This document shows positions 1 through 56,845 of a stretch of 56,845 nucleotides of DNA, piece after piece. Within the stretch, counting starts at the first letter, position 1; every line of letters begins with the position of its first letter. A program made the position numbers and the translations under genes. This DNA comes from a virus (taxonomy: Duplodnaviria > Caudoviricetes), in IMG/VR virus record IMGVR_UViG_3300030109_003433, positions 1 through 56,845 of that record, one strand, 5' to 3'. Under the pieces are notes generated by a model, which was given only the letters and a program-made list of their open reading frames with translations, made no database searches and was not told where the DNA came from.

Positions 1-77
1 CCTTAAACTCAAGCACCCATTTTTTGAATGAGGGCTTTGCACATTATATTGGTAATGATGATGTTGATGGTTATTTT
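1..77 (+). repeat. Exact 77-nt repeat of 54059-54135 (circularisation/assembly junction)
   Basis: ccttaaactc...ggttatttt is identical at both positions, then diverges (gac vs aac). Confidence 0.95.
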
Positions 78-2405
78 GACGGTCTTATAGCAGAGGTAAA
101 TGTTGTAGATGGTTCTCAGCTTACACCAAGTTCTTTTGGAGAAACCGATACTGCATCAAACGCTTGGATTCCAAAAAAGTATGTTGGAGCTTATGGAACT
201 CAGGGATTTTATTTAAAGTTTGTATCTGGAGCATTAGGGACAGATAGTTCTGGTGAAGGCAATAACTGGACAGCTAACAATGTAGGAAACGGAGATGTTC
301 TTTTGGACACCCCCACCAACAATTTTCCAATAGTAAATATACTAGAGCCTGTCAACACTACAATTTCTACTTTTAGGCAAGGAACTTTAAATATAAAAGC
401 TAGTGCTTATAGTAGTGGTAACTATGGTAATAACTTTGCGTCATTTATATTGCCCACTTCTGGCAAATGGTATGTTGAAATGCTAACAGGTGTACAAGCT
501 GGATCAGGAAACGTAGCACAACTTGGAATTAGTAAACAAGGGCCAGATGGATTAGTTATACCTAATCAATCTCAATTAGTTACTACATTTGGCGGCACTA
601 CAGGTTTAAATATAGACCTATATTCAAACACAGCCGACTTGTATGACGGAGGATCATCGCTTGACCAAGACACAGGTTTAACAGCTACTTCTTATGTTAC
701 TGCTTTAGCCGTTGATATAGATAACGATAAAGTCTGGGTAGGATACGATGGTGGCTCAAGTATTACTTGGTTAAATTCTGGCAATCCTGCTACTGGAGCA
801 AATGGTGCGGCACATACGTTTGATTCGGACAGTGGAATATACATGGCAGTTGCAACAAGCAGTGATAACGCAAATCGCTCATATGTAATTATGAACTTTG
901 GACAAAACGGAACTTTTTCTAATTACAAGACAGCAGGAGGCAATGCAGACGGAGCAGGGATAGGGAATTTCTTCTACTCTCCACCGTCCGGTTTCAAAGC
1001 GTTGTGTCAAAAAAACCTCCCGACTCCGGCAATTAAATTGCCAGGATCGCATTTTAACCCAGTAATTTATACAGGTAGCGACAACGATGCAGTTTCACAA
1101 AGTGTTACTGGAGTTGGTTTTGAACCTGATTTAGTAATAATTAAAAAACGAAATGCAAGCGCAAGTCCAGCTTGGTGGGATCAAGTGCGTGGAGAACATA
1201 AAGGTTTGAATTCGGATGGAACTCAAGCTGAAGTTACGGATACGTATGGACTTGAAACATTTGATTCAGATGGTTTTACTGTTAGAGAAAGCACTTCTGC
1301 ACATGGACAAGTAAATACAGGATCGCTTGTAGCTTGGAACTGGCTGGCTGGAGGAACTGCACCTAGCAAAACGTATACTACGAAAGTGGTGTCAGACAGT
1401 GGCAACAAATATCGTTTTGATGATTATGGCACAAGTGCGGTAACCCTTAACCTGCAAGAGGGCGGCACATACACTTTTGATCAGTCAGACAGTTCTAACT
1501 CTGGACATCCTCTTAGATTCTCTACTACCTCTGACGGCTCTCACGGTGGCGGCTCAGAATATACGACAGGCGTAACAACTAACGGGACACCTGGATCGTC
1601 TGGAGCTTACACAAGAATTACTGTAGCGGCATCTGCCGCAACCCTTTACTACTACTGCACCGCTCACTCAGGAATGGGCGGTCAAGCAAACACAAACAGC
1701 ACTCATGGATCAACCAACTTGAATGGTTCCATTCTTTCCGTTGTGTCTGAAAATACTACATCAGGATTTAGTGTAGTAAGTTACACTGGTACAGGGTCTA
1801 ATGCCACGGTTGGGCATGGGCTGGGTGTAGCACCATTATTAATTATTGTAAAAAATAGAAGTCAGGCAGATAAATGGGTTATTTATTCTACTGTTACTGA
1901 TGAGACAGATTATTTGCAGTTTGATCGAGACACTTCTACGGTAGATGATAATACGATGTGGAATGATACTGCGCCCACTTCATCTGTATTTTCTGTTGGC
2001 ACAGCACATGAAGCGAATGCTAGTTCAGAAAATTATATTGCATATTGTTTTGCAGAAAAAGATGGGTTTAGTAAAATTGGTGCGTACCGTGGAAACGGCT
2101 CTACTAACGGCCCATATATTTATACCAGATTCCAGCCGTCTTTTGTCGTATGGAAACGAACAAATGATGTAGGGCGATGGCAAATATTAGATGTTGCAAG
2201 AGATACTACCAATGTCGTAGGTAATGCAATGACTACTGGCATAAATTGGAATAGTTCTTCTCAAGAATATACAGGTTGGTTGGTAGATTTTTATAGTAAT
2301 GGTTTTAAACCTAAACAAACAGAAGTAGAAACTAATGCTAATGCGTCTACATTTCTCTATATGGCCTTTAGTGAATTTCCAGACAAATATTCAAATGCAA
2401 AGTAG
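3..2405 (+). CDS. Tail fibre/receptor-binding protein, allele A (5'-truncated; in frame with the N-terminus at 53614-54058)
   Basis: Frame open from base 3; LamG/SPRY-like beta-rich domains; collinear paralogue of 53614..56358. Confidence 0.85.
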   Translation, partial: LNSSTHFLNEGFAHYIGNDDVDGYFDGLIAEVNVVDGSQLTPSSFGETDTASNAWIPKKYVGAYGTQGFYLKFVSGALGTDSSGEGNNWTANNVGNGDVLLDTPTNNFPIVNILEPVNTTISTFRQGTLNIKASAYSSGNYGNNFASFILPTSGKWYVEMLTGVQAGSGNVAQLGISKQGPDGLVIPNQSQLVTTFGGTTGLNIDLYSNTADLYDGGSSLDQDTGLTATSYVTALAVDIDNDKVWVGYDGGSSITWLNSGNPATGANGAAHTFDSDSGIYMAVATSSDNANRSYVIMNFGQNGTFSNYKTAGGNADGAGIGNFFYSPPSGFKALCQKNLPTPAIKLPGSHFNPVIYTGSDNDAVSQSVTGVGFEPDLVIIKKRNASASPAWWDQVRGEHKGLNSDGTQAEVTDTYGLETFDSDGFTVRESTSAHGQVNTGSLVAWNWLAGGTAPSKTYTTKVVSDSGNKYRFDDYGTSAVTLNLQEGGTYTFDQSDSSNSGHPLRFSTTSDGSHGGGSEYTTGVTTNGTPGSSGAYTRITVAASAATLYYYCTAHSGMGGQANTNSTHGSTNLNGSILSVVSENTTSGFSVVSYTGTGSNATVGHGLGVAPLLIIVKNRSQADKWVIYSTVTDETDYLQFDRDTSTVDDNTMWNDTAPTSSVFSVGTAHEANASSENYIAYCFAEKDGFSKIGAYRGNGSTNGPYIYTRFQPSFVVWKRTNDVGRWQILDVARDTTNVVGNAMTTGINWNSSSQEYTGWLVDFYSNGFKPKQTEVETNANASTFLYMAFSEFPDKYSNAK

Positions 2406-2414
2406 AGGTAGACA

Positions 2415-2963
2415 ATGTACGCAATAGTTAAAGACGCAGCAATTACTGCTACGGGAACAATTAAACAATTATTTCCTAACACTTCTTTTGCAGGGGGTGT
2501 GGCAAATGAAGAGTTTAAAAAAGCAGAAAACGTAGAAGACGTTGTTAATGCTGAACAAAAAGACAGAACATATTATTTTGTCACGCAAGGCAATATTGTT
2601 CTTGTTGATGGCGTTCCCACACAACAATTTACTAACACAGCTAAACAATTAAACGACAGAGATGCCACCGATGAAGATGGTAATAAAGTTAAAGATGCGG
2701 ATGGCAATCAACTAATAGAGTATGGTTTAAAAACGACAATGACTAACCAAGTCAAGACAACTGCAAATAGTTTATTAGCAACAACAGATTGGATGATTAT
2801 AAGAAAGGTAGAGCGTAGCGTAAACGTACCCTCTGCTACAGAAACTTATCGGACTGCTGTGCTTACAGAGTGTGGAAGATTGGAGTCAGCAATAGCTGGA
2901 GTGTCTGACGTAGACGCTTTGAAAGTAGTAATGGATGGACAAAACTGGCCTAAAGAGGGATAA
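2415..2963 (+). CDS. Tail fibre assembly/chaperone protein, allele A
   Basis: Follows the fibre gene; LLATTDWMIIR..YR...WP pattern typical of tail assembly chaperones; paralogue at 56361. Confidence 0.75.
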   Translation: MYAIVKDAAITATGTIKQLFPNTSFAGGVANEEFKKAENVEDVVNAEQKDRTYYFVTQGNIVLVDGVPTQQFTNTAKQLNDRDATDEDGNKVKDADGNQLIEYGLKTTMTNQVKTTANSLLATTDWMIIRKVERSVNVPSATETYRTAVLTECGRLESAIAGVSDVDALKVVMDGQNWPKEG

Positions 2964-2966
2964 ATC

Positions 2967-3749
2967 ATGCGGATTATCGGACTTTTACTGGCGGTACTAA
3001 TAACTGGATGTCAAACAGCAGGGCAAGAATACTACCAAGCTGTTCAACAGATAGCCATAGCGCAGAGTCAGGCACAACAAGCTAAATCTGAGGCGTTATC
3101 CAAGATAGCCGCTAGTGGTGACTCGTCAGCGGCAGGATCTGCTGTAATGGCTTTAGCCTTGATGCAGTCACCACAGACACAGGTAATCCCTCAACAATCT
3201 GCGGCTCTTGAGTGGAGCAAGGCAGTCCTTCCAGTTGTCGGTTCCCTGGGGGCTATGTGGATTTCCAGCGATGCCCAGAAGACTACAGCTAGACACGCTA
3301 TGACCTCTAACTTGGCTAGGATTGAGCAAGAAGGAAATAAGACCACAGCCCTGTATGAGATGTTAGGGTCTAACAACGAGAACATGCTAAATCTTGGATT
3401 AGGCTCGTATGAGGCAATAAATGTTGCTGGTCAGCAGTCAGTTGATCTGGGACTTGGGCTAGGTTTAGCAAGCATCAATGGCGGTTCTGGTGGAGGTGAT
3501 AATTCGGCTGTATTGGATGCGTTAAGCAATCTGAACTGGCCTGATTACAGCACTAACTTCAAAGAAATTATGGATGCTCTCGGTGGAATAACCATACCTG
3601 ATTATTCAACGGAGTTAGACGATATCCTTAGTAGGCTCAATGCCGGTGTAACCACATGGGTGGCTGGTGTGAATTGCGTTGGAAATCAAGGTGGAGGCGT
3701 AATATCGGTAGGCAGTAGCACTTCAACTTTACCTGTGTGTCCAAACTAA
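2967..3749 (+). CDS. Predicted lipoprotein
   Basis: MRIIGLLLAVLITG-C signal peptide with lipobox-like Cys. Confidence 0.65.
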   Translation: MRIIGLLLAVLITGCQTAGQEYYQAVQQIAIAQSQAQQAKSEALSKIAASGDSSAAGSAVMALALMQSPQTQVIPQQSAALEWSKAVLPVVGSLGAMWISSDAQKTTARHAMTSNLARIEQEGNKTTALYEMLGSNNENMLNLGLGSYEAINVAGQQSVDLGLGLGLASINGGSGGGDNSAVLDALSNLNWPDYSTNFKEIMDALGGITIPDYSTELDDILSRLNAGVTTWVAGVNCVGNQGGGVISVGSSTSTLPVCPN

Positions 3750-3818
3750 GATTAAAGGCGGTGGATATCAGATCATTTTTTTTCTCAATAGGGTATCCAA
3801 AACGCAGGAGCAAACATT

Positions 3819-4337
3819 GTGGCGGTAGCAGAAATCATGGCGATTATCTCAACCGTCAATGCGGCAAGCGCGGCAATAAGCAAGGTCGCAGGAACGTGCA
3901 ACGATCTTAATACTATTGGTGCGTTTGTAGGGAAGTTAGGTCAAGCCCAAGTAGATATTCAAGCGTATCAAAACAAACACAGAAACAATCTATCTCAGGA
4001 AGAGTTAATCCAGATAACTCTGGCGAAGAAACAATATCAAGACAGAATGAATGAGATTCGTGAGTTATTTATTTATTCTGGCAATGCCCACCTCTGGGAT
4101 GAGATTCAGATGGAAATGGCAAATGCGAGGAAAAGGCGCATTGCTGAGATGAGAGCTAAAGAAGCCGCTAGAAAAAAAGCAATAAGCGTTACAATCTGGG
4201 CTGGTTTTATATTGATTGTTGCTGTAGCGGTATTTTTAGCAATGCTGTATGCGATATCGACTTATGCAGAACCGCTGATTACTGATGCTGACCTGTCAAC
4301 AGTATTGCTTTTGCTTGGAGGTCTGCCACTATGGTAA
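3819..4337 (+). CDS. Hypothetical membrane protein
   Basis: AGGAG SD before GTG; coiled region plus C-terminal hydrophobic helix. Confidence 0.7.
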   Translation: MAVAEIMAIISTVNAASAAISKVAGTCNDLNTIGAFVGKLGQAQVDIQAYQNKHRNNLSQEELIQITLAKKQYQDRMNEIRELFIYSGNAHLWDEIQMEMANARKRRIAEMRAKEAARKKAISVTIWAGFILIVAVAVFLAMLYAISTYAEPLITDADLSTVLLLLGGLPLW

Positions 4338-4546
4338 TGGCGTTTCTTCTAATTATGATTGTTGATGGCGAACCTATTGAGTCAAATCAGTTTATTTTTC
4401 GCAACGTGCATAGATGTAATTATTTTGCCAGAGCATTGGAAAGTGGCGAGGTATCCTACAGATATTCTTTTGTTAGGGGACAAACTAAAATAACGGCTTA
4501 CTGTATACCTAAAATGGTATCTGCAAATACAACTTTTCGGGACTAA
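4331..4546 (+). CDS. Hypothetical protein
   Basis: Coupled ORF in the operon; hydrophobic N-terminus, two Cys. Confidence 0.6.
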   Translation: MVMAFLLIMIVDGEPIESNQFIFRNVHRCNYFARALESGEVSYRYSFVRGQTKITAYCIPKMVSANTTFRD

Positions 4547-4549
4547 ACT

Positions 4550-4927
4550 ATGAATATATTCAGTGCAGTTCTTGGGCCAGTAACTAACCTTGCTGGCACA
4601 TGGATGAAGAATAAGCATGAGCAATCTCAGGCTAAACATCAGGCTAAGATGACGGTGATACAGAATGATGCAAACTGGGAAGACAAGATGGCCTCAGCGT
4701 CTGGCACAAGCTGGAAAGACGAGTTCTGGACGATTGTACTCGCTGTCCCTATCTTTATGGTTGGGTACGCTGTGGCTTTTGATGATATTGCTGTCATGGA
4801 TAGGGTTCACGCTGGTTTTGATGCTTTATCTAATCTTCCTGATTGGTATCAATACCTACTCTTTATTGCGGTCTCAGCTAGTTTCGGCATTCGCGGAGCG
4901 GATAAACTGATGAAGTTACGGAAATGA
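4550..4927 (+). CDS. Putative holin (3TM type)
   Basis: SWKDEFWTIV...PDWYQY...ASFGIR pattern with hydrophobic helices; near the endolysin. Confidence 0.6.
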   Translation: MNIFSAVLGPVTNLAGTWMKNKHEQSQAKHQAKMTVIQNDANWEDKMASASGTSWKDEFWTIVLAVPIFMVGYAVAFDDIAVMDRVHAGFDALSNLPDWYQYLLFIAVSASFGIRGADKLMKLRK

Positions 4928-5091
4928 ATTGTTATAACTGCAACACTGAACTAATCTGGGGTGGTGATCACGATAATGAGCATGATGACGAACACTTAAT
5001 TGAAACTAACTTGTCCTGTCCTAAATGTAAGGCTTTTGTAGTAGTGTGGTGGGGAGAAAAGGAGCAAGAGAATGACACCAGAGGAGTTTGA
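4924..5091 (+). CDS. Small zinc-ribbon protein (55 aa, not in ORF track)
   Basis: Hand translation MNCYNCNTELIWGGDHD...SCPKCKAF; two CxxC pairs; ATGA overlap with upstream gene. Confidence 0.75.
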   Translation: MNCYNCNTELIWGGDHDNEHDDEHLIETNLSCPKCKAFVVVWWGEKEQENDTRGV

Positions 5092-5272
5092 TAAGTGGCG
5101 AGTGTTTCCAAGACTGTTAGTGCTGGTTATGGCAATAGCTACCTGGGACGTAATACATTGGTTCATGAGTATTGAAGACCCGACTTTTGAACAGGCAGGT
5201 CTAGTCTCTGTGGTGACTGGAGCAATGACAGCGGTTTTCGGATTATTCTTAGGGCAAGGAAAGAAAGAGTAA
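5072..5272 (+). CDS. Small two-TM membrane protein (holin-like)
   Basis: AGGAG SD; two hydrophobic helices, basic C-terminus. Confidence 0.65.
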   Translation: MTPEEFDKWRVFPRLLVLVMAIATWDVIHWFMSIEDPTFEQAGLVSVVTGAMTAVFGLFLGQGKKE

Positions 5273-5478
5273 TGGCAAAGACAAAAGCAAAACCAAAGAA
5301 GAAAGCTAAATCAAAGGTAAACGAGGCAGGTAATTACACCAAGCCTTCCTTGAGGAAAAGGATTTTTAGCAGAATCAAAGCTGGAGGAAAAGGCGGGAAA
5401 CCTGGGCAGTGGTCAGCTAGGAAAGCCCAGATGCTTGCTTCAGCATACAAAAAAGCTGGTGGAGGATATAAAGACTAA
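5272..5478 (+). CDS. Small Lys-rich basic protein
   Basis: GKPGQWSARKAQ...GGGY pattern; TAATG coupling. Confidence 0.75.
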   Translation: MAKTKAKPKKKAKSKVNEAGNYTKPSLRKRIFSRIKAGGKGGKPGQWSARKAQMLASAYKKAGGGYKD

Positions 5479-5597
5479 TGGCAGAACTAAGTCCAGCGCA
5501 AAAGCGCAAAATGATTTCTCAACTTAAAAACTCAGCTAAGATGCACGCGGCTCAAGCCAAGGCTCTTGAAAAGACGTTGCCTAAGAAGAAAAAGTAA
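5478..5597 (+). CDS. Small basic protein (39 aa, not in ORF track)
   Basis: MAELSPAQKRK...LPKKKK; TAATG coupling at both ends. Confidence 0.7.
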   Translation: MAELSPAQKRKMISQLKNSAKMHAAQAKALEKTLPKKKK

Positions 5598-5851
5598 TGG
5601 CTCTCAAGAAGTCGCAAAAGTCCCTTAAAAAGTGGACAAAACAGAAGTGGAGGACAAAGAGTGGTAAACCCTCTACCCAAGGCTCAAAAGCCACTGGAGA
5701 ACGCTACCTGCCCGAAAAAGCCATTAAATCTATGTCTTCTAAAGAGTACGCGGCTACCACCAAAAAGAAAAGAGCAGACACGAAAAAAGGAAAACAGTTT
5801 TCTAAACAGCCTAAAAAGATAGCCAAGAAAACAGCAAGGCATAGGAAGTAG
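5597..5851 (+). CDS. Small Lys-rich basic protein
   Basis: QKSLKKWTKQKWRTKSG..GERYLP; coupled ORF. Confidence 0.75.
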   Translation: MALKKSQKSLKKWTKQKWRTKSGKPSTQGSKATGERYLPEKAIKSMSSKEYAATTKKKRADTKKGKQFSKQPKKIAKKTARHRK

Positions 5852-5853
5852 CT

Positions 5854-6141
5854 ATGGCAAGCAAGAAAGATTCAAGACTGGCAAGGGCTGGTGTATCTGG
5901 GTATAACAAGCCGAAGAGAACACCTAACCACCCAAAGAAAAGCCATGTTGTGGTTGCCAAGGAAGGAAACAAAGTTAAGACAATCAGGTTTGGTCAACAG
6001 GGGGTTAAGGGAGCAGGTAAAAACCCAAAAACAAAAAAAGATAAAGCTAGAAAAAAATCTTATTATGCCAGGCACAACGCACAAGATCCTAATCCTTCTA
6101 AGTTATCAGCGAGATATTGGTCTCATAAGGTGAAGTGGTGA
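5854..6141 (+). CDS. Small Lys/Arg-rich basic protein
   Basis: KTIRFGQQG...YYARH...SARYWS..KW pattern. Confidence 0.75.
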   Translation: MASKKDSRLARAGVSGYNKPKRTPNHPKKSHVVVAKEGNKVKTIRFGQQGVKGAGKNPKTKKDKARKKSYYARHNAQDPNPSKLSARYWSHKVKW

Positions 6142-6485
6142 GTTTTAAGTTCTTTAAAAGAGATGAGTTTAAGTGTTCTGAAACAGGCAACAATGAGATT
6201 CAGGACGAGTTCATCCATGCTCTGGATAAATTAAGAGAGAGCTGTGGTTTTCCTTTTGCAGTTACATCAGGGTATCGAGATCCTTCTCACAGTGTTGAAG
6301 CCAAGAAAGAAAAGGCGGGTCAGCATACCTTGGGTATTGCGGCAGATATAGCTGTGTCAGGAGGATCGCAAAGATTCATTATTGTGTCCAAGGCTTTGGA
6401 GCTTGGGTTTTCAGGAATCGGAGTGGCTAAGACTTTTGTTCATGTTGACACCAGGACAAGTCAGCCAGTGTTATGGTGCTACTAA
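6135..6485 (+). CDS. Peptidase M15A family endolysin
   Basis: TSGYR, HxxGxAAD and FVHVD zinc-ligand motifs. Confidence 0.9.
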   Translation: MVSFKFFKRDEFKCSETGNNEIQDEFIHALDKLRESCGFPFAVTSGYRDPSHSVEAKKEKAGQHTLGIAADIAVSGGSQRFIIVSKALELGFSGIGVAKTFVHVDTRTSQPVLWCY

Positions 6486-8345
6486 ATGCCTTTACAGAAA
6501 ATAAACATTAATGCTGGAATCAATAAGGAAAGCACCCAGTACACTAGAGATGGTGGGTGGTTCGATGGCGATAAAGTTAGATTCAGAAAAGGAAAACCTG
6601 AAAAGATAGGTGGCTGGCAGAAGTATATTGGATCTTCTTTTAAAGGGGTTGCCAGATCCTTATTAGACTGGGTTGCTTCAGACGGTACAAAATATCTTGG
6701 TGTTGGGACAAACTTAAAGTTTTATGTTAACGAGGGGACAGTATACAACGATGTTACTCCTTTAAGATCAACCACTAGCGCAGGTGATGTCACGTTTTCG
6801 GCAAGTAATGGTTCGTCTACAGTTACAGTAACTGATACAGGGCATGGAGCGGTAGCTAACGATTTTGTTACATTTTCTGATGCGGCAACTCTTGGTGGCA
6901 ATATAACAGCTACGGTGTTAAATCAAGAATATCAAGTAAATGTTGTTACCAGTGCAAATGCTTACACAATTACAGCCAAAGACACAGATGGGACGGCTGT
7001 AACAGCTAATAGTAGCGATTCTGGAAATGGTGGATCTTCAACAGTTGGAGCATACCAGATAAATACAGGCTTGAACGCTTGGTTAGAAAGCACTGGCTGG
7101 GGAGTGGGAGCATGGGATGTTGGAGCTTGGAGTTCTACCACTGCGCTTTCTTCAACAAACCAGTTGAGACTGTATTCTCAGGATTCTTTTGCAGATGATT
7201 TGTTGTTTAATGTCCGTGCTGGCGGTGTGTATTTCTGGGATGAAAGTAGCGGCACAAGCACAAGGGCAGTTAACCTGACTGCTGTTTCTGGGGCAAGCGA
7301 TGTTCCTACAGCCGCATTGCAGGTTATGGTGTCAGATGTAGATAGACACGTAATCTGTTTCGGAGTTAACCCGATAGGAAGTGCCTCGCTAAATCCTTTG
7401 TTTGTCAGGTGGTCTGACCAAGAAAGTGCAGTGAACTGGACACCTACAGCAACTAACTCTGCTGGGGGGCAAGTATTAAGCTCTGGGTCAGAGATTGTTG
7501 GTGCAGTAAAAACCAGACAGGAAATACTGATCTGGACAGATATTGGCATTCAGTCTATGCGATTTGTGGGCGCACCTTTTATATTTCAGTTTGGATCTGT
7601 GGCAGAGGGCGTTTCAATGATAAGCCCTAAATCAGCGGTTGCTGTTGGAGACTCTGTGTTCTTTATGGATAACAGGGGTTTTTATGTCTACAACGGATCT
7701 GTTAAAAGACTAGAGTGTTCTGTACTTGATTTTGTTTTAAGCAATATAAATACGGAGCAACTTGGAAAGGTGTTTGCGGCATCTAATCCAGACTTTAGTG
7801 AAGTAATGTGGTTTTACCCAGTAGGCACAGGCAATACCGATATTACTAATTATGTGTCTTATAACTATGTAGAAAATTTGTGGATGATTGGAACTATATC
7901 AAGAGCGTCTTGGACGTATGCGCCTACCAGAGACAATCCTATTGCCAGTTCCGCTGATATTGACACACCTCTGGTGCAGTATCTTTACAACCATGAGTTT
8001 GGGCATGATGACGATGGTGCAGAGATGGTGGCTTTTATAGAGTCTGGTGATCTTGAGCTTGGTGATGGCGAACAATTTGTAATGGTAAAAAGGATTATCC
8101 CAGATTTTAGTTTTGGCGGTGGGTCTTCCAGCGATGCCAGTATGACCATTACGCTAAAAGGCAAAGACTTTCCTCTTAACACAGCGACAACATTGACTAC
8201 CTCTACAGTTGTGCCGACAAGTTCTCAGTCGCATGTCAGGGCTAGATCAAGAGATATTATATTGAGGGTAGAAAACACAGGCACAGGCTATAGCTGGAGG
8301 CTGGGAACGCCTCGATTTGACATGAGAACGGATGGTAGACGCTAA
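6486..8345 (+). CDS. Tail hub/packaged-DNA stabilisation protein (P22 gp10/T7 gp12-like)
   Basis: 619-aa beta-rich protein, DGDKVRFR..PEKIGGW start, VRWSDQE; synteny. Confidence 0.7.
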   Translation: MPLQKININAGINKESTQYTRDGGWFDGDKVRFRKGKPEKIGGWQKYIGSSFKGVARSLLDWVASDGTKYLGVGTNLKFYVNEGTVYNDVTPLRSTTSAGDVTFSASNGSSTVTVTDTGHGAVANDFVTFSDAATLGGNITATVLNQEYQVNVVTSANAYTITAKDTDGTAVTANSSDSGNGGSSTVGAYQINTGLNAWLESTGWGVGAWDVGAWSSTTALSSTNQLRLYSQDSFADDLLFNVRAGGVYFWDESSGTSTRAVNLTAVSGASDVPTAALQVMVSDVDRHVICFGVNPIGSASLNPLFVRWSDQESAVNWTPTATNSAGGQVLSSGSEIVGAVKTRQEILIWTDIGIQSMRFVGAPFIFQFGSVAEGVSMISPKSAVAVGDSVFFMDNRGFYVYNGSVKRLECSVLDFVLSNINTEQLGKVFAASNPDFSEVMWFYPVGTGNTDITNYVSYNYVENLWMIGTISRASWTYAPTRDNPIASSADIDTPLVQYLYNHEFGHDDDGAEMVAFIESGDLELGDGEQFVMVKRIIPDFSFGGGSSSDASMTITLKGKDFPLNTATTLTTSTVVPTSSQSHVRARSRDIILRVENTGTGYSWRLGTPRFDMRTDGRR

Positions 8346-8542
8346 TGGCTGAATACAGAAGAGTTGTACTTCCTGTAGCAACGCCAGAATATAATTCTGA
8401 CAATGAACAGGTATCAAGAGCCACAGTAACCCAGACCCTAGAAGAGATGCAAAGTGACATTGCGGCTAACACTAAGAAGACGAGCAAGGAAAGCTCCCTA
8501 GCTTTGAGAAGGTTTCAGTTTTTGTTAATGGGAGCTAGTTGA
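8345..8542 (+). CDS. Small virion-associated protein
   Basis: Coupled ORF after tail hub gene. Confidence 0.65.
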   Translation: MAEYRRVVLPVATPEYNSDNEQVSRATVTQTLEEMQSDIAANTKKTSKESSLALRRFQFLLMGAS

Positions 8543-8871
8543 TGGCTGATGCAATTAAAGTTCTGGGTCAGCTAGATGTAAGTGCTACAACCATCACAAC
8601 ACTTTATACGGTGCCTGACTTAACCCAGACCACAGTTAGCTCTCTGGTTATCTGTAACAGGCACAGTTCGGGAATTACATTTAGGGTCAGCGTCCATGTC
8701 AATGGGGCTGGGGCAGATGACAAACAGTTTATATTTTATGATGAAGACTTGGCGGCAACTACAACAAGGACGGTGGTTATAGGTATGTGTCTTGGACAAA
8801 AAGACGTAGTAAAAGTTTATTCCAGTGCGGCTAATGTTAGTTTCAACTTATTTGGTGTGGAGACAAGCTAA
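8542..8871 (+). CDS. Small beta-rich virion protein
   Basis: GGAG SD; TTLYTVP...LVICN pattern; coupled. Confidence 0.7.
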   Translation: MADAIKVLGQLDVSATTITTLYTVPDLTQTTVSSLVICNRHSSGITFRVSVHVNGAGADDKQFIFYDEDLAATTTRTVVIGMCLGQKDVVKVYSSAANVSFNLFGVETS

Positions 8872-11594
8872 TGAATCAATATCCAATGAAACCCTTGATG
8901 GATCAGATGGCACAGCATGGTCGGTATGGCGACTCAATGTTAGTCCACATGAATCCAGCAGAAGTGCGCGGGATCGCATCTTTAGCTCCGCAAGGGCAAT
9001 TAACAATAAACCCTGTGACAGGACAGCCAGAAGCATTTCTGCCATTCCTGGCTCCACTGCTTGGTTCTGCTTTAGGCACAACCTTTTTAGGTAGCACTCT
9101 TACAGGAGCTTTAGGTTCTACTTTAGGCACCGCAGTTGCTGGAGGAATAGGATCAGGACTTGCTACAGCGGCAGTGACAGGTGATTTGAAAAGAGGGCTA
9201 ATATCTGGATTGATTGGTGCTGGCACAGGTGCGGCATTTAAAGGTGCGGCAGATGCGTTTAAAGGCTCTCAAGCGGCGTTGGCAGATCAAGCTGTGGCAG
9301 ATGTAGCCTTAAAACAAGGGGTTGTAGAAGGTATAGGTAATATCCCTGGTCAAGGTGCAGGTGTTTTAGATGCGGGAGGAGAAATAGTACAAGGAACTGC
9401 TCTGCCCACCGAGCTAGCCGCCGCAAAAAGCGCGGCAGATGCGGCGGTTGCGGAGGCAGGTAGCAGTCCACTGCTAGCAGGAGCAAAGTCTTTTGGCACT
9501 GAAATGCTAGGAGCAAAAGCAATAGTTCCAACAGCTCTGGGTTATGGTCAGCTAGCTCAAATGGATTATGAAGATCAGATGCAAGCGGCTGGAATGCAAG
9601 TAGAAGAAGCAAGACAGGCGGAGCTTGCTGAGTCAGCAGGAAATCTTCAGAGAGCTTATGCCGCCGCACAACCAGGAGCAATGACAGGCCCAAGTCCTTA
9701 CAGAAATTATATGAGTGCTTACACTCCTGATTACAGTTACGCATCATCAGGTGGAATTGTTTCTCTAGCGGGAGGCGGTCAATTAAAAAAGTACCAAGCT
9801 GGCGGTGAGTTTGATCCAAAAGTATATGCTCAAAGTTTGCCAGCAGGTATTCGTGAAATATATTTAAAATCAAATACTGGCGGTTATGAATCTTTAACAG
9901 AAGAAGAAGCCGCCACGTTAAGTAATTACTATTCCTCTGCTGGAGCAGGCTTAATAGGGGGTAAAGGAGGAGCAATAAATGTTCCTCAAACAGGCACTCA
10001 AGGTGGACAAGATACAACTCCCCAAGAACCTCCGCCTCCAGCGTTACCAACATCTGGATACATGAGAGATCCTTATACAGGAGCTATTGTATACCTGGGA
10101 GGTACTAGACCTGGAGCGGGAACTCCTATGGAGCCTAAAGCGCAAGACTTTAGTGGTTACATGGGCGGTAAAGGCGGCATGAATATGATGACTGGAGGAG
10201 CGGGCAATCCTGCCTACGGCGGTATTGACCCTGTTACTATTCAGGCTAATCTTAGAGGTCAGTATGCAGTAACACCACCAAGAGGATATGCGTTAGGATT
10301 TGAGCCAGAGTTTAATTATTTTCAAAATGATCCTTTTGGCGTGGAAGTTCCTTACAGAGGATATTACCCTCAAGCATTCGGCCCTATGCAGAGCGGCCCA
10401 TACTTCCACTCAAGTATTAATATGCCTAACTACTTAAATCAGTTAGGAGATTATTACAGGACACTAGGGGAGCCTTCATTGCCTCCCCCTGTACAACCTC
10501 CTGTAGAACCTCTTGTGCAACCTCCTGTGGTTGATCCGGTACAACCTCCTGTTGTAGACACAACGCCACAAGGAGGTATTGACGATATTGTGGTAGGAAA
10601 TTATGAGGGCGGTGAAAGGCAGACTCCGCAAACTTTAACAGGAGATGATTTATATGAAACGTATATTACAAGAAGAGAGCTTGATAGACCAGGAAACATA
10701 TTTTACTACGATAACAAAGGAGATCTTGTTAGCGGCAGACCGCCTATAATTGGAAGAGCAAAAGATTCTAAGCCTGTTTACTATACAGTTGACCTTGCCC
10801 ACGAAGATGCAGAAGCATCATTTGCTAGCAAAAAACAGGCAATGGATTATATAAGAAATTTTTATGGTCATAAACGTAAAAAAGAAGAAACTGGAAGATC
10901 TGGCAGGTCTGCTAAACCCAAGGCATCTGCTGACAAACCTGTGCAAGAGGAACGTACAATTCCAGAACATATAAGAAGGGCGGCAGAAAGACAAGCCCAG
11001 CAAACAAACAGACCAACAGGAAGAGGACTATCCGTAACTGGTGCTTCTGGAAAGACTACATACTTTCAAGAAGGCGGAGATGTAACTTTAGAAACATCTC
11101 TTGGTGAAGTATCAACTCCTGCTGGTGGCATTGCTAATGTGGAGACAGAGTTTGTTAAACAGCAGGCACCAGAGTTAACAGAAACAGATAGGGATGTAAT
11201 TGTTCTTTCAGACGCAATACTTGGACGTATTGAAAATGCAGATATGGTTGTGGATATGTTTGTAAGAAAGTACGGAGTTGACGCTTTCTTACAGGTAAGA
11301 GATGCAGTTCTTTCGTCTGTAGTTCCAAACCCTCAAACGGAAGGTATGATTGAAGGAGAAGGAGGCGGCATGGACGATCAGGTCATGGGTATGATCGGAG
11401 ATCAACAGCCTGTCGCAGTATCGCCTGGAGAATATATTGTTCCAGCAGATGTTGTTTCTGGTTTAGGCGATGGAAGTTCTGATGCTGGTGCTGAAGAGCT
11501 GGATCAAATGCTAGATGACGTAAGAAGATCCAGGCAAAATGGAGACATTAGACAGCCTAAGCCTATTCAATCCCAGGAGGTGATGCCATCATGA
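8871..11594 (+). CDS. Internal virion/ejection protein (907 aa)
   Basis: GRYGDSMLVHMNP..INPVTGQPEAF N-terminus, Gly/Ala hydrophobic stretch, C-terminal G.GGGMDD..VSPGEYIVPADVV. Confidence 0.65.
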   Translation: MNQYPMKPLMDQMAQHGRYGDSMLVHMNPAEVRGIASLAPQGQLTINPVTGQPEAFLPFLAPLLGSALGTTFLGSTLTGALGSTLGTAVAGGIGSGLATAAVTGDLKRGLISGLIGAGTGAAFKGAADAFKGSQAALADQAVADVALKQGVVEGIGNIPGQGAGVLDAGGEIVQGTALPTELAAAKSAADAAVAEAGSSPLLAGAKSFGTEMLGAKAIVPTALGYGQLAQMDYEDQMQAAGMQVEEARQAELAESAGNLQRAYAAAQPGAMTGPSPYRNYMSAYTPDYSYASSGGIVSLAGGGQLKKYQAGGEFDPKVYAQSLPAGIREIYLKSNTGGYESLTEEEAATLSNYYSSAGAGLIGGKGGAINVPQTGTQGGQDTTPQEPPPPALPTSGYMRDPYTGAIVYLGGTRPGAGTPMEPKAQDFSGYMGGKGGMNMMTGGAGNPAYGGIDPVTIQANLRGQYAVTPPRGYALGFEPEFNYFQNDPFGVEVPYRGYYPQAFGPMQSGPYFHSSINMPNYLNQLGDYYRTLGEPSLPPPVQPPVEPLVQPPVVDPVQPPVVDTTPQGGIDDIVVGNYEGGERQTPQTLTGDDLYETYITRRELDRPGNIFYYDNKGDLVSGRPPIIGRAKDSKPVYYTVDLAHEDAEASFASKKQAMDYIRNFYGHKRKKEETGRSGRSAKPKASADKPVQEERTIPEHIRRAAERQAQQTNRPTGRGLSVTGASGKTTYFQEGGDVTLETSLGEVSTPAGGIANVETEFVKQQAPELTETDRDVIVLSDAILGRIENADMVVDMFVRKYGVDAFLQVRDAVLSSVVPNPQTEGMIEGEGGGMDDQVMGMIGDQQPVAVSPGEYIVPADVVSGLGDGSSDAGAEELDQMLDDVRRSRQNGDIRQPKPIQSQEVMPS

Positions 11595-12064
11595 ACTCAG
11601 CAACAGTCCATGAAATAACAGAAACAAAAGATTCCGTTAAGCACACGATAAGCCTTGTTCCTATGGATCATTGTTCAACAATATGGAATCAAGTTAGGGT
11701 TCATTTTGTTGAGGCGATAGAAAGATCAAATGGAAGGTGGTCTTTGGAACACTTGTTAGCATCGTTTGTGTCTGGGCAATATCAGCTTTGGATAGCTTAT
11801 AATGAGGACAAAACCATCAACGGTGCTTTGGCAACTCAGATTGTTGGTTATCCTTGCAAAGCTAACCTAGCCATGCACTTCATAGGCGGTACAGGGTTTG
11901 ATGATTGGTATCCAGACCTATTAAAAGAAATAAGTATATTTGCTAAGGAATCTGGATGCAGTGGTTTAGAGGGTGTTGCAAGAAAAGGATTTTGGAAATG
12001 GTTAAAAGATGACGGGTTTACTAAAGAAGTTCCGTTTTATGAAAAGGAGCTAAGCGATGTCTAA
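11591..12064 (+). CDS. Hypothetical protein, possible GNAT-like fold
   Basis: LWIA..GALATQ..FIGG..GC.GLEGVARKGF; position among ejection genes. Confidence 0.55.
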   Translation: MNSATVHEITETKDSVKHTISLVPMDHCSTIWNQVRVHFVEAIERSNGRWSLEHLLASFVSGQYQLWIAYNEDKTINGALATQIVGYPCKANLAMHFIGGTGFDDWYPDLLKEISIFAKESGCSGLEGVARKGFWKWLKDDGFTKEVPFYEKELSDV

Positions 12065-13040
12065 AGGTGGAAGCGCACCAGCACACACAACATCAACCGT
12101 AACACAAAGCACTCTCCCAGAGTACGCGGCACCTTATTTCAAAGACCTGCTGGTAAGAACAGGTTATGAAAGTGCGGTTCCTTACACTCCGTACCCTGGT
12201 CAGAGGCTGGCTTACTTGGGGCCGCAAGAGCAAGAGGCAATGAATAGGCTAACATCATTAGGAGTTAGCGGCACATTACCGGAAGTTGAGGCGGCTACCG
12301 CAATAGCGGGGCAGGTAGGGGCAGAGAGTCCTTATGTTCCTAATATGTTAAGAGCCACTCAGATTTCACAGGGAATGCCTGGTTTAGCCACTCCTGGTTT
12401 GATGGGTATGTATATGAACCCATATCAACAATATGTAACTGACATAGCTACGAGAGAGGCTAGAAGGCAGTCAGATATTCAAGGTGCAAAACTAGGCTTG
12501 GATGCGGCTAAATCTGGGAGTTTAGGTGGATATCGTGAAGGTATAATGCAAGCCGAAAGAGAAAGAAACCTAGCTCAACAGCTAGGCGACATTCAGATGA
12601 GAGGATCATCTCAGGCTTTTGATGATGCAAGAAAGGCTTACGAGGCAGACAGGGCGGCGGCTAATAGAGCCGCACAGTTAGCCCAGTCCACTTATGGACA
12701 GTTGCTTTCTGGAGACAGGCAAAGGTTGGAAGCGGCTCAGTCATTAAGAGAAGCGGCGGCACAAAAACAGAAGATGGAGCTAGAAAGACTAAGACAGTTG
12801 CAGGCATCAGGACAGGTGGAGCGAGAACTGTATCAGCGCGGTCTTGATATGGGTTATGCGGATTTCCTTAGACAGCAGGCGTATCCAAAAGAACAGCTAG
12901 CTTTTTACAGTTCAATGTTAAAAGGACTAGATATAAGACCAGGCGAGATACAGACATCTTACGGTGTTGGCCCTAGCACCACACAGCAACTATTAGGATC
13001 AGGCATTGCTGGTGTTGGTTTATATAAGGCTTTGGTATAA
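12057..13040 (+). CDS. DNA transfer/pilot-like internal protein
   Basis: MSKGG..T-rich start, YMNPY, Gln/Ala coiled coil, Gly-rich hydrophobic C-terminus. Confidence 0.6.
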   Translation: MSKGGSAPAHTTSTVTQSTLPEYAAPYFKDLLVRTGYESAVPYTPYPGQRLAYLGPQEQEAMNRLTSLGVSGTLPEVEAATAIAGQVGAESPYVPNMLRATQISQGMPGLATPGLMGMYMNPYQQYVTDIATREARRQSDIQGAKLGLDAAKSGSLGGYREGIMQAERERNLAQQLGDIQMRGSSQAFDDARKAYEADRAAANRAAQLAQSTYGQLLSGDRQRLEAAQSLREAAAQKQKMELERLRQLQASGQVERELYQRGLDMGYADFLRQQAYPKEQLAFYSSMLKGLDIRPGEIQTSYGVGPSTTQQLLGSGIAGVGLYKALV

Positions 13041-13062
13041 AGATTATTAGTGGAGGCAAGGC

Positions 13063-15543
13063 ATGATTGGTAAACCCAATTTATTAGAGGCAGAGGATAT
13101 AGTAAAAAGTTTGCCTGATATGCAGTTGATGCAGGTGGTTCAGAATCCTAGCGGAGATATACCTCAGTTTTTAGCTGTTTCTGAGATACAACGCAGAACA
13201 AAAATGCGTAAAGATTACGAGGCTCAAATGGCAGATGTGCCGCAGGCTACAGTTTCAGAACAAGTAGTTCAAGAAGGTATTGCTGGTCTGATGCCGCCTG
13301 CTATGCCTACTCAAATGCAAATGACCCCTCAGATGCCTCCACAAATGCCTCAGCAGGCAATGCCTGTTGAGATGCCTACAATGCAACCAGAGATGAGAAT
13401 GGCTCAGGGTGGCGTTGTAAGAATGCAGAACATGGGTCAGGTTCCCACGCTTAGGGAGCTTCGGTCATTATATCCAAACCTAACCAGAGAAGAGCTTTAT
13501 GAGCTTGCAAGGTCGCAAGGTATTGATGTTCCTTTTGCTTTGTCTGATGCTATCAGAAATATAAATCTACCTGATGTTAGCCTTCCTGATTACACGGAGT
13601 TTTATGATCTGCGGGACAGGAGTGAGGGATTAGATCAGCGTGAGGTTTACGAAAGAGCTAGAGAGCTAGGCATTGACAGCCCTCAGCCAGCTTACACCCA
13701 GGTAAGAGACCTGGCTTCTGACATTGGTTCGGCGGTTAGTGGAGGTGTCGAGTCTGTAAGAGAGCTACCAGGAGACATTGGATCGGGTATCGCATCGCTT
13801 ACTTCAAGAGGAAAGGATTACCTGTCAGATAAATTATCTGAAGTAAGTATGCCAGATTTTTCAAACCCCCTATCTAATGTAAGAATACCAGAATTTCCTA
13901 ACGTAAGAATTCCTGATGCCCCCACATTCCGCATCCCTGATGCCCCTACGTTTGATATTCCCAGTCCTGGTGATATATATGATCGCACAAAGGATGCTAT
14001 GCCAGATTTTTCAAATCCCCTGTCTAACGTCAGGTTGCCATCCATGCCAGATGTGTCTATTTCAGATATAAGGCGTTTAATTCCTGACTCCATAGCTGAT
14101 ACAGAATTTGAAAATCCTTTTGCCAGAATAACTTCAGACACTTCGTATGCAGATTATCTTCGTAATGCGGTGAAAAATCTTAGGCAAGGACTTCCTGAAA
14201 TTCCAAGTGAGGGGGTCACTCTGCCAGATATTATTCAGGCTGGTGCAATGATTCCCGCCTCTATGGAAGGACTTGGAAGAGTGGGAGAATCTGTGGCATC
14301 AACAGCCAAAGATGTGGGTGGTAGTATTTATGACTCTGTAGCTGGCGGAGTTAGATCAGCGGTTGATCCGTTGTCGGAGTATTTGGGTGAAAAAGGCAGG
14401 ACTATTTCACGCGATTTTGAAAAAGGTACAGCCAGAGGTATTGGGTCTCTTATCGGTGAGGTAGTTCAAACTCCGTTTGAAGGACTAGGAGCTTATGGAA
14501 GGATGGCATTGCGTGAATCACGCGAAGGAATAGGGCGTAGGCAGGATTTCCTAAAAGGCTTGTTAGGATTGGGATCTGATGATGACATCCCTGGTGATGC
14601 CCGTGTTCAGGCATTGAAGAGCGTGGAAAAGCAAGCAAGACCTAAAGCAGAAACTATTATTGACGACATAATTCAAGCTCCTGGTGATATGGCAGGATTG
14701 CCTAGAGTTCAAGCAGACAAATCCATAATTCCTTTACGGGTTCCTACTCCTCCTATGCCAACCACGCCAGGAGAAATCTTGAGTCCTGATGCTGTTGCGG
14801 CTAGACAAGCTAAGCTGATAGAAATGGAAGCCAAGAGAAAAACTTTAGAGGGAGAAGGAAAGAAAGAGTCTGCTACTCCTGAAGTAAAAACGACTGGCAA
14901 GACTTCTGGAGATGTTGCGAGAGGATCGTATGAGGCTAAGTTACTAGAGCTACTCGGCAAACAAACAGAAGTTCCATCATACGATGACATCATTAAAGAA
15001 ACTAAGGATGAAGCACTGAGCAGTGCGTTGATAGCCTTGGGTTCGGGTATTGCTAGTGGTGACATAGGCGGAGGAATCAGAACCGCAGGAGAAGCCGCAC
15101 TAGCCCAGAAGCAGAAAGCAAGAGAGCTAGCAAGGGAGCAAGAGATAGCCCAGGCAGAAGCAAGACGAGGTGATATTTCCAGGCAGATTGAAGGCGTGTC
15201 GGCGTTGGCACAGTTGCAGTCCAAGAAGGATTTAGCTAGGGAAGAGCTGGCTCAACAAAATGTGTTAAAGAGGCTTGGGTTTGACGTTGAAAAAGAGCTG
15301 GCAGAAGAAAGAAGGAATTTAGACAAAGAACTTGAGCAGAATAAGGATATCAGAAGTCAAAGAAATTTTGTGGCAGATCAATTAGCTTTAGTTACTAACC
15401 GGATGGATAGCCTGCTAGCTACTGGGAGGGAGAATGAGCCTGAGTACGCGAGACTAGGAATTAGACTGAAAACTCTTCAAGAACGAGCAGATATTTTAAA
15501 TGTCGATTACTCCAATTATAGCGTTAATCCGAAACAAAATTAA
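13063..15543 (+). CDS. Internal virion/ejection protein (826 aa) with internal repeats
   Basis: GGAGG SD; Met/Pro/Gln tract; MPDFSNPLSNVR x2; coiled C-terminus. Confidence 0.65.
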   Translation: MIGKPNLLEAEDIVKSLPDMQLMQVVQNPSGDIPQFLAVSEIQRRTKMRKDYEAQMADVPQATVSEQVVQEGIAGLMPPAMPTQMQMTPQMPPQMPQQAMPVEMPTMQPEMRMAQGGVVRMQNMGQVPTLRELRSLYPNLTREELYELARSQGIDVPFALSDAIRNINLPDVSLPDYTEFYDLRDRSEGLDQREVYERARELGIDSPQPAYTQVRDLASDIGSAVSGGVESVRELPGDIGSGIASLTSRGKDYLSDKLSEVSMPDFSNPLSNVRIPEFPNVRIPDAPTFRIPDAPTFDIPSPGDIYDRTKDAMPDFSNPLSNVRLPSMPDVSISDIRRLIPDSIADTEFENPFARITSDTSYADYLRNAVKNLRQGLPEIPSEGVTLPDIIQAGAMIPASMEGLGRVGESVASTAKDVGGSIYDSVAGGVRSAVDPLSEYLGEKGRTISRDFEKGTARGIGSLIGEVVQTPFEGLGAYGRMALRESREGIGRRQDFLKGLLGLGSDDDIPGDARVQALKSVEKQARPKAETIIDDIIQAPGDMAGLPRVQADKSIIPLRVPTPPMPTTPGEILSPDAVAARQAKLIEMEAKRKTLEGEGKKESATPEVKTTGKTSGDVARGSYEAKLLELLGKQTEVPSYDDIIKETKDEALSSALIALGSGIASGDIGGGIRTAGEAALAQKQKARELAREQEIAQAEARRGDISRQIEGVSALAQLQSKKDLAREELAQQNVLKRLGFDVEKELAEERRNLDKELEQNKDIRSQRNFVADQLALVTNRMDSLLATGRENEPEYARLGIRLKTLQERADILNVDYSNYSVNPKQN

Positions 15544-15558
15544 TAGCAGGACATATTA

Positions 15559-18500
15559 ATGCCGACAACAACAGTCACTCGTCCTGATGGTTCTACCCTG
15601 GATATAACACATCCAGAAGGTGCTTCTGAGCAAAATATACTCAGGTTTGCCGCGTATCAAGACAGCCTGGCTATGGCTGAGGAAGATCCATATCCTTTGG
15701 TAGAGGAAGAGGAGGAGGAAGAGGAGGAAACCAGCACCTTTGGTGCTATAGGAGAAGGTCTCAAGCGAGTACCAGGCGAGGCATTTTCCACTATTACTCG
15801 TATTGGCACAGGAGCGGGACAATATTTTTCAGAGCTTCTGGATGACGATGAGGAAGAAAGGCTAGAAGATACGTTGCTTGAAACTCAGCGGGGCTTGGAT
15901 GAAAAGAAGAAGAGCTTCCTGGGATACGATGAAGATTATGATGATAGCACAATCACTCAGGTTCTTGGAGCTGTAGGTTCTACGGTACCATTTATAGGTG
16001 CTGGCATTGTCGGTGCCACTGTGGGATTGCCAGTTGCGGCAACCACAGCGGTTGTCGCTGGACTGGGAGCATTAACCTATGGTGCCATAGGAGCGGAGGA
16101 TAGAGCAGAGACCGAAGCCAGAACTGGAGTAAAGTTAACGGATGCCCAGGAAAATCAGGCTAAGTTTGCTAATGCGGCTATTGGATCGCTAGAAGGTTTA
16201 GGCGCACCTTTCAGGATTTTACGAAGAATACCTTCCAAAGTGTTTAAAGGCCCAGGCGGAAAAGAGATTGAGAGCAGGTTCAAGGAAGCGATTGATAGTG
16301 GTATTGCGGAGGGTAGTCAGGAAGCGGCGGCTAGTCTCGTAAGTGATCTTGCGGCTAAAGGAATATATGACCCAGACAGGGATATATTTACCGTTGGTAA
16401 GGCAGGAGATTATTTTGAAGAAGGAATTATTGGAGGTGGAGCAGGTTTTATATCTGATGTATTCCTTGGCGGCATAGGCAGAAGAAAGGCTTTATCAGAC
16501 TCTGAAAAGATTCAAGAGTTTGAAGATAGTAAATTAGATGCAGAGGAAGTTGAAGCTGGAAATGCTAATGCGATGCTGGCAGGACAGGCAGAAGAGCCAA
16601 CTATAGATCCAGCTCAAGGCACAATGCCTTATATAGATGCCGATCCTGTTGAGATAGATGATAGTGCAGACGGCACAGCAATAAGGTTTCCCTTTAACGA
16701 TCCTTTAAAGGCAAGAGCTTCAGGGATTGCCAGAAAAATGGGAGAGTCATTTCCCGTTGATGAAGAATTTACGGTTGTCTCTGGTGCTTCGGAGGGAGAA
16801 AGAGCAGGTCGGAGACAACGCCTCACTGAAGAGGGAGATTCTTTCCTTGTTGAAAAGTATACGCAAGAGCTAGATACCGATGCGGTTGACACGGCAACTC
16901 TTGAAAAAGCCCGTGAGACTTACGAGGGTGATGAGCAGAAAGCTAGAGATGCCTATGTAAGTGAAAAAGTTCAACAAGAAAAAGATTCTTTGCTCGATGA
17001 CACTCAGCAAAAATACAATATAACATCTCAGGAATATGTGGTCGTAGACTCAAAAGGTACACGATACGGCCCTAAGCTCAATGATATAAACGATGCCATT
17101 AATTTAGCAGGCAGTCTCAAAGAGTCGGGTATTAGTGAAGCCGCCCAGAGAGATGCTAAAGAAATGATTGACCTGTCCATGAAAGAAACAGGCATTCAGT
17201 ATGACGGAAATCAAATACAAAATCTTCTTAGCATAGCAAGAAGAATATTCTCTCCTTATCAGAAAACCTACAATTCAGAACAAGTGGATTACGCGGCAGA
17301 TACAGTTGCGGCTACTGGGTATATTCATCAGGGTCTGACAGCCAAGCAAGCACAAGAAAAAAATATCAAACCAAAAGACATGACCGCCTCTCAGAAAATA
17401 AATAGAGACCGCCTTAAAAGAGGACTGCCTGAGACTAATACGTTTACCTTGAAAGAGATAAGAAAGGCGTTAGGTCAGGATGTTGGAGACCTCTACCTGG
17501 TAGAAAGCGGAGCAGGAGAAAGACTTACCTATGAAGCTATTCAATATAAGAAGACGGAGAAGAGCAAGCCTCGAATAGCCATAGTTGGAAAAAATAAATA
17601 CGGGGAAATAAAAACAGAGCCTATTCTTGATCGTCCCTTAAACAATGAAGAAGAGCGTCAGCGAGTTGCTGGGTCTGGTAAGAACATAAAGTATAATGTC
17701 AAAACCAGAAAAAGAATACCTTTTATAAATCTATCTGATGCCACAAAACTAGCATCAGAGATGAACCAAAAAAGAGGGTTGCACTTCCCTGCGATGATGA
17801 GAGGGAAGCAACCCAAGGCAACAGAAAAACGCTTTAATGATTTGTTGCAGAGCAAAAACATTGAGGACAATATAAACTCTCCAGCTATTAGAAGCATGGT
17901 GTCTAGGTTTATAGGTAGAACGCTAAGGCGAGATCAGACTAATACGTTTAACAATCTTACTGAAAGCGAGAAAAAATTATTATTTGTTAAGCTCAATCAA
18001 CTACCAGAATTTGATGTACCAACGAAACTTCCCGTCTTTAGTTTAAAGCCTGTAGAAAAAGCAAAACAGCAAAGGTCAACAGAAACAGATACGCTTGGGT
18101 TGCCTGACCCTGTGCAGTTTGAAAGCAGAGATGATGTTGCTGTCTTAGATAAACAAAGACAAAGCGACATTAAGAAAGAAGTTAACAAGGTTGTTGAAAC
18201 AGTAGAGGCTAAGAAGGTTGATGAGATAGGGCAGGCTACAGTTGCGGCTGGCCCTTTAGCGAATATAAACAGGTCTGACTATGTTGACAACGTAGAGGAA
18301 ATAAGTTCGTTTGAGACACCTTCTACTACGGTACCAGGAAGGATAGGCAAAAACTTTATATTCCAGGTGGCAGACAAGCTAGTAGGACTGAAAGACATTG
18401 TTGCATCAATCAACAAGTCAAGGGCGGCTAAAGGCATTGACCCTATAAAAGATACTGAAGACCCATATATTGGGGAAGAGTTGCTTGCAGGTAAAATGGG

Positions 18501-21291
18501 TGTGGCTCAAAGACAGTTTCAGGAGCAAGAGCTTCAGCCTTTGATTGATGAAATGGTCAGGTTAGAAATAAACCCTGATAAGTTTGATGAGTTTCTTGTA
18601 TTGCGTCATGCCCTCGAAAGAAACAAAAGAATTAGAAATATTAATAAACAACTAGATCCTCAAGCCCAGCCAGGCGCAGGCTTCATTTTTGATGACGCAG
18701 GCAACAAAGTCCCTCTTAATGATGAATATGTTAAGACCAAGATGAAAAATGATTACGGTCTTACCTGGAATGATTCGACAGAAACCTGGGAGGGCGGGAA
18801 CCAAAGAGGCGACAAGATGAATGCCCTTGCATCAAGGGTTGATAGCATTCTTAAAAACACCAGAGACTTTGGTAGGCAGACTGGATTGCTATCTCAAGAT
18901 GCCTTCGATGCTCTTAACAACACGTTCAAGTATTACGTCCCCTTAAAAGAATCAGAAAGACATTCTGATCAAAGTCCGATTGATAAATACAGTGAGACTG
19001 ATAGTGAGATTTTAACTTTCCTAACAGGTGCAACGGCTAGAACCACAGGCACTTCTGGATCAGGAGGCTCCTTGTCTATAAAAGGGGCAGAAGGTAAACG
19101 CCTAAAGGGAGGGCTGAACCTAGCCTTTTCTCCTTTGGGGAACGTGGTTGCAGGTCGAGAAAGGATGATCGGAAGGGGGTTAAAGAACAAGGAGTTTGGA
19201 GAGAGGCTGGTAAACCTTATAAAAGAAAATCCTAATAGCGAAGTTTGGAACGTAATCTCTCCAGACAATCCCCGTTTTACTAGCGTGTTTGAATCTTCAT
19301 ACACTTATGTTGGAGATGACCCATCTCTACAGGGAAAAAAGACAGGCGACATTTCGGATCAGCCAGATAAGAAGAACTGGGTAAAACAAGTTGTTACCAG
19401 GACGGGCAACCCATTCATGGAAAATGATGTTATGGGTGTCAAGATAGATGGTGTGCCTCACTATGTAGAGGTGAAAGATCCCAGTCTCCGCATAGCGTTA
19501 AATAATTTAGATGCTCATACAGCAAATACAATAGTGGAGTATTTGAATACTGCCACTAGGTTCATGTCATTTGTAAACACCAGTCTTAACCCTGAGTTTG
19601 TCATGGGTAACTTCCCTAGAGATTTGCAGACAGCGATATTCAATATCGTTGGTGAGCAGACAATGCCAGGTGGTAAAGCAAAAGATGCTCAAAAGATTGT
19701 TGGGAAAGTTGTAAAAAATACAGTGCCATCTATCGGCGTGTTCTATAAAGGATTTAGAAACCCAGATAAGCTAAGCCCAGAGGACAAAAGAAACTTTGAG
19801 GAGTTCATGGAATCAGGAGCAAAGACTGATTGGTTTCATTCCCTCCCTCCAGAGCAAGCCAAAGCAAATATTGATCGAATGATTGACATGGCTCAAGGCA
19901 CGTTCACAGGCACAGCTCGTCAAGGATACGATACAGTTATTGATTTTGTAGAGAACAGTAATGCCGCTGTTGAAAACGGAGTAAGGTTAGCATCATTCAT
20001 TGCCGCCAGAGATGCGATGATTGAAAAGGGAATAGACAGAAACGAAGCAGTTACCAGGGCGGCATCACTAGCTAAAAATCTTACAGTTAACTTCAACAGA
20101 AAAGGTAATTCAGGAAACCTTCTCAACGGTTTGTATCTATTTTTCAATGCCAGTGTACAAGGTACCGTCAATATGGTGCGAGGCTTGAATCCTATGAACC
20201 CAAATTCATCAAGGATGAAGCAGGGAATCATGGGTGGTTTGATTTCTATGGGTGCAACCTCTGCCATGCTAGCTGATATGTTGATGGATGATGATGAGCT
20301 TGAGGATATTCCTGATTATGTAAGAGACAGAAACCTGGTGATACCAGACGCATTCTTGTTTCAGGATACAGAGAAGGGATACACCACAATACCTCTGCCG
20401 TATGGGTACAATGTATTTCATGTGATGGGTGAGCTTGCCTATCAGGTCACAGCGGGTAAGCTAAGCCCAGAGAAAGCTGGCATAAGGCTAGCAAATGTAA
20501 TGATGGGTTCCTTCAACCCGATTGGCACCTCAATGAGCGACACCTTTAGCGGTGGCGTTTTAAAGACCGCAGTTCCAACGGTAGCCAAACCTGTGGTGGA
20601 GCTTGCGCTAAACGAGAATTACTTTGGATCGCCAATCTATTCAGCAGAAAGCCCATTCCCTGGTGTTATAGATCCTGTGCAAAGCAACAGGAAACTGGGA
20701 GGAACAGCAGAGGCATGGCGCACAGTTACCAGTGCGTTGAATGCACTTACAACTCCAGAGGGAAGGGAAGGAGAGTATGAAGCAGGATTTATAAATCTAT
20801 CCCCAGATAAATTGAGTTATATTATGGGGTATTATCTTGGTGGTGCAGGACAGTTTGCAGAAAGAACATTTTTAAAAGCCCCACAAAAGTTGGCAACAGG
20901 AGAGGAGTTTGAGACCAGGGAGATTCCTTTTATCAGGAGGATACGTGGAGAAATAAGTAATGCTCCTGATACGAATCAGTTTTATGAAAGAATAGATGAG
21001 ATAGATAGAAAGAAGGCGCAGGCAGAGAGTCAGAAAATGTCTCCTGCTGAAAGGAAAAAATATAGAGATAGCAATAGAAAATACATCCAAATGATCGGGA
21101 TAAGGAAGGGGGTTCAAAAAACATTGACATCTTTGTATAGGGAGAGAAGAAGATATAAAGAGTTGAGGGAGAAGTTTCCAGAAAGAAGATTAGAATATGC
21201 GGAAAAAGAACAGTTGATTCAAGATAAAATTGATGCGGCAATCAACCGCTTTAATGATTTGTATGATAAAAGAGTGGGTGAGGATAAATGA
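15559..21291 (+). CDS. Large internal virion protein with LPD38-like C-terminal region (1910 aa)
   Basis: NFNRKG..LYLFFNASVQG, IPLPYGYN and ELALNENYFGSPI motifs; last gene of ejection cluster. Confidence 0.7.
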   Translation: MPTTTVTRPDGSTLDITHPEGASEQNILRFAAYQDSLAMAEEDPYPLVEEEEEEEEETSTFGAIGEGLKRVPGEAFSTITRIGTGAGQYFSELLDDDEEERLEDTLLETQRGLDEKKKSFLGYDEDYDDSTITQVLGAVGSTVPFIGAGIVGATVGLPVAATTAVVAGLGALTYGAIGAEDRAETEARTGVKLTDAQENQAKFANAAIGSLEGLGAPFRILRRIPSKVFKGPGGKEIESRFKEAIDSGIAEGSQEAAASLVSDLAAKGIYDPDRDIFTVGKAGDYFEEGIIGGGAGFISDVFLGGIGRRKALSDSEKIQEFEDSKLDAEEVEAGNANAMLAGQAEEPTIDPAQGTMPYIDADPVEIDDSADGTAIRFPFNDPLKARASGIARKMGESFPVDEEFTVVSGASEGERAGRRQRLTEEGDSFLVEKYTQELDTDAVDTATLEKARETYEGDEQKARDAYVSEKVQQEKDSLLDDTQQKYNITSQEYVVVDSKGTRYGPKLNDINDAINLAGSLKESGISEAAQRDAKEMIDLSMKETGIQYDGNQIQNLLSIARRIFSPYQKTYNSEQVDYAADTVAATGYIHQGLTAKQAQEKNIKPKDMTASQKINRDRLKRGLPETNTFTLKEIRKALGQDVGDLYLVESGAGERLTYEAIQYKKTEKSKPRIAIVGKNKYGEIKTEPILDRPLNNEEERQRVAGSGKNIKYNVKTRKRIPFINLSDATKLASEMNQKRGLHFPAMMRGKQPKATEKRFNDLLQSKNIEDNINSPAIRSMVSRFIGRTLRRDQTNTFNNLTESEKKLLFVKLNQLPEFDVPTKLPVFSLKPVEKAKQQRSTETDTLGLPDPVQFESRDDVAVLDKQRQSDIKKEVNKVVETVEAKKVDEIGQATVAAGPLANINRSDYVDNVEEISSFETPSTTVPGRIGKNFIFQVADKLVGLKDIVASINKSRAAKGIDPIKDTEDPYIGEELLAGKMGVAQRQFQEQELQPLIDEMVRLEINPDKFDEFLVLRHALERNKRIRNINKQLDPQAQPGAGFIFDDAGNKVPLNDEYVKTKMKNDYGLTWNDSTETWEGGNQRGDKMNALASRVDSILKNTRDFGRQTGLLSQDAFDALNNTFKYYVPLKESERHSDQSPIDKYSETDSEILTFLTGATARTTGTSGSGGSLSIKGAEGKRLKGGLNLAFSPLGNVVAGRERMIGRGLKNKEFGERLVNLIKENPNSEVWNVISPDNPRFTSVFESSYTYVGDDPSLQGKKTGDISDQPDKKNWVKQVVTRTGNPFMENDVMGVKIDGVPHYVEVKDPSLRIALNNLDAHTANTIVEYLNTATRFMSFVNTSLNPEFVMGNFPRDLQTAIFNIVGEQTMPGGKAKDAQKIVGKVVKNTVPSIGVFYKGFRNPDKLSPEDKRNFEEFMESGAKTDWFHSLPPEQAKANIDRMIDMAQGTFTGTARQGYDTVIDFVENSNAAVENGVRLASFIAARDAMIEKGIDRNEAVTRAASLAKNLTVNFNRKGNSGNLLNGLYLFFNASVQGTVNMVRGLNPMNPNSSRMKQGIMGGLISMGATSAMLADMLMDDDELEDIPDYVRDRNLVIPDAFLFQDTEKGYTTIPLPYGYNVFHVMGELAYQVTAGKLSPEKAGIRLANVMMGSFNPIGTSMSDTFSGGVLKTAVPTVAKPVVELALNENYFGSPIYSAESPFPGVIDPVQSNRKLGGTAEAWRTVTSALNALTTPEGREGEYEAGFINLSPDKLSYIMGYYLGGAGQFAERTFLKAPQKLATGEEFETREIPFIRRIRGEISNAPDTNQFYERIDEIDRKKAQAESQKMSPAERKKYRDSNRKYIQMIGIRKGVQKTLTSLYRERRRYKELREKFPERRLEYAEKEQLIQDKIDAAINRFNDLYDKRVGEDK

Positions 21292-21668
21292 TTCAGCCAT
21301 ATTTTTATAAATGCAAGACAGTAAGGATCATAGATGGTGATACTGTTGATGCAGATATTCAGTTAGGGTTCAATGTAACTTTAAGTAAGACCAGGATTAG
21401 ACTTTATAATATCGACACTCCTGAAAGTCGCACAAGAAACCTGGAAGAAAAAGCACTAGGCTTGAAAGCCAAAGAAAGATTGATAGAGTTGTTAGGAGAG
21501 AAGTTTTATATTGAATCCCTGGGAGAAGGAAAGTCAAAGGGAAAATATGGTAGGGTACTGGCAACACCATTCACCCTGGACACACATCAGAATGTTTGTG
21601 AAATTCTAGTGTCAGAGGGTCATGCCGCATATTATGATGGCGGAAAGAAAACAAAGGTGTGGGCTTAG
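21288..21668 (+). CDS. Thermonuclease (SNase) family protein
   Basis: IIDGDTVD, RLYNIDTPE and GKYGRVLA motifs. Confidence 0.9.
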   Translation: MIQPYFYKCKTVRIIDGDTVDADIQLGFNVTLSKTRIRLYNIDTPESRTRNLEEKALGLKAKERLIELLGEKFYIESLGEGKSKGKYGRVLATPFTLDTHQNVCEILVSEGHAAYYDGGKKTKVWA

Positions 21669-21675
21669 TAGTTCT

Positions 21676-21960
21676 ATGAGTATGTCAGCGATTGAGTGGT
21701 GCGCTGAACGTCAATGCAAGTGGGAGGTGATAGCTGTCATCAAATCCCCTCATGATGAAACCTTTGTTGCTTGCAGAAGGAGATACTTTCCATACGAGGG
21801 AAGAGATTGTCTAACCAGTTTTTTTAAAGATGGGATGTTCTCTAACACCCACTACGACATGACAGAACAAACCGCAATCGAAGATTTAGTTAGACGTTCA
21901 CATCTCTCGTTAGAAAAAGATTTAAGCTCAGTCAGTCACCAACGATTGACAGAGGTGTAG
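21676..21960 (+). CDS. Hypothetical protein
   Basis: In-frame ATG just after the nuclease stop. Confidence 0.55.
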   Translation: MSMSAIEWCAERQCKWEVIAVIKSPHDETFVACRRRYFPYEGRDCLTSFFKDGMFSNTHYDMTEQTAIEDLVRRSHLSLEKDLSSVSHQRLTEV

Positions 21961-22141
21961 GTTCAGGTTTTACCTGGTTGTTGCATGTGTTTAACCAGGA
22001 GAAAAATGTTTTCCTGGGGATGATCCAAGCATTACCAATACGCATAGCGGGTATCTCTTTCCGGTTGAGAGCGGCGTAAGTTTGATTGAGTCCCATTGAC
22101 AATATGTTTGCAACTTCTTTGACCTGCAATACGTGTTTCAT
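21932..22141 (-). CDS. Excisionase-like/MerR-type HTH DNA-binding protein
   Basis: VLQVKEVANIL...TY....EIPAMRIGNAWIIPR. Confidence 0.85.
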   Translation of the reverse strand: MKHVLQVKEVANILSMGLNQTYAALNRKEIPAMRIGNAWIIPRKTFFSWLNTCNNQVKPEPTPLSIVGD

Positions 22142-22237
22142 AATTGTTTTCCTTAGCCAGTGGTTGATAGTACCTGGTATTGTGTTCTATTCGTTTCGTT
22201 AAAGAAACAAAATAACCGTGGACAAAAGAAAAAAAAT

Positions 22238-22345
22238 TTAACCAGTTTGTTTTTTCTCAAACTCTTTCTCCAGTTGCTTAAAGTACGCCCTTCTTTTTTT
22301 CCACAAATCAAATTCTCTTTTCACTGCTTTCCATAATTTTTTCAT
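22238..22345 (-). CDS. Small basic protein (35 aa, not in ORF track)
   Basis: MKKLWKAVKREFDLWKKRRAYFKQLEKEFEKKQTG with AGGAG SD. Confidence 0.55.
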   Translation of the reverse strand: MKKLWKAVKREFDLWKKRRAYFKQLEKEFEKKQTG

Positions 22346-22349
22346 TGAT

Positions 22350-22628
22350 TCATCTCTCCTTTTCATTTTCTGGAACTAACTTAATGTGATGTAGCTTCGA
22401 TATAAAGAAATCGTACTCCCCCTCTCCAAAGTAAAAGTGATTCATAAAATCTCCAACCATTTCAATGTTAGCGAACTCACCATAAGAAGCTACCGTATTG
22501 TCTGCCTTTGATACCACGGTAACAATCAATGCCTGGAAGAATCCGCTTTCATTACAATCGCTAACAAGATAGTGAAAGGACTCATCTTTTTCAGTACCAG
22601 GAAATGGTATTATATTGTCATCGCTCAT
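22350..22628 (-). CDS. Hypothetical protein
   Basis: GAGGAG SD; MSDDNIIPFP start. Confidence 0.7.
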   Translation of the reverse strand: MSDDNIIPFPGTEKDESFHYLVSDCNESGFFQALIVTVVSKADNTVASYGEFANIEMVGDFMNHFYFGEGEYDFFISKLHHIKLVPENEKER

Positions 22629-22649
22629 AGGCTCCTCAGCTTAAAATTC

Positions 22650-22868
22650 TTACCACAAGTTGTGGAGATCGCCAGGTAAAAAGGTATCCCCATCTTCATG
22701 ATTTAAAGAGAACGATCCGTCACAATGTTCTACCAGGTCTATAGTTAGTCTATGCTCTTCCATTCCGGCAGATAATGTTTCAATGGTTGATTTGCCAGGA
22801 GGTAGAGGAGAGGGTCTCCTTTGAAGCAAACTTGCTATTCCCAAATGTTTAAGTTGTTCTAACCTCAT
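22650..22868 (-). CDS. Hypothetical protein
   Basis: ORF fills the gap in the leftward operon; weak SD. Confidence 0.4.
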   Translation of the reverse strand: MRLEQLKHLGIASLLQRRPSPLPPGKSTIETLSAGMEEHRLTIDLVEHCDGSFSLNHEDGDTFLPGDLHNLW

Positions 22869-22870
22869 GA

Positions 22871-23158
22871 TTAGATTTTATCTTCATATATTGAATCGTG
22901 CAGTTCCTGTCGATAATTATCTAATTGTAAAATCCAATCTTGAATAATATCTAGAATCATCACATCAGCCGTAGCATCAAGTAAATCATAGTTGATTTCT
23001 ACCTTTCCACAACTTCCAAGCGGCTCGTAATGTAACTTGCCATATTGCACTAGAAGCATAGGTGAATGAAATGATGTTCTTGTTTCTTTGCTGTGGCTCC
23101 TCTGCCTGTCCTGCCATCCATGTAATGATGGTCTTTTTTTTTCACTGTTGTCGCTCAT
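22871..23158 (-). CDS. Hypothetical protein
   Basis: GAGGG SD; operon context. Confidence 0.65.
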   Translation of the reverse strand: MSDNSEKKRPSLHGWQDRQRSHSKETRTSFHSPMLLVQYGKLHYEPLGSCGKVEINYDLLDATADVMILDIIQDWILQLDNYRQELHDSIYEDKI

Positions 23159-23184
23159 ATTTATTACCCTCTATAATATTAATT

Positions 23185-23430
23185 TTACTTAACTAAAATT
23201 CGTTTAAACATTTTTTTCTCAATCATCTGTTTTTGATTTCGAGAATAGGTGTTGTTGGTATAGACAATTCCCTTCCTGTACTTAGAGGGACGTAACTGTA
23301 CATTAGCACCCGCATTATCATCACTGGTGCATACTTCAATCTTTCCTCCAGAGTTGAGAAAGTCGATAATATCTTTCTGTAATTGCTCTCGAAACTTTTG
23401 CTTCTCCGTTTTGTTGAATGAGTTGCTCAT
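23185..23430 (-). CDS. SutA-like RNA-polymerase-binding protein
   Basis: REQLQKDIIDFLNSGGKIEVC resembles the SutA FLxxGGKI/V core; start moved to ATG 23430 (GAGG SD, ATGA overlap). Confidence 0.6.
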   Translation of the reverse strand: MSNSFNKTEKQKFREQLQKDIIDFLNSGGKIEVCTSDDNAGANVQLRPSKYRKGIVYTNNTYSRNQKQMIEKKMFKRILVK

Positions 23431-23951
23431 TTGAACCTCGCTGTTACTATATGCTCCCACAATTTAGACATGCCCAATAGATGCGTTTGATCCAGGGTGT
23501 AACATTTGCCATGCCCTAAGTCTTCGTGGACACATTTTTCTCTAAAATGTTTTTGTGAAACCCATCCCATAACTAGCATCACATCATCTTGTGTGGTGTC
23601 AGCCGTTACCAGGATGGCAAGTTCTGAAAGAAAAGAATCTAGTGATTTGAATAAAAGTTTACCCTGGGGATAGAAGCTAGCTTTGACCTGGATAGAAACC
23701 TCCTTGTTGCCGACATCAATATACATGTCATCACCAGAGTCTATCCCCATAGCTGATGCTTTGAAATCAAGACCAAACAGTTTTGCCACTGCTTTTTCTG
23801 CCTTGATCCCAAGCTCATCAATATCATTATCAGTTCTGCCCTGATCTCGCCTGTCGTTTTTGACATGAGATAACCTAGCCATTTGCCAACGGAGAGAGGC
23901 AAATTGTCTGCATTCGGATAGCTCAGATTTCTTCAGTCGTACCGGAATCAT
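23427..23951 (-). CDS. Hypothetical protein, possible PD-(D/E)XK fold
   Basis: G..AE.AVA, D.GDD, IQVK pattern. Confidence 0.6.
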   Translation of the reverse strand: MIPVRLKKSELSECRQFASLRWQMARLSHVKNDRRDQGRTDNDIDELGIKAEKAVAKLFGLDFKASAMGIDSGDDMYIDVGNKEVSIQVKASFYPQGKLLFKSLDSFLSELAILVTADTTQDDVMLVMGWVSQKHFREKCVHEDLGHGKCYTLDQTHLLGMSKLWEHIVTARFK

Positions 23952-24057
23952 TTGTTTGATCTTTAGCTATTTGTTTTAATAGTTTAATCAACGTAATTAA
24001 TGACTCAGATATTTCTTCATAATCATCATCGTCAATTTCGACAAGCATTATTTTCAT
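23923..24057 (-). CDS. Small acidic protein (44 aa, not in ORF track)
   Basis: MKIMLVEIDDDDYEEISESL...; ATGA overlap with 24054..24290. Confidence 0.5.
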   Translation of the reverse strand: MKIMLVEIDDDDYEEISESLITLIKLLKQIAKDQTNDSGTTEEI

Positions 24058-24290
24058 AGCCGATCAACATTCTCCTCTGATCCAAAAAATTCACCAAACT
24101 TTACGCAACACTTGTGCTGTAGCTGAGCAAGTGCCTTGCCAGAATCCTCTGGATCTAACGTAGATATTTCATCTAAATCTAAAAGTATATCAACCCAGGA
24201 TAGCTTAATTTCTTTTAGTGTGTTTTGTGCCTCAAGTATCTCTGTGGAAAAACTTTTCATAATACTTGGAAGATGTGTTGATTCATTCAT
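24054..24290 (-). CDS. Hypothetical protein
   Basis: GAGGG SD; operon context. Confidence 0.65.
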   Translation of the reverse strand: MNESTHLPSIMKSFSTEILEAQNTLKEIKLSWVDILLDLDEISTLDPEDSGKALAQLQHKCCVKFGEFFGSEENVDRL

Positions 24291-24307
24291 AATATTACCC
24301 TCTTTAT

Positions 24308-24724
24308 TTATTTAGGTGGCGGCACATCAAATCCCATATCAGCCGCAGTCCGTACCAAACAATCTATCAACTCGCTGTATGTAATTTTATTTGTGCCGTT
24401 GCTTCTTTTTCTAGGTCTTCGTACCTCTCCAAACCTTGTCTCTACTACATCATAGCCATAGCATAGACAAAGCAATTCATTATGTATCTCGCCCTCTGTC
24501 ATACCGCACCACTGACCAAACTGGCGAGACCATTTTCTATAGTACCCTTCTTGTTGGCGACTCCTTTCCCACACCAGGGGTTTGATATTTACATCAATCC
24601 CTTCCTTGCATTGGTCTAACAGTTTATGGAAAAGCTCTCGCTTCTCTGGGTATTCCTGCATCAAAGCCATAACAACAGATGTAAATCTTTGCGAATCATC
24701 CGTTGATATTCTGAGGTCAATCAT
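24308..24724 (-). CDS. NinB/YbcN-like recombination protein
   Basis: RS.QQ..YY.W, E.H..L, S....YSELID..A...G pattern. Confidence 0.6.
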   Translation of the reverse strand: MIDLRISTDDSQRFTSVVMALMQEYPEKRELFHKLLDQCKEGIDVNIKPLVWERSRQQEGYYRKWSRQFGQWCGMTEGEIHNELLCLCYGYDVVETRFGEVRRPRKRSNGTNKITYSELIDCLVRTAADMGFDVPPPK

Positions 24725-25082
24725 CTGTTTTGTGTCCGTCTAACTTAATGACTCCCTGGTCAATCCTTCTTATCAAGGTCATAAGAATATTAAAAAGAAA
24801 TTGTTCAGACAGATCAATCTTTCTGAGATAAGGATCACCTGCATTTGATAGATTTCCTTGTAGCGGATTAGCAATGCTATTATCAAATTCATAATGGCAC
24901 TTAGCGCAGAGGTCAGCCACACACAAATCATGTGGCTTTATCCCTTTGCCCTTACCAAATATCTGGCTCCTCAGTCCTTGATAATGTGCGGCAACTATCG
25001 TGTCATCACGAACACCGCAATGAACACAGGCTTGCCCCTCTGCCGCTGAGAGTATTTTTTTAGACCTGATTAACTTTCCCAC
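24717..25082 (-). CDS. DUF1364/YbcO-like zinc-binding putative nuclease
   Basis: SKKILSAAEGQACVHC..TIVAAH..GKGIKPHD..CAKCH..FD. Confidence 0.75.
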   Translation of the reverse strand: MGKLIRSKKILSAAEGQACVHCGVRDDTIVAAHYQGLRSQIFGKGKGIKPHDLCVADLCAKCHYEFDNSIANPLQGNLSNAGDPYLRKIDLSEQFLFNILMTLIRRIDQGVIKLDGHKTDD

Positions 25083-25408
25083 GGATAACTTCCCGTATCC
25101 TGTGGAGGAGGACTCTGCACTGGAGTTGGTTGGTGTGTTTGTCCATGGTTTTGTGGGTGACTGAAACCATCATCCTCTTTTTCTACTGCCTCGATAGACA
25201 GGTAAAGATAAGATGCCCCTGTGTTTTTTGCATTGCGCTTCCATCCCGCCATCTTCAGGGTTGGTTTCTCACCTGACTTTCTCTGCTTTAAGATGGTTGA
25301 AAGTTGTTCATCTGTAAGCTCTATGGTGCCTTGCAAGTCGGGGTGAGTCTCTGATTTCTTGTAACCGTTTTCAAACAAAGCACTTTCACTTTTGTGGTAA
25401 TTAGGCAT
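25070..25408 (-). CDS. Putative single-stranded DNA-binding protein
   Basis: ALFEN..K....PD..G.I...AGW...YL.LS with flexible tail ending PW; adjacent to ERF. Confidence 0.6.
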   Translation of the reverse strand: MPNYHKSESALFENGYKKSETHPDLQGTIELTDEQLSTILKQRKSGEKPTLKMAGWKRNAKNTGASYLYLSIEAVEKEDDGFSHPQNHGQTHQPTPVQSPPPQDTGSYPWES

Positions 25409-26138
25409 TTTCTTTCTCCTTAAATGTATTAAAAATTTCGCTCATAAAACCCATGATTTTCTTATAAGCCTCTGGGTATTTTTCTATCTGTGAGAATACC
25501 TCGATGTTTGTGTCGTAGTAGTCTCTTGCATGGTCAATTGATTCAAACTTAAATGTTCCCATGATTTTCATCATGTCATCTACCTGGTGCATTGCCGCCT
25601 CTGCATTAGGAATCTTATGCTCTCTAGGCTCTGGGGCTTTTACCTTTTGCTCTGTCTTGGGTTGTTCTTTTGGAACGACCTTTGAAGGCTCAGGCTTTGC
25701 GGATGCCTTGACCTGGGGCTTGGTTGGTTTGGATTTGCTATTATTGTCATGAGACATAGCACTTTCAGCGTCATCATCAGCCGATGGAATGCCTGCAACA
25801 GACTGTAAAGCATACCTCCTCGCGTAGGTGATCGCAGATCCCGCCGCCTGTGGATCATGCTTTACCATTGGTAAAGTGTAAGTCTGCTGTAGCCACTGCC
25901 CTGATGTGTGCATAAGCCGTGTAGTGACTCCTATGCCTCTCTCAGAGTTGAAAGGGAACTGGACATAGGATAGCCCATTGTCACAGAAAGGCTCCTTAAT
26001 CGCCTTTACAACGCTTCCCAGGTCAGCATACTTGCTTTTGAAATAAGGGTTACTGCTATCCTTCACAGCCCCCGCCATCTGTCCCTGGGCTTTTACCAAA
26101 GCCTGGGCTAGCTCATCTATTGATTCACTTGTTTCCAT
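25401..26138 (-). CDS. erf: ERF family ssDNA-annealing recombinase
   Basis: NPYFKSKYADL, HTSGQW, GSAITYARRYAL, DDDA motifs. Confidence 0.92.
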   Translation of the reverse strand: METSESIDELAQALVKAQGQMAGAVKDSSNPYFKSKYADLGSVVKAIKEPFCDNGLSYVQFPFNSERGIGVTTRLMHTSGQWLQQTYTLPMVKHDPQAAGSAITYARRYALQSVAGIPSADDDAESAMSHDNNSKSKPTKPQVKASAKPEPSKVVPKEQPKTEQKVKAPEPREHKIPNAEAAMHQVDDMMKIMGTFKFESIDHARDYYDTNIEVFSQIEKYPEAYKKIMGFMSEIFNTFKEKENA

Positions 26139-26147
26139 AATACCCTC

Positions 26148-26369
26148 TTAGTATTGTTGTTTAAGATCCTTGTCAACGTCCTCACCGATAAATTCAAGTA
26201 TGTCGTTAACATCTTTTTTCAAAAACAAATCCATTGGCATTTTTATTTTTAGTTCTTCGTTGACGAATATCAACACAACGTCGCCATCAACTGACATGTT
26301 TAACGTGCCATTACGAACCTGTTGAACCAAGCCAATAAACTTGTCTTTAAATTCTTGATTAACCTTCAT
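26148..26369 (-). CDS. Hypothetical protein
   Basis: GGAG SD; operon context. Confidence 0.65.
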   Translation of the reverse strand: MKVNQEFKDKFIGLVQQVRNGTLNMSVDGDVVLIFVNEELKIKMPMDLFLKKDVNDILEFIGEDVDKDLKQQY

Positions 26370-27231
26370 TCTCTAACCACTCCTTCTGTTGCGTACACCA
26401 GGGACTTGCATCGCAATACTTGTTGCATCTGATAGGTTCAGACACACGTTCCTCTATCACTAAGTTTGAAGACGATAATGGGTTTGCAATGTAATCCTCT
26501 GCTTCTTGTTGCGTATCGAAAACCCTGTCAGCTCTTTTGTTCTTGGGTTTTTTCACTGCAAATTTTTTTGGTTTCAGCCATCTTTCCTGATCGGTACACA
26601 GGGGAAGTTCCTCGCCTGTCAGGTGATCGAACTCTGCTTTCTGGTGTAGTGAAATTCGCTCAGCCATGTATTGTTCTCTAATGTTTTTATCCCAAAGAGG
26701 GATGTCAACTAGAACGATAGGGGATTCTGGATAATCACCCTGGCGAGTTTCCGCCTCTCGATTCTTCCAGTCTCGTAGCACAGCTACGATTGTGAGCTTA
26801 TTAATCTTTACACCTTTGGCGTGTTCTACTAGCCAGGCATAAGCATTAAGTTGGTTGTGCCACTCTGGTTTGTCGTAGATTACAGACCACACTGAGGTCA
26901 CTTTATAATCCATGATATGTGAACCTTTTTGCAGATCAATGGCTCCAGATATACGCCAACCATCGACATCAAAAAATAATCTTTCCTCTGCAATGTGTTC
27001 TATATCTCCGTAATCCTCAAAGATATTATGCACAGCGGTACCAAACACAGACCACAAACGATCAGTACAATCCTCTTCTATTTCATCCTGATGGAATCTG
27101 CACAGGATTTGTTTGCGTGGGCTGTCGATCAACTGGGTCACTGACCTGTCGCTCTCCCCTCTGCTGTAGCTGTCCTGTGTCAGTGCTTTCATCACTGGCT
27201 CTGGTAGATTGAACTTGTTGGTTATCCTCAA
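26359..27231 (-). CDS. PD-(D/E)XK (Cas4/RecB-like) exonuclease
   Basis: GTAVH, ISGAID, DYK, QLNAY and C-terminal C..YC....WC; likely TTG start at 27231 after GGAGG. Confidence 0.85.
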   Translation of the reverse strand: MRITNKFNLPEPVMKALTQDSYSRGESDRSVTQLIDSPRKQILCRFHQDEIEEDCTDRLWSVFGTAVHNIFEDYGDIEHIAEERLFFDVDGWRISGAIDLQKGSHIMDYKVTSVWSVIYDKPEWHNQLNAYAWLVEHAKGVKINKLTIVAVLRDWKNREAETRQGDYPESPIVLVDIPLWDKNIREQYMAERISLHQKAEFDHLTGEELPLCTDQERWLKPKKFAVKKPKNKRADRVFDTQQEAEDYIANPLSSSNLVIEERVSEPIRCNKYCDASPWCTQQKEWLENEG

Positions 27232-27481
27232 CTTCAGAATCCTCCAATCGAAAAATCCGCACACCCTCCTGGGGGTACGTCTTCATTGAGAATTGTTTCG
27301 GTTGATTGTTCCGATTGAACCGACTGATGTAACTCGCCAACGAAAGATATTCCTTTTGATTTCTCTGGATTGGCACTAATACACTGTCGTTTATTTCCAT
27401 GTCCGACAAGGGAATGTCCTTCCACTGGCTGTTCAATCTGCCAGGGTACTTTACATTCTTCTCTATCTTGAACGTCATCAT
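27083..27481 (-). CDS. Small putative DNA-binding protein
   Basis: AGGAG SD; FKIEKNV.YP...P...MEI.DS...GVRIFR pattern. Confidence 0.6.
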   Translation of the reverse strand: MMTFKIEKNVKYPGRLNSQWKDIPLSDMEINDSVLVPIQRNQKEYLSLASYISRFNRNNQPKQFSMKTYPQEGVRIFRLEDSEVEDNQQVQSTRASDESTDTGQLQQRGERQVSDPVDRQPTQTNPVQIPSG

Positions 27482-27554
27482 TATCTCCTATTGGTTCCCA
27501 GGGAACCTTACCTTGTTCTTGCAACTGCAAAAAATATTGACCCATCTTTGACAT
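27234..27554 (-). CDS. Hypothetical first gene of leftward middle operon
   Basis: GGAG SD before MSKMGQYF; long overlap with the next ORF. Confidence 0.4.
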   Translation of the reverse strand: MSKMGQYFLQLQEQGKVPWEPIGDNDDVQDREECKVPWQIEQPVEGHSLVGHGNKRQCISANPEKSKGISFVGELHQSVQSEQSTETILNEDVPPGGCADFSIGGF

Positions 27555-27608
27555 TACATAACACTCCATTTATGCTTGCAGTTCGGAATTTACAGATGAT
27601 TTTAAAAA

Positions 27609-27992
27609 ATGTCAAACATTGTTGAGATGGAAATATTGGGTGAGCCTGCATCAAAAGCAAACTCCCGTAAGATTGTGATGTTTGGGAAGCGACCTGCAAT
27701 TATCAAAAGTCAAAAGGCACGAGACTATGTAAAGTCATTCGCAGAACAGGCATCCCAGGTACAGATAGATGAGTTACTTGAGGGTGACTTGTGGGTTGAG
27801 CTTACTATTTACTATGCTTCGAGAAGACCAGACCTGGATGAGTCTGTGGTTCTGGACTGTCTCCAAGGCATTGCGTACACTAATGATCGTCAGATAAAGG
27901 AAAAGCATGTATACCACGACCTTGACAAAACAAATCCCAGAACAAAAATTAAGATTGGAAAACTTGATCGCTCAAAAAATAGTGACTCGTAG
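27609..27992 (+). CDS. rusA: RusA family Holliday junction resolvase
   Basis: GEPASKAN, RRPDLD..VLDCL, NDRQI, P RTKI motifs. Confidence 0.85.
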   Translation: MSNIVEMEILGEPASKANSRKIVMFGKRPAIIKSQKARDYVKSFAEQASQVQIDELLEGDLWVELTIYYASRRPDLDESVVLDCLQGIAYTNDRQIKEKHVYHDLDKTNPRTKIKIGKLDRSKNSDS

Positions 27993-28200
27993 TTTGCGTG
28001 ATCTTGTCAGTAAGAATCAAAAATTTGTAGAAAAATCAGAGGCTTATGTGCAGACAGAAACCTTTGAGAATGATGTTGGATTGTCTCACTTTCCTGATGA
28101 GATAGTTACCGTTGTTCGTGAAGCCGTTGAACTTTCTCCGGTACAAAAGAAGCATGTCATTAAAGAAGTTTTGGAGTGGATTAAAAACCCCCTCGATTGA
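27907..28200 (+). CDS. Hypothetical protein (start uncertain)
   Basis: ORF between rusA and the primase gene. Confidence 0.5.
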   Translation: MYTTTLTKQIPEQKLRLENLIAQKIVTRSLRDLVSKNQKFVEKSEAYVQTETFENDVGLSHFPDEIVTVVREAVELSPVQKKHVIKEVLEWIKNPLD

Positions 28201-28205
28201 GGGGG
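28183..28205 (-). terminator. Intrinsic terminator-like hairpin, U-tract on minus strand
   Basis: AAAAA-CCCCCTC-GATT-GAGGGGG. Confidence 0.55.
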
Positions 28206-28329
28206 TTATAACACTAGCAATATAGGAGTGATCCAGGTCAAGCTGTGTTAAGACTCGACCATTCCTTAATAGTTTCATAAAAAATGAACATTAGCAATAT
28301 GTAAAACAAGAACTAATTAGGGGGTAATC

Positions 28330-30066
28330 ATGGCAACAGAGTTGCAATCAATCGTGTCTATGGTATTTCAAACAAGCCGTATACGGTGTCCAGTATGTAG
28401 TCCTGATAGAAAAAAACAGCATGAGAAAACGATGGTGGTTACGGTTGAGGGAAATAAAAAAGTATATATGTGCCATCATTGTGGAATCTCTGGCAAGTTT
28501 GAGGAAGAACCTTTCTATGATAAGCACCTTGACCAGGTGGTGCCGATTCCTACCAAACTTAAAACCAATCTTGATTTAATTGGTAGGTTCTTTTCTGCAA
28601 GAGGTATCGACATTTCTAATATTAGTTCTCTTCCAGAGATGACCACAGGTGAAAAGTATTTTAATGGCATTGGCAAGGTGGATTGTGTTGGTTTTGTTTA
28701 CCAGGATGAGGCTATCAAGTGGAGGGCGATAGATCATAAAGCATTCACCCAGGACGGTGCGGCAAGAAACTTTTATAACCTGGAAAAGATAGCAGATGAT
28801 ATGCCAGAGACAGTGATTATAACGGAGGGCGAAGCCGATACCGTTGCCCTGGCATCCATAGGATTACACAGCATTTCTGTCCCCAATGGTGCGCCAGTCA
28901 AGGTAAGTAATAGAAAAGTATCTCCAGAGGATGACAACAAGTTCGGATATATTTGGGAAGCCAGGGACATACTTGATAAAGCAAAACAAGTTATCATCTG
29001 TGCAGATAGAGATCAGCCAGGTGAGGCTTTGTCAGAAGAGATAGCCAGGCGTGTTGGCAGAGCAAAGTGTTGGCGTGTTCTGATTCCTGAGTCATGTAAA
29101 GACATCACTGATGTAATAGATAAATTGGGTGCAGAGCAAGCCAGTGAGCTAATTGAAAACCCCGCTCCGTTTCCCCTCTCTGGTGTTTACTCTGCATCAG
29201 AATATCGCAGTGAGATCATGGAAATATTTGAGAATGGAGTGGGGTCTGGTACAAGCACAGGTTTAGATAGTGTTGATGAGTTGTTCACTATAGCTCCTGG
29301 TCAGTTAAGTATTGTGACTGGCATACCTTCCTCTGGCAAGTCTGAGTTTGTAGATCAGATCATGATGAATCTTGCCATGAAACATTCGTGGAAGTTTGCC
29401 ATTGCTAGCTTTGAAAATCCCCCTAAATTTCACGTAGCCAAGATGTTAGAGAAGTATGCAGAGATGCCGTTTTTTGAGGGCAGTAGAACACGTATGTCTC
29501 GTAAAGATTTAGAGGAGGGAATGGAGTTTATCAATCAACATTTTGTATTCCTTGAAAGTCGTGACGGATCAATGCCGACAGTACAGGATCTTATAGACAG
29601 AGCAAAGCAAGCGGTTATGAGATTAGGTATTCGCGGGTTAGTGATTGATCCATATAATATGATTGATATGAACACGGAACAAGAGCATGTTTCTATATCG
29701 AGAATGCTGTCAGAAATTACCTCCTTCTGTAAGGCCCATGATATACACGTATGGTTCGTTGCACACCCATCTAAGATGCGTCAAAAAGAGGACGGCACCT
29801 ACCCCATACCTAAAGGGCAGAATGTCTCTAGCTCCTCTGCCTGGCACTCTAAGGCAGACATAGGGGTAACGGTTCATCGAGGTGATGGAGGAGTTGAAAT
29901 ACATTGCTGGAAGTGTCGGTTCAAATGGATAGGACAACAAGGTATGTGTTACCTGGATTATGATGTGCCAACAGGCAGATACTTTGATCGTTCACCTGAA
30001 AACAAAATAGAGAAAACCTTCAAAAACACTAGCATAAAATCACATTGGATGGATGATTGGAAATGA
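28330..30066 (+). CDS. Primase-helicase (T7 gp4/Twinkle-like)
   Basis: CPVC..CHHC zinc finger, TOPRIM (ITEGE, D.DQPG), Walker A GIPSSGKS, LVID, VAHP. Confidence 0.93.
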   Translation: MATELQSIVSMVFQTSRIRCPVCSPDRKKQHEKTMVVTVEGNKKVYMCHHCGISGKFEEEPFYDKHLDQVVPIPTKLKTNLDLIGRFFSARGIDISNISSLPEMTTGEKYFNGIGKVDCVGFVYQDEAIKWRAIDHKAFTQDGAARNFYNLEKIADDMPETVIITEGEADTVALASIGLHSISVPNGAPVKVSNRKVSPEDDNKFGYIWEARDILDKAKQVIICADRDQPGEALSEEIARRVGRAKCWRVLIPESCKDITDVIDKLGAEQASELIENPAPFPLSGVYSASEYRSEIMEIFENGVGSGTSTGLDSVDELFTIAPGQLSIVTGIPSSGKSEFVDQIMMNLAMKHSWKFAIASFENPPKFHVAKMLEKYAEMPFFEGSRTRMSRKDLEEGMEFINQHFVFLESRDGSMPTVQDLIDRAKQAVMRLGIRGLVIDPYNMIDMNTEQEHVSISRMLSEITSFCKAHDIHVWFVAHPSKMRQKEDGTYPIPKGQNVSSSSAWHSKADIGVTVHRGDGGVEIHCWKCRFKWIGQQGMCYLDYDVPTGRYFDRSPENKIEKTFKNTSIKSHWMDDWK

Positions 30067-30542
30067 AAAGCAATACTGAGTTAGGTACACCAGAAATCCA
30101 TCAGCGTCACTCAGTTATGATAGAGGGTGGCACTGTACCCAGGGCGAAAGTTATGGATGGGACGGTGGTTGATCGTTATCTTATGGATGGTTTAATCAAT
30201 CTCCAACAGCATATGGCTTGCGAATATCTCCTTGAGAGAGCAGTAAAAGCTGGCGTTTACACTCGCGGCATAGACAATACAATGCCGTCTTGTTTCTCGG
30301 CTCATACCTCCAGGGTGCCAACAGGGATTGAGCCTTATCGCAAACTAATAAGAGCTTTGATTAAAAAATTCGGGGAATCCCAGGCTAAACTTGTTGATCG
30401 TGTGGTGTTAGAAAATTGGGATGTGTCTGGATGCCAGGACAAAATGACATTGCTGACAAGCGCATTAGATTTTATTGTTGATTCAAGAATGGGAGGGAGC
30501 CGGAACCCCCTCAGACATAGGAAAAGATACACTAAAGACTAA
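30057..30542 (+). CDS. Hypothetical protein (possible late regulator)
   Basis: Coupled to primase-helicase; DRY...G.I...QH.A pattern; function inferred only from position. Confidence 0.6.
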   Translation: MEMKSNTELGTPEIHQRHSVMIEGGTVPRAKVMDGTVVDRYLMDGLINLQQHMACEYLLERAVKAGVYTRGIDNTMPSCFSAHTSRVPTGIEPYRKLIRALIKKFGESQAKLVDRVVLENWDVSGCQDKMTLLTSALDFIVDSRMGGSRNPLRHRKRYTKD

Positions 30543-30598
30543 AGAAAATACTGAGAGTTCCTATCACTAGAATTGCTCCAGCGATAGCAACTAGATTC

Positions 30599-30832
30599 TC
30601 ACTCGAATCTCTCATTAAGATACCTCTCAAGATAATATTCCTGGGCTAGAGCATAGTCAGAAAATTCAACTTCGTAACCCTGGAAAGTTACATACAATTC
30701 AACGTCGTATTTGATCTCTGTTTTTGGTACGCCCCAGAACTCAGTTGTTTCTCTGTCGGGTTGAACTGTACATCCAGACCAATCGAGATCCTCCTCCTTG
30801 ACGTTGATTAATATAGCAAGTTCAGCCATCAC
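30599..30832 (-). CDS. Early hypothetical protein
   Basis: GGAGG SD. Confidence 0.7.
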   Translation of the reverse strand: MMAELAILINVKEEDLDWSGCTVQPDRETTEFWGVPKTEIKYDVELYVTFQGYEVEFSDYALAQEYYLERYLNERFE

Positions 30833-30847
30833 TTATCCTCCTTCCAT

Positions 30848-31216
30848 TCATTTTATTTTGTATACCGGAGGTACAACAGGTTTATCCCACTCCTCTCGTG
30901 GAATATCCCACTCCTCCTGTGGAATATCCTTCCATTTTTCCAAGTGCGGTGACGCTTCTCTTTTATCATTTATCAATTCCAAAACGTCTTCATCCACATC
31001 AGGCTTATTCCAACGAGAATCAAAAGGATTCAAAATCCCGACAGGAACAGTTGCATACGTCCATCCCATATCTTCCACCTGATCTTGAAAAATCCACTCT
31101 TCATCCTCTATGTGCGTGAGTGTATAAAAATGACAATCACTACAAAAACTTGTTTCGTCTTCAGAATCTACAGTTACTCTACACAAGCGACATGTTAAAT
31201 CATTAGCTGTCATCAC
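30848..31216 (-). CDS. Early hypothetical protein with two CxxC pairs
   Basis: AGGAG SD; CRLC..CSDC; DIP.EEW x2. Confidence 0.7.
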   Translation of the reverse strand: MMTANDLTCRLCRVTVDSEDETSFCSDCHFYTLTHIEDEEWIFQDQVEDMGWTYATVPVGILNPFDSRWNKPDVDEDVLELINDKREASPHLEKWKDIPQEEWDIPREEWDKPVVPPVYKIK

Positions 31217-31584
31217 TTATCTCCTATATTTGAATCATAATGCCTATGCTGAAATTTATCTGGATCTCCATAGCACCCCTCTAGCAATTCATCCAGGTAA
31301 CCTAACTCCCATTGTGTTCGCGTATGCCATTTGTGTTTGAAGATTCCGCAATCCCGCATAGCTGTACAAGATTTATAAAATGAATCATAAAAAGGTTGCC
31401 AGCTTGTAAGGTCATATCTTTTGATTTCAAAATCCAGGGTGAGTGCCAGATTTAACTCAAGTTGATTTCTTAGAAAGTCTTTTACTATATCGTAATGTTC
31501 ATGTTCTATCTGAATCACATCACTTTTTTCGCTCATGGCTCCCGCATGGCAGTCGCCGGAAACAGCATAGATAATTATTTTCAT
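31213..31584 (-). CDS. Early hypothetical protein
   Basis: GGAG SD; ATGA coupling. Confidence 0.7.
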   Translation of the reverse strand: MKIIIYAVSGDCHAGAMSEKSDVIQIEHEHYDIVKDFLRNQLELNLALTLDFEIKRYDLTSWQPFYDSFYKSCTAMRDCGIFKHKWHTRTQWELGYLDELLEGCYGDPDKFQHRHYDSNIGDK

Positions 31585-31781
31585 TGTGTTTTCTCCGTGA
31601 TATCTAACATGTTGAAAGGTAACGTTTCAAAATCAAAATAATCTCGCTCATCTTCATCAAAAAAATTATTAATGAAATGTTCTGTCATTTCTAGGCTCGT
31701 AAATAAACCCCAGGAGGTTGTACCTGTGCCAGTTTTGAGTCTGCTGATGACAATGAATTGACGGCACTCGTAATCACTCAT
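31581..31781 (-). CDS. Early hypothetical protein
   Basis: GAGGAG SD; ATGA coupling. Confidence 0.7.
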   Translation of the reverse strand: MSDYECRQFIVISRLKTGTGTTSWGLFTSLEMTEHFINNFFDEDERDYFDFETLPFNMLDITEKTQ

Positions 31782-31972
31782 TGTCTTGATCTCCTCTTTT
31801 TAGATTTGAGACTTAATCGAGCCATTTTAAAACCCATCTCCAAGTGATCAGGGTTGAACTGCTGTCCTGTCTCACGGCACATAACACGGAATACCTCAGA
31901 CAATTCAATTAATGATGTGTCAGGATATGCGTAGCAGTGTTTTGCAAAATCAATTATCAATCTGTTGTTCAT
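31778..31972 (-). CDS. Early hypothetical protein (downstream of hammerhead HH2)
   Basis: AGGAGTG SD. Confidence 0.7.
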   Translation of the reverse strand: MNNRLIIDFAKHCYAYPDTSLIELSEVFRVMCRETGQQFNPDHLEMGFKMARLSLKSKKRRSRQ

Positions 31973-32000
31973 GTTTCATCACTCCTATTTGTGACTGTGG

Positions 32001-32067
32001 TGGATTCCACATAGCTCCCAGTCAAGGGAGCTTTCATTAAGTATCCAACTTAAATCATCAGTGTGGA
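32001..32067 (-). ncRNA. Hammerhead ribozyme, type I (HH2)
   Basis: UCCACA-CUGAUGA-U UUAAGU(UGGAU)ACUUAA U-GAAA-GCUCCC(UUGACU)GGGAGC-UA^UGUGGA-AUCCA; full catalytic core, three helices; predicted cut 32012/32011. Confidence 0.9.
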
Positions 32068-32430
32068 CTAGCACTCCTCAGCATAGTTGATAACGATACG
32101 AATACTGCCTTTTGATTCCTTGATGTGAGCCTCCCTTGTCGGGCATTCTCTCAGCCATTCTAAAACCTGATGTTTCGTAGGTTTAGCCCAGACCAACCTG
32201 TCTCTAGGCTCACTTTTAAAATGCTTAAAAAGATCATCTGTGGTTGTGGCTAAGCCAATTACACAGAGTCCAGAGATACTCATACCACTTACGACAAACA
32301 TATAGTGGCCCATTATTCCTTCTGGATGATCGCCAGAGATAAGCTCAGACAAACCAATCATGAAAAGAGATAGACCCAGTAATGTGCCTAGCGCATAAAC
32401 CAATCCGATAAATACATATTTCATTTTCAA
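32068..32430 (-). CDS. Early membrane protein (two TM)
   Basis: AGGAGG SD; two hydrophobic helices. Confidence 0.7.
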   Translation of the reverse strand: MKMKYVFIGLVYALGTLLGLSLFMIGLSELISGDHPEGIMGHYMFVVSGMSISGLCVIGLATTTDDLFKHFKSEPRDRLVWAKPTKHQVLEWLRECPTREAHIKESKGSIRIVINYAEEC

Positions 32431-32831
32431 ACCTCCTTTATTAGCTGTGCTAAATCATCCAGAGTGTGTTCACGTGACCACGTTTTGTTTCGTTGCTTTT
32501 CCAGTTTGTTGATCCTTAGAGTTTTATCAATGGACTCAAGAAACATTTGACAAAAAGTATCATCGAAATATTTACGTTGATGGGTAATAGAATCAAACTC
32601 ATCCCAACAATCTCCCGCCAGATACATAAATAACTTCATGAATTTTTCGGGTTGGGCTTTCTTTATAGGATGCCCTGATATGGAAGGTTTCACTCCCTCC
32701 AGATCCTCCACGTTCTTTATCTCAGGGTAGTCTTTTCTATTGTTAGTGTAGATTTCCCACAAAATCATCGCGGCATACGTCACAATAGTTTTCTGATCTA
32801 AAACTCCAGTATTGCCAAATTTCTTAGCCAT
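32427..32831 (-). CDS. Early hypothetical protein
   Basis: GAGGAGGT SD; coupled. Confidence 0.75.
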   Translation of the reverse strand: MAKKFGNTGVLDQKTIVTYAAMILWEIYTNNRKDYPEIKNVEDLEGVKPSISGHPIKKAQPEKFMKLFMYLAGDCWDEFDSITHQRKYFDDTFCQMFLESIDKTLRINKLEKQRNKTWSREHTLDDLAQLIKEV

Positions 32832-33259
32832 TAGCTCACCTCCTCTAGTGAATTACTAATTTTATCTGATTCAGATTTCAACAGTTTTTTAAGCTCTTTA
32901 ATTGCTGTGATGTGGTCTTTATGGGATTCACTAACAGCTATAAAATCTTCTACTTTGGCGAATCCAATCTCTTTCCAGTCAGAACCAATCACTCTTTCTG
33001 ACACATAGATAATTGCCGTCCATCCACAGAATGTTTCACTAATGTTATAGCGGTATTCCGTATCGCCGTGAAGCTCGTGACTTTCGGTAATCTCTGCTCG
33101 TTCATTTCCACGTATGAAAGATTCAGCAGTTAACCTTTTACCTCCCTCGATAGCGTTAGCAAATAAAATGGCCGCACCTGATAGGTACCCGTCGCAATGA
33201 TGGTATATAGTCACATCAGATAGATCCCCTTTAAACTGATAAGTTGCTCTTGTTGACAT
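32831..33259 (-). CDS. Early hypothetical protein (MSTR..YxHxDGY type)
   Basis: ATG 33259 after AGGAGTG; IYHHCDGY and HGDTEYRY motifs. Confidence 0.75.
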   Translation of the reverse strand: MSTRATYQFKGDLSDVTIYHHCDGYLSGAAILFANAIEGGKRLTAESFIRGNERAEITESHELHGDTEYRYNISETFCGWTAIIYVSERVIGSDWKEIGFAKVEDFIAVSESHKDHITAIKELKKLLKSESDKISNSLEEVS

Positions 33260-33270
33260 TTCAAACACTC

Positions 33271-33702
33271 CTATTGGTTATAGATTTCATTCAGGTAAAA
33301 AGAGAAAGTAGAATTAGCTTTGTATTTGACCGGAAATTTTCCAGAATCCCAACTGTCAAAAGCAAAGCTTTCCTGATGTGCAATTTCAACATCAAAGACA
33401 ATGCTGTCATCTGTCAGACTTACTTCTATTAATGTTGCTCTAGCTAAATCGTAGTCACATAATCTGTTGCAGAATGTCACTGTGTTATCAATCTGATTAA
33501 GATTTGATCTAGCCTCCTTAGTGGTAGAAAAATCAAAATCTTCTGTAAAATATTCTCTGTAATGATCACTCGAATCATGAGTAATCATTAAATGATTTTG
33601 TTCAGAAATTCTCTGAAAACTTTTTAGTGTAGCTAACAGTTCTTTAAGATTTGTAAAACAGTTAGATACGATTGGCTTCCTATTAACTTTTCCTAATGAC
33701 AT
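33271..33702 (-). CDS. Early hypothetical protein (downstream of hammerhead HH1)
   Basis: Start moved to ATG 33702 after AGGAGTG; the track's 33738 start lies inside the ribozyme. Confidence 0.7.
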   Translation of the reverse strand: MSLGKVNRKPIVSNCFTNLKELLATLKSFQRISEQNHLMITHDSSDHYREYFTEDFDFSTTKEARSNLNQIDNTVTFCNRLCDYDLARATLIEVSLTDDSIVFDVEIAHQESFAFDSWDSGKFPVKYKANSTFSFYLNEIYNQ

Positions 33703-33727
33703 TTCAAACACTCCTAATATTTGTGGG

Positions 33728-33791
33728 TGGATTCCCATGAGGCCCTATTAGGGCCTTTCGGCAAGTGTCCAACTTGCTCTCATCAGATGGG
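33728..33791 (-). ncRNA. Hammerhead ribozyme, type I (HH1)
   Basis: CCCAU-CUGAUGA-G A GCAAGU(UGGAC)ACUUGC C-GAAA-GGCCCU(AAU)AGGGCC-UC^AUGGG-AAUCCA; full catalytic core, three helices; predicted cut 33739/33738. Confidence 0.95.
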
Positions 33792-33792
33792 C

Positions 33793-34047
33793 TTAAATGT
33801 TTTTGTCCTCCTCCGCTAGCCAATCGGGACAAAAATCCCAGTCAAAAGTGCCACAACCATCTCTAATTTCTTCTCGTGCATTGTTCCAATCTCTCTCACA
33901 TTTACGAGCCATACCAGATACAAATACTCGACAAAAGGAAGTGCCATCCGTTGCCCGTAATTTGTCTAGGTTGGGGAATCTCTCCGGTGCTTCTAGGAAT
34001 GCTTCCCATAGACACATTGCTGTTATTAACTCTAGTTCATTATTCAT
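33793..34047 (-). CDS. Early hypothetical protein
   Basis: ATG 34047 after AAGGAGTG; FDWDFCP motif. Confidence 0.7.
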   Translation of the reverse strand: MNNELELITAMCLWEAFLEAPERFPNLDKLRATDGTSFCRVFVSGMARKCERDWNNAREEIRDGCGTFDWDFCPDWLAEEDKNI

Positions 34048-34059
34048 CTCTATCACTCC

Positions 34060-34344
34060 TTATATGATTTCGTTTTTAGTTAAAGACCATTTTTCTATGA
34101 GAGGTTGTCCGTTCTCCCACTCATCAATGACTATGTAAGCAACAGTTTTTTTGATGTTTGCCATACGCCACCCACAAGCCCCATTGGTGCCAATCCATAT
34201 CCTGTGAGGATAATCTTCGACAGGTAGCCAACTATCCTCTGGATCATTTAGAGAGTAATAGAACTCGTTGCCAAATTCTTTTTCTCTAATTAGTCCAATT
34301 GGGTTTTTGAACTCTGGATGCTCTGTTAATATAACGTAATTCAT
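34060..34344 (-). CDS. Early hypothetical protein
   Basis: ATG 34344 after AAGGAGTG; YPHRIW...KKTVAYIVIDE. Confidence 0.7.
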   Translation of the reverse strand: MNYVILTEHPEFKNPIGLIREKEFGNEFYYSLNDPEDSWLPVEDYPHRIWIGTNGACGWRMANIKKTVAYIVIDEWENGQPLIEKWSLTKNEII

Positions 34345-34375
34345 CTCTATCACTCCTTTAGATTAAGTTTTTGTA

Positions 34376-34753
34376 TTATTTGCGAGTCCAATAGCTGTTG
34401 ACTGGTCTATATCGACAGTCCCACGTATCAATTACAGTCCCGCCGTCAACCGCCGTAAGGTGACCGCTGTTGCGTACAACAGCCGTTCCTTTGAAGTCCC
34501 AATTCCGCAATTTAATGTACTTGCCTTGTGCGTTTCGTGGTGGCTTGTTCTTTATCCACCCATGATCATCTAGGTATTTCATCCATACCTTGTCATGGTT
34601 CGGATACGCTCCCATCTCAAGACCAAGTGCCATCAAGTCCTCAAAGACTTCTTTATAGTTCTTACGCATCGCAATTGAAATTGAGCGAACAACGCAATCG
34701 TCCTTGAACGTTTTGCAAAGTCTACCGCCGTCAGTTTCATAAAAATCCATCAT
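34376..34753 (-). CDS. Early protein with possible Cys-His-Asp (papain-like) triad
   Basis: DCVVR, GHL and DTWD motifs; AGGAGTG SD. Confidence 0.55.
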   Translation of the reverse strand: MMDFYETDGGRLCKTFKDDCVVRSISIAMRKNYKEVFEDLMALGLEMGAYPNHDKVWMKYLDDHGWIKNKPPRNAQGKYIKLRNWDFKGTAVVRNSGHLTAVDGGTVIDTWDCRYRPVNSYWTRK

Positions 34754-34779
34754 TTCTATCACTCCTAAGTTATGGCCGC

Positions 34780-35817
34780 TCACGCGGCCTCCTCTATGAT
34801 TTGTGGTTGCATATCAAACAAGAATGTAACTGCTTGTGTTGATTCTCTCGCGGCATCAATCACGCCCCGCTTGTCGTTGCCTAAATGCTGTATCCAGTTA
34901 TTAATATATATTGCGTGGTCTTCTCGTGGCTCCATGCTAACTCCCAGAATGTGCGAGAGTTGCGCGGATCCCATCTCTGCAATTAACTCCTCGTAAGCAT
35001 ACAAAGGATCGCCCCATCTATTAGACTTGAGTCTATCGAGTCTGGATTTATGCCCAGTCCAGTGTGTTAGCTCATGGAGTAAAACGGCGTAGTAAGCTTC
35101 AGGACTATCAAATAGTTCCTTATCAGGCATTCCAATATAATCTTTTTGCGGGTTAAAGAAGGCACCCTTTTGACCGTGTTTGATAATCGCGTTGGTGTTC
35201 TTTATGAATTGCTCTACTCGTTCGATTTTTTCGAAAATTGTTTCTGGTTCTTTTTCTTGTACTGGGTTGAGTTCGGCGTAAGTTTTTGCATTGTCTTTGA
35301 TGACGCTAACAAATGGCTTTTTTAACTTGGTGATTTCTTTTCCGTTCTCTTTAACTGTTACAGTTTCGAATACGGCCTCTTTCACCATCTCGGCATTAAA
35401 TACAGTTAAATTAGTATTGCGGAAATAATCGGGCTTCTCTTTTTGATCTCCGGTTTTTCCGTTCTCGTCGGGATCTTTGTTATAGCATGGGAACGTACAA
35501 AATATTTTAGCGTCATGAGATTTACCTACAACCTGAAAACCCATCTCTGCCCATCCGTTGTAGGTGTTCCAATATGGGCTTTTAAATTCTTGTTCTTGGG
35601 CTACACTGTTTAGAATTAATTGATTTAGAAATGATCCGTACACTCTTCCGGTCTTCGCATTGCGTGGAACGATTGCTGTACCATCGCGCCAACTCTTAGA
35701 CCAATCCGCACCTTGAGACTGCATCATATCTATCACTTTATCTGTCACCCATTGGCAAGCCTTTTCATTTGAACTGTGCTTGCTAGCAGATTTCTTTTTA
35801 TAAGTTTTCTTAGCCAT
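34780..35817 (-). CDS. ardC: ArdC family antirestriction ssDNA-binding protein with zincin-like domain
   Basis: P.N..TGR.Y...N, W.TY..W, VFN; YYAVLLHELTHWTGH.SRL.R, YA.EELIAE. Confidence 0.9.
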   Translation of the reverse strand: MAKKTYKKKSASKHSSNEKACQWVTDKVIDMMQSQGADWSKSWRDGTAIVPRNAKTGRVYGSFLNQLILNSVAQEQEFKSPYWNTYNGWAEMGFQVVGKSHDAKIFCTFPCYNKDPDENGKTGDQKEKPDYFRNTNLTVFNAEMVKEAVFETVTVKENGKEITKLKKPFVSVIKDNAKTYAELNPVQEKEPETIFEKIERVEQFIKNTNAIIKHGQKGAFFNPQKDYIGMPDKELFDSPEAYYAVLLHELTHWTGHKSRLDRLKSNRWGDPLYAYEELIAEMGSAQLSHILGVSMEPREDHAIYINNWIQHLGNDKRGVIDAARESTQAVTFLFDMQPQIIEEAA

Positions 35818-35880
35818 GTTTACTCACTCCGTTGTTAGTTGATGTTACACGTTGTTATGCGTTGAGACAATGAAAACATT

Positions 35881-35908
35881 ATTATAAATACTGTGTCAAT
35901 AGGTGCAA
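35881..35908 (-). promoter_or_regulatory. Putative sigma70 early promoter
   Basis: TTGCAC-N16-TATAAT on minus strand upstream of ardC. Confidence 0.5.
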
Positions 35909-35997
35909 ACAAGAAAAAACAATAAAATGTGTAAAATTACCAAAATAGCGTTATTGGTGTATTGATATATGAGAAAGTGCGCTTTAGGTTTTCTAGT

Positions 35998-36462
35998 ATG
36001 GATAAAAAGAAACTGACACCAAAACAAGCGGCATTTGCTAGGGAAGTGGCGCGAGGTGAATCTTTAAGTAATGCCTATAGAAGTACTCACAATGTAAAAG
36101 AGTCAACAACTGCTAAAAGCATTAATACACTTGCTTCTAGACTGGCGAGCAAAGTTGAGATTAGGTTGAGAGTCGAAGAGCTACAAGCCAAAAGAGAACG
36201 TGCGGTGATCAATTCTGCTGTATCTGATAGAGATCAGGTTTTAAAACATTTGCGCTTATGGATCACTGGTGAGCAGGACGCAACAGCCGCACAATTAAGA
36301 TCAGCCGATTTACTAGGTAGAACTGTCACCGGATTATTTAGCGATAAAGTTGAGATTGTTTCAGAAACAAGAGATTCACAAGAGATTGCCGATGACATAC
36401 GCAAACGTCTGCAAATATTAACTGGCTCAAATGATAGTGACGACAAAAAAGAACTCCACTAA
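35998..36462 (+). CDS. terS: Terminase small subunit
   Basis: LTPKQAAFA...AYR..ASRL N-terminal HTH; LRSADLLGR...LFSDK; upstream of terL. Confidence 0.8.
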   Translation: MDKKKLTPKQAAFAREVARGESLSNAYRSTHNVKESTTAKSINTLASRLASKVEIRLRVEELQAKRERAVINSAVSDRDQVLKHLRLWITGEQDATAAQLRSADLLGRTVTGLFSDKVEIVSETRDSQEIADDIRKRLQILTGSNDSDDKKELH

Positions 36463-36756
36463 TTGACGCAGTAAAAAGATCACGCGAAAAACTTTTTTTT
36501 CTGCATATGCCAGGATCAATTACCAGGATACCCGTACCCCCCTAGACAAGCAGACGTACCTCGAAATATATATATAGTAATTCACTCAAACAATTTGCAA
36601 AATCTCATATTTTCTGATGACACTCATTTGCACTGATTACCCTTTTTTTACAAGAAAACGCCCAGGAGTCCCAGCCCCAAAAAAATTTTCTGCAAAAAAT
36701 TAAAGATAGGTGCCACCCCAGCCAGCGAAAACATAATATTTTTTGTAAAAAAGGTG

Positions 36757-36785
36757 TTGATATTTGTCAATACCCTCTATATGCT
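36757..36785 (+). promoter_or_regulatory. Putative sigma70 promoter for terL/structural operon
   Basis: TTGATA-N17-TATGCT. Confidence 0.55.
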
Positions 36786-36807
36786 AAACTCCTGCGGTAA
36801 GTTCTTA

Positions 36808-36971
36808 CAGGTAATTACCTGATCAGTTAATTACATAAGTCTGGAATTTACTGACTGTGTAATTACTTAAATTTTTTTTTGATAAAAAATTTTAAATTTC
36901 CTGGGTTTCTATTATTTGCAATAACAGTGTTAGGATCAAATCAGTTAATTACCTGATCTGATCTGATCAGG
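36808..36971. repeat. Cluster of TAATTAC/CTGATCAG palindromic repeats
   Basis: CAGGTAATTACCTG 36808-36821; ATCAGTTAATTAC 36822-36834 and 36940-36952; GTAATTAC 36859-36866; tandem CTGAT near 36953-36970. Confidence 0.8.
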
Positions 36972-36980
36972 AATAGAACT

Positions 36981-38483
36981 ATGTCTATAGTACCTGAAGA
37001 AGTTTCAGAGAATATTGATCTTTTGCCAGCAGAAGAGCAACGCCAGGTTTTAAAATTACTTGAAGCATATGAAGGTGCTTTAAAAAGGGAAGAGGCTCAA
37101 TCTTCTTATCTTGGCTTTGTCAAACACATGTGGCCTGCATTCATTCAGGGACGGCACCACAAAGTCATGGCTGAGGCTTTTGAAAGAATTTCCAGGGGTG
37201 AATTGAAGCGGCTTATTATTAATATGCCTCCCAGACACACCAAGTCTGAGTTTGCTTCTTATTTGTTACCTGCATGGTTTCTGGGTCAGTACCCAGATAA
37301 AAAGATTATACAGACGGCACACACCGCTGAGTTGTCAGTTGGGTTCGGCAGGAAAGTTCGGAACCTGGTTGATAGTGAAGATTTCAAAAATGTTTTCCCA
37401 AAGCTGGCTCTGAGGGCTGATTCCAAAGCCGCTGGCAGATGGAGTACCAACGCAGGAGGAGAATACTTCGCTATTGGCGTTGGGGGTGCAGTGACGGGTA
37501 AAGGCGCGGATCTCCTGATAATTGACGATCCCCATAGTGAGCAGGAAGGACAAAGCGCAGATCCGTCAGTGTTCGATAGAACCTATGACTGGTACACATC
37601 CGGCCCTCGCCAGCGACTCCAGCCAGGAGGAGCCATCGTTATTGTGATGACCCGCTGGCACATGAGAGATTTAACAGGAAAAATTATAAAGGCTTCCGCT
37701 CAGAGACAAGGTTCTGATGAGTGGGAAGTGATAGAGTTTCCGGCAATCATGCCATCAGGTAACGCCCTGTGGCCTGAGTTCTGGAGTATCGAGGAGTTGA
37801 ACTCCTTGCAAAGTGAACTACCCGCTCCTAAATGGAACGCACAGTACCAGCAAAACCCAACCGCCGAAGAAGGCGCACTAGTAAAACGCGAATGGTGGAA
37901 GCGATGGGAACAAGATCGTCCTCCCCAATGCGAGTTTGTAATACAATCATGGGACACGGCATTCCTCAAAACCCAACGGGCAGATTACTCTGCTTGCACA
38001 ACATGGGGTGTATTTTACACTCCGAATGACGAGGGTGTGACGGTACCCAACATTATCCTTCTCGATGCCTATAAAGCCAGGATGGAGTTCCCTGAACTCA
38101 AGAAGACGGCTTTTGAGATGTGGCAGGAGATGCAACCAGATGCTTTCATTGTTGAAGGCAAGGCGGCAGGTATGCCGTTGATATTTGAGTTACGGGCAAT
38201 GGGGATTCCGGTATCGGAATATACCCCGTCCCGTGGCAACGATAAAATAGCAAGGGTTAATGCCGTTGCTGATTTATTCGCATCCGGTACCGTATGGTGT
38301 CCAGAAACTCGATTTGCTGAGGAGGTGATAGAAGAGTTTGCTTCTTTCCCAGCAGGTGAGCATGATGACCTGGTAGACTCATCTACCCAGGCTCTTCTAA
38401 GGTTTAGACAGGGAGGATTCCTGAAACTACATACTGATGAAGAGGACGAGCCTATCTATAGAAAGTCGGTGAGCTATTATTGA
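36981..38483 (+). CDS. terL: Terminase large subunit
   Basis: PPRHTKS Walker A, LLIIDD Walker B, SWDTA, HDDLVD nuclease motifs. Confidence 0.96.
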   Translation: MSIVPEEVSENIDLLPAEEQRQVLKLLEAYEGALKREEAQSSYLGFVKHMWPAFIQGRHHKVMAEAFERISRGELKRLIINMPPRHTKSEFASYLLPAWFLGQYPDKKIIQTAHTAELSVGFGRKVRNLVDSEDFKNVFPKLALRADSKAAGRWSTNAGGEYFAIGVGGAVTGKGADLLIIDDPHSEQEGQSADPSVFDRTYDWYTSGPRQRLQPGGAIVIVMTRWHMRDLTGKIIKASAQRQGSDEWEVIEFPAIMPSGNALWPEFWSIEELNSLQSELPAPKWNAQYQQNPTAEEGALVKREWWKRWEQDRPPQCEFVIQSWDTAFLKTQRADYSACTTWGVFYTPNDEGVTVPNIILLDAYKARMEFPELKKTAFEMWQEMQPDAFIVEGKAAGMPLIFELRAMGIPVSEYTPSRGNDKIARVNAVADLFASGTVWCPETRFAEEVIEEFASFPAGEHDDLVDSSTQALLRFRQGGFLKLHTDEEDEPIYRKSVSYY

Positions 38484-39211
38484 TGGACTATTCTTTAGTT
38501 AATACATGGTTTATTGAAAATGCTTTACGCCCTGTATTTAGAAGGAAGTGTCTTTTAGGAAAGAAAACATTTTATCCAAAGAAATGGTTTAGACCAACCA
38601 AAGAGCTTGAGGATTCCTATAATGAAATCCTTGAAGAGCTGAACAAGATGATGAAGCGGGTTGATGATTTCCCTGTTTTTCAACATATCAGCCCTGACCA
38701 GCTTTATATATCAGATGATGATAAATGGAAAATGTTTTTTCTCAAGGCAGGCAATATAAAGTTTAAAAAGAATTGTGAACAGTTCCCTGTCACGATGAGC
38801 ATATTAGATAAATACCCTGAAATCGTTTCGGCGTATTTCTCAGTGCTAGGGGCAAACAAAGCATTGATGCCGCACTGTGGGCCTTGGTCTGGTGTTCTCA
38901 GGATGCACATGGGAATGCACATTCCTCAAGAAGGCAAGGGATGTCTTCTGGTATGTAACAAGGAAGAGTATTACTGGAGTGAAGGCAAGGTGGTGGTATT
39001 TGATGATACCTATGAACACTTTGCAGTTAACTATACAGAAAAGAATCGAGTGATATTATTCTTGGACATTATGCGTCCATTGCCTTGGTTCTGGGACAGA
39101 TTGAACAGATTTATTGTTTGGTGTGCTAGGTTTCTTCCTTACTTTAGGATTCCTCTGAAACGCCACAAGGAGTGGGAAAAGGTGTTCTACGATGGCGGTG
39201 ATGGACGTTAA
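38483..39211 (+). CDS. Aspartyl/asparaginyl beta-hydroxylase family 2OG-Fe(II) oxygenase
   Basis: SAYFSVL, PHCGP..GVLRMH.G, W.EGK..VFDDTYEH, RVILFLD. Confidence 0.88.
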   Translation: MDYSLVNTWFIENALRPVFRRKCLLGKKTFYPKKWFRPTKELEDSYNEILEELNKMMKRVDDFPVFQHISPDQLYISDDDKWKMFFLKAGNIKFKKNCEQFPVTMSILDKYPEIVSAYFSVLGANKALMPHCGPWSGVLRMHMGMHIPQEGKGCLLVCNKEEYYWSEGKVVVFDDTYEHFAVNYTEKNRVILFLDIMRPLPWFWDRLNRFIVWCARFLPYFRIPLKRHKEWEKVFYDGGDGR

Positions 39212-39383
39212 AGACGTAGCGGCAGAACTGAGCGCACACGAAAGAGAATGTGCTTTACGGTATGAGCATATTCAGGAAAGGCTTGAGGCTGGTGAAAAAA
39301 GATTCGCCAGGCTGGAAGCCATGATATGGGGTCTATACGTTATATTAATTGGTTCCTCCATAATACCGCAACTTATTAACTAA
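39192..39383 (+). CDS. Small coiled-coil protein with C-terminal TM
   Basis: HERECALRY..I..RL pattern plus hydrophobic tail. Confidence 0.7.
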   Translation: MAVMDVKDVAAELSAHERECALRYEHIQERLEAGEKRFARLEAMIWGLYVILIGSSIIPQLIN

Positions 39384-39392
39384 GGAGGCTTC

Positions 39393-40085
39393 ATGCCTTT
39401 TTTGCAGAGCAACATCCCGCACTTCAAGTGCTGGGTGCGTAGGGAATATACCCACAATCATAACAAGTATCATGGAGAGTTTATCCATGCAATGGCAATA
39501 GCCGTTACTACAATACCCTGTCGATGTCTGAGCTTTCAGGTAATCTTTACTGGAGCAGAGACTTACGACAACGATGAACCCAATGTTCATGGCGGGGCTA
39601 TGTGGGCAAGAATGCCAATTACAGCACTGGTAGGTGATACCCCTTTTGAGGAGTGGCCCGAACCAATGCCTGTATGGGCGGCACAACCCTGGGACTGTTC
39701 ATCTAGGACACATGCAGTATATGTTCTCGATAGATGCACACCATGTCCCTGGTTGGCAAAGATTGATGGCGAGTTTTATCCCGCCAAGTATTATTTTACC
39801 GTGGATTACACCGATTCCGAGATTGGTGATGATCCTGCACAACACAAACAATCCCATGTTCTGGAACTGCTTGATGCAGGCGAATGGACAGGGAACATTA
39901 TTGCGTTACCGAATAATCGTGTCAGGGTGACTCATCCAGCTTGGTTTGAGTCTGGAGATGGCGCACCTGACTTTAGACCGTCCCAGCATGTCCATTATAG
40001 TAAGTCTGATCTGGATTACACGCTGGATGTGAACAGAGTATTTGATAATTTATATTCAGGGGTTAAAGATGAAAAAGAAATCTAA
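39393..40085 (+). CDS. Conserved-looking phage hypothetical protein
   Basis: AAGGAGG SD; GAMWARMPI, QPWDC, YYFTVDY, QHKQSH, ALPNNR. Confidence 0.8.
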   Translation: MPFLQSNIPHFKCWVRREYTHNHNKYHGEFIHAMAIAVTTIPCRCLSFQVIFTGAETYDNDEPNVHGGAMWARMPITALVGDTPFEEWPEPMPVWAAQPWDCSSRTHAVYVLDRCTPCPWLAKIDGEFYPAKYYFTVDYTDSEIGDDPAQHKQSHVLELLDAGEWTGNIIALPNNRVRVTHPAWFESGDGAPDFRPSQHVHYSKSDLDYTLDVNRVFDNLYSGVKDEKEI

Positions 40086-40416
40086 AGGCTATGCCAGAGG
40101 CGGAAAGACAATGAAGCCAAAAGGTATGAATGCTGGCGGTAAAATGCCTATGGTTGAGAAAGACGGCAAGATGGTTCCAGCGTTTGCCGCTGATGGCAAA
40201 GGCAAGATGATGGGTGGCGGAATGGTGATGATGTCTCCAGAAGAGAAACGCATGATGCGTATGGGGGGAATGCCAAGGATGTCCACCAAAATGATGGCAG
40301 GCGGTGGCTTAACAGGTGCCTTAAAAGCTGATATGAAGAAGGCGAATAAGGGCGGCATGATGAAGTCTAAGATGGGTACAAAGGGCGGAGTCAAAGGCGG
40401 AAGAGGAAAAGGTTGA
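40069..40416 (+). CDS. Met/Gly/Lys-rich basic protein
   Basis: Repeated xxGG units; start moved to ATG 40069. Confidence 0.75.
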   Translation: MKKKSKGYARGGKTMKPKGMNAGGKMPMVEKDGKMVPAFAADGKGKMMGGGMVMMSPEEKRMMRMGGMPRMSTKMMAGGGLTGALKADMKKANKGGMMKSKMGTKGGVKGGRGKG

Positions 40417-40419
40417 GAT

Positions 40420-40584
40420 ATGAAAAAAGTTAAACAAGAGAAGGTATCGGCAGGCACTCCCTACACTCCAGAGAAAAGTGAAACGTTAGGAAACTTTGTA
40501 TCCTCTGGTGCGCCAATTATTAAACCTACAGTTGCAAGAGGTTCAGGTGCCGCAAGACCCCAAATGTTTAGAAAAAACGGCTAA
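40420..40584 (+). CDS. Small protein (54 aa, not in ORF track)
   Basis: MKKVKQEK...VARGSGAARPQMFRKNG by hand translation. Confidence 0.6.
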   Translation: MKKVKQEKVSAGTPYTPEKSETLGNFVSSGAPIIKPTVARGSGAARPQMFRKNG

Positions 40585-40770
40585 GGCAAAAAACATTAAA
40601 GCTCTTATAAAGCGTGGTGCGGCTGTGTTAAAAAAAGCCATGACAATCAGAGACAACGCTGTGGTTTATATTTCTCCAGAAGATGGAAAAAAGAAAATGC
40701 GTAAACGCAAAATTTCTTTAGAAGCCGCATTTCAGAAAGAAAAAAAATCCACAGGTAAAAGGAAAAGATA

Positions 40771-43233
40771 ATGGCGATAGATAAAGCACAAAATCCTTTT
40801 CTGCCTGAGCTTGTGGGACAAGCCGAAGAAGAAAGCATAGATATAGAGATTGTTAATCCTGAAGCTGTATCTATTGAAACAGAAGACGGCGGTGTATTAA
40901 TAGACTTTGATCCAGATAATCCCTTGACTGGAGGAATGAGTCACGAATCTAACTTAGCCTTGTTCATGGAAGAGCGTGACCTGTATGAGCTATCATCAGA
41001 TTTGTTAGGTGCTTACGCGGCAGACAAGGATAGCAGGGCAGATTGGGAAGACTCTTACATGAAGGGTCTTGATCTTTTAGGACTAAAGTTTGAGGATAGG
41101 TCTGTACCTTGGGATGGTGCTTGTGGTGTTTTTCACCCGATGTTATCAGAGGCCGTTGTCAGATTTCAGGCACAAACCATACAGGAAATATATCCAGCTT
41201 CCGGCCCCGTAAAGACTCGTATAGTTGGAAAGTTGTCTGATGAAAAGACAAGCCAGGCACATCGAGTACAGAATTACCTAAACTATCTCATTACAGAAAG
41301 AATGACGGAGTATAGAACAGAGACAGAAAAACTTTTGTTCTCTTTGCCAATAGCAGGCTCCGCCTTTAGAAAAGTTTACTACGATCCAAATATGGCAAGA
41401 CCATGTGCTATGTTTGTTCCAGCAGAAGATTTTGTGGTTAGCTACGGCGCATCTGATCTAACAACATGCGAAAGAGCAACGCATGTTATGAAAAAAACTT
41501 CCAATGAAATCAGGAAGTTACAGGTATCTGGTTTTTATTTGGATGTTGACCTAACTGCTCCAACGCCAGATATAAGCAACATACAGGAAAAGTATAACAG
41601 GCTAACGGGTGACTCAGATAACTACGAGTATGATAATCGTCATACGTTACTTGAGATGCACGTTGATGTTGATCTTAAAGGATTTGAAGATACAGAAAGA
41701 GGAGAGCCTACAGGGATAGGACTTCCTTATGTTATCACTATAGATAAGTCATCGAGTCAGGTATTAGCAATTAGACGCAACTGGCACGAAGATGATCCGA
41801 AGCGATTGCCTAGACAGCATTTTGTTCATTACCAATATTTGCCTGGATTTGGATTTTATGGTTTTGGATTAGTCCACATGATTGGTGGATTATCTAAGTC
41901 TGCTACATCGTTATTAAGACAACTGGTTGATGCAGGCACGTTAGCTAATTTACCAGGTGGACTCAAGGCAAGAGGTCTTAGGATCAAGGGAGATGATACT
42001 CCTATAATGCCAGGCGAGTTCAGGGATGTGGATGTGCCTGGTGGAACAATCAGGGATAACATTACGTTTCTTCCCTACAAAGAACCAAGCAATGTGCTTT
42101 ATTCTTTATTAGCAGACATAGTGACAGAGGGAAGAAGATTTGCTTCAGCCGCAGATGTGAAAGCCTCAGACATCAATGGCGAGGCACCTGTTGGCACTAC
42201 GCTGGCAATACTGGAAAGAGAAATGAAGGTGATGAGCGCAGTGCAAGCGCGGGTTCATGCTTCAGTAGGCAAAGAGTTAAAAATACTTTCTAACATAGTA
42301 AGAGATAACGGGCCAGAGTCTTATCCTTATGAGCTTTCTGATGACCCTCTGGTGTCTGAAGATTTCGATGATAGAGTAGATATTATTCCGGTTTCTGATC
42401 CTAATGCAGGCACGATGGCACAAAGAATAATGCAGTACCAGGCGGCATTGCAGTTAGCGACCACGGCACCTCAGATGTATGATATGCCGTTGCTTCATAG
42501 GCAGATGCTTGAGGTGCTTGGCATTCAGGATGCAGACAAGATTGTTCCTTTAGAGGACGACATGAAGCCTGTTGATCCTATTTCTGAAAATATGAACATT
42601 ATTATGGGTGAGCCTGTGAAGGCATTTATTTATCAGGATCATGAGGCACATATCCAGATACACATGTCGGCAACAGAAAATCCACAAATACTTGAATTGA
42701 TGCAAAAGGCTCCAAACGCCAAAGCGGTAGAAGCGGAGTTGTCAGCTCACATCCAAGAACATTTGGCATTTGCCTATAGGCAGAAGATAGAGGAGGAGCT
42801 TGGTGTAGCGTTGCCTCCGCCAAATGAAGCATTGCCAGAAGACATTGAATTACGCATATCAAGATTGGTTGCTCCAGCCGCCGCACAGGTTACAGGAAAA
42901 GCGCAACAAATGGTTCAGGCAGAAGAGAATGCGAAGCGTATGCAAGATCCTGTGGTGCAGATGCAACAGCGTGAGCTTGCTATAGAAGAAGGCAAGGCAA
43001 TGGCTAAAGCTCAGGCAGACATGGCTAGAATACAGCTTGACCTTCAAAAAGCTCAAGAGAAAGCAACGCTTGATAGAGAAAAGATAGACAGTCAAGAAAG
43101 AATAGAATCTGCCAAGATCGGGGCTAAGGTTGCCTCAGATGCGATTCGGCAAGAAGAGATTGATTCCAGGGAAGCCATAGAGGGGGCTAAGATGGGAATG
43201 GATTTAGTAAAAGATTTGATAGAAGATGAGTGA
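40771..43233 (+). CDS. Portal protein
   Basis: 820 aa between terL and scaffold; SRADWE, GSAFRKVY, GFYGFGL, coiled C-terminal barrel. Confidence 0.88.
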   Translation: MAIDKAQNPFLPELVGQAEEESIDIEIVNPEAVSIETEDGGVLIDFDPDNPLTGGMSHESNLALFMEERDLYELSSDLLGAYAADKDSRADWEDSYMKGLDLLGLKFEDRSVPWDGACGVFHPMLSEAVVRFQAQTIQEIYPASGPVKTRIVGKLSDEKTSQAHRVQNYLNYLITERMTEYRTETEKLLFSLPIAGSAFRKVYYDPNMARPCAMFVPAEDFVVSYGASDLTTCERATHVMKKTSNEIRKLQVSGFYLDVDLTAPTPDISNIQEKYNRLTGDSDNYEYDNRHTLLEMHVDVDLKGFEDTERGEPTGIGLPYVITIDKSSSQVLAIRRNWHEDDPKRLPRQHFVHYQYLPGFGFYGFGLVHMIGGLSKSATSLLRQLVDAGTLANLPGGLKARGLRIKGDDTPIMPGEFRDVDVPGGTIRDNITFLPYKEPSNVLYSLLADIVTEGRRFASAADVKASDINGEAPVGTTLAILEREMKVMSAVQARVHASVGKELKILSNIVRDNGPESYPYELSDDPLVSEDFDDRVDIIPVSDPNAGTMAQRIMQYQAALQLATTAPQMYDMPLLHRQMLEVLGIQDADKIVPLEDDMKPVDPISENMNIIMGEPVKAFIYQDHEAHIQIHMSATENPQILELMQKAPNAKAVEAELSAHIQEHLAFAYRQKIEEELGVALPPPNEALPEDIELRISRLVAPAAAQVTGKAQQMVQAEENAKRMQDPVVQMQQRELAIEEGKAMAKAQADMARIQLDLQKAQEKATLDREKIDSQERIESAKIGAKVASDAIRQEEIDSREAIEGAKMGMDLVKDLIEDE

Positions 43234-43426
43234 TCGTCTTTCTGTAAATGCACTAGAGACTCTAAGAGAAGAAATCCGCAAGCAAATGAATGATATGTCG
43301 GATCATATTTCTGGTGGGGGCTGTAGTGATTTCGGTGAATATCAACATTGCACAGGCATTATTAAAGGCTTGGCAGTGGCAGAACGAGAGCTTCTTGATT
43401 TAAATGCAAGAATCGAAGAAGTATAG
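43226..43426 (+). CDS. Small conserved protein after portal
   Basis: EY....G.I.GL pattern; coupled. Confidence 0.75.
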   Translation: MSDRLSVNALETLREEIRKQMNDMSDHISGGGCSDFGEYQHCTGIIKGLAVAERELLDLNARIEEV

Positions 43427-43490
43427 TTTCTCCGCATAGGGCGGTGCAAGGTGGCTCTGGACACCATTTTCCAGTGCAAGAGTAGGTAAC

Positions 43491-43865
43491 ATGGAAGCAG
43501 TAAAAGATATTGATGAGATGGAGCCTGAAAAGGCTCACCAACTACCAAAACCTCAAGGTTATAAGATTCTTATAGCTTTACCTGAACCAGATGAAAAAAC
43601 GGAAGGCGGAATAATAAAGGCAAAACAAACGATATACTTGGAGGAGATCGGGTCTATTGTTGGCTTTGTCATGGCTTTAGGGCCGGACGCTTATGCAGAT
43701 AAAAAACGATTCCCAAGTGGGGCGTACTGTAAAGAAGGCGATTTTATTATCATGCGTTCTTATTCTGGAACGAGAATTAAAATTCATGGTAAAGAGTTTA
43801 GGTTAATCAATGATGACAGCGTTGAGGCTGTGGTCGATGATCCTAGAGGAGTATATAAAGCATGA
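43491..43865 (+). CDS. groES: Co-chaperonin GroES-like protein
   Basis: P.GYKILI...EKTEGGII, V.ALGP, K.GD, RLINDD.V.AVV. Confidence 0.85.
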   Translation: MEAVKDIDEMEPEKAHQLPKPQGYKILIALPEPDEKTEGGIIKAKQTIYLEEIGSIVGFVMALGPDAYADKKRFPSGAYCKEGDFIIMRSYSGTRIKIHGKEFRLINDDSVEAVVDDPRGVYKA

Positions 43866-44914
43866 GTGAAGAGCAGGCAGTTGAGCAGACGGAAGCAAGA
43901 ACTTCTTTTGAGGATAAATTTCTGGGAGTTCGGCACAAAATAAATACGAAGCAGGATGAGGTCGTAGAAGAGCCTAATCCTGAATTTGACCTTGAGGTGG
44001 TGGATGACAGACCACCAGAGGATCGCAGACCTCCCAAGAAAGAAGAGGCATCTTCCCAAGAAGATGAAGAAGAGCTTGAAGGGTACAGCGAGAAAGTAAA
44101 GAAGCGCATTAATAAGCTAAAGTACGAGCAACACGAAGAGCGTAGACAGCGTGAAGCGGCTGAGAAAATGCGTGAAGAAGCAGTTCGGGTGGCACAACAA
44201 TATGCCAACCAAAACCAACAGTATCAGCACATTATCCAGAATGGGGAGGCTATGTTAGTCACCCAGATCAAAGATCGTGCGGCTTTAGCTGTTGAGCAGG
44301 CAAAGGCTCAGTATAAAGAAGCCTATGAGTCGGGGGAGACTGATAAGGTAGTGGAAGCTCAAGATGCGTTGTTAAACGCTAATTCTGAGCTTAGGGAAGC
44401 CAATAATTACGAAACTCAGTTTAACCAAAGAAAGCAACAATACGACCAGTATGTGCAGTCTATGGGGCAACAGCCTCAGCAACCAGCACAGCAACCAATG
44501 CAAGAGCCTCAGCAAATGGCTCCTAAGCCGACTGAGAAAGCAACGCAGTGGGCGAAAAACAATCCCTGGTTTGGGGATGAAGAGCATAAAGACATGACTG
44601 CCTTAGCTTACGGAGTTCATGAAAAACTGGTTAAGAATCATGGGTTTGACCCAGATTCTGAAGAATATTTTCAAGAAATAGATCGCACTATGCGGTCTAA
44701 ATTTCCTGAATATTTTGGGGAGGAAGATGGTCAACAAGTGCAGACCCCTTCACCTTCCCGAAGAAGTTCGACGGTAGTAGCACCAGCGTCAAGAAACAAT
44801 GGTGCAAAGCCGCGCAAAGTGAAGTTAACGCAGACCCAGGTGAATCTCGCTAAACGCCTTGGGTTAACCAATGAACAATATGCCAAACAACTCATACAAG
44901 AGGAACTAAGATAA
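43862..44914 (+). CDS. Capsid scaffolding protein
   Basis: Acidic N-terminus, coiled coil, W...NPWF, C-terminal LT..Q...AKRLG; synteny. Confidence 0.75.
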   Translation: MSEEQAVEQTEARTSFEDKFLGVRHKINTKQDEVVEEPNPEFDLEVVDDRPPEDRRPPKKEEASSQEDEEELEGYSEKVKKRINKLKYEQHEERRQREAAEKMREEAVRVAQQYANQNQQYQHIIQNGEAMLVTQIKDRAALAVEQAKAQYKEAYESGETDKVVEAQDALLNANSELREANNYETQFNQRKQQYDQYVQSMGQQPQQPAQQPMQEPQQMAPKPTEKATQWAKNNPWFGDEEHKDMTALAYGVHEKLVKNHGFDPDSEEYFQEIDRTMRSKFPEYFGEEDGQQVQTPSPSRRSSTVVAPASRNNGAKPRKVKLTQTQVNLAKRLGLTNEQYAKQLIQEELR

Positions 44915-45366
44915 TGGCTGAACAGCGCACCCCAAGGTCTGAGGATGACCGTAAAGTAGAAGAGAGAAGCAGTGATTCATGGGTTCCACCATCCGTTCTC
45001 CCAACCCCTGCCCCGCAGGATGGGTGGGTTTTCAGATGGGTTAGAACCAGCACACTGGGAAATTCAGACAACACCAATGTTTCACAGAAGTTTCGTGAAG
45101 GTTGGCAACCTGTAAGGTCAGAAGATCATCCTGAGCTTCAGGTAATGTCTGATATTGAATCTCGTTTTGAAGGAAACATTGAAATAGGTGGTTTATTGCT
45201 TTGCAAAGCTCCAGAAGAAAAAATGGCGCAAAGGCAAAAGCATTATCAAGATGTTGCCTCACAGCAGATGCAGTCTGTTGACAACAGCTTTATGAAAGAA
45301 AATGATCCGCGTATGCCTCTCCTCAAACCTGATCGAACTACGCGCACCACTTTTGGTCGAGGATAA
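44914..45366 (+). CDS. Head-module hypothetical protein
   Basis: FRWVR, REGW.PV, GGLLLCK; between scaffold and capsid. Confidence 0.75.
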   Translation: MAEQRTPRSEDDRKVEERSSDSWVPPSVLPTPAPQDGWVFRWVRTSTLGNSDNTNVSQKFREGWQPVRSEDHPELQVMSDIESRFEGNIEIGGLLLCKAPEEKMAQRQKHYQDVASQQMQSVDNSFMKENDPRMPLLKPDRTTRTTFGRG

Positions 45367-45377
45367 ATCCTCTTTTT
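45359..45377 (+). terminator. Weak intrinsic terminator
   Basis: GAGGA-TAAA-TCCTC-TTTTT. Confidence 0.4.
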
Positions 45378-45406
45378 AATAATTTCACATCTTTAGGAGA
45401 TGAGTT

Positions 45407-45985
45407 ATGGCAACTTCAGCCGCCCCTACTGGGGCTGAACCTGTAGGCACGTTAAGTGCTAGCGGTTCTTTTACTGGCAAAGTTCGCCACATTAAAATTG
45501 CAAGTGGTTATAGCACGGCAATTTTTTATGGCGATTTTGTAAAATTAGTTAGCTCTGGAACTGTGGAGAAAGACACAGGAACAACTTCTTTGACACCTGT
45601 TGGTGTCTTTATGGGTTGTTCTTACACAGATCCTAGTACCAGCCAGCTAACATTTAACCAGACCTTTCCCGCAAGCACAGCGGCTTCTGACATCATGGCG
45701 TATGTTCTTGATGATCCGAATGTTCTGATGCGTATGCAAGGAGATGCTACTTTGGCTCAGACTACACTTGGAAACAATGTAGCTGTAGTTCAAACGGCTG
45801 GTTCAACCTCAATTGGTCGCAGTAAGAATGCAGTTGATTCTAGCACTGTGGCTACAACTAACACACTGCCGTTAAGGATCATTGACTTTGTTGATGGCCC
45901 TACTAGCACAGTGGGTGATGCGTTTACAGATGTCATCGTTAAGTTTAACGTAGGACATATATACGTTAACACCACTGGCATATAA
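45407..45985 (+). CDS. Capsid decoration/minor capsid protein
   Basis: AGGAG SD; IFYGD.V, GVF.GC.Y, DDP; immediately before the major capsid gene. Confidence 0.65.
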   Translation: MATSAAPTGAEPVGTLSASGSFTGKVRHIKIASGYSTAIFYGDFVKLVSSGTVEKDTGTTSLTPVGVFMGCSYTDPSTSQLTFNQTFPASTAASDIMAYVLDDPNVLMRMQGDATLAQTTLGNNVAVVQTAGSTSIGRSKNAVDSSTVATTNTLPLRIIDFVDGPTSTVGDAFTDVIVKFNVGHIYVNTTGI

Positions 45986-45997
45986 GGAGACTGACTA

Positions 45998-46936
45998 ATG
46001 GCTATTTCAAGAGCGCAGATGCTCAAAGAGCTGTTGCCAGGTCTTAATGCCCTGTTCGGCTTAGAGTATGAGAAGTATGAAGATGAGCATACGATGATTT
46101 ATGAAAGTGAATCATCAGATCGTTCATTTGAAGAGGAAGTAAAACTTTCGGGTTTTGCGGCGGCACCTGTTAAAGCTGAGGGAGCGGCAATTAGCTACGA
46201 CTCAGCGCAGGAGTCTTTTACTGCTAGATACAACCACGAAACCATTGCAATGGGATTTTCGATCACTGAAGAAGCTATGGAGGATAACCTCTATGATTCT
46301 TTATCTGCTCGTTACACCAAGGCATTGGCTCGTGGTATGGCGTATACCAAGCAAGTAAAAGCGGCTTTTCCTCTAAACAACGGTTTCACCAACTCATTCC
46401 AGTCTGGTGACGGGGTTAACCTGTTTACTGCATCTGGCGATGGTGTAACTGGTGGTGATGGACACCCGCTTGTAAGCGGCGGCAAGAACAGCAACCGTCC
46501 TGCGACAGCGGCTGATCTTAACGAAACTTCATTAGAAGATGCAGTGATTAACATTGCGGCGTTTACTGATGAGCGTGGACTTTTGATTGCGGCTCGTCCT
46601 AGACGATTAGTTGTTCCGCCTGCGTTGCAATTCGTTGCAACTCGTCTGCTAGATTCGGATTTGCGTACTGCAACAGCAGATAACGACATCAACGCAATCC
46701 GTAATAACGGAGCGATACCAGAAGGCTATTCAGTCAATCATTACTTGACTGACACAAACGCTTTCTTTGTTATCACTGACGTTCCAAATGGAATGAAGCA
46801 CTTTGAGCGTACTTCGCTTGAAACTTCTATGGACGGCGACTTTGACACAGGTAATGTTCGTTATAAAGCTAGAGAGCGGTATAGTTTTGGTGTATCTGAC
46901 CCTCTGGGAATCTATGGTTCTCCAGGTACATCGTAA
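45998..46936 (+). CDS. Major capsid protein
   Basis: MAISRAQMLKELLPGLNALFG, FSITEEA.EDNLY, LVVPPAL, DFDTGNVRYKARERYSFG. Confidence 0.9.
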   Translation: MAISRAQMLKELLPGLNALFGLEYEKYEDEHTMIYESESSDRSFEEEVKLSGFAAAPVKAEGAAISYDSAQESFTARYNHETIAMGFSITEEAMEDNLYDSLSARYTKALARGMAYTKQVKAAFPLNNGFTNSFQSGDGVNLFTASGDGVTGGDGHPLVSGGKNSNRPATAADLNETSLEDAVINIAAFTDERGLLIAARPRRLVVPPALQFVATRLLDSDLRTATADNDINAIRNNGAIPEGYSVNHYLTDTNAFFVITDVPNGMKHFERTSLETSMDGDFDTGNVRYKARERYSFGVSDPLGIYGSPGTS

Positions 46937-46942
46937 CCCTGC

Positions 46943-46968
46943 GGGGGGCTTTGTCCCCCCATTTTTTT
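46943..46968 (+). terminator. Intrinsic terminator after capsid gene
   Basis: GGGGGG-CTTTGT-CCCCCC-ATTTTTTT. Confidence 0.85.
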
Positions 46969-46983
46969 GTTCCATGTGGAACA
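46968..46983. promoter_or_regulatory. parS-like 16-bp palindrome
   Basis: TGTTCCATGTGGAACA, one mismatch from TGTTCCACGTGGAACA; intergenic. Confidence 0.6.
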
Positions 46984-46990
46984 TTTTAAT

Positions 46991-47030
46991 TTCCCTGACT
47001 GCGTAAGCAGACACTAGCCAAGACAGGAGA
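46991..47030 (+). ncRNA. Candidate cis-regulatory leader RNA covering the SD
   Basis: CCUG/CAGG outer helix, CUGC-GUAA-GCAG GNRA hairpin. Confidence 0.4.
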
Positions 47031-47035
47031 ATATA

Positions 47036-47563
47036 ATGGCTAATACAACTTTTAATGGCCCAGTCCGTTCAGAGAATGGATTTACGGTTATATCCAAAAA
47101 CAGTACAACAGGTACTGTTACAACTGAGTTCACCCTTGACGGAAACGGCTTGCAGGTCACTCCAGTTGCCTTAGCAGATACAACAGCTATTTCGCTAACA
47201 GCAACGGCTCATGGAGGAAGAACCTCTGTAGTTCCTGCTCTTTCAGCTAATTGCACTTTGACTTTGCCTAGTCCCTCTGCTGGTGTTTTCTTTAAGCTGG
47301 TTTACGGTGGTGCGGCAGAAGAGGCAGAAAATCTGATTATTGATACAGGATCAGACACAAACTTCTATCTTGGCGGCATCGTTCATCTTGACTCAAACGC
47401 AGATAATGTTTCTGTATATGCAGATGGAAACTCAAACTCAATCCTGACGTTAACGGATTTTGGTTTGTTTGAGATTAATGTACTGGCAAAAGATTCAACC
47501 AATTGGTATATCTGGGGCTATCAAGAAGGTGCGGATGTTCCTGCCTTCACTGACCAGTCATAA
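47036..47563 (+). CDS. Virion structural protein (head fibre/decoration-like)
   Basis: MANTTFNGPVRSENGF start; follows the capsid gene. Confidence 0.7.
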   Translation: MANTTFNGPVRSENGFTVISKNSTTGTVTTEFTLDGNGLQVTPVALADTTAISLTATAHGGRTSVVPALSANCTLTLPSPSAGVFFKLVYGGAAEEAENLIIDTGSDTNFYLGGIVHLDSNADNVSVYADGNSNSILTLTDFGLFEINVLAKDSTNWYIWGYQEGADVPAFTDQS

Positions 47564-47569
47564 TGACAC

Positions 47570-47594
47570 GGGGGCGAAAGCCCCCCTTTATTTT
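47570..47594 (+). terminator. Intrinsic terminator
   Basis: GGGGGC-GAAA-GCCCCC-CTTTATTTT. Confidence 0.8.
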
Positions 47595-47605
47595 GGAGAT
47601 ATACA

Positions 47606-48013
47606 ATGGCTGATGCAGTAACCTCTCAGACAATCCAAGATGGCGCACGAAACCTGATTATGAAGTTCACTAATGTTAGTGACGGTTCAGGCGAGTCTGC
47701 TGTTGCAAAAGTAGATGTATCTGCTTTGTCTGCTGATCCAATGACAGGTGCTACATGTACCCGCGTTGCGATTAGCAAAATACAGTTTTCTACAGTCGGC
47801 ATGAGCGTTAAAATAGAATTTGATGCTTCCACTAACGTGTTGGCGGCACACCTGCCAGCAGATTACGCTGACGAATTAGACTTTACCTCTTTTACTGGCA
47901 TACCTAATAATGCTGGTTCTGGTGTCACTGGAGACATCGACTTCACAACAGTCGGTCATAGTAGTGGTGATGCCTACACAGTGGTTTTAACAATGGTGAA
48001 ATCCTATGGCTAA
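47606..48013 (+). CDS. Virion structural protein
   Basis: MADAVTSQTIQDG..KFTNVSDG.GES; GGAG SD. Confidence 0.75.
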   Translation: MADAVTSQTIQDGARNLIMKFTNVSDGSGESAVAKVDVSALSADPMTGATCTRVAISKIQFSTVGMSVKIEFDASTNVLAAHLPADYADELDFTSFTGIPNNAGSGVTGDIDFTTVGHSSGDAYTVVLTMVKSYG

Positions 48014-48398
48014 AAAGCTGGAAATCTTTCAAAATGGGGTGCTACATGCAACTCAGCAACCTGTGTATCAGGTGGGTTTTAAAAACTCAGACGGTACTTA
48101 CACTCCGGTAATATTTGATCTGTTGACCGAAGCTCAGGCAAAAGCCAAGCTGAAAGAAATGGAGAAAGAATACCAGGTGGTTAGAGCGAGGAATGAAAAT
48201 GGTCATTACAGAGCTGATGACCCTGGTACACCTCAAGATGAATCAAGAACTGTCAAAAAGAAAAAAGCCCCAGCAAAGAAATCTCCAGCAAAGAAAGCCC
48301 CAACAAAGAAATCACCAGCAAAGAAAGCACCAGCAAAAAAGACAGCAACAAAGAAAGCTCCTGTTAAAAAGAAAGTTTCTGCAAAGAAAAGGAAATAG
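48006..48398 (+). CDS. Protein with histone H1-like KKAPA repeat tail
   Basis: RARN..G...ADDP.TP motif then KKAPA/KKSPA pentamers. Confidence 0.7.
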   Translation: MAKKLEIFQNGVLHATQQPVYQVGFKNSDGTYTPVIFDLLTEAQAKAKLKEMEKEYQVVRARNENGHYRADDPGTPQDESRTVKKKKAPAKKSPAKKAPTKKSPAKKAPAKKTATKKAPVKKKVSAKKRK

Positions 48399-48401
48399 AC
48401 T

Positions 48402-49076
48402 ATGGGTATGGGTGGCGCATTACAGCAAGGTTATAATCCGCAAGGAATGTATGATGTGGTTTACAATCCTGAAACAGAAAGTTTTGAGAATATAGGATTT
48501 ACACCTTCTGACAGACCTGCTATTCAATCCACCCCAGCAGGAGGCCCATCGAAAGGTGCGCCACAGCAAGGATACAATCCTTATGGAATGTATGGCAATC
48601 AAGGCGGATTTACTCCATCTGGTCAGCCTAGCGGTTTTGGTCGCTCTCCTTATTCTGTGCAAAATATAATACAAAGAGATAGAATGATGGGAGGTTATAA
48701 CCCTTATTCTATGGGCATGGTTCCTAACTATACCACAACCAGCTATATGAATCCGTATAGCAGTCCTTATTCAAGGTCATACTTTCCTCAGACAACAGGT
48801 TCTTTTTTTAGAAGCAACGCCCCAGCGTATGGGCTTTATGGTCAGCCAGAAACATTTGGAATGCCAGGCCCAGGATACCCAGATCCTTTTAATGTCAACC
48901 CTTATAGTGTTTATAATGTAATGGGAGGCCCAGCAAAAGGTTCGCCACAGCAAGGATATGGCGGCATTGGCATGTACAACCCTTCTTTGAGACCGCCGCC
49001 ACCACAAATGGGTGGAAAAGGCGGAGGACAGATACAACAAGGTTACAATCCGTATGCAATGTATGATCCAACATAA
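48402..49076 (+). CDS. Low-complexity G/P/Y/Q/M-rich protein
   Basis: QQGYNP repeats; fills the operon gap. Confidence 0.7.
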   Translation: MGMGGALQQGYNPQGMYDVVYNPETESFENIGFTPSDRPAIQSTPAGGPSKGAPQQGYNPYGMYGNQGGFTPSGQPSGFGRSPYSVQNIIQRDRMMGGYNPYSMGMVPNYTTTSYMNPYSSPYSRSYFPQTTGSFFRSNAPAYGLYGQPETFGMPGPGYPDPFNVNPYSVYNVMGGPAKGSPQQGYGGIGMYNPSLRPPPPQMGGKGGGQIQQGYNPYAMYDPT

Positions 49077-49104
49077 GAACCGCCCAGGCTTAAAGGAAAA
49101 ATAA

Positions 49105-49800
49105 ATGGCTACTAGCGGAACATTTAACTTTACCCTTGATCTTAGTGATATTATTGAAGAAGCGTATGAAAGGGCTGGTCTTGAACTGCGAAGCGGTTAC
49201 GACTACAAAACCGCAAGAAGAAGCCTTGATTTGCTTATGTTGGAGTGGCAAAACCGTGGGCTTAACCTATGGACAGTAAAGAACGCATCTCAAACTCTTA
49301 CCGCTGGCACATCGTCTTATGATTTAACAGCAGAAAAAATAGAAATTATAGAAGCATCTCTAAGAACGGATGCCGGAGATTCCAGCAATCAGTCAGATTT
49401 AACAATGGAAAGAATTTCTGTTGTTCAGTATTCTCATCTTACTAACAAGTTAACAGAAGGAAGACCATTACAATATTTTGTTGGCAGATCGCCAGATAAC
49501 ATAACAATTAACTTGTGGCCTGTTCCTGATTCTCAAGAAACATATGTATTTAATTATTACTATTTAGAAAGAATTGAAGATTCTGGAAAACCAGCGTCTA
49601 ATAATATAGATGTGCCTGACCGATATCTTCCCTGTCTTGTTTCAGGTTTGGCGTATAATATTGCATTAAAACGACCCGAATCAGCACAATACGTTCCTGC
49701 TTTAAAAGAAATATATGAAGAGCAATGGAATTTGGTTTCGGATGCCTTTAGAGAAAAGGCGGCTCTTTATGTTACGCCTGGAGGATACAACATATTATGA
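49105..49800 (+). CDS. Head-tail adaptor/tail tubular protein
   Basis: IIEEAYERAG, W.NRGLNLW, GRP.QY, LWPVPD, GLAY. Confidence 0.7.
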   Translation: MATSGTFNFTLDLSDIIEEAYERAGLELRSGYDYKTARRSLDLLMLEWQNRGLNLWTVKNASQTLTAGTSSYDLTAEKIEIIEASLRTDAGDSSNQSDLTMERISVVQYSHLTNKLTEGRPLQYFVGRSPDNITINLWPVPDSQETYVFNYYYLERIEDSGKPASNNIDVPDRYLPCLVSGLAYNIALKRPESAQYVPALKEIYEEQWNLVSDAFREKAALYVTPGGYNIL

Positions 49801-50141
49801 GCGTTTTTGCAGAGGGGAAAAGGGCATTTGGGTTTTGCGATAGAACAGGTTTTCGATACCCTTTGAGAGACCTGGTGCCGCAAATAATTAATGGAAGAGA
49901 TAGCGGTTTGCGTGTAGGCAGAGATGTGGTTGATGAAGATCAGCCACAGTACAAGTTGGGTCAAATTAGAGTTGGTGATGCACAGGCGTTAAGAAATCCT
50001 CGTCCAGATAAAAATTTTGCAGAGAGCAGAGCATTATCTGCATTCGACCCAGTAGGCGGAGGATTAACAGCATACGGAACAGAAACCCTGGGTCTTGATA
50101 TCAAGGGGGAGGTGGGCAAAGTGACGGTGAGTACCAGCTAA
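49797..50141 (+). CDS. Neck-module hypothetical protein
   Basis: GK.A.GFCDRTGFRY, D.QAL.NPRPD. Confidence 0.7.
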   Translation: MSVFAEGKRAFGFCDRTGFRYPLRDLVPQIINGRDSGLRVGRDVVDEDQPQYKLGQIRVGDAQALRNPRPDKNFAESRALSAFDPVGGGLTAYGTETLGLDIKGEVGKVTVSTS

Positions 50142-50797
50142 TGGCGTGGACATTTACAACTTTAAAGAATGCCTTGCAGGACTATCTGGAGACAACGGAA
50201 ACCACATTTGTTAATAATCTCCCTACTATTATCCTGCAAGCAGAGGACAGAATACTTAAATCGGTTCAGTTGCCTGATTTTAGAAAAAACGCCACAGGTA
50301 ATACATCTCAAGGAAACCAGTACCTTTCCATGCCATCTGATTTCTTGGCTCCGTATTCTTTGTCTGTGGATAACACTGGATATGAGTTTCTTATATTTAA
50401 AGATGTAAACTTTATACGACAAGCATATCCTGCTTCTTCGACGACTGGAACGCCAAAGTATTACGCAATATTTGATGAATCGAACTTTCTTTTAGCACCG
50501 ACACCTAACTACCTGACTGGCACAACAAACTACACGGTAGAGCTTCACTACTTTTATAAGCCAGAATCAATCACCACGGCATCAAGTGGAACAAGCTGGC
50601 TAGGCACAAATGCAGAGTCAACCTTGTTCTATGGGTGCTTAGTAGAAGCATACACCTTCCTAAAAGGTGATGCAGACGTTATGCAGATGTATATAGGAAG
50701 GTATGAAGATGCGTTAGGCAAGCTAAAGAATCTGGGCGAAAATTACGACACGACAGACAGCTATCGTTCTGGGGCGGTTAGGAACAAAAGAGCGTGA
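50141..50797 (+). CDS. Adaptor/tail tubular-like protein
   Basis: I.QAE.RI, P.DFL, GTPKYYA, APTP, YG.LVEA. Confidence 0.7.
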   Translation: MAWTFTTLKNALQDYLETTETTFVNNLPTIILQAEDRILKSVQLPDFRKNATGNTSQGNQYLSMPSDFLAPYSLSVDNTGYEFLIFKDVNFIRQAYPASSTTGTPKYYAIFDESNFLLAPTPNYLTGTTNYTVELHYFYKPESITTASSGTSWLGTNAESTLFYGCLVEAYTFLKGDADVMQMYIGRYEDALGKLKNLGENYDTTDSYRSGAVRNKRA

Positions 50798-51084
50798 TTA
50801 GTTCGTTAAGCGAAGCAGAGATAGGTTCTGTTGGAGTTCATACTACACATCAAAGAGGTATATCCCCAGAGGAAGTGGCGTCTAGGTGTGCAGACAAGAT
50901 TGTTTCTGTATCAGAAAGTGCTAATCCCCTGATAAGGGAGCAAGCTAATGCGTTTAAGCAGAACATACAGAAAGTAATTGAGTTTTATGTCAGGCAAGGA
51001 ATTAACGGATACAAAACCGATTTATACAATGAAGCGTTAAAGGCTGGAGATGACGGCCTAGCAAATATAATCAGGAGGCTATAA
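50794..51084 (+). CDS. Hypothetical protein
   Basis: Coupled ORF; TT..RG..PEE.A. Confidence 0.7.
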   Translation: MISSLSEAEIGSVGVHTTHQRGISPEEVASRCADKIVSVSESANPLIREQANAFKQNIQKVIEFYVRQGINGYKTDLYNEALKAGDDGLANIIRRL

Positions 51085-51518
51085 TGGCGTTTAGCGGAAA
51101 TTTCATGTGTACCAGCTTCAAGAAAGAATTAATGGAAGCTGTGCATAACTTTAAAAACTCTGGTGGCAACACCTTTAATATTGCTCTGTATACCAATAGT
51201 GCCAGCTTTAATGCGGCTACCACTGCGTATACCACCAGTAATGAGGTAAGTGGCACAGGTTATACTGCAAAAGGTGCTTCTCTTACTAGAGTAGATCCCA
51301 CGACAAGTAGCACTACGGCTTTTACAGATTTTGCTGACGTAACTTTTAGCTCATCATCTATTACGGCTAGAGGTGCTTTGATATTTAACGACAGTGCCAG
51401 TGGAGATCCAACTGTTTGCGTTTTGGATTTTGGTGCTGACAAGTCATCAACAAGTGGAGATTTTACAATCCAGTTCCCAACTGCTGACGCGAGTAACGCC
51501 ATTATCAGGATTGCCTGA
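51084..51518 (+). CDS. Virion structural protein
   Basis: MCTSFKKEL, IALYT, NEVSGTGYTA, VLDFG.DK; AGGAGG SD. Confidence 0.75.
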   Translation: MAFSGNFMCTSFKKELMEAVHNFKNSGGNTFNIALYTNSASFNAATTAYTTSNEVSGTGYTAKGASLTRVDPTTSSTTAFTDFADVTFSSSSITARGALIFNDSASGDPTVCVLDFGADKSSTSGDFTIQFPTADASNAIIRIA

Positions 51519-51988
51519 TGGCAGATGCTTTAGCCACCTATATTGGCTGGAATAGTTCTGGTCAAAGTTGGAACGGTGGTTCTTGGAACGTAGACCAAGC
51601 TATTGCTGGTGCTACAGCCTCGATAGGTAGCGTTAGCTTTGAAGGCGATGTAGTTGTAAGTCTTACAGGGGTTGCTGGCACAGGTGGCGTAGGAAGCGTT
51701 ACAGCAACTGGATCTGCGGTTACCGCTGTTACAGGAATTGCAGGAACAGGAGGAGTTGGCAGTGTCACCATAGAAGGTGATTCGTCTGTTTCAGTTACAG
51801 GCATTGCTGGAACTGGTGCTGTTGGTTCTGTCACGGTAGTTCCACAAACAATAGTTTCAGTTACAGGTATTTCGGCTACTGGAGAAGTAGGCACAAGTGT
51901 AGTCTGGGTGCAGATTAGTCCAAATGTAGGAACAAGCTGGTCAATAATTAGCCCATCGCAAAGTCCAAATTGGGAAGATGTTGCGTAA
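51518..51988 (+). CDS. Structural protein with V/T/G repeats
   Basis: (V)TGxxGTGxVGSV repeated about four times. Confidence 0.7.
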   Translation: MADALATYIGWNSSGQSWNGGSWNVDQAIAGATASIGSVSFEGDVVVSLTGVAGTGGVGSVTATGSAVTAVTGIAGTGGVGSVTIEGDSSVSVTGIAGTGAVGSVTVVPQTIVSVTGISATGEVGTSVVWVQISPNVGTSWSIISPSQSPNWEDVA

Positions 51989-52000
51989 GAGGATATAAAC

Positions 52001-53614
52001 ATGTCAAGTACATACACAAATTTTTTAGGTATCGAGAAGATAGGATCTGGTGAACAGTCAGGTACCTGGGGTGATACCACAAACACTAACTGGGATCTAA
52101 CGGATGAAGCGATTACTGGTATTGTCTCTGTTACATTATCTAGTGCTGGTTCTTCTGGCTCTCCCACTGCCCTCCCGATTACTGATGGCGCAAGCTCGAA
52201 TGGAAGAAATAAATTTATCGAGTTCGTTGACGGAGGTGATCTTGGTGGAACGGCATACGTCCAGTTAACTCCAAATAATGCAGAGAAGATATGTTATCTG
52301 CGTAACAGTCTTTCTAGCAGTCGTTCAGTCATTATATTCCAAGGAAACTACAGTGCCTCAAATGATTTTGAGATTGCTAACGGCAAAGATGTTGTATTGA
52401 AGTTTAACGGTAATGGCACAGGTGCTACAGTTACGCAGGTATTTACAAACCTTTCTATTGATGCCCTGACATCAGGAGCCGCAACATTCAGCGGTGATGT
52501 AACTATTACAGGTACAACCCCCACCCTTACAATAGGTGACGCAGGGGCAGAAGACACAAGCCTAGTTTTTGACGGCAACGCCAAGGACTTCTATGTAGGT
52601 CTTGATGACTCAGCGGATAAGCTGGTAGTTGGTGTCGGATCTACCGTTGGAACCAACTCAATACTTACCATTGATGATGATGCCGTAACAGTGGGTGATG
52701 GAGCGGCAGTCGATACTAAAGTAGTTTTTGACGGGAACGCTCAAGATTACTATATAGGTCTTGATGATTCTGCTGATGATCTAGTCATTGGTCTTGGATC
52801 GACAGTTGGCACAACCCCTGCCATAGAAATTGATGAAAACCAAGACATCAAGTTTGCCCAGAGCATCGGGGTAGGACAGGCGGCATCTAGCACCACAGGC
52901 GATATAGTTGCCCAGACAATGGCATTGAAGGGTACAACACCTACCTTGACCATTGGCGATGCTGGTGCGGAAGATACCAAGATAGTTTTTGACGGGAATG
53001 CCAAGGATTTTTATATCGGCCTCGATGATTCCGCAGATAAACTGGTTATTGGAGAAGGCTCTACTGTAGGCACAAATAGTATCCTGACCATTACAGATGA
53101 CTCTGTGACAATCGGTGATGCCGCCGCTGTAGACAGCAAGCTGGTTTTTGACGGGAACGCTCAAGATTTTTACGTAGCACTTGATGACTCAGCAGATGAC
53201 CTGTTGATTGGTGTAGGTTCTACGGTAGGTACGACCCCTGCAATCCACATTGATGAGAATCAGGTAGTCAAGTTTGACGCAGGTATTCAAGAAGAAAGCA
53301 CAGCGGTTAGCTCCAGCAGTAATGCCGCAACCATCAACTTGAATCTGGGAACAGTGTTTACTCACACGCTCAGTGAGAACGTAACCTATACGTTCAGCAA
53401 CCCTGCGGTAAGTGGTTACGCCAGTACCTTTATTTTGAAGGTCACTCAGGACTCTTCAGCAAGAACCATAACATGGCCTGGATCAGTGGATTGGGCGGCA
53501 GGAACAGCCCCTACGATCAGCACAGGTAGTGGTGATGTAGATGTATTTGTGTTTCACACAGTTGATGGAGGCACAATATATTATGGCTTCACAGCAGGAC
53601 AGGATCTAACGTAA
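52001..53614 (+). CDS. Tail fibre proximal protein with tandem repeats
   Basis: GEQSGTWG.TTN.N start; four VFDGNAxD.Y..LDDSAD.L units; C-terminal TWP.SV.W..GTAPT. Confidence 0.75.
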   Translation: MSSTYTNFLGIEKIGSGEQSGTWGDTTNTNWDLTDEAITGIVSVTLSSAGSSGSPTALPITDGASSNGRNKFIEFVDGGDLGGTAYVQLTPNNAEKICYLRNSLSSSRSVIIFQGNYSASNDFEIANGKDVVLKFNGNGTGATVTQVFTNLSIDALTSGAATFSGDVTITGTTPTLTIGDAGAEDTSLVFDGNAKDFYVGLDDSADKLVVGVGSTVGTNSILTIDDDAVTVGDGAAVDTKVVFDGNAQDYYIGLDDSADDLVIGLGSTVGTTPAIEIDENQDIKFAQSIGVGQAASSTTGDIVAQTMALKGTTPTLTIGDAGAEDTKIVFDGNAKDFYIGLDDSADKLVIGEGSTVGTNSILTITDDSVTIGDAAAVDSKLVFDGNAQDFYVALDDSADDLLIGVGSTVGTTPAIHIDENQVVKFDAGIQEESTAVSSSSNAATINLNLGTVFTHTLSENVTYTFSNPAVSGYASTFILKVTQDSSARTITWPGSVDWAAGTAPTISTGSGDVDVFVFHTVDGGTIYYGFTAGQDLT

Positions 53615-56358
53615 TGAGTTTTGGAGCTACAAAACTATTAGCCGCATCAGGTGGTAAAGCCTATGAGATAGATCAGTCGCTACTATTTGACTCAGGGGAT
53701 ACTGCTGACCTTACCAAGACTATGGGAGCAGGAGGAAACCGTAAAACTTATACTATTAGTATGTGGTTAAAAAGAACAAAGTTAGGGGTTAGACAAGCAT
53801 TTATTTACGGTGGTAGTGATAATGAAAACTATACAACCTATGCAGATTTTAGTGCTAATGACGAACTTGATTTTGTATTCTATTCAACTGGAACTGGTGT
53901 CATTGGAAGGCTTAAAACAAATAGAGTATTTCGTGATATAGCTAGTTGGTATCATGTTGTCTTAGCTATGGATACAACGGAATCTACTGCTGGTGATCGT
54001 ATGCGTATGTACATTAATGGCGCAGAACAAACAAGTTTTTCTGTAGACACAAATCCTTCCTTAAACTCAAGCACCCATTTTTTGAATGAGGGCTTTGCAC
54101 ATTATATTGGTAATGATGATGTTGATGGTTATTTTAACGGCTATATAGCAGAGGTAAATGTTATAGATGGTTCTCAGCTTACACCAAGTTCTTTTGGAAA
54201 AACCGATGCTGTAACAAACGCTTGGATTCCAAAAAAGTATGGTGGAGCTTATGGAACTCAGGGATTTTATTTAAAGTTTGTATCAGGAGCATTAGGGACA
54301 GATAGTTCTGGTGAAGGTAATAATTGGACAGCAAATAATTTAGCAAATGCAGATGTCCTGCTTGATACCCCCACTAATAATTTTTGTACCTTCAATTCTC
54401 TCGATAACGGCAGTACAGTATTAAGTCAAGGTAATTTAAAGTTTGTAAACTCTAGTGGAGGTTCAGATACAGGTAATACATTTGCCATACCATATACGGG
54501 TAAATGGTATTTTGAACATAGATTGACTGTTGTAGACGCTTATTATGCGGGTTTTCTTTCAAAAGGCTATACAGGGACGGCTGGATCATATAGTGGTTTT
54601 ACAGCTTTGCAAATTAGATATGACGGACAATGGTATAATGGAAGTGCTTTTGAGAGTTATGCAAGTTCATTTAGTAATGGAGATATTTTAGGATGGGCGA
54701 TTGATTGTGATAATGGAAAAGTATATGTCAGCGTAAATGGAACATTTGCTAATAGTGGCAATCCTGTAAATGGTACAAATCCAGCCGATACTTTTACTGC
54801 AACTGCTGATTGGAAATTTATAACCTACGGTAACTCAGGTTCACAATTTGATGCAAACTTCGGACAAAACGGAACATTTAATGGATTGGTAACTGCTCAA
54901 GGAAATGCAGATGGCGGAGGAATAGGAAATTTCTACTATGCACCACCGTCTGGATTCAAAGCTTTTTCATCTAAAAACCTACCTACATCAACCATTAAAA
55001 AATCTACAGCGTTTTTTGATAATCTTTTGTATACAGGCGATGCTTCAGCAAAAACAATTTCTGGGTTAAGTTTTCGTCCAGACTATATTTGGATAAAAAA
55101 CAGGTCAGATGGCTACCATCATGCAAATGTAGATTCTACAAGAGGTGCTACCCAAATAATTTCAAGCTCACAAAACATAGTGGAATTAACATCAACTGAG
55201 CAAGTAAAAACAATAACTTCAGATGGATTTACTCTTGGTGATAATAGCGATGGCAACAACTATGTAAATCTAAGTTCTGACAATTATGTAGCGTGGTGCT
55301 GGAGAGCAGGAGGTGCTTCTCCTAGCAAAACTTATGCTGTAAAGGTAGTGTCCGATAGTGGCAACAAGTATCGTTTTGATGATTATGGAACAAGTGCGGT
55401 AACGCTTAATTTGCAAGAGGGAGGCACATACACTTTCGATCAGTCAGACAGTTCTAACGCCACCCATCCTCTTAGATTTTCTACAACGTCTGATGGCGGT
55501 CATGGTGGCGGCTCAGAATATACGACAGGTGTAACAACTAACGGAACACCGGGATCTTCTGGAGCCTACACAAGAATTACAGTGGCTGCTAGTGCGCCAA
55601 CCCTTTATTACTACTGCACCGCTCACTCAGGAATGGGCGGTCAAGTAAACACAAACAGCACATTTGGAGCAACCAATTTAGATGGTTCTAGTCTTTCGAT
55701 TGTGTCTGAAAACACCACATCAGGATTTAGCATAGTAAAATACGTTGGGACAGGATCTAATGCCACGGTTGGACATGAGCTTGGTGTAGCTCCGTCAGTA
55801 ATAATACTAAAAAATAGAGACACGGATGACAACTGGAGAGTTTTTTCCAGAGGGGATAATACAGACTATTTAACTTTAAATTATACAAATGGTTCTACCG
55901 ATGACAATACAACGTGGAATGACACTTCTCCAACAAGTTCTGTTTTTACAATAGGAACAGATACTAACACCAATAGAAGTGGCGATGATTTTGTAGCCTA
56001 TTGCTTTGCAGAAGTTGAAGGTTTTAGTAAGTTTGGCACGTATGAAGCAAACAATTCAACAAACGGGCCGTTTATATACACAGGTTTTACCCCGTCTTGG
56101 ATCGTTTTTAAGTATATTGATGGGGCTGGTGAATGGTGGTGGATGTTAGACTCTACAAGAGATCCTACTAATTTAACGACTGAAATTCTTTACGTAAATG
56201 CTACTGCTGCTGAAAGCACAATAAGTGGTAGTGCTGGTGTAGATTTCTTATCGAATGGTTTTAAAATTAGAGCAACAAATGGTGGCATTAATTCAGCTAA
56301 CACTTATTTTTATATGGCTTTTGCGGAATTTCCGTTTAAGTCTGCAAATGCGAGGTGA
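53614..56358 (+). CDS. Tail fibre/receptor-binding protein, allele B (914 aa)
   Basis: LamG-like N-terminus (WYHVV), SPRY-like region (GKWYFE), collinear with 3..2405. Confidence 0.85.
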   Translation: MSFGATKLLAASGGKAYEIDQSLLFDSGDTADLTKTMGAGGNRKTYTISMWLKRTKLGVRQAFIYGGSDNENYTTYADFSANDELDFVFYSTGTGVIGRLKTNRVFRDIASWYHVVLAMDTTESTAGDRMRMYINGAEQTSFSVDTNPSLNSSTHFLNEGFAHYIGNDDVDGYFNGYIAEVNVIDGSQLTPSSFGKTDAVTNAWIPKKYGGAYGTQGFYLKFVSGALGTDSSGEGNNWTANNLANADVLLDTPTNNFCTFNSLDNGSTVLSQGNLKFVNSSGGSDTGNTFAIPYTGKWYFEHRLTVVDAYYAGFLSKGYTGTAGSYSGFTALQIRYDGQWYNGSAFESYASSFSNGDILGWAIDCDNGKVYVSVNGTFANSGNPVNGTNPADTFTATADWKFITYGNSGSQFDANFGQNGTFNGLVTAQGNADGGGIGNFYYAPPSGFKAFSSKNLPTSTIKKSTAFFDNLLYTGDASAKTISGLSFRPDYIWIKNRSDGYHHANVDSTRGATQIISSSQNIVELTSTEQVKTITSDGFTLGDNSDGNNYVNLSSDNYVAWCWRAGGASPSKTYAVKVVSDSGNKYRFDDYGTSAVTLNLQEGGTYTFDQSDSSNATHPLRFSTTSDGGHGGGSEYTTGVTTNGTPGSSGAYTRITVAASAPTLYYYCTAHSGMGGQVNTNSTFGATNLDGSSLSIVSENTTSGFSIVKYVGTGSNATVGHELGVAPSVIILKNRDTDDNWRVFSRGDNTDYLTLNYTNGSTDDNTTWNDTSPTSSVFTIGTDTNTNRSGDDFVAYCFAEVEGFSKFGTYEANNSTNGPFIYTGFTPSWIVFKYIDGAGEWWWMLDSTRDPTNLTTEILYVNATAAESTISGSAGVDFLSNGFKIRATNGGINSANTYFYMAFAEFPFKSANAR

Positions 56359-56360
56359 CA

Positions 56361-56845
56361 ATGTACGCAATCGTTAAAGATGCAGCAATTACTGCTACAG
56401 GAACACTAAAACAATTATTTCCAAACACTTCGTTTGCAGGTGGCGTAGCTAATTCAGAGTTTAAAACTGCTGAAAACGTAGAAGACGTTATTAATGCCGA
56501 ACAAAAAGACAGAACGTATTATTATGTTACGCAAGGCGATATTGTCCTTCTTGATGGTGTTCCCACACAACAATATACCAACACGGCTAAACGCCTAAAT
56601 GATGAAGATGCTAAAGATGAAGACGGCAATCAGCTTTATGTGCAAGTCTGGGATGCAGATCAAAACAAAATGGTCGATAGCAGTGAAAAAATAATTAACC
56701 AAGGTCTTAAAACAGTAATGACAGAAAAGGTTAAAGGGATTACTAATGGGTTTTTGTCAAAAACAGATTGGATGATTATAAGGAAGGTAGAGCGTAGCGT
56801 AAACGTACCTTCTGCTACAGAAACTTATCGGACTGCTGTGCTTGC
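56361..56845 (+). CDS. Tail fibre assembly/chaperone protein, allele B (3'-truncated)
   Basis: MYAIVKDAAITATGTLKQLFPN, near-identical start to 2415..2963. Confidence 0.85.
   Translation, partial: MYAIVKDAAITATGTLKQLFPNTSFAGGVANSEFKTAENVEDVINAEQKDRTYYYVTQGDIVLLDGVPTQQYTNTAKRLNDEDAKDEDGNQLYVQVWDADQNKMVDSSEKIINQGLKTVMTEKVKGITNGFLSKTDWMIIRKVERSVNVPSATETYRTAVL

What the first reader, a model, noticed from the sequence alone, without database searches (positions are those of the whole stretch)
32001..33791. Two hammerhead ribozymes punctuate the phage early operon
Seen: the only two sizeable gaps inside the leftward early operon are each filled by a complete type I hammerhead (CUGAUGA, GAAA, UH, three helices) in the sense orientation. 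Each starts 0-1 nt after the upstream stop codon. The predicted cuts leave 36-nt and 39-nt leaders before starts 33702 and 31972, both with an AGGAGUG SD. Helix sequences differ between the copies but pairing is kept, indicating selection on structure. Established: hammerheads self-cleave to 5'-OH and 2',3'-cyclic phosphate ends; they occur in bacterial and phage DNA with largely unresolved roles; T7 early mRNA is cut by host RNase III. Inference: protein-independent processing of the ArdC-led early mRNA into three separately stabilised and translated pieces, a natural insulator system.
Basis: partly seen in the sequence, partly recalled or inferred. Interest (0 to 1): 0.92.

Follow-up and report, generated by a model that had tools for sequence, protein, structure and literature searches.

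The report
Two hammerhead ribozymes in phage operon
Two small self-cutting hammerhead RNAs sit in the only two gaps of a marine phage operon that starts with an anti-restriction gene. This is a clean but ordinary example of an arrangement described in phages and prophages in 2011, and cutting has not been tested here.

Summary
On the minus strand, 33791-33734 (E1) and 32067-32006 (E2) each carry CUGAUGA, GAAA, U-H and three helices with helix I open (type I). They fill the only gaps over 25 nt in the ArdC-led operon. The predicted cuts leave 36- and 39-nt leaders with AGGAGUG.

Chance is excluded. A descriptor finds exactly these two sites; 1 of 300 shuffled windows gave any hit. A model built from 23 viral-contig relatives scores them 73.2 and 55.9 bits, against 9.8 for the next window hit.

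The family shows covariation in all three helices and in a loop II / 3'-tail pseudoknot. Its placement is stereotyped: stop codon, ribozyme, leader of about 33-43 nt, start.

Rfam's hammerhead models miss both elements, and also a canonical relative. E2 has U/U where G10.1-C11.1 is expected.

The reading as protein-free mRNA processing is plausible but untested. Perreault et al. 2011 proposed it, and this scan has noted it many times.

Possibly new details: a covarying hairpin at the 5' end of the downstream product, and repeated adjacency to ArdC genes.

Verdict: new member of a known kind, low to moderate interest.

The parts
33734..33791 (-). E1, type I hammerhead. Helix I 33791-33787 with 33738-33734; CUGAUGA 33786-33780; helix II 33779-33760; GAAA 33759-33756; helix III 33756-33740; C17 at 33739. 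Predicted cut between 33739 and 33738.
   Evidence: Sequence; 73.2 bits to family model R1; descriptor hit; weak RAGATH-1-hammerhead match, 17.7 bits, E 0.38.
33724..33733 (-). E1 3' tail. UCCA (33731-33728) can pair with loop II UGGA (33771-33768) as a pseudoknot. CCCA (33727-33724) can pair with UGGG (33737-33734) as an alternative hairpin at the 5' end of the downstream product.
   Evidence: family covariation.
32006..32067 (-). E2, type I hammerhead variant. Helix I 32067-32062 with 32011-32006; CUGAUGA 32061-32055; helix II 32053-32037 flanked by U32054 and U32036; GAAA 32035-32032; helix III 32032-32013; A17 at 32012. Predicted cut between 32012 and 32011.
   Evidence: Sequence; 55.9 bits to R1; 62-nt fold -21.8 kcal/mol, z -5.1; descriptor hit; no Rfam hammerhead match.
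31996..32005 (-). E2 3' tail. AUCCA (32005-32001) pairs with loop II UGGAU (32047-32043). CCACA (32000-31996) pairs with UGUGG (32011-32007) as the alternative 5'-terminal hairpin.
33703..33738 (-). 36-nt leader left by the E1 cut, with AGGAGUG at 33715-33709, before the ATG at 33702.
31973..32011 (-). 39-nt leader left by the E2 cut, with AGGAGUG at 31986-31980, before the ATG at 31972.
34780..35817 (-). ArdC-type anti-restriction gene, the first gene of the operon.
   Evidence: Pfam ArdcN 1.3e-17 and MPTase-PolyVal 1.4e-43; phrog_7245 6.5e-59.
33793..34783 (-). Three small genes between ArdC and E1 (34783-34376, 34353-34060, 34056-33793). With ArdC they form predicted piece 1.
   Evidence: two of the three match PHROGs of unknown function.
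32068..33702 (-). Four genes of unknown function between E1 and E2 (33702-33271, 33259-32831, 32831-32427, 32424-32068). Predicted piece 2.
   Evidence: no Pfam or PHROG match.
30599..31972 (-). Five small genes after E2. Predicted piece 3.
   Evidence: Only the first two genes (31972-31778 and 31781-31581) were scanned against PHROGs and Pfam.
35881..35909 (-). Sigma-70-like site (TTTGCA, 17 nt, TATAAT; 10 of 12 matches) 64 nt upstream of the ArdC start. Possible operon promoter.
   Evidence: This is a consensus match only: the region as a whole has fewer such sites (12) than its shuffles (19 +/- 3.9).

Best explanation
E1 and E2 belong to a subclass of type I hammerhead ribozymes that is common in phage contigs. 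In this subclass, loop II (UGGAY) pairs with the tail just 3' of helix I (AUCCA). This pseudoknot would hold helices I and II side by side.

Proposed mechanism (inferred; the operon mRNA itself is also inferred):
1. The elements are transcribed as part of the leftward ArdC operon mRNA. Each cuts itself after N17 and yields a 2',3'-cyclic phosphate and a 5'-OH.
2. Helix I is the open helix, so the whole ribozyme body stays on the 3' end of the upstream piece, directly after its stop codon. There it could act as a structured 3' end.
3. The downstream piece starts 36 or 39 nt before its start codon.
4. Its first nucleotides can refold with a conserved downstream complement into a small 5'-terminal hairpin. 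This would release the upstream piece and leave a short, uniform leader with the SD.

The net effect would be three separate mRNAs (4 + 4 + 5 genes) made without a host RNase.

Shown: motif, family membership, covariation, placement.
Inferred: cleavage, which is likelier for E1 than for E2, and every downstream consequence.
For: Core and helices are read directly from the sequence.

Descriptor: 2 hits in the window; 1 of 300 shuffled windows gave any hit.

Family model R1 was built from 23 viral-contig elements, none from the window.
- E1 scores 73.2 bits and E2 55.9 bits; the next best window hit scores 9.8.
- Among the 74 of 118 non-family loci searched, which carry the same 20 fixed bases, the best score was 20.9 bits.

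On 42 aligned elements (41 distinct rows), 93.6% of cells pair, against 70.8% in shuffles, and 18 of 21 pairs change on both sides. Sliding the 3' partners drops pairing to 34-40%.

The three central pseudoknot pairs covary: G-C to A-U 6 times at one pair and once at another, and A-U to U-A twice. The pseudoknot was not part of the model.

Placement, over 40 distinct complete elements including the window's two:
- A stop codon lies 0-3 nt before helix I in 27 of the 34 with an upstream ORF found.
- The cut-to-start distance is 33-43 nt in 34 of the 39 with a start found.

Several relatives carry 2-3 copies within a few kb.

ArdC-type genes sit directly next to such elements in 4 of 20 flanking proteins that I scanned.

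Published precedent: clustered prophage hammerheads cleave in vitro, and in E. coli for an ardA-flanking set (PMC3088659, passages).
Against: No RNA evidence is available.

No Rfam hammerhead model reaches its gathering score on either element. A canonical relative also fails, so this mainly reflects the models.

E2 has U opposite U at 10.1/11.1. Perreault et al. used mispairing at that position as a rejection criterion. Its helix II is also A-U rich.

A 97%-identical relative (L121) has a 222-nt deletion. It removes helix I 5', the core, helix II and half of helix III of E2, together with half of the upstream gene. E2 is therefore dispensable or lost in that record.

The relatives were found with a pattern taken from the window's own elements, so part of the R1 score arises by construction.

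Pair counts for helices I-III come from an alignment fitted to that structure.

The hairpins of the cut products are not more stable than shuffles (z 0.14 to -1.25).
Confidence: 0.7

Rival explanations
1. One or both elements, above all E2, are catalytically dead descendants of the hammerhead family. They would persist as plain structured spacers: 3'-end protecting hairpins, RNase entry or barrier sites, or translation-uncoupling structures. No self-cleavage would occur.
For: E2 has U/U at 10.1/11.1, gives no Rfam hammerhead match even at E up to 10 on an 81-nt slice, and has an A-U rich helix II. A close relative lost most of E2. An A-U rich RiboJ variant was reported non-functional in cells (PMC7536230, passage).
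Against: All other invariant core bases are intact in both elements.

In E2, helices I and III, six pairs of helix II and the 5-bp pseudoknot are kept through changes on both sides relative to E1.

The same U...U arrangement recurs in two other, otherwise different family members (L077:6026-6096 and L004:857-929). All three have A17, which suggests a tolerated variant and not decay.

A plain spacer would not need CUGAUGA, GAAA and U-H conserved.
Confidence: 0.17
2. The elements are regulated switches, not constitutive cutters. The downstream complement of helix I's 3' strand competes with helix I. A ribosome stopping 0-1 nt before helix I covers its 5' strand. Cleavage and downstream expression would then depend on transcription-translation timing.
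For: The alternative hairpin covaries with helix I: 77.9% of cells pair against 61.3% in shuffles, and the covariation score is 0.415 against 0.132. It has at least 4 bp in 29 of 40 elements, and the stop codon abuts helix I in 27 of 34.
Against: The hairpins are weak, -4.5 and -5.7 kcal/mol. Helix I's 5' strand is transcribed first. The same data fit a simple post-cleavage hairpin. No ligand- or factor-binding element is evident.
Confidence: 0.1
3. The motifs are chance look-alikes, or belong to the plus strand.
For: Rfam found nothing at gathering thresholds.
Against: The descriptor hit 1 of 300 shuffles. There is a 35-bit gap to chance sequences that hold the same fixed bases. Family covariation is strong. 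All surrounding genes with family matches are on the minus strand.
Confidence: 0.01

Closest known systems
Clustered hammerhead ribozymes flanking genes in prophages and phages (Perreault, Weinberg, Roth et al. 2011, PMC3088659; passages read)
   Same: Several sense-strand hammerheads sit in intergenic gaps of a phage operon. Pseudoknots link helices I and II. The elements are associated with an anti-restriction gene (ardA there, ArdC here). The proposed role is cutting long phage transcripts into gene- or operon-length mRNAs.
   Different: There are only two copies here. Both are type I, with a loop II / 3'-tail pseudoknot. One copy has U/U at 10.1/11.1. The conserved downstream complement of helix I was not mentioned in the passages I read; I did not see the paper's figures or supplements.
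Rfam hammerhead families (RF00163 type I, RF02276 type II, RF03152 RAGATH-1 hammerhead)
   Same: The same catalytic core and three-way junction. E1 aligns to the core half of RAGATH-1-hammerhead (model positions 26-77).
   Different: Scores lie far below the gathering thresholds: 17.7 against 56.3 bits for E1, nothing for E2, and 12-15 bits for a canonical relative. This subclass does not appear to be represented in those models.
Pseudoknot-containing hammerhead with solved structure (Zhan et al. 2024, PMC11300833; passages read)
   Same: A pseudoknot involving the helix II loop replaces the loop-loop contact. That form was reported to be very fast.
   Different: There the partner is the loop of an extra stem-loop attached to helix I, and helix II is minimal. 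Here helix II has 6-7 bp and the partner is the single-stranded tail 3' of helix I.
RiboJ synthetic insulator (hammerhead plus a 23-nt hairpin before the RBS; described in PMC7536230, passage)
   Same: It works alike: a hammerhead removes the upstream context, and a small hairpin then precedes the ribosome-binding site.
   Different: RiboJ is engineered from a satellite-RNA ribozyme. Here the hairpin re-uses helix I's 3' strand and can form only after, or instead of, helix I. This is an analogy, not membership.
RNase III processing of T7 early mRNA (recalled; no call)
   Same: A phage early polycistronic mRNA is cut between genes into separately stable pieces.
   Different: T7 uses a host protein enzyme and double-stranded sites, and leaves 5'-phosphate and 3'-OH ends.

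Membership tests
Hammerhead ribozyme, type I | Core strand C3-U4-G5-A6-N7-G8-A9 directly 3' of helix I | tested here: met
   CUGAUGA at 33786-33780 and at 32061-32055.
Hammerhead ribozyme, type I | G12-A13-A14, an A15.1-U16.1 pair, and N17 that is not G at the cleavage site | tested here: met
   E1 has GAAA, then helix III, then U-C. E2 has GAAA, then helix III, then U-A.
Hammerhead ribozyme, type I | Three helices around the core, helix I open, supported by covariation | tested here: met
   Helices of 5, 6-7 and 7 bp in both elements. In the family, helix I pairs in 100% of cells, helix II in 95.6% and helix III in 96.3%; 15 of these 16 pairs change on both sides (on a model-fitted alignment).
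Hammerhead ribozyme, type I | Watson-Crick pair at 10.1/11.1 (usually G-C) next to the core | tested here: not met
   E1 has G-C followed by a bulged A; 7 of 40 family members share this 'GA' form. E2 has U opposite U. So E2 fails this criterion, while E1 meets it. The U...U form recurs in 3 of 40 elements. I therefore file E2 as a core-adjacent variant whose activity is open.
Hammerhead ribozyme, type I | Tertiary contact holding helices I and II parallel | tested here: met
   Loop II pairs with the 3' tail over 4 bp (E1) and 5 bp (E2). The three central pairs all form in 37 of 40 elements and covary.
Hammerhead ribozyme, type I | Score at or above an Rfam hammerhead gathering threshold | tested here: not met
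   This is a curated cut-off, not a structural feature. The canonical relative L003 also fails it.
Hammerhead ribozyme, type I | Site-specific self-cleavage giving 2',3'-cyclic phosphate and 5'-OH | not testable with these tools
   No RNA holder was available.
Clustered phage/prophage hammerheads (Perreault 2011) | Two or more sense-strand hammerheads in intergenic gaps flanking genes of a phage | tested here: met
   Two copies lie 1.7 kb apart and flank four genes. The record is a phage, with terminase, portal, head and tail genes.

The most novel reading that the evidence does not exclude
In this phage hammerhead subclass the stretch just after the pseudoknot tail is selected to repeat helix I's 5' strand. 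Once the RNA is cut, the new 5'-OH end would snap into its own 4-5 bp hairpin, with AAUCCA as the loop. This would be a built-in, protein-free 'cut, release and cap' module. It would make cleavage irreversible and give each downstream mRNA a protected, uniform leader of 33-43 nt. That would be a natural counterpart of the engineered RiboJ insulator, used preferentially around ArdC-type anti-defence operons. I did not find this hairpin described in the passages I read of PMC3088659 and PMC6765202, nor among the listings of searches. Figures and supplements were not seen.
Probability: 0.35. Interest if true: 0.45.

Novelty: new member of a known kind. Interest (0 to 1): 0.3.

Why it matters
The biological role of bacterial and phage hammerheads is still described as unresolved (review PMC6765202, passage).

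This window adds no new kind of system. It does give a compact test case: two ribozymes, one canonical and one a natural U/U variant, with a covarying pseudoknot and a covarying post-cleavage hairpin, in an anti-restriction operon.

Simple cleavage and reporter assays on this pair could show three things:
- whether such elements insulate phage genes;
- whether the hairpin matters;
- how much deviation the core tolerates.

Practically, the family model shows that Rfam's hammerhead models miss this common phage subclass.

Tried and rejected
Rfam:
- At gathering thresholds on the whole window: no hammerhead, only Mu-gpT-DE.
- In E-value mode on 2 kb: nothing relevant.
- On 81-nt slices: a weak RAGATH-1 match for E1 and none for E2.
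- RF00163 over the record: only an unrelated 12.9-bit hit at 46596-46654.
- I do not treat these as evidence against, because a canonical relative also fails.

blastn of 3 kb against the phage collection: no match.

Search for relatives by protein:
- The gene after E1 gave none.
- The gene before E2 gave one, L121.

The look-up of sequencing runs: no RNA holder listed, so expression and RNA ends could not be examined.

Read laying on DNA contigs of four seawater or marine runs:
- Contigs cover 31700-32687 (two runs), 31700-32203 and 31700-32088. They show 2, 2, 0 and 0 other letters, none inside E2.
- Contigs cover 33697-33847 with 1 other letter, at a position that was not listed.
- The flanks are equally conserved, so this says nothing specific about selection on the ribozymes.
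- Some bins had no cover; no conclusion is drawn from that.

None of the 120 pattern matches passed the strict structural filter, and 5 passed a filter on helix I alone. This served only as a chance control. It says nothing about absence from bacterial genomes or about the host.

Thermodynamics of the cut products: the 5' hairpins appear in the minimum-energy folds but are not more stable than shuffles. The case for them rests on covariation only.

The minimum-energy fold of uncleaved E1 with its flanks pairs the SD with helix I 5' and the core. I did not pursue this; it is a single-sequence prediction that competes with the ribozyme fold.

Considered and dropped:
- Circularisation or splicing of the fragment between E1 and E2. 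The helix I strands of the two copies are not complementary.
- Rho-independent terminators. No U tract follows the hairpins.
- A reading of the direct repeat of helix I's 5' strand as a target-site duplication. There is no supporting evidence.

Supplementary files of the papers were closed. Perreault et al.'s alignments (Dataset S1) and Figures 2, 3 and S2 may already include this subclass and its pseudoknot.
Full report
**What is there**

The window is a whole 56.8-kb IMG/VR virus record, estimated 96% complete. It carries terminase small and large subunit, portal, head, tail-fibre and primase-helicase genes. DNA contigs holding it come from marine or seawater metagenomes.

A block of 13 minus-strand genes runs from 35817 to 30599. 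Its first gene, 35817-34780, is an ArdC-type anti-restriction protein:
- Pfam ArdcN 1.3e-17;
- Pfam MPTase-PolyVal 1.4e-43;
- phrog_7245 6.5e-59.

Of the next nine genes, which I scanned, three match only PHROGs of unknown function, one of them weakly. The other six have no match. The last three genes of the block were not scanned.

The only gaps longer than 25 nt in this block are 33792-33703 and 32067-31973.

**The two elements (minus strand)**

Each has:
- a 5-6 bp helix I whose 5' strand starts 1 nt (E1) or 0 nt (E2) after the upstream stop codon;
- CUGAUGA;
- a 6-7 bp helix II;
- GAAA;
- a 7-bp helix III that begins with the last A of GAAA and ends with U;
- then C (E1) or A (E2), followed by the 3' strand of helix I.

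This is the type I hammerhead layout. The predicted cuts fall between 33739 and 33738, and between 32012 and 32011. They leave 36- and 39-nt leaders that carry AGGAGUG.

**Is it chance?**

- A descriptor for this layout finds exactly these two places on both strands of the window. Of 300 dinucleotide-preserving shuffles of the window, 1 had a single hit and none had two. The descriptor was written after the fact but is permissive.
- The isolated 62-nt E2 folds into the three-helix shape as its minimum-energy structure (z = -5.1). E1 is less distinctive (z = -2.65).

**Database models**

Rfam reports no hammerhead at gathering thresholds.

In E-value mode on 81-nt slices:
- E1 aligns to the core half of RAGATH-1-hammerhead at 17.7 bits (threshold 56.3, E 0.38);
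- E2 matches no hammerhead model.

RF00163 run over the record hits only an unrelated place at 12.9 bits.

A canonical relative (L003) also reaches only 12-15 bits on the type I and type II models. The miss therefore reflects the models and not the elements.

**Relatives**

By a helix I filter, 27 distinct elements passed. Two of those were the window's own, and I judged two by eye to be chance, which left 23.

I aligned those 23 and built covariance model R1 without the window's sequences. Results with R1:
- On the window with filters off, E1 scores 73.2 bits and E2 55.9 bits. The next hit scores 9.8 bits.
- The relatives were selected through 20 fixed bases taken from the window, so part of these scores arises by construction.
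- As a control I searched 74 non-family loci that hold the same 20 bases. Their best score is 20.9 bits.
- R1 also found further copies in the family loci that lack the exact pattern. Several contigs hold 2-3 copies within a few kb.

**Covariation**

The alignment has 42 matches and 41 distinct rows.
- 93.6% of cells pair, against 70.8 +/- 0.9% in shuffles (0 of 500 shuffles reach the observed value).
- 18 of 21 pairs show changes on both sides.
- Sliding the 3' partners by 1-3 columns drops pairing to 34-40%.

The alignment is fitted to helices I-III, which favours those three.

The pseudoknot was not in the model. It pairs loop II with the tail 3' of helix I:
- its central three pairs form in 37 of 40 complete distinct elements;
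- they covary, for example GGAU/AUCC becoming GAAU/AUUC, and a UAGU/ACUA form.

E1 has 4 and E2 has 5 of the 5 pseudoknot pairs.

Perreault et al. state that pseudoknots occur in all three hammerhead types, so this feature is known in kind.

**Placement**

Over the same 40 elements:
- A stop codon of an upstream ORF lies 0-3 nt before helix I in 27 of the 34 where such an ORF was found.
- The distance from the cut to the next start is 33-43 nt in 34 of the 39 where a start was found. Two of the five exceptions are script miscalls of a GUG inside the SD, one of them E1.

**A second conserved pairing**

The four or five bases after the tail repeat helix I's 5' strand. They can pair with helix I's 3' strand, with AAUCCA as the loop.

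- Across the family, 77.9% of cells pair, against 61.3 +/- 2.6% in shuffles. The covariation score is 0.415 against 0.132. Slid controls score 0.098 at most on one side and 0.123 at most on the other.
- At least 4 consecutive pairs are present in 29 of 40 elements.
- The pairing is absent from the three elements each of the two closely related contigs L039 and L093.
- In both window elements the minimum-energy fold of the predicted downstream product begins with this hairpin. It is weak (-4.5 and -5.7 kcal/mol) and no better than shuffles.

I read it as a hairpin that forms after cleavage. It would displace the upstream fragment and close the new 5' end. This is inference.

**E2's deviation**

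After CUGAUGA comes U, then six Watson-Crick pairs, then U before GAAA. So 10.1/11.1 is U opposite U.

Perreault et al. rejected candidates with a mispair there unless they lay in typical contexts such as prophages, and those they often tested.

The same U...U form occurs in 3 of 40 elements: E2, L077:6026-6096 and L004:857-929. All three have A at position 17, against 1 of the other 37. This recurrence argues for a tolerated variant. Activity remains open.

**Evidence against importance**

L121 is a viral contig 97% identical over the upstream gene. It has a 222-nt deletion that joins codon 61 of that gene to the middle of helix III of E2. The tail, SD and next gene remain intact. The contig shows no R1 match at an E1-like position either.

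**Context in relatives**

I chose 20 flanking proteins from the relatives, mostly the larger ones. Four are ArdC-type (phrog_7245). Two lie directly downstream of a hammerhead (L004, L080) and two directly upstream (L112, L107).

This parallels the published ardA association.

**What is known**

- Perreault et al. 2011 describe multiple hammerheads flanking genes in prophages. They propose processing of long phage transcripts. They report in vitro cleavage for three such arrangements and cleavage in E. coli for the Agrobacterium set that flanks ardA (passages).
- A 2019 review still calls the purpose undefined (passage).
- Earlier notes of this scan list many phage operons punctuated by hammerheads, several with 10-33 copies. 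These are unchecked notes and I do not use them as support. They do show that the arrangement has been met repeatedly in this scan.

**Verdict**

E1 is a member of a hammerhead subclass common in phage contigs. E2 is a homologous variant with an unusual 10.1/11.1.

Protein-free cutting of the ArdC operon mRNA into three pieces is the most likely function. It is neither demonstrated here nor new as an idea.

The covarying post-cleavage hairpin, the U...U variant and the ArdC link are the only parts that might add something.

Noticed in passing
window 46993-47038 (+): Rfam Mu-gpT-DE RNA, 51 bits (gathering 49, E 7e-09). It lies between the major-head-like gene (45998-46936) and the ORF starting at 47036, and its 3' end includes that start codon.
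   Followed up: no
L121:3174-3211, compared with window 32245-32024: A 97%-identical viral contig has a 222-nt deletion. It fuses the first 61 codons of the gene upstream of E2 to the 3' third of E2. The ribozyme is destroyed, but its tail, the SD and the next gene are kept.
   Followed up: yes
window 33717-33697 and 33274-33254 (-): The translation-initiation regions of two consecutive genes, with starts at 33702 and 33259, share an identical stretch of about 20 nt that covers the SD, the spacer, the ATG and the first codon. Only the first of the two is preceded by a hammerhead.
   Followed up: no
L004, L080, L107, L112 (viral contigs): ArdC-type anti-restriction genes (phrog_7245) lie directly next to hammerheads of this subclass in 4 of 20 flanking proteins scanned.
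   Followed up: partly
L093:3638-3739 and L039:10436-10537: These are family members about 100 nt long, which the model aligns with a long insertion in the helix III region. Their pseudoknot sequence is changed on both sides (loop UGGU or UAGU with tail ACUA).
   Followed up: partly
L003:9040-9094: In this relative, Rfam's type II model weakly aligns (15.2 bits) to GAAA, helix III, the alternative hairpin and a CUGAGGA that overlaps the SD. This is probably a coincidence of the SD with the CUGANGA core motif.
   Followed up: no
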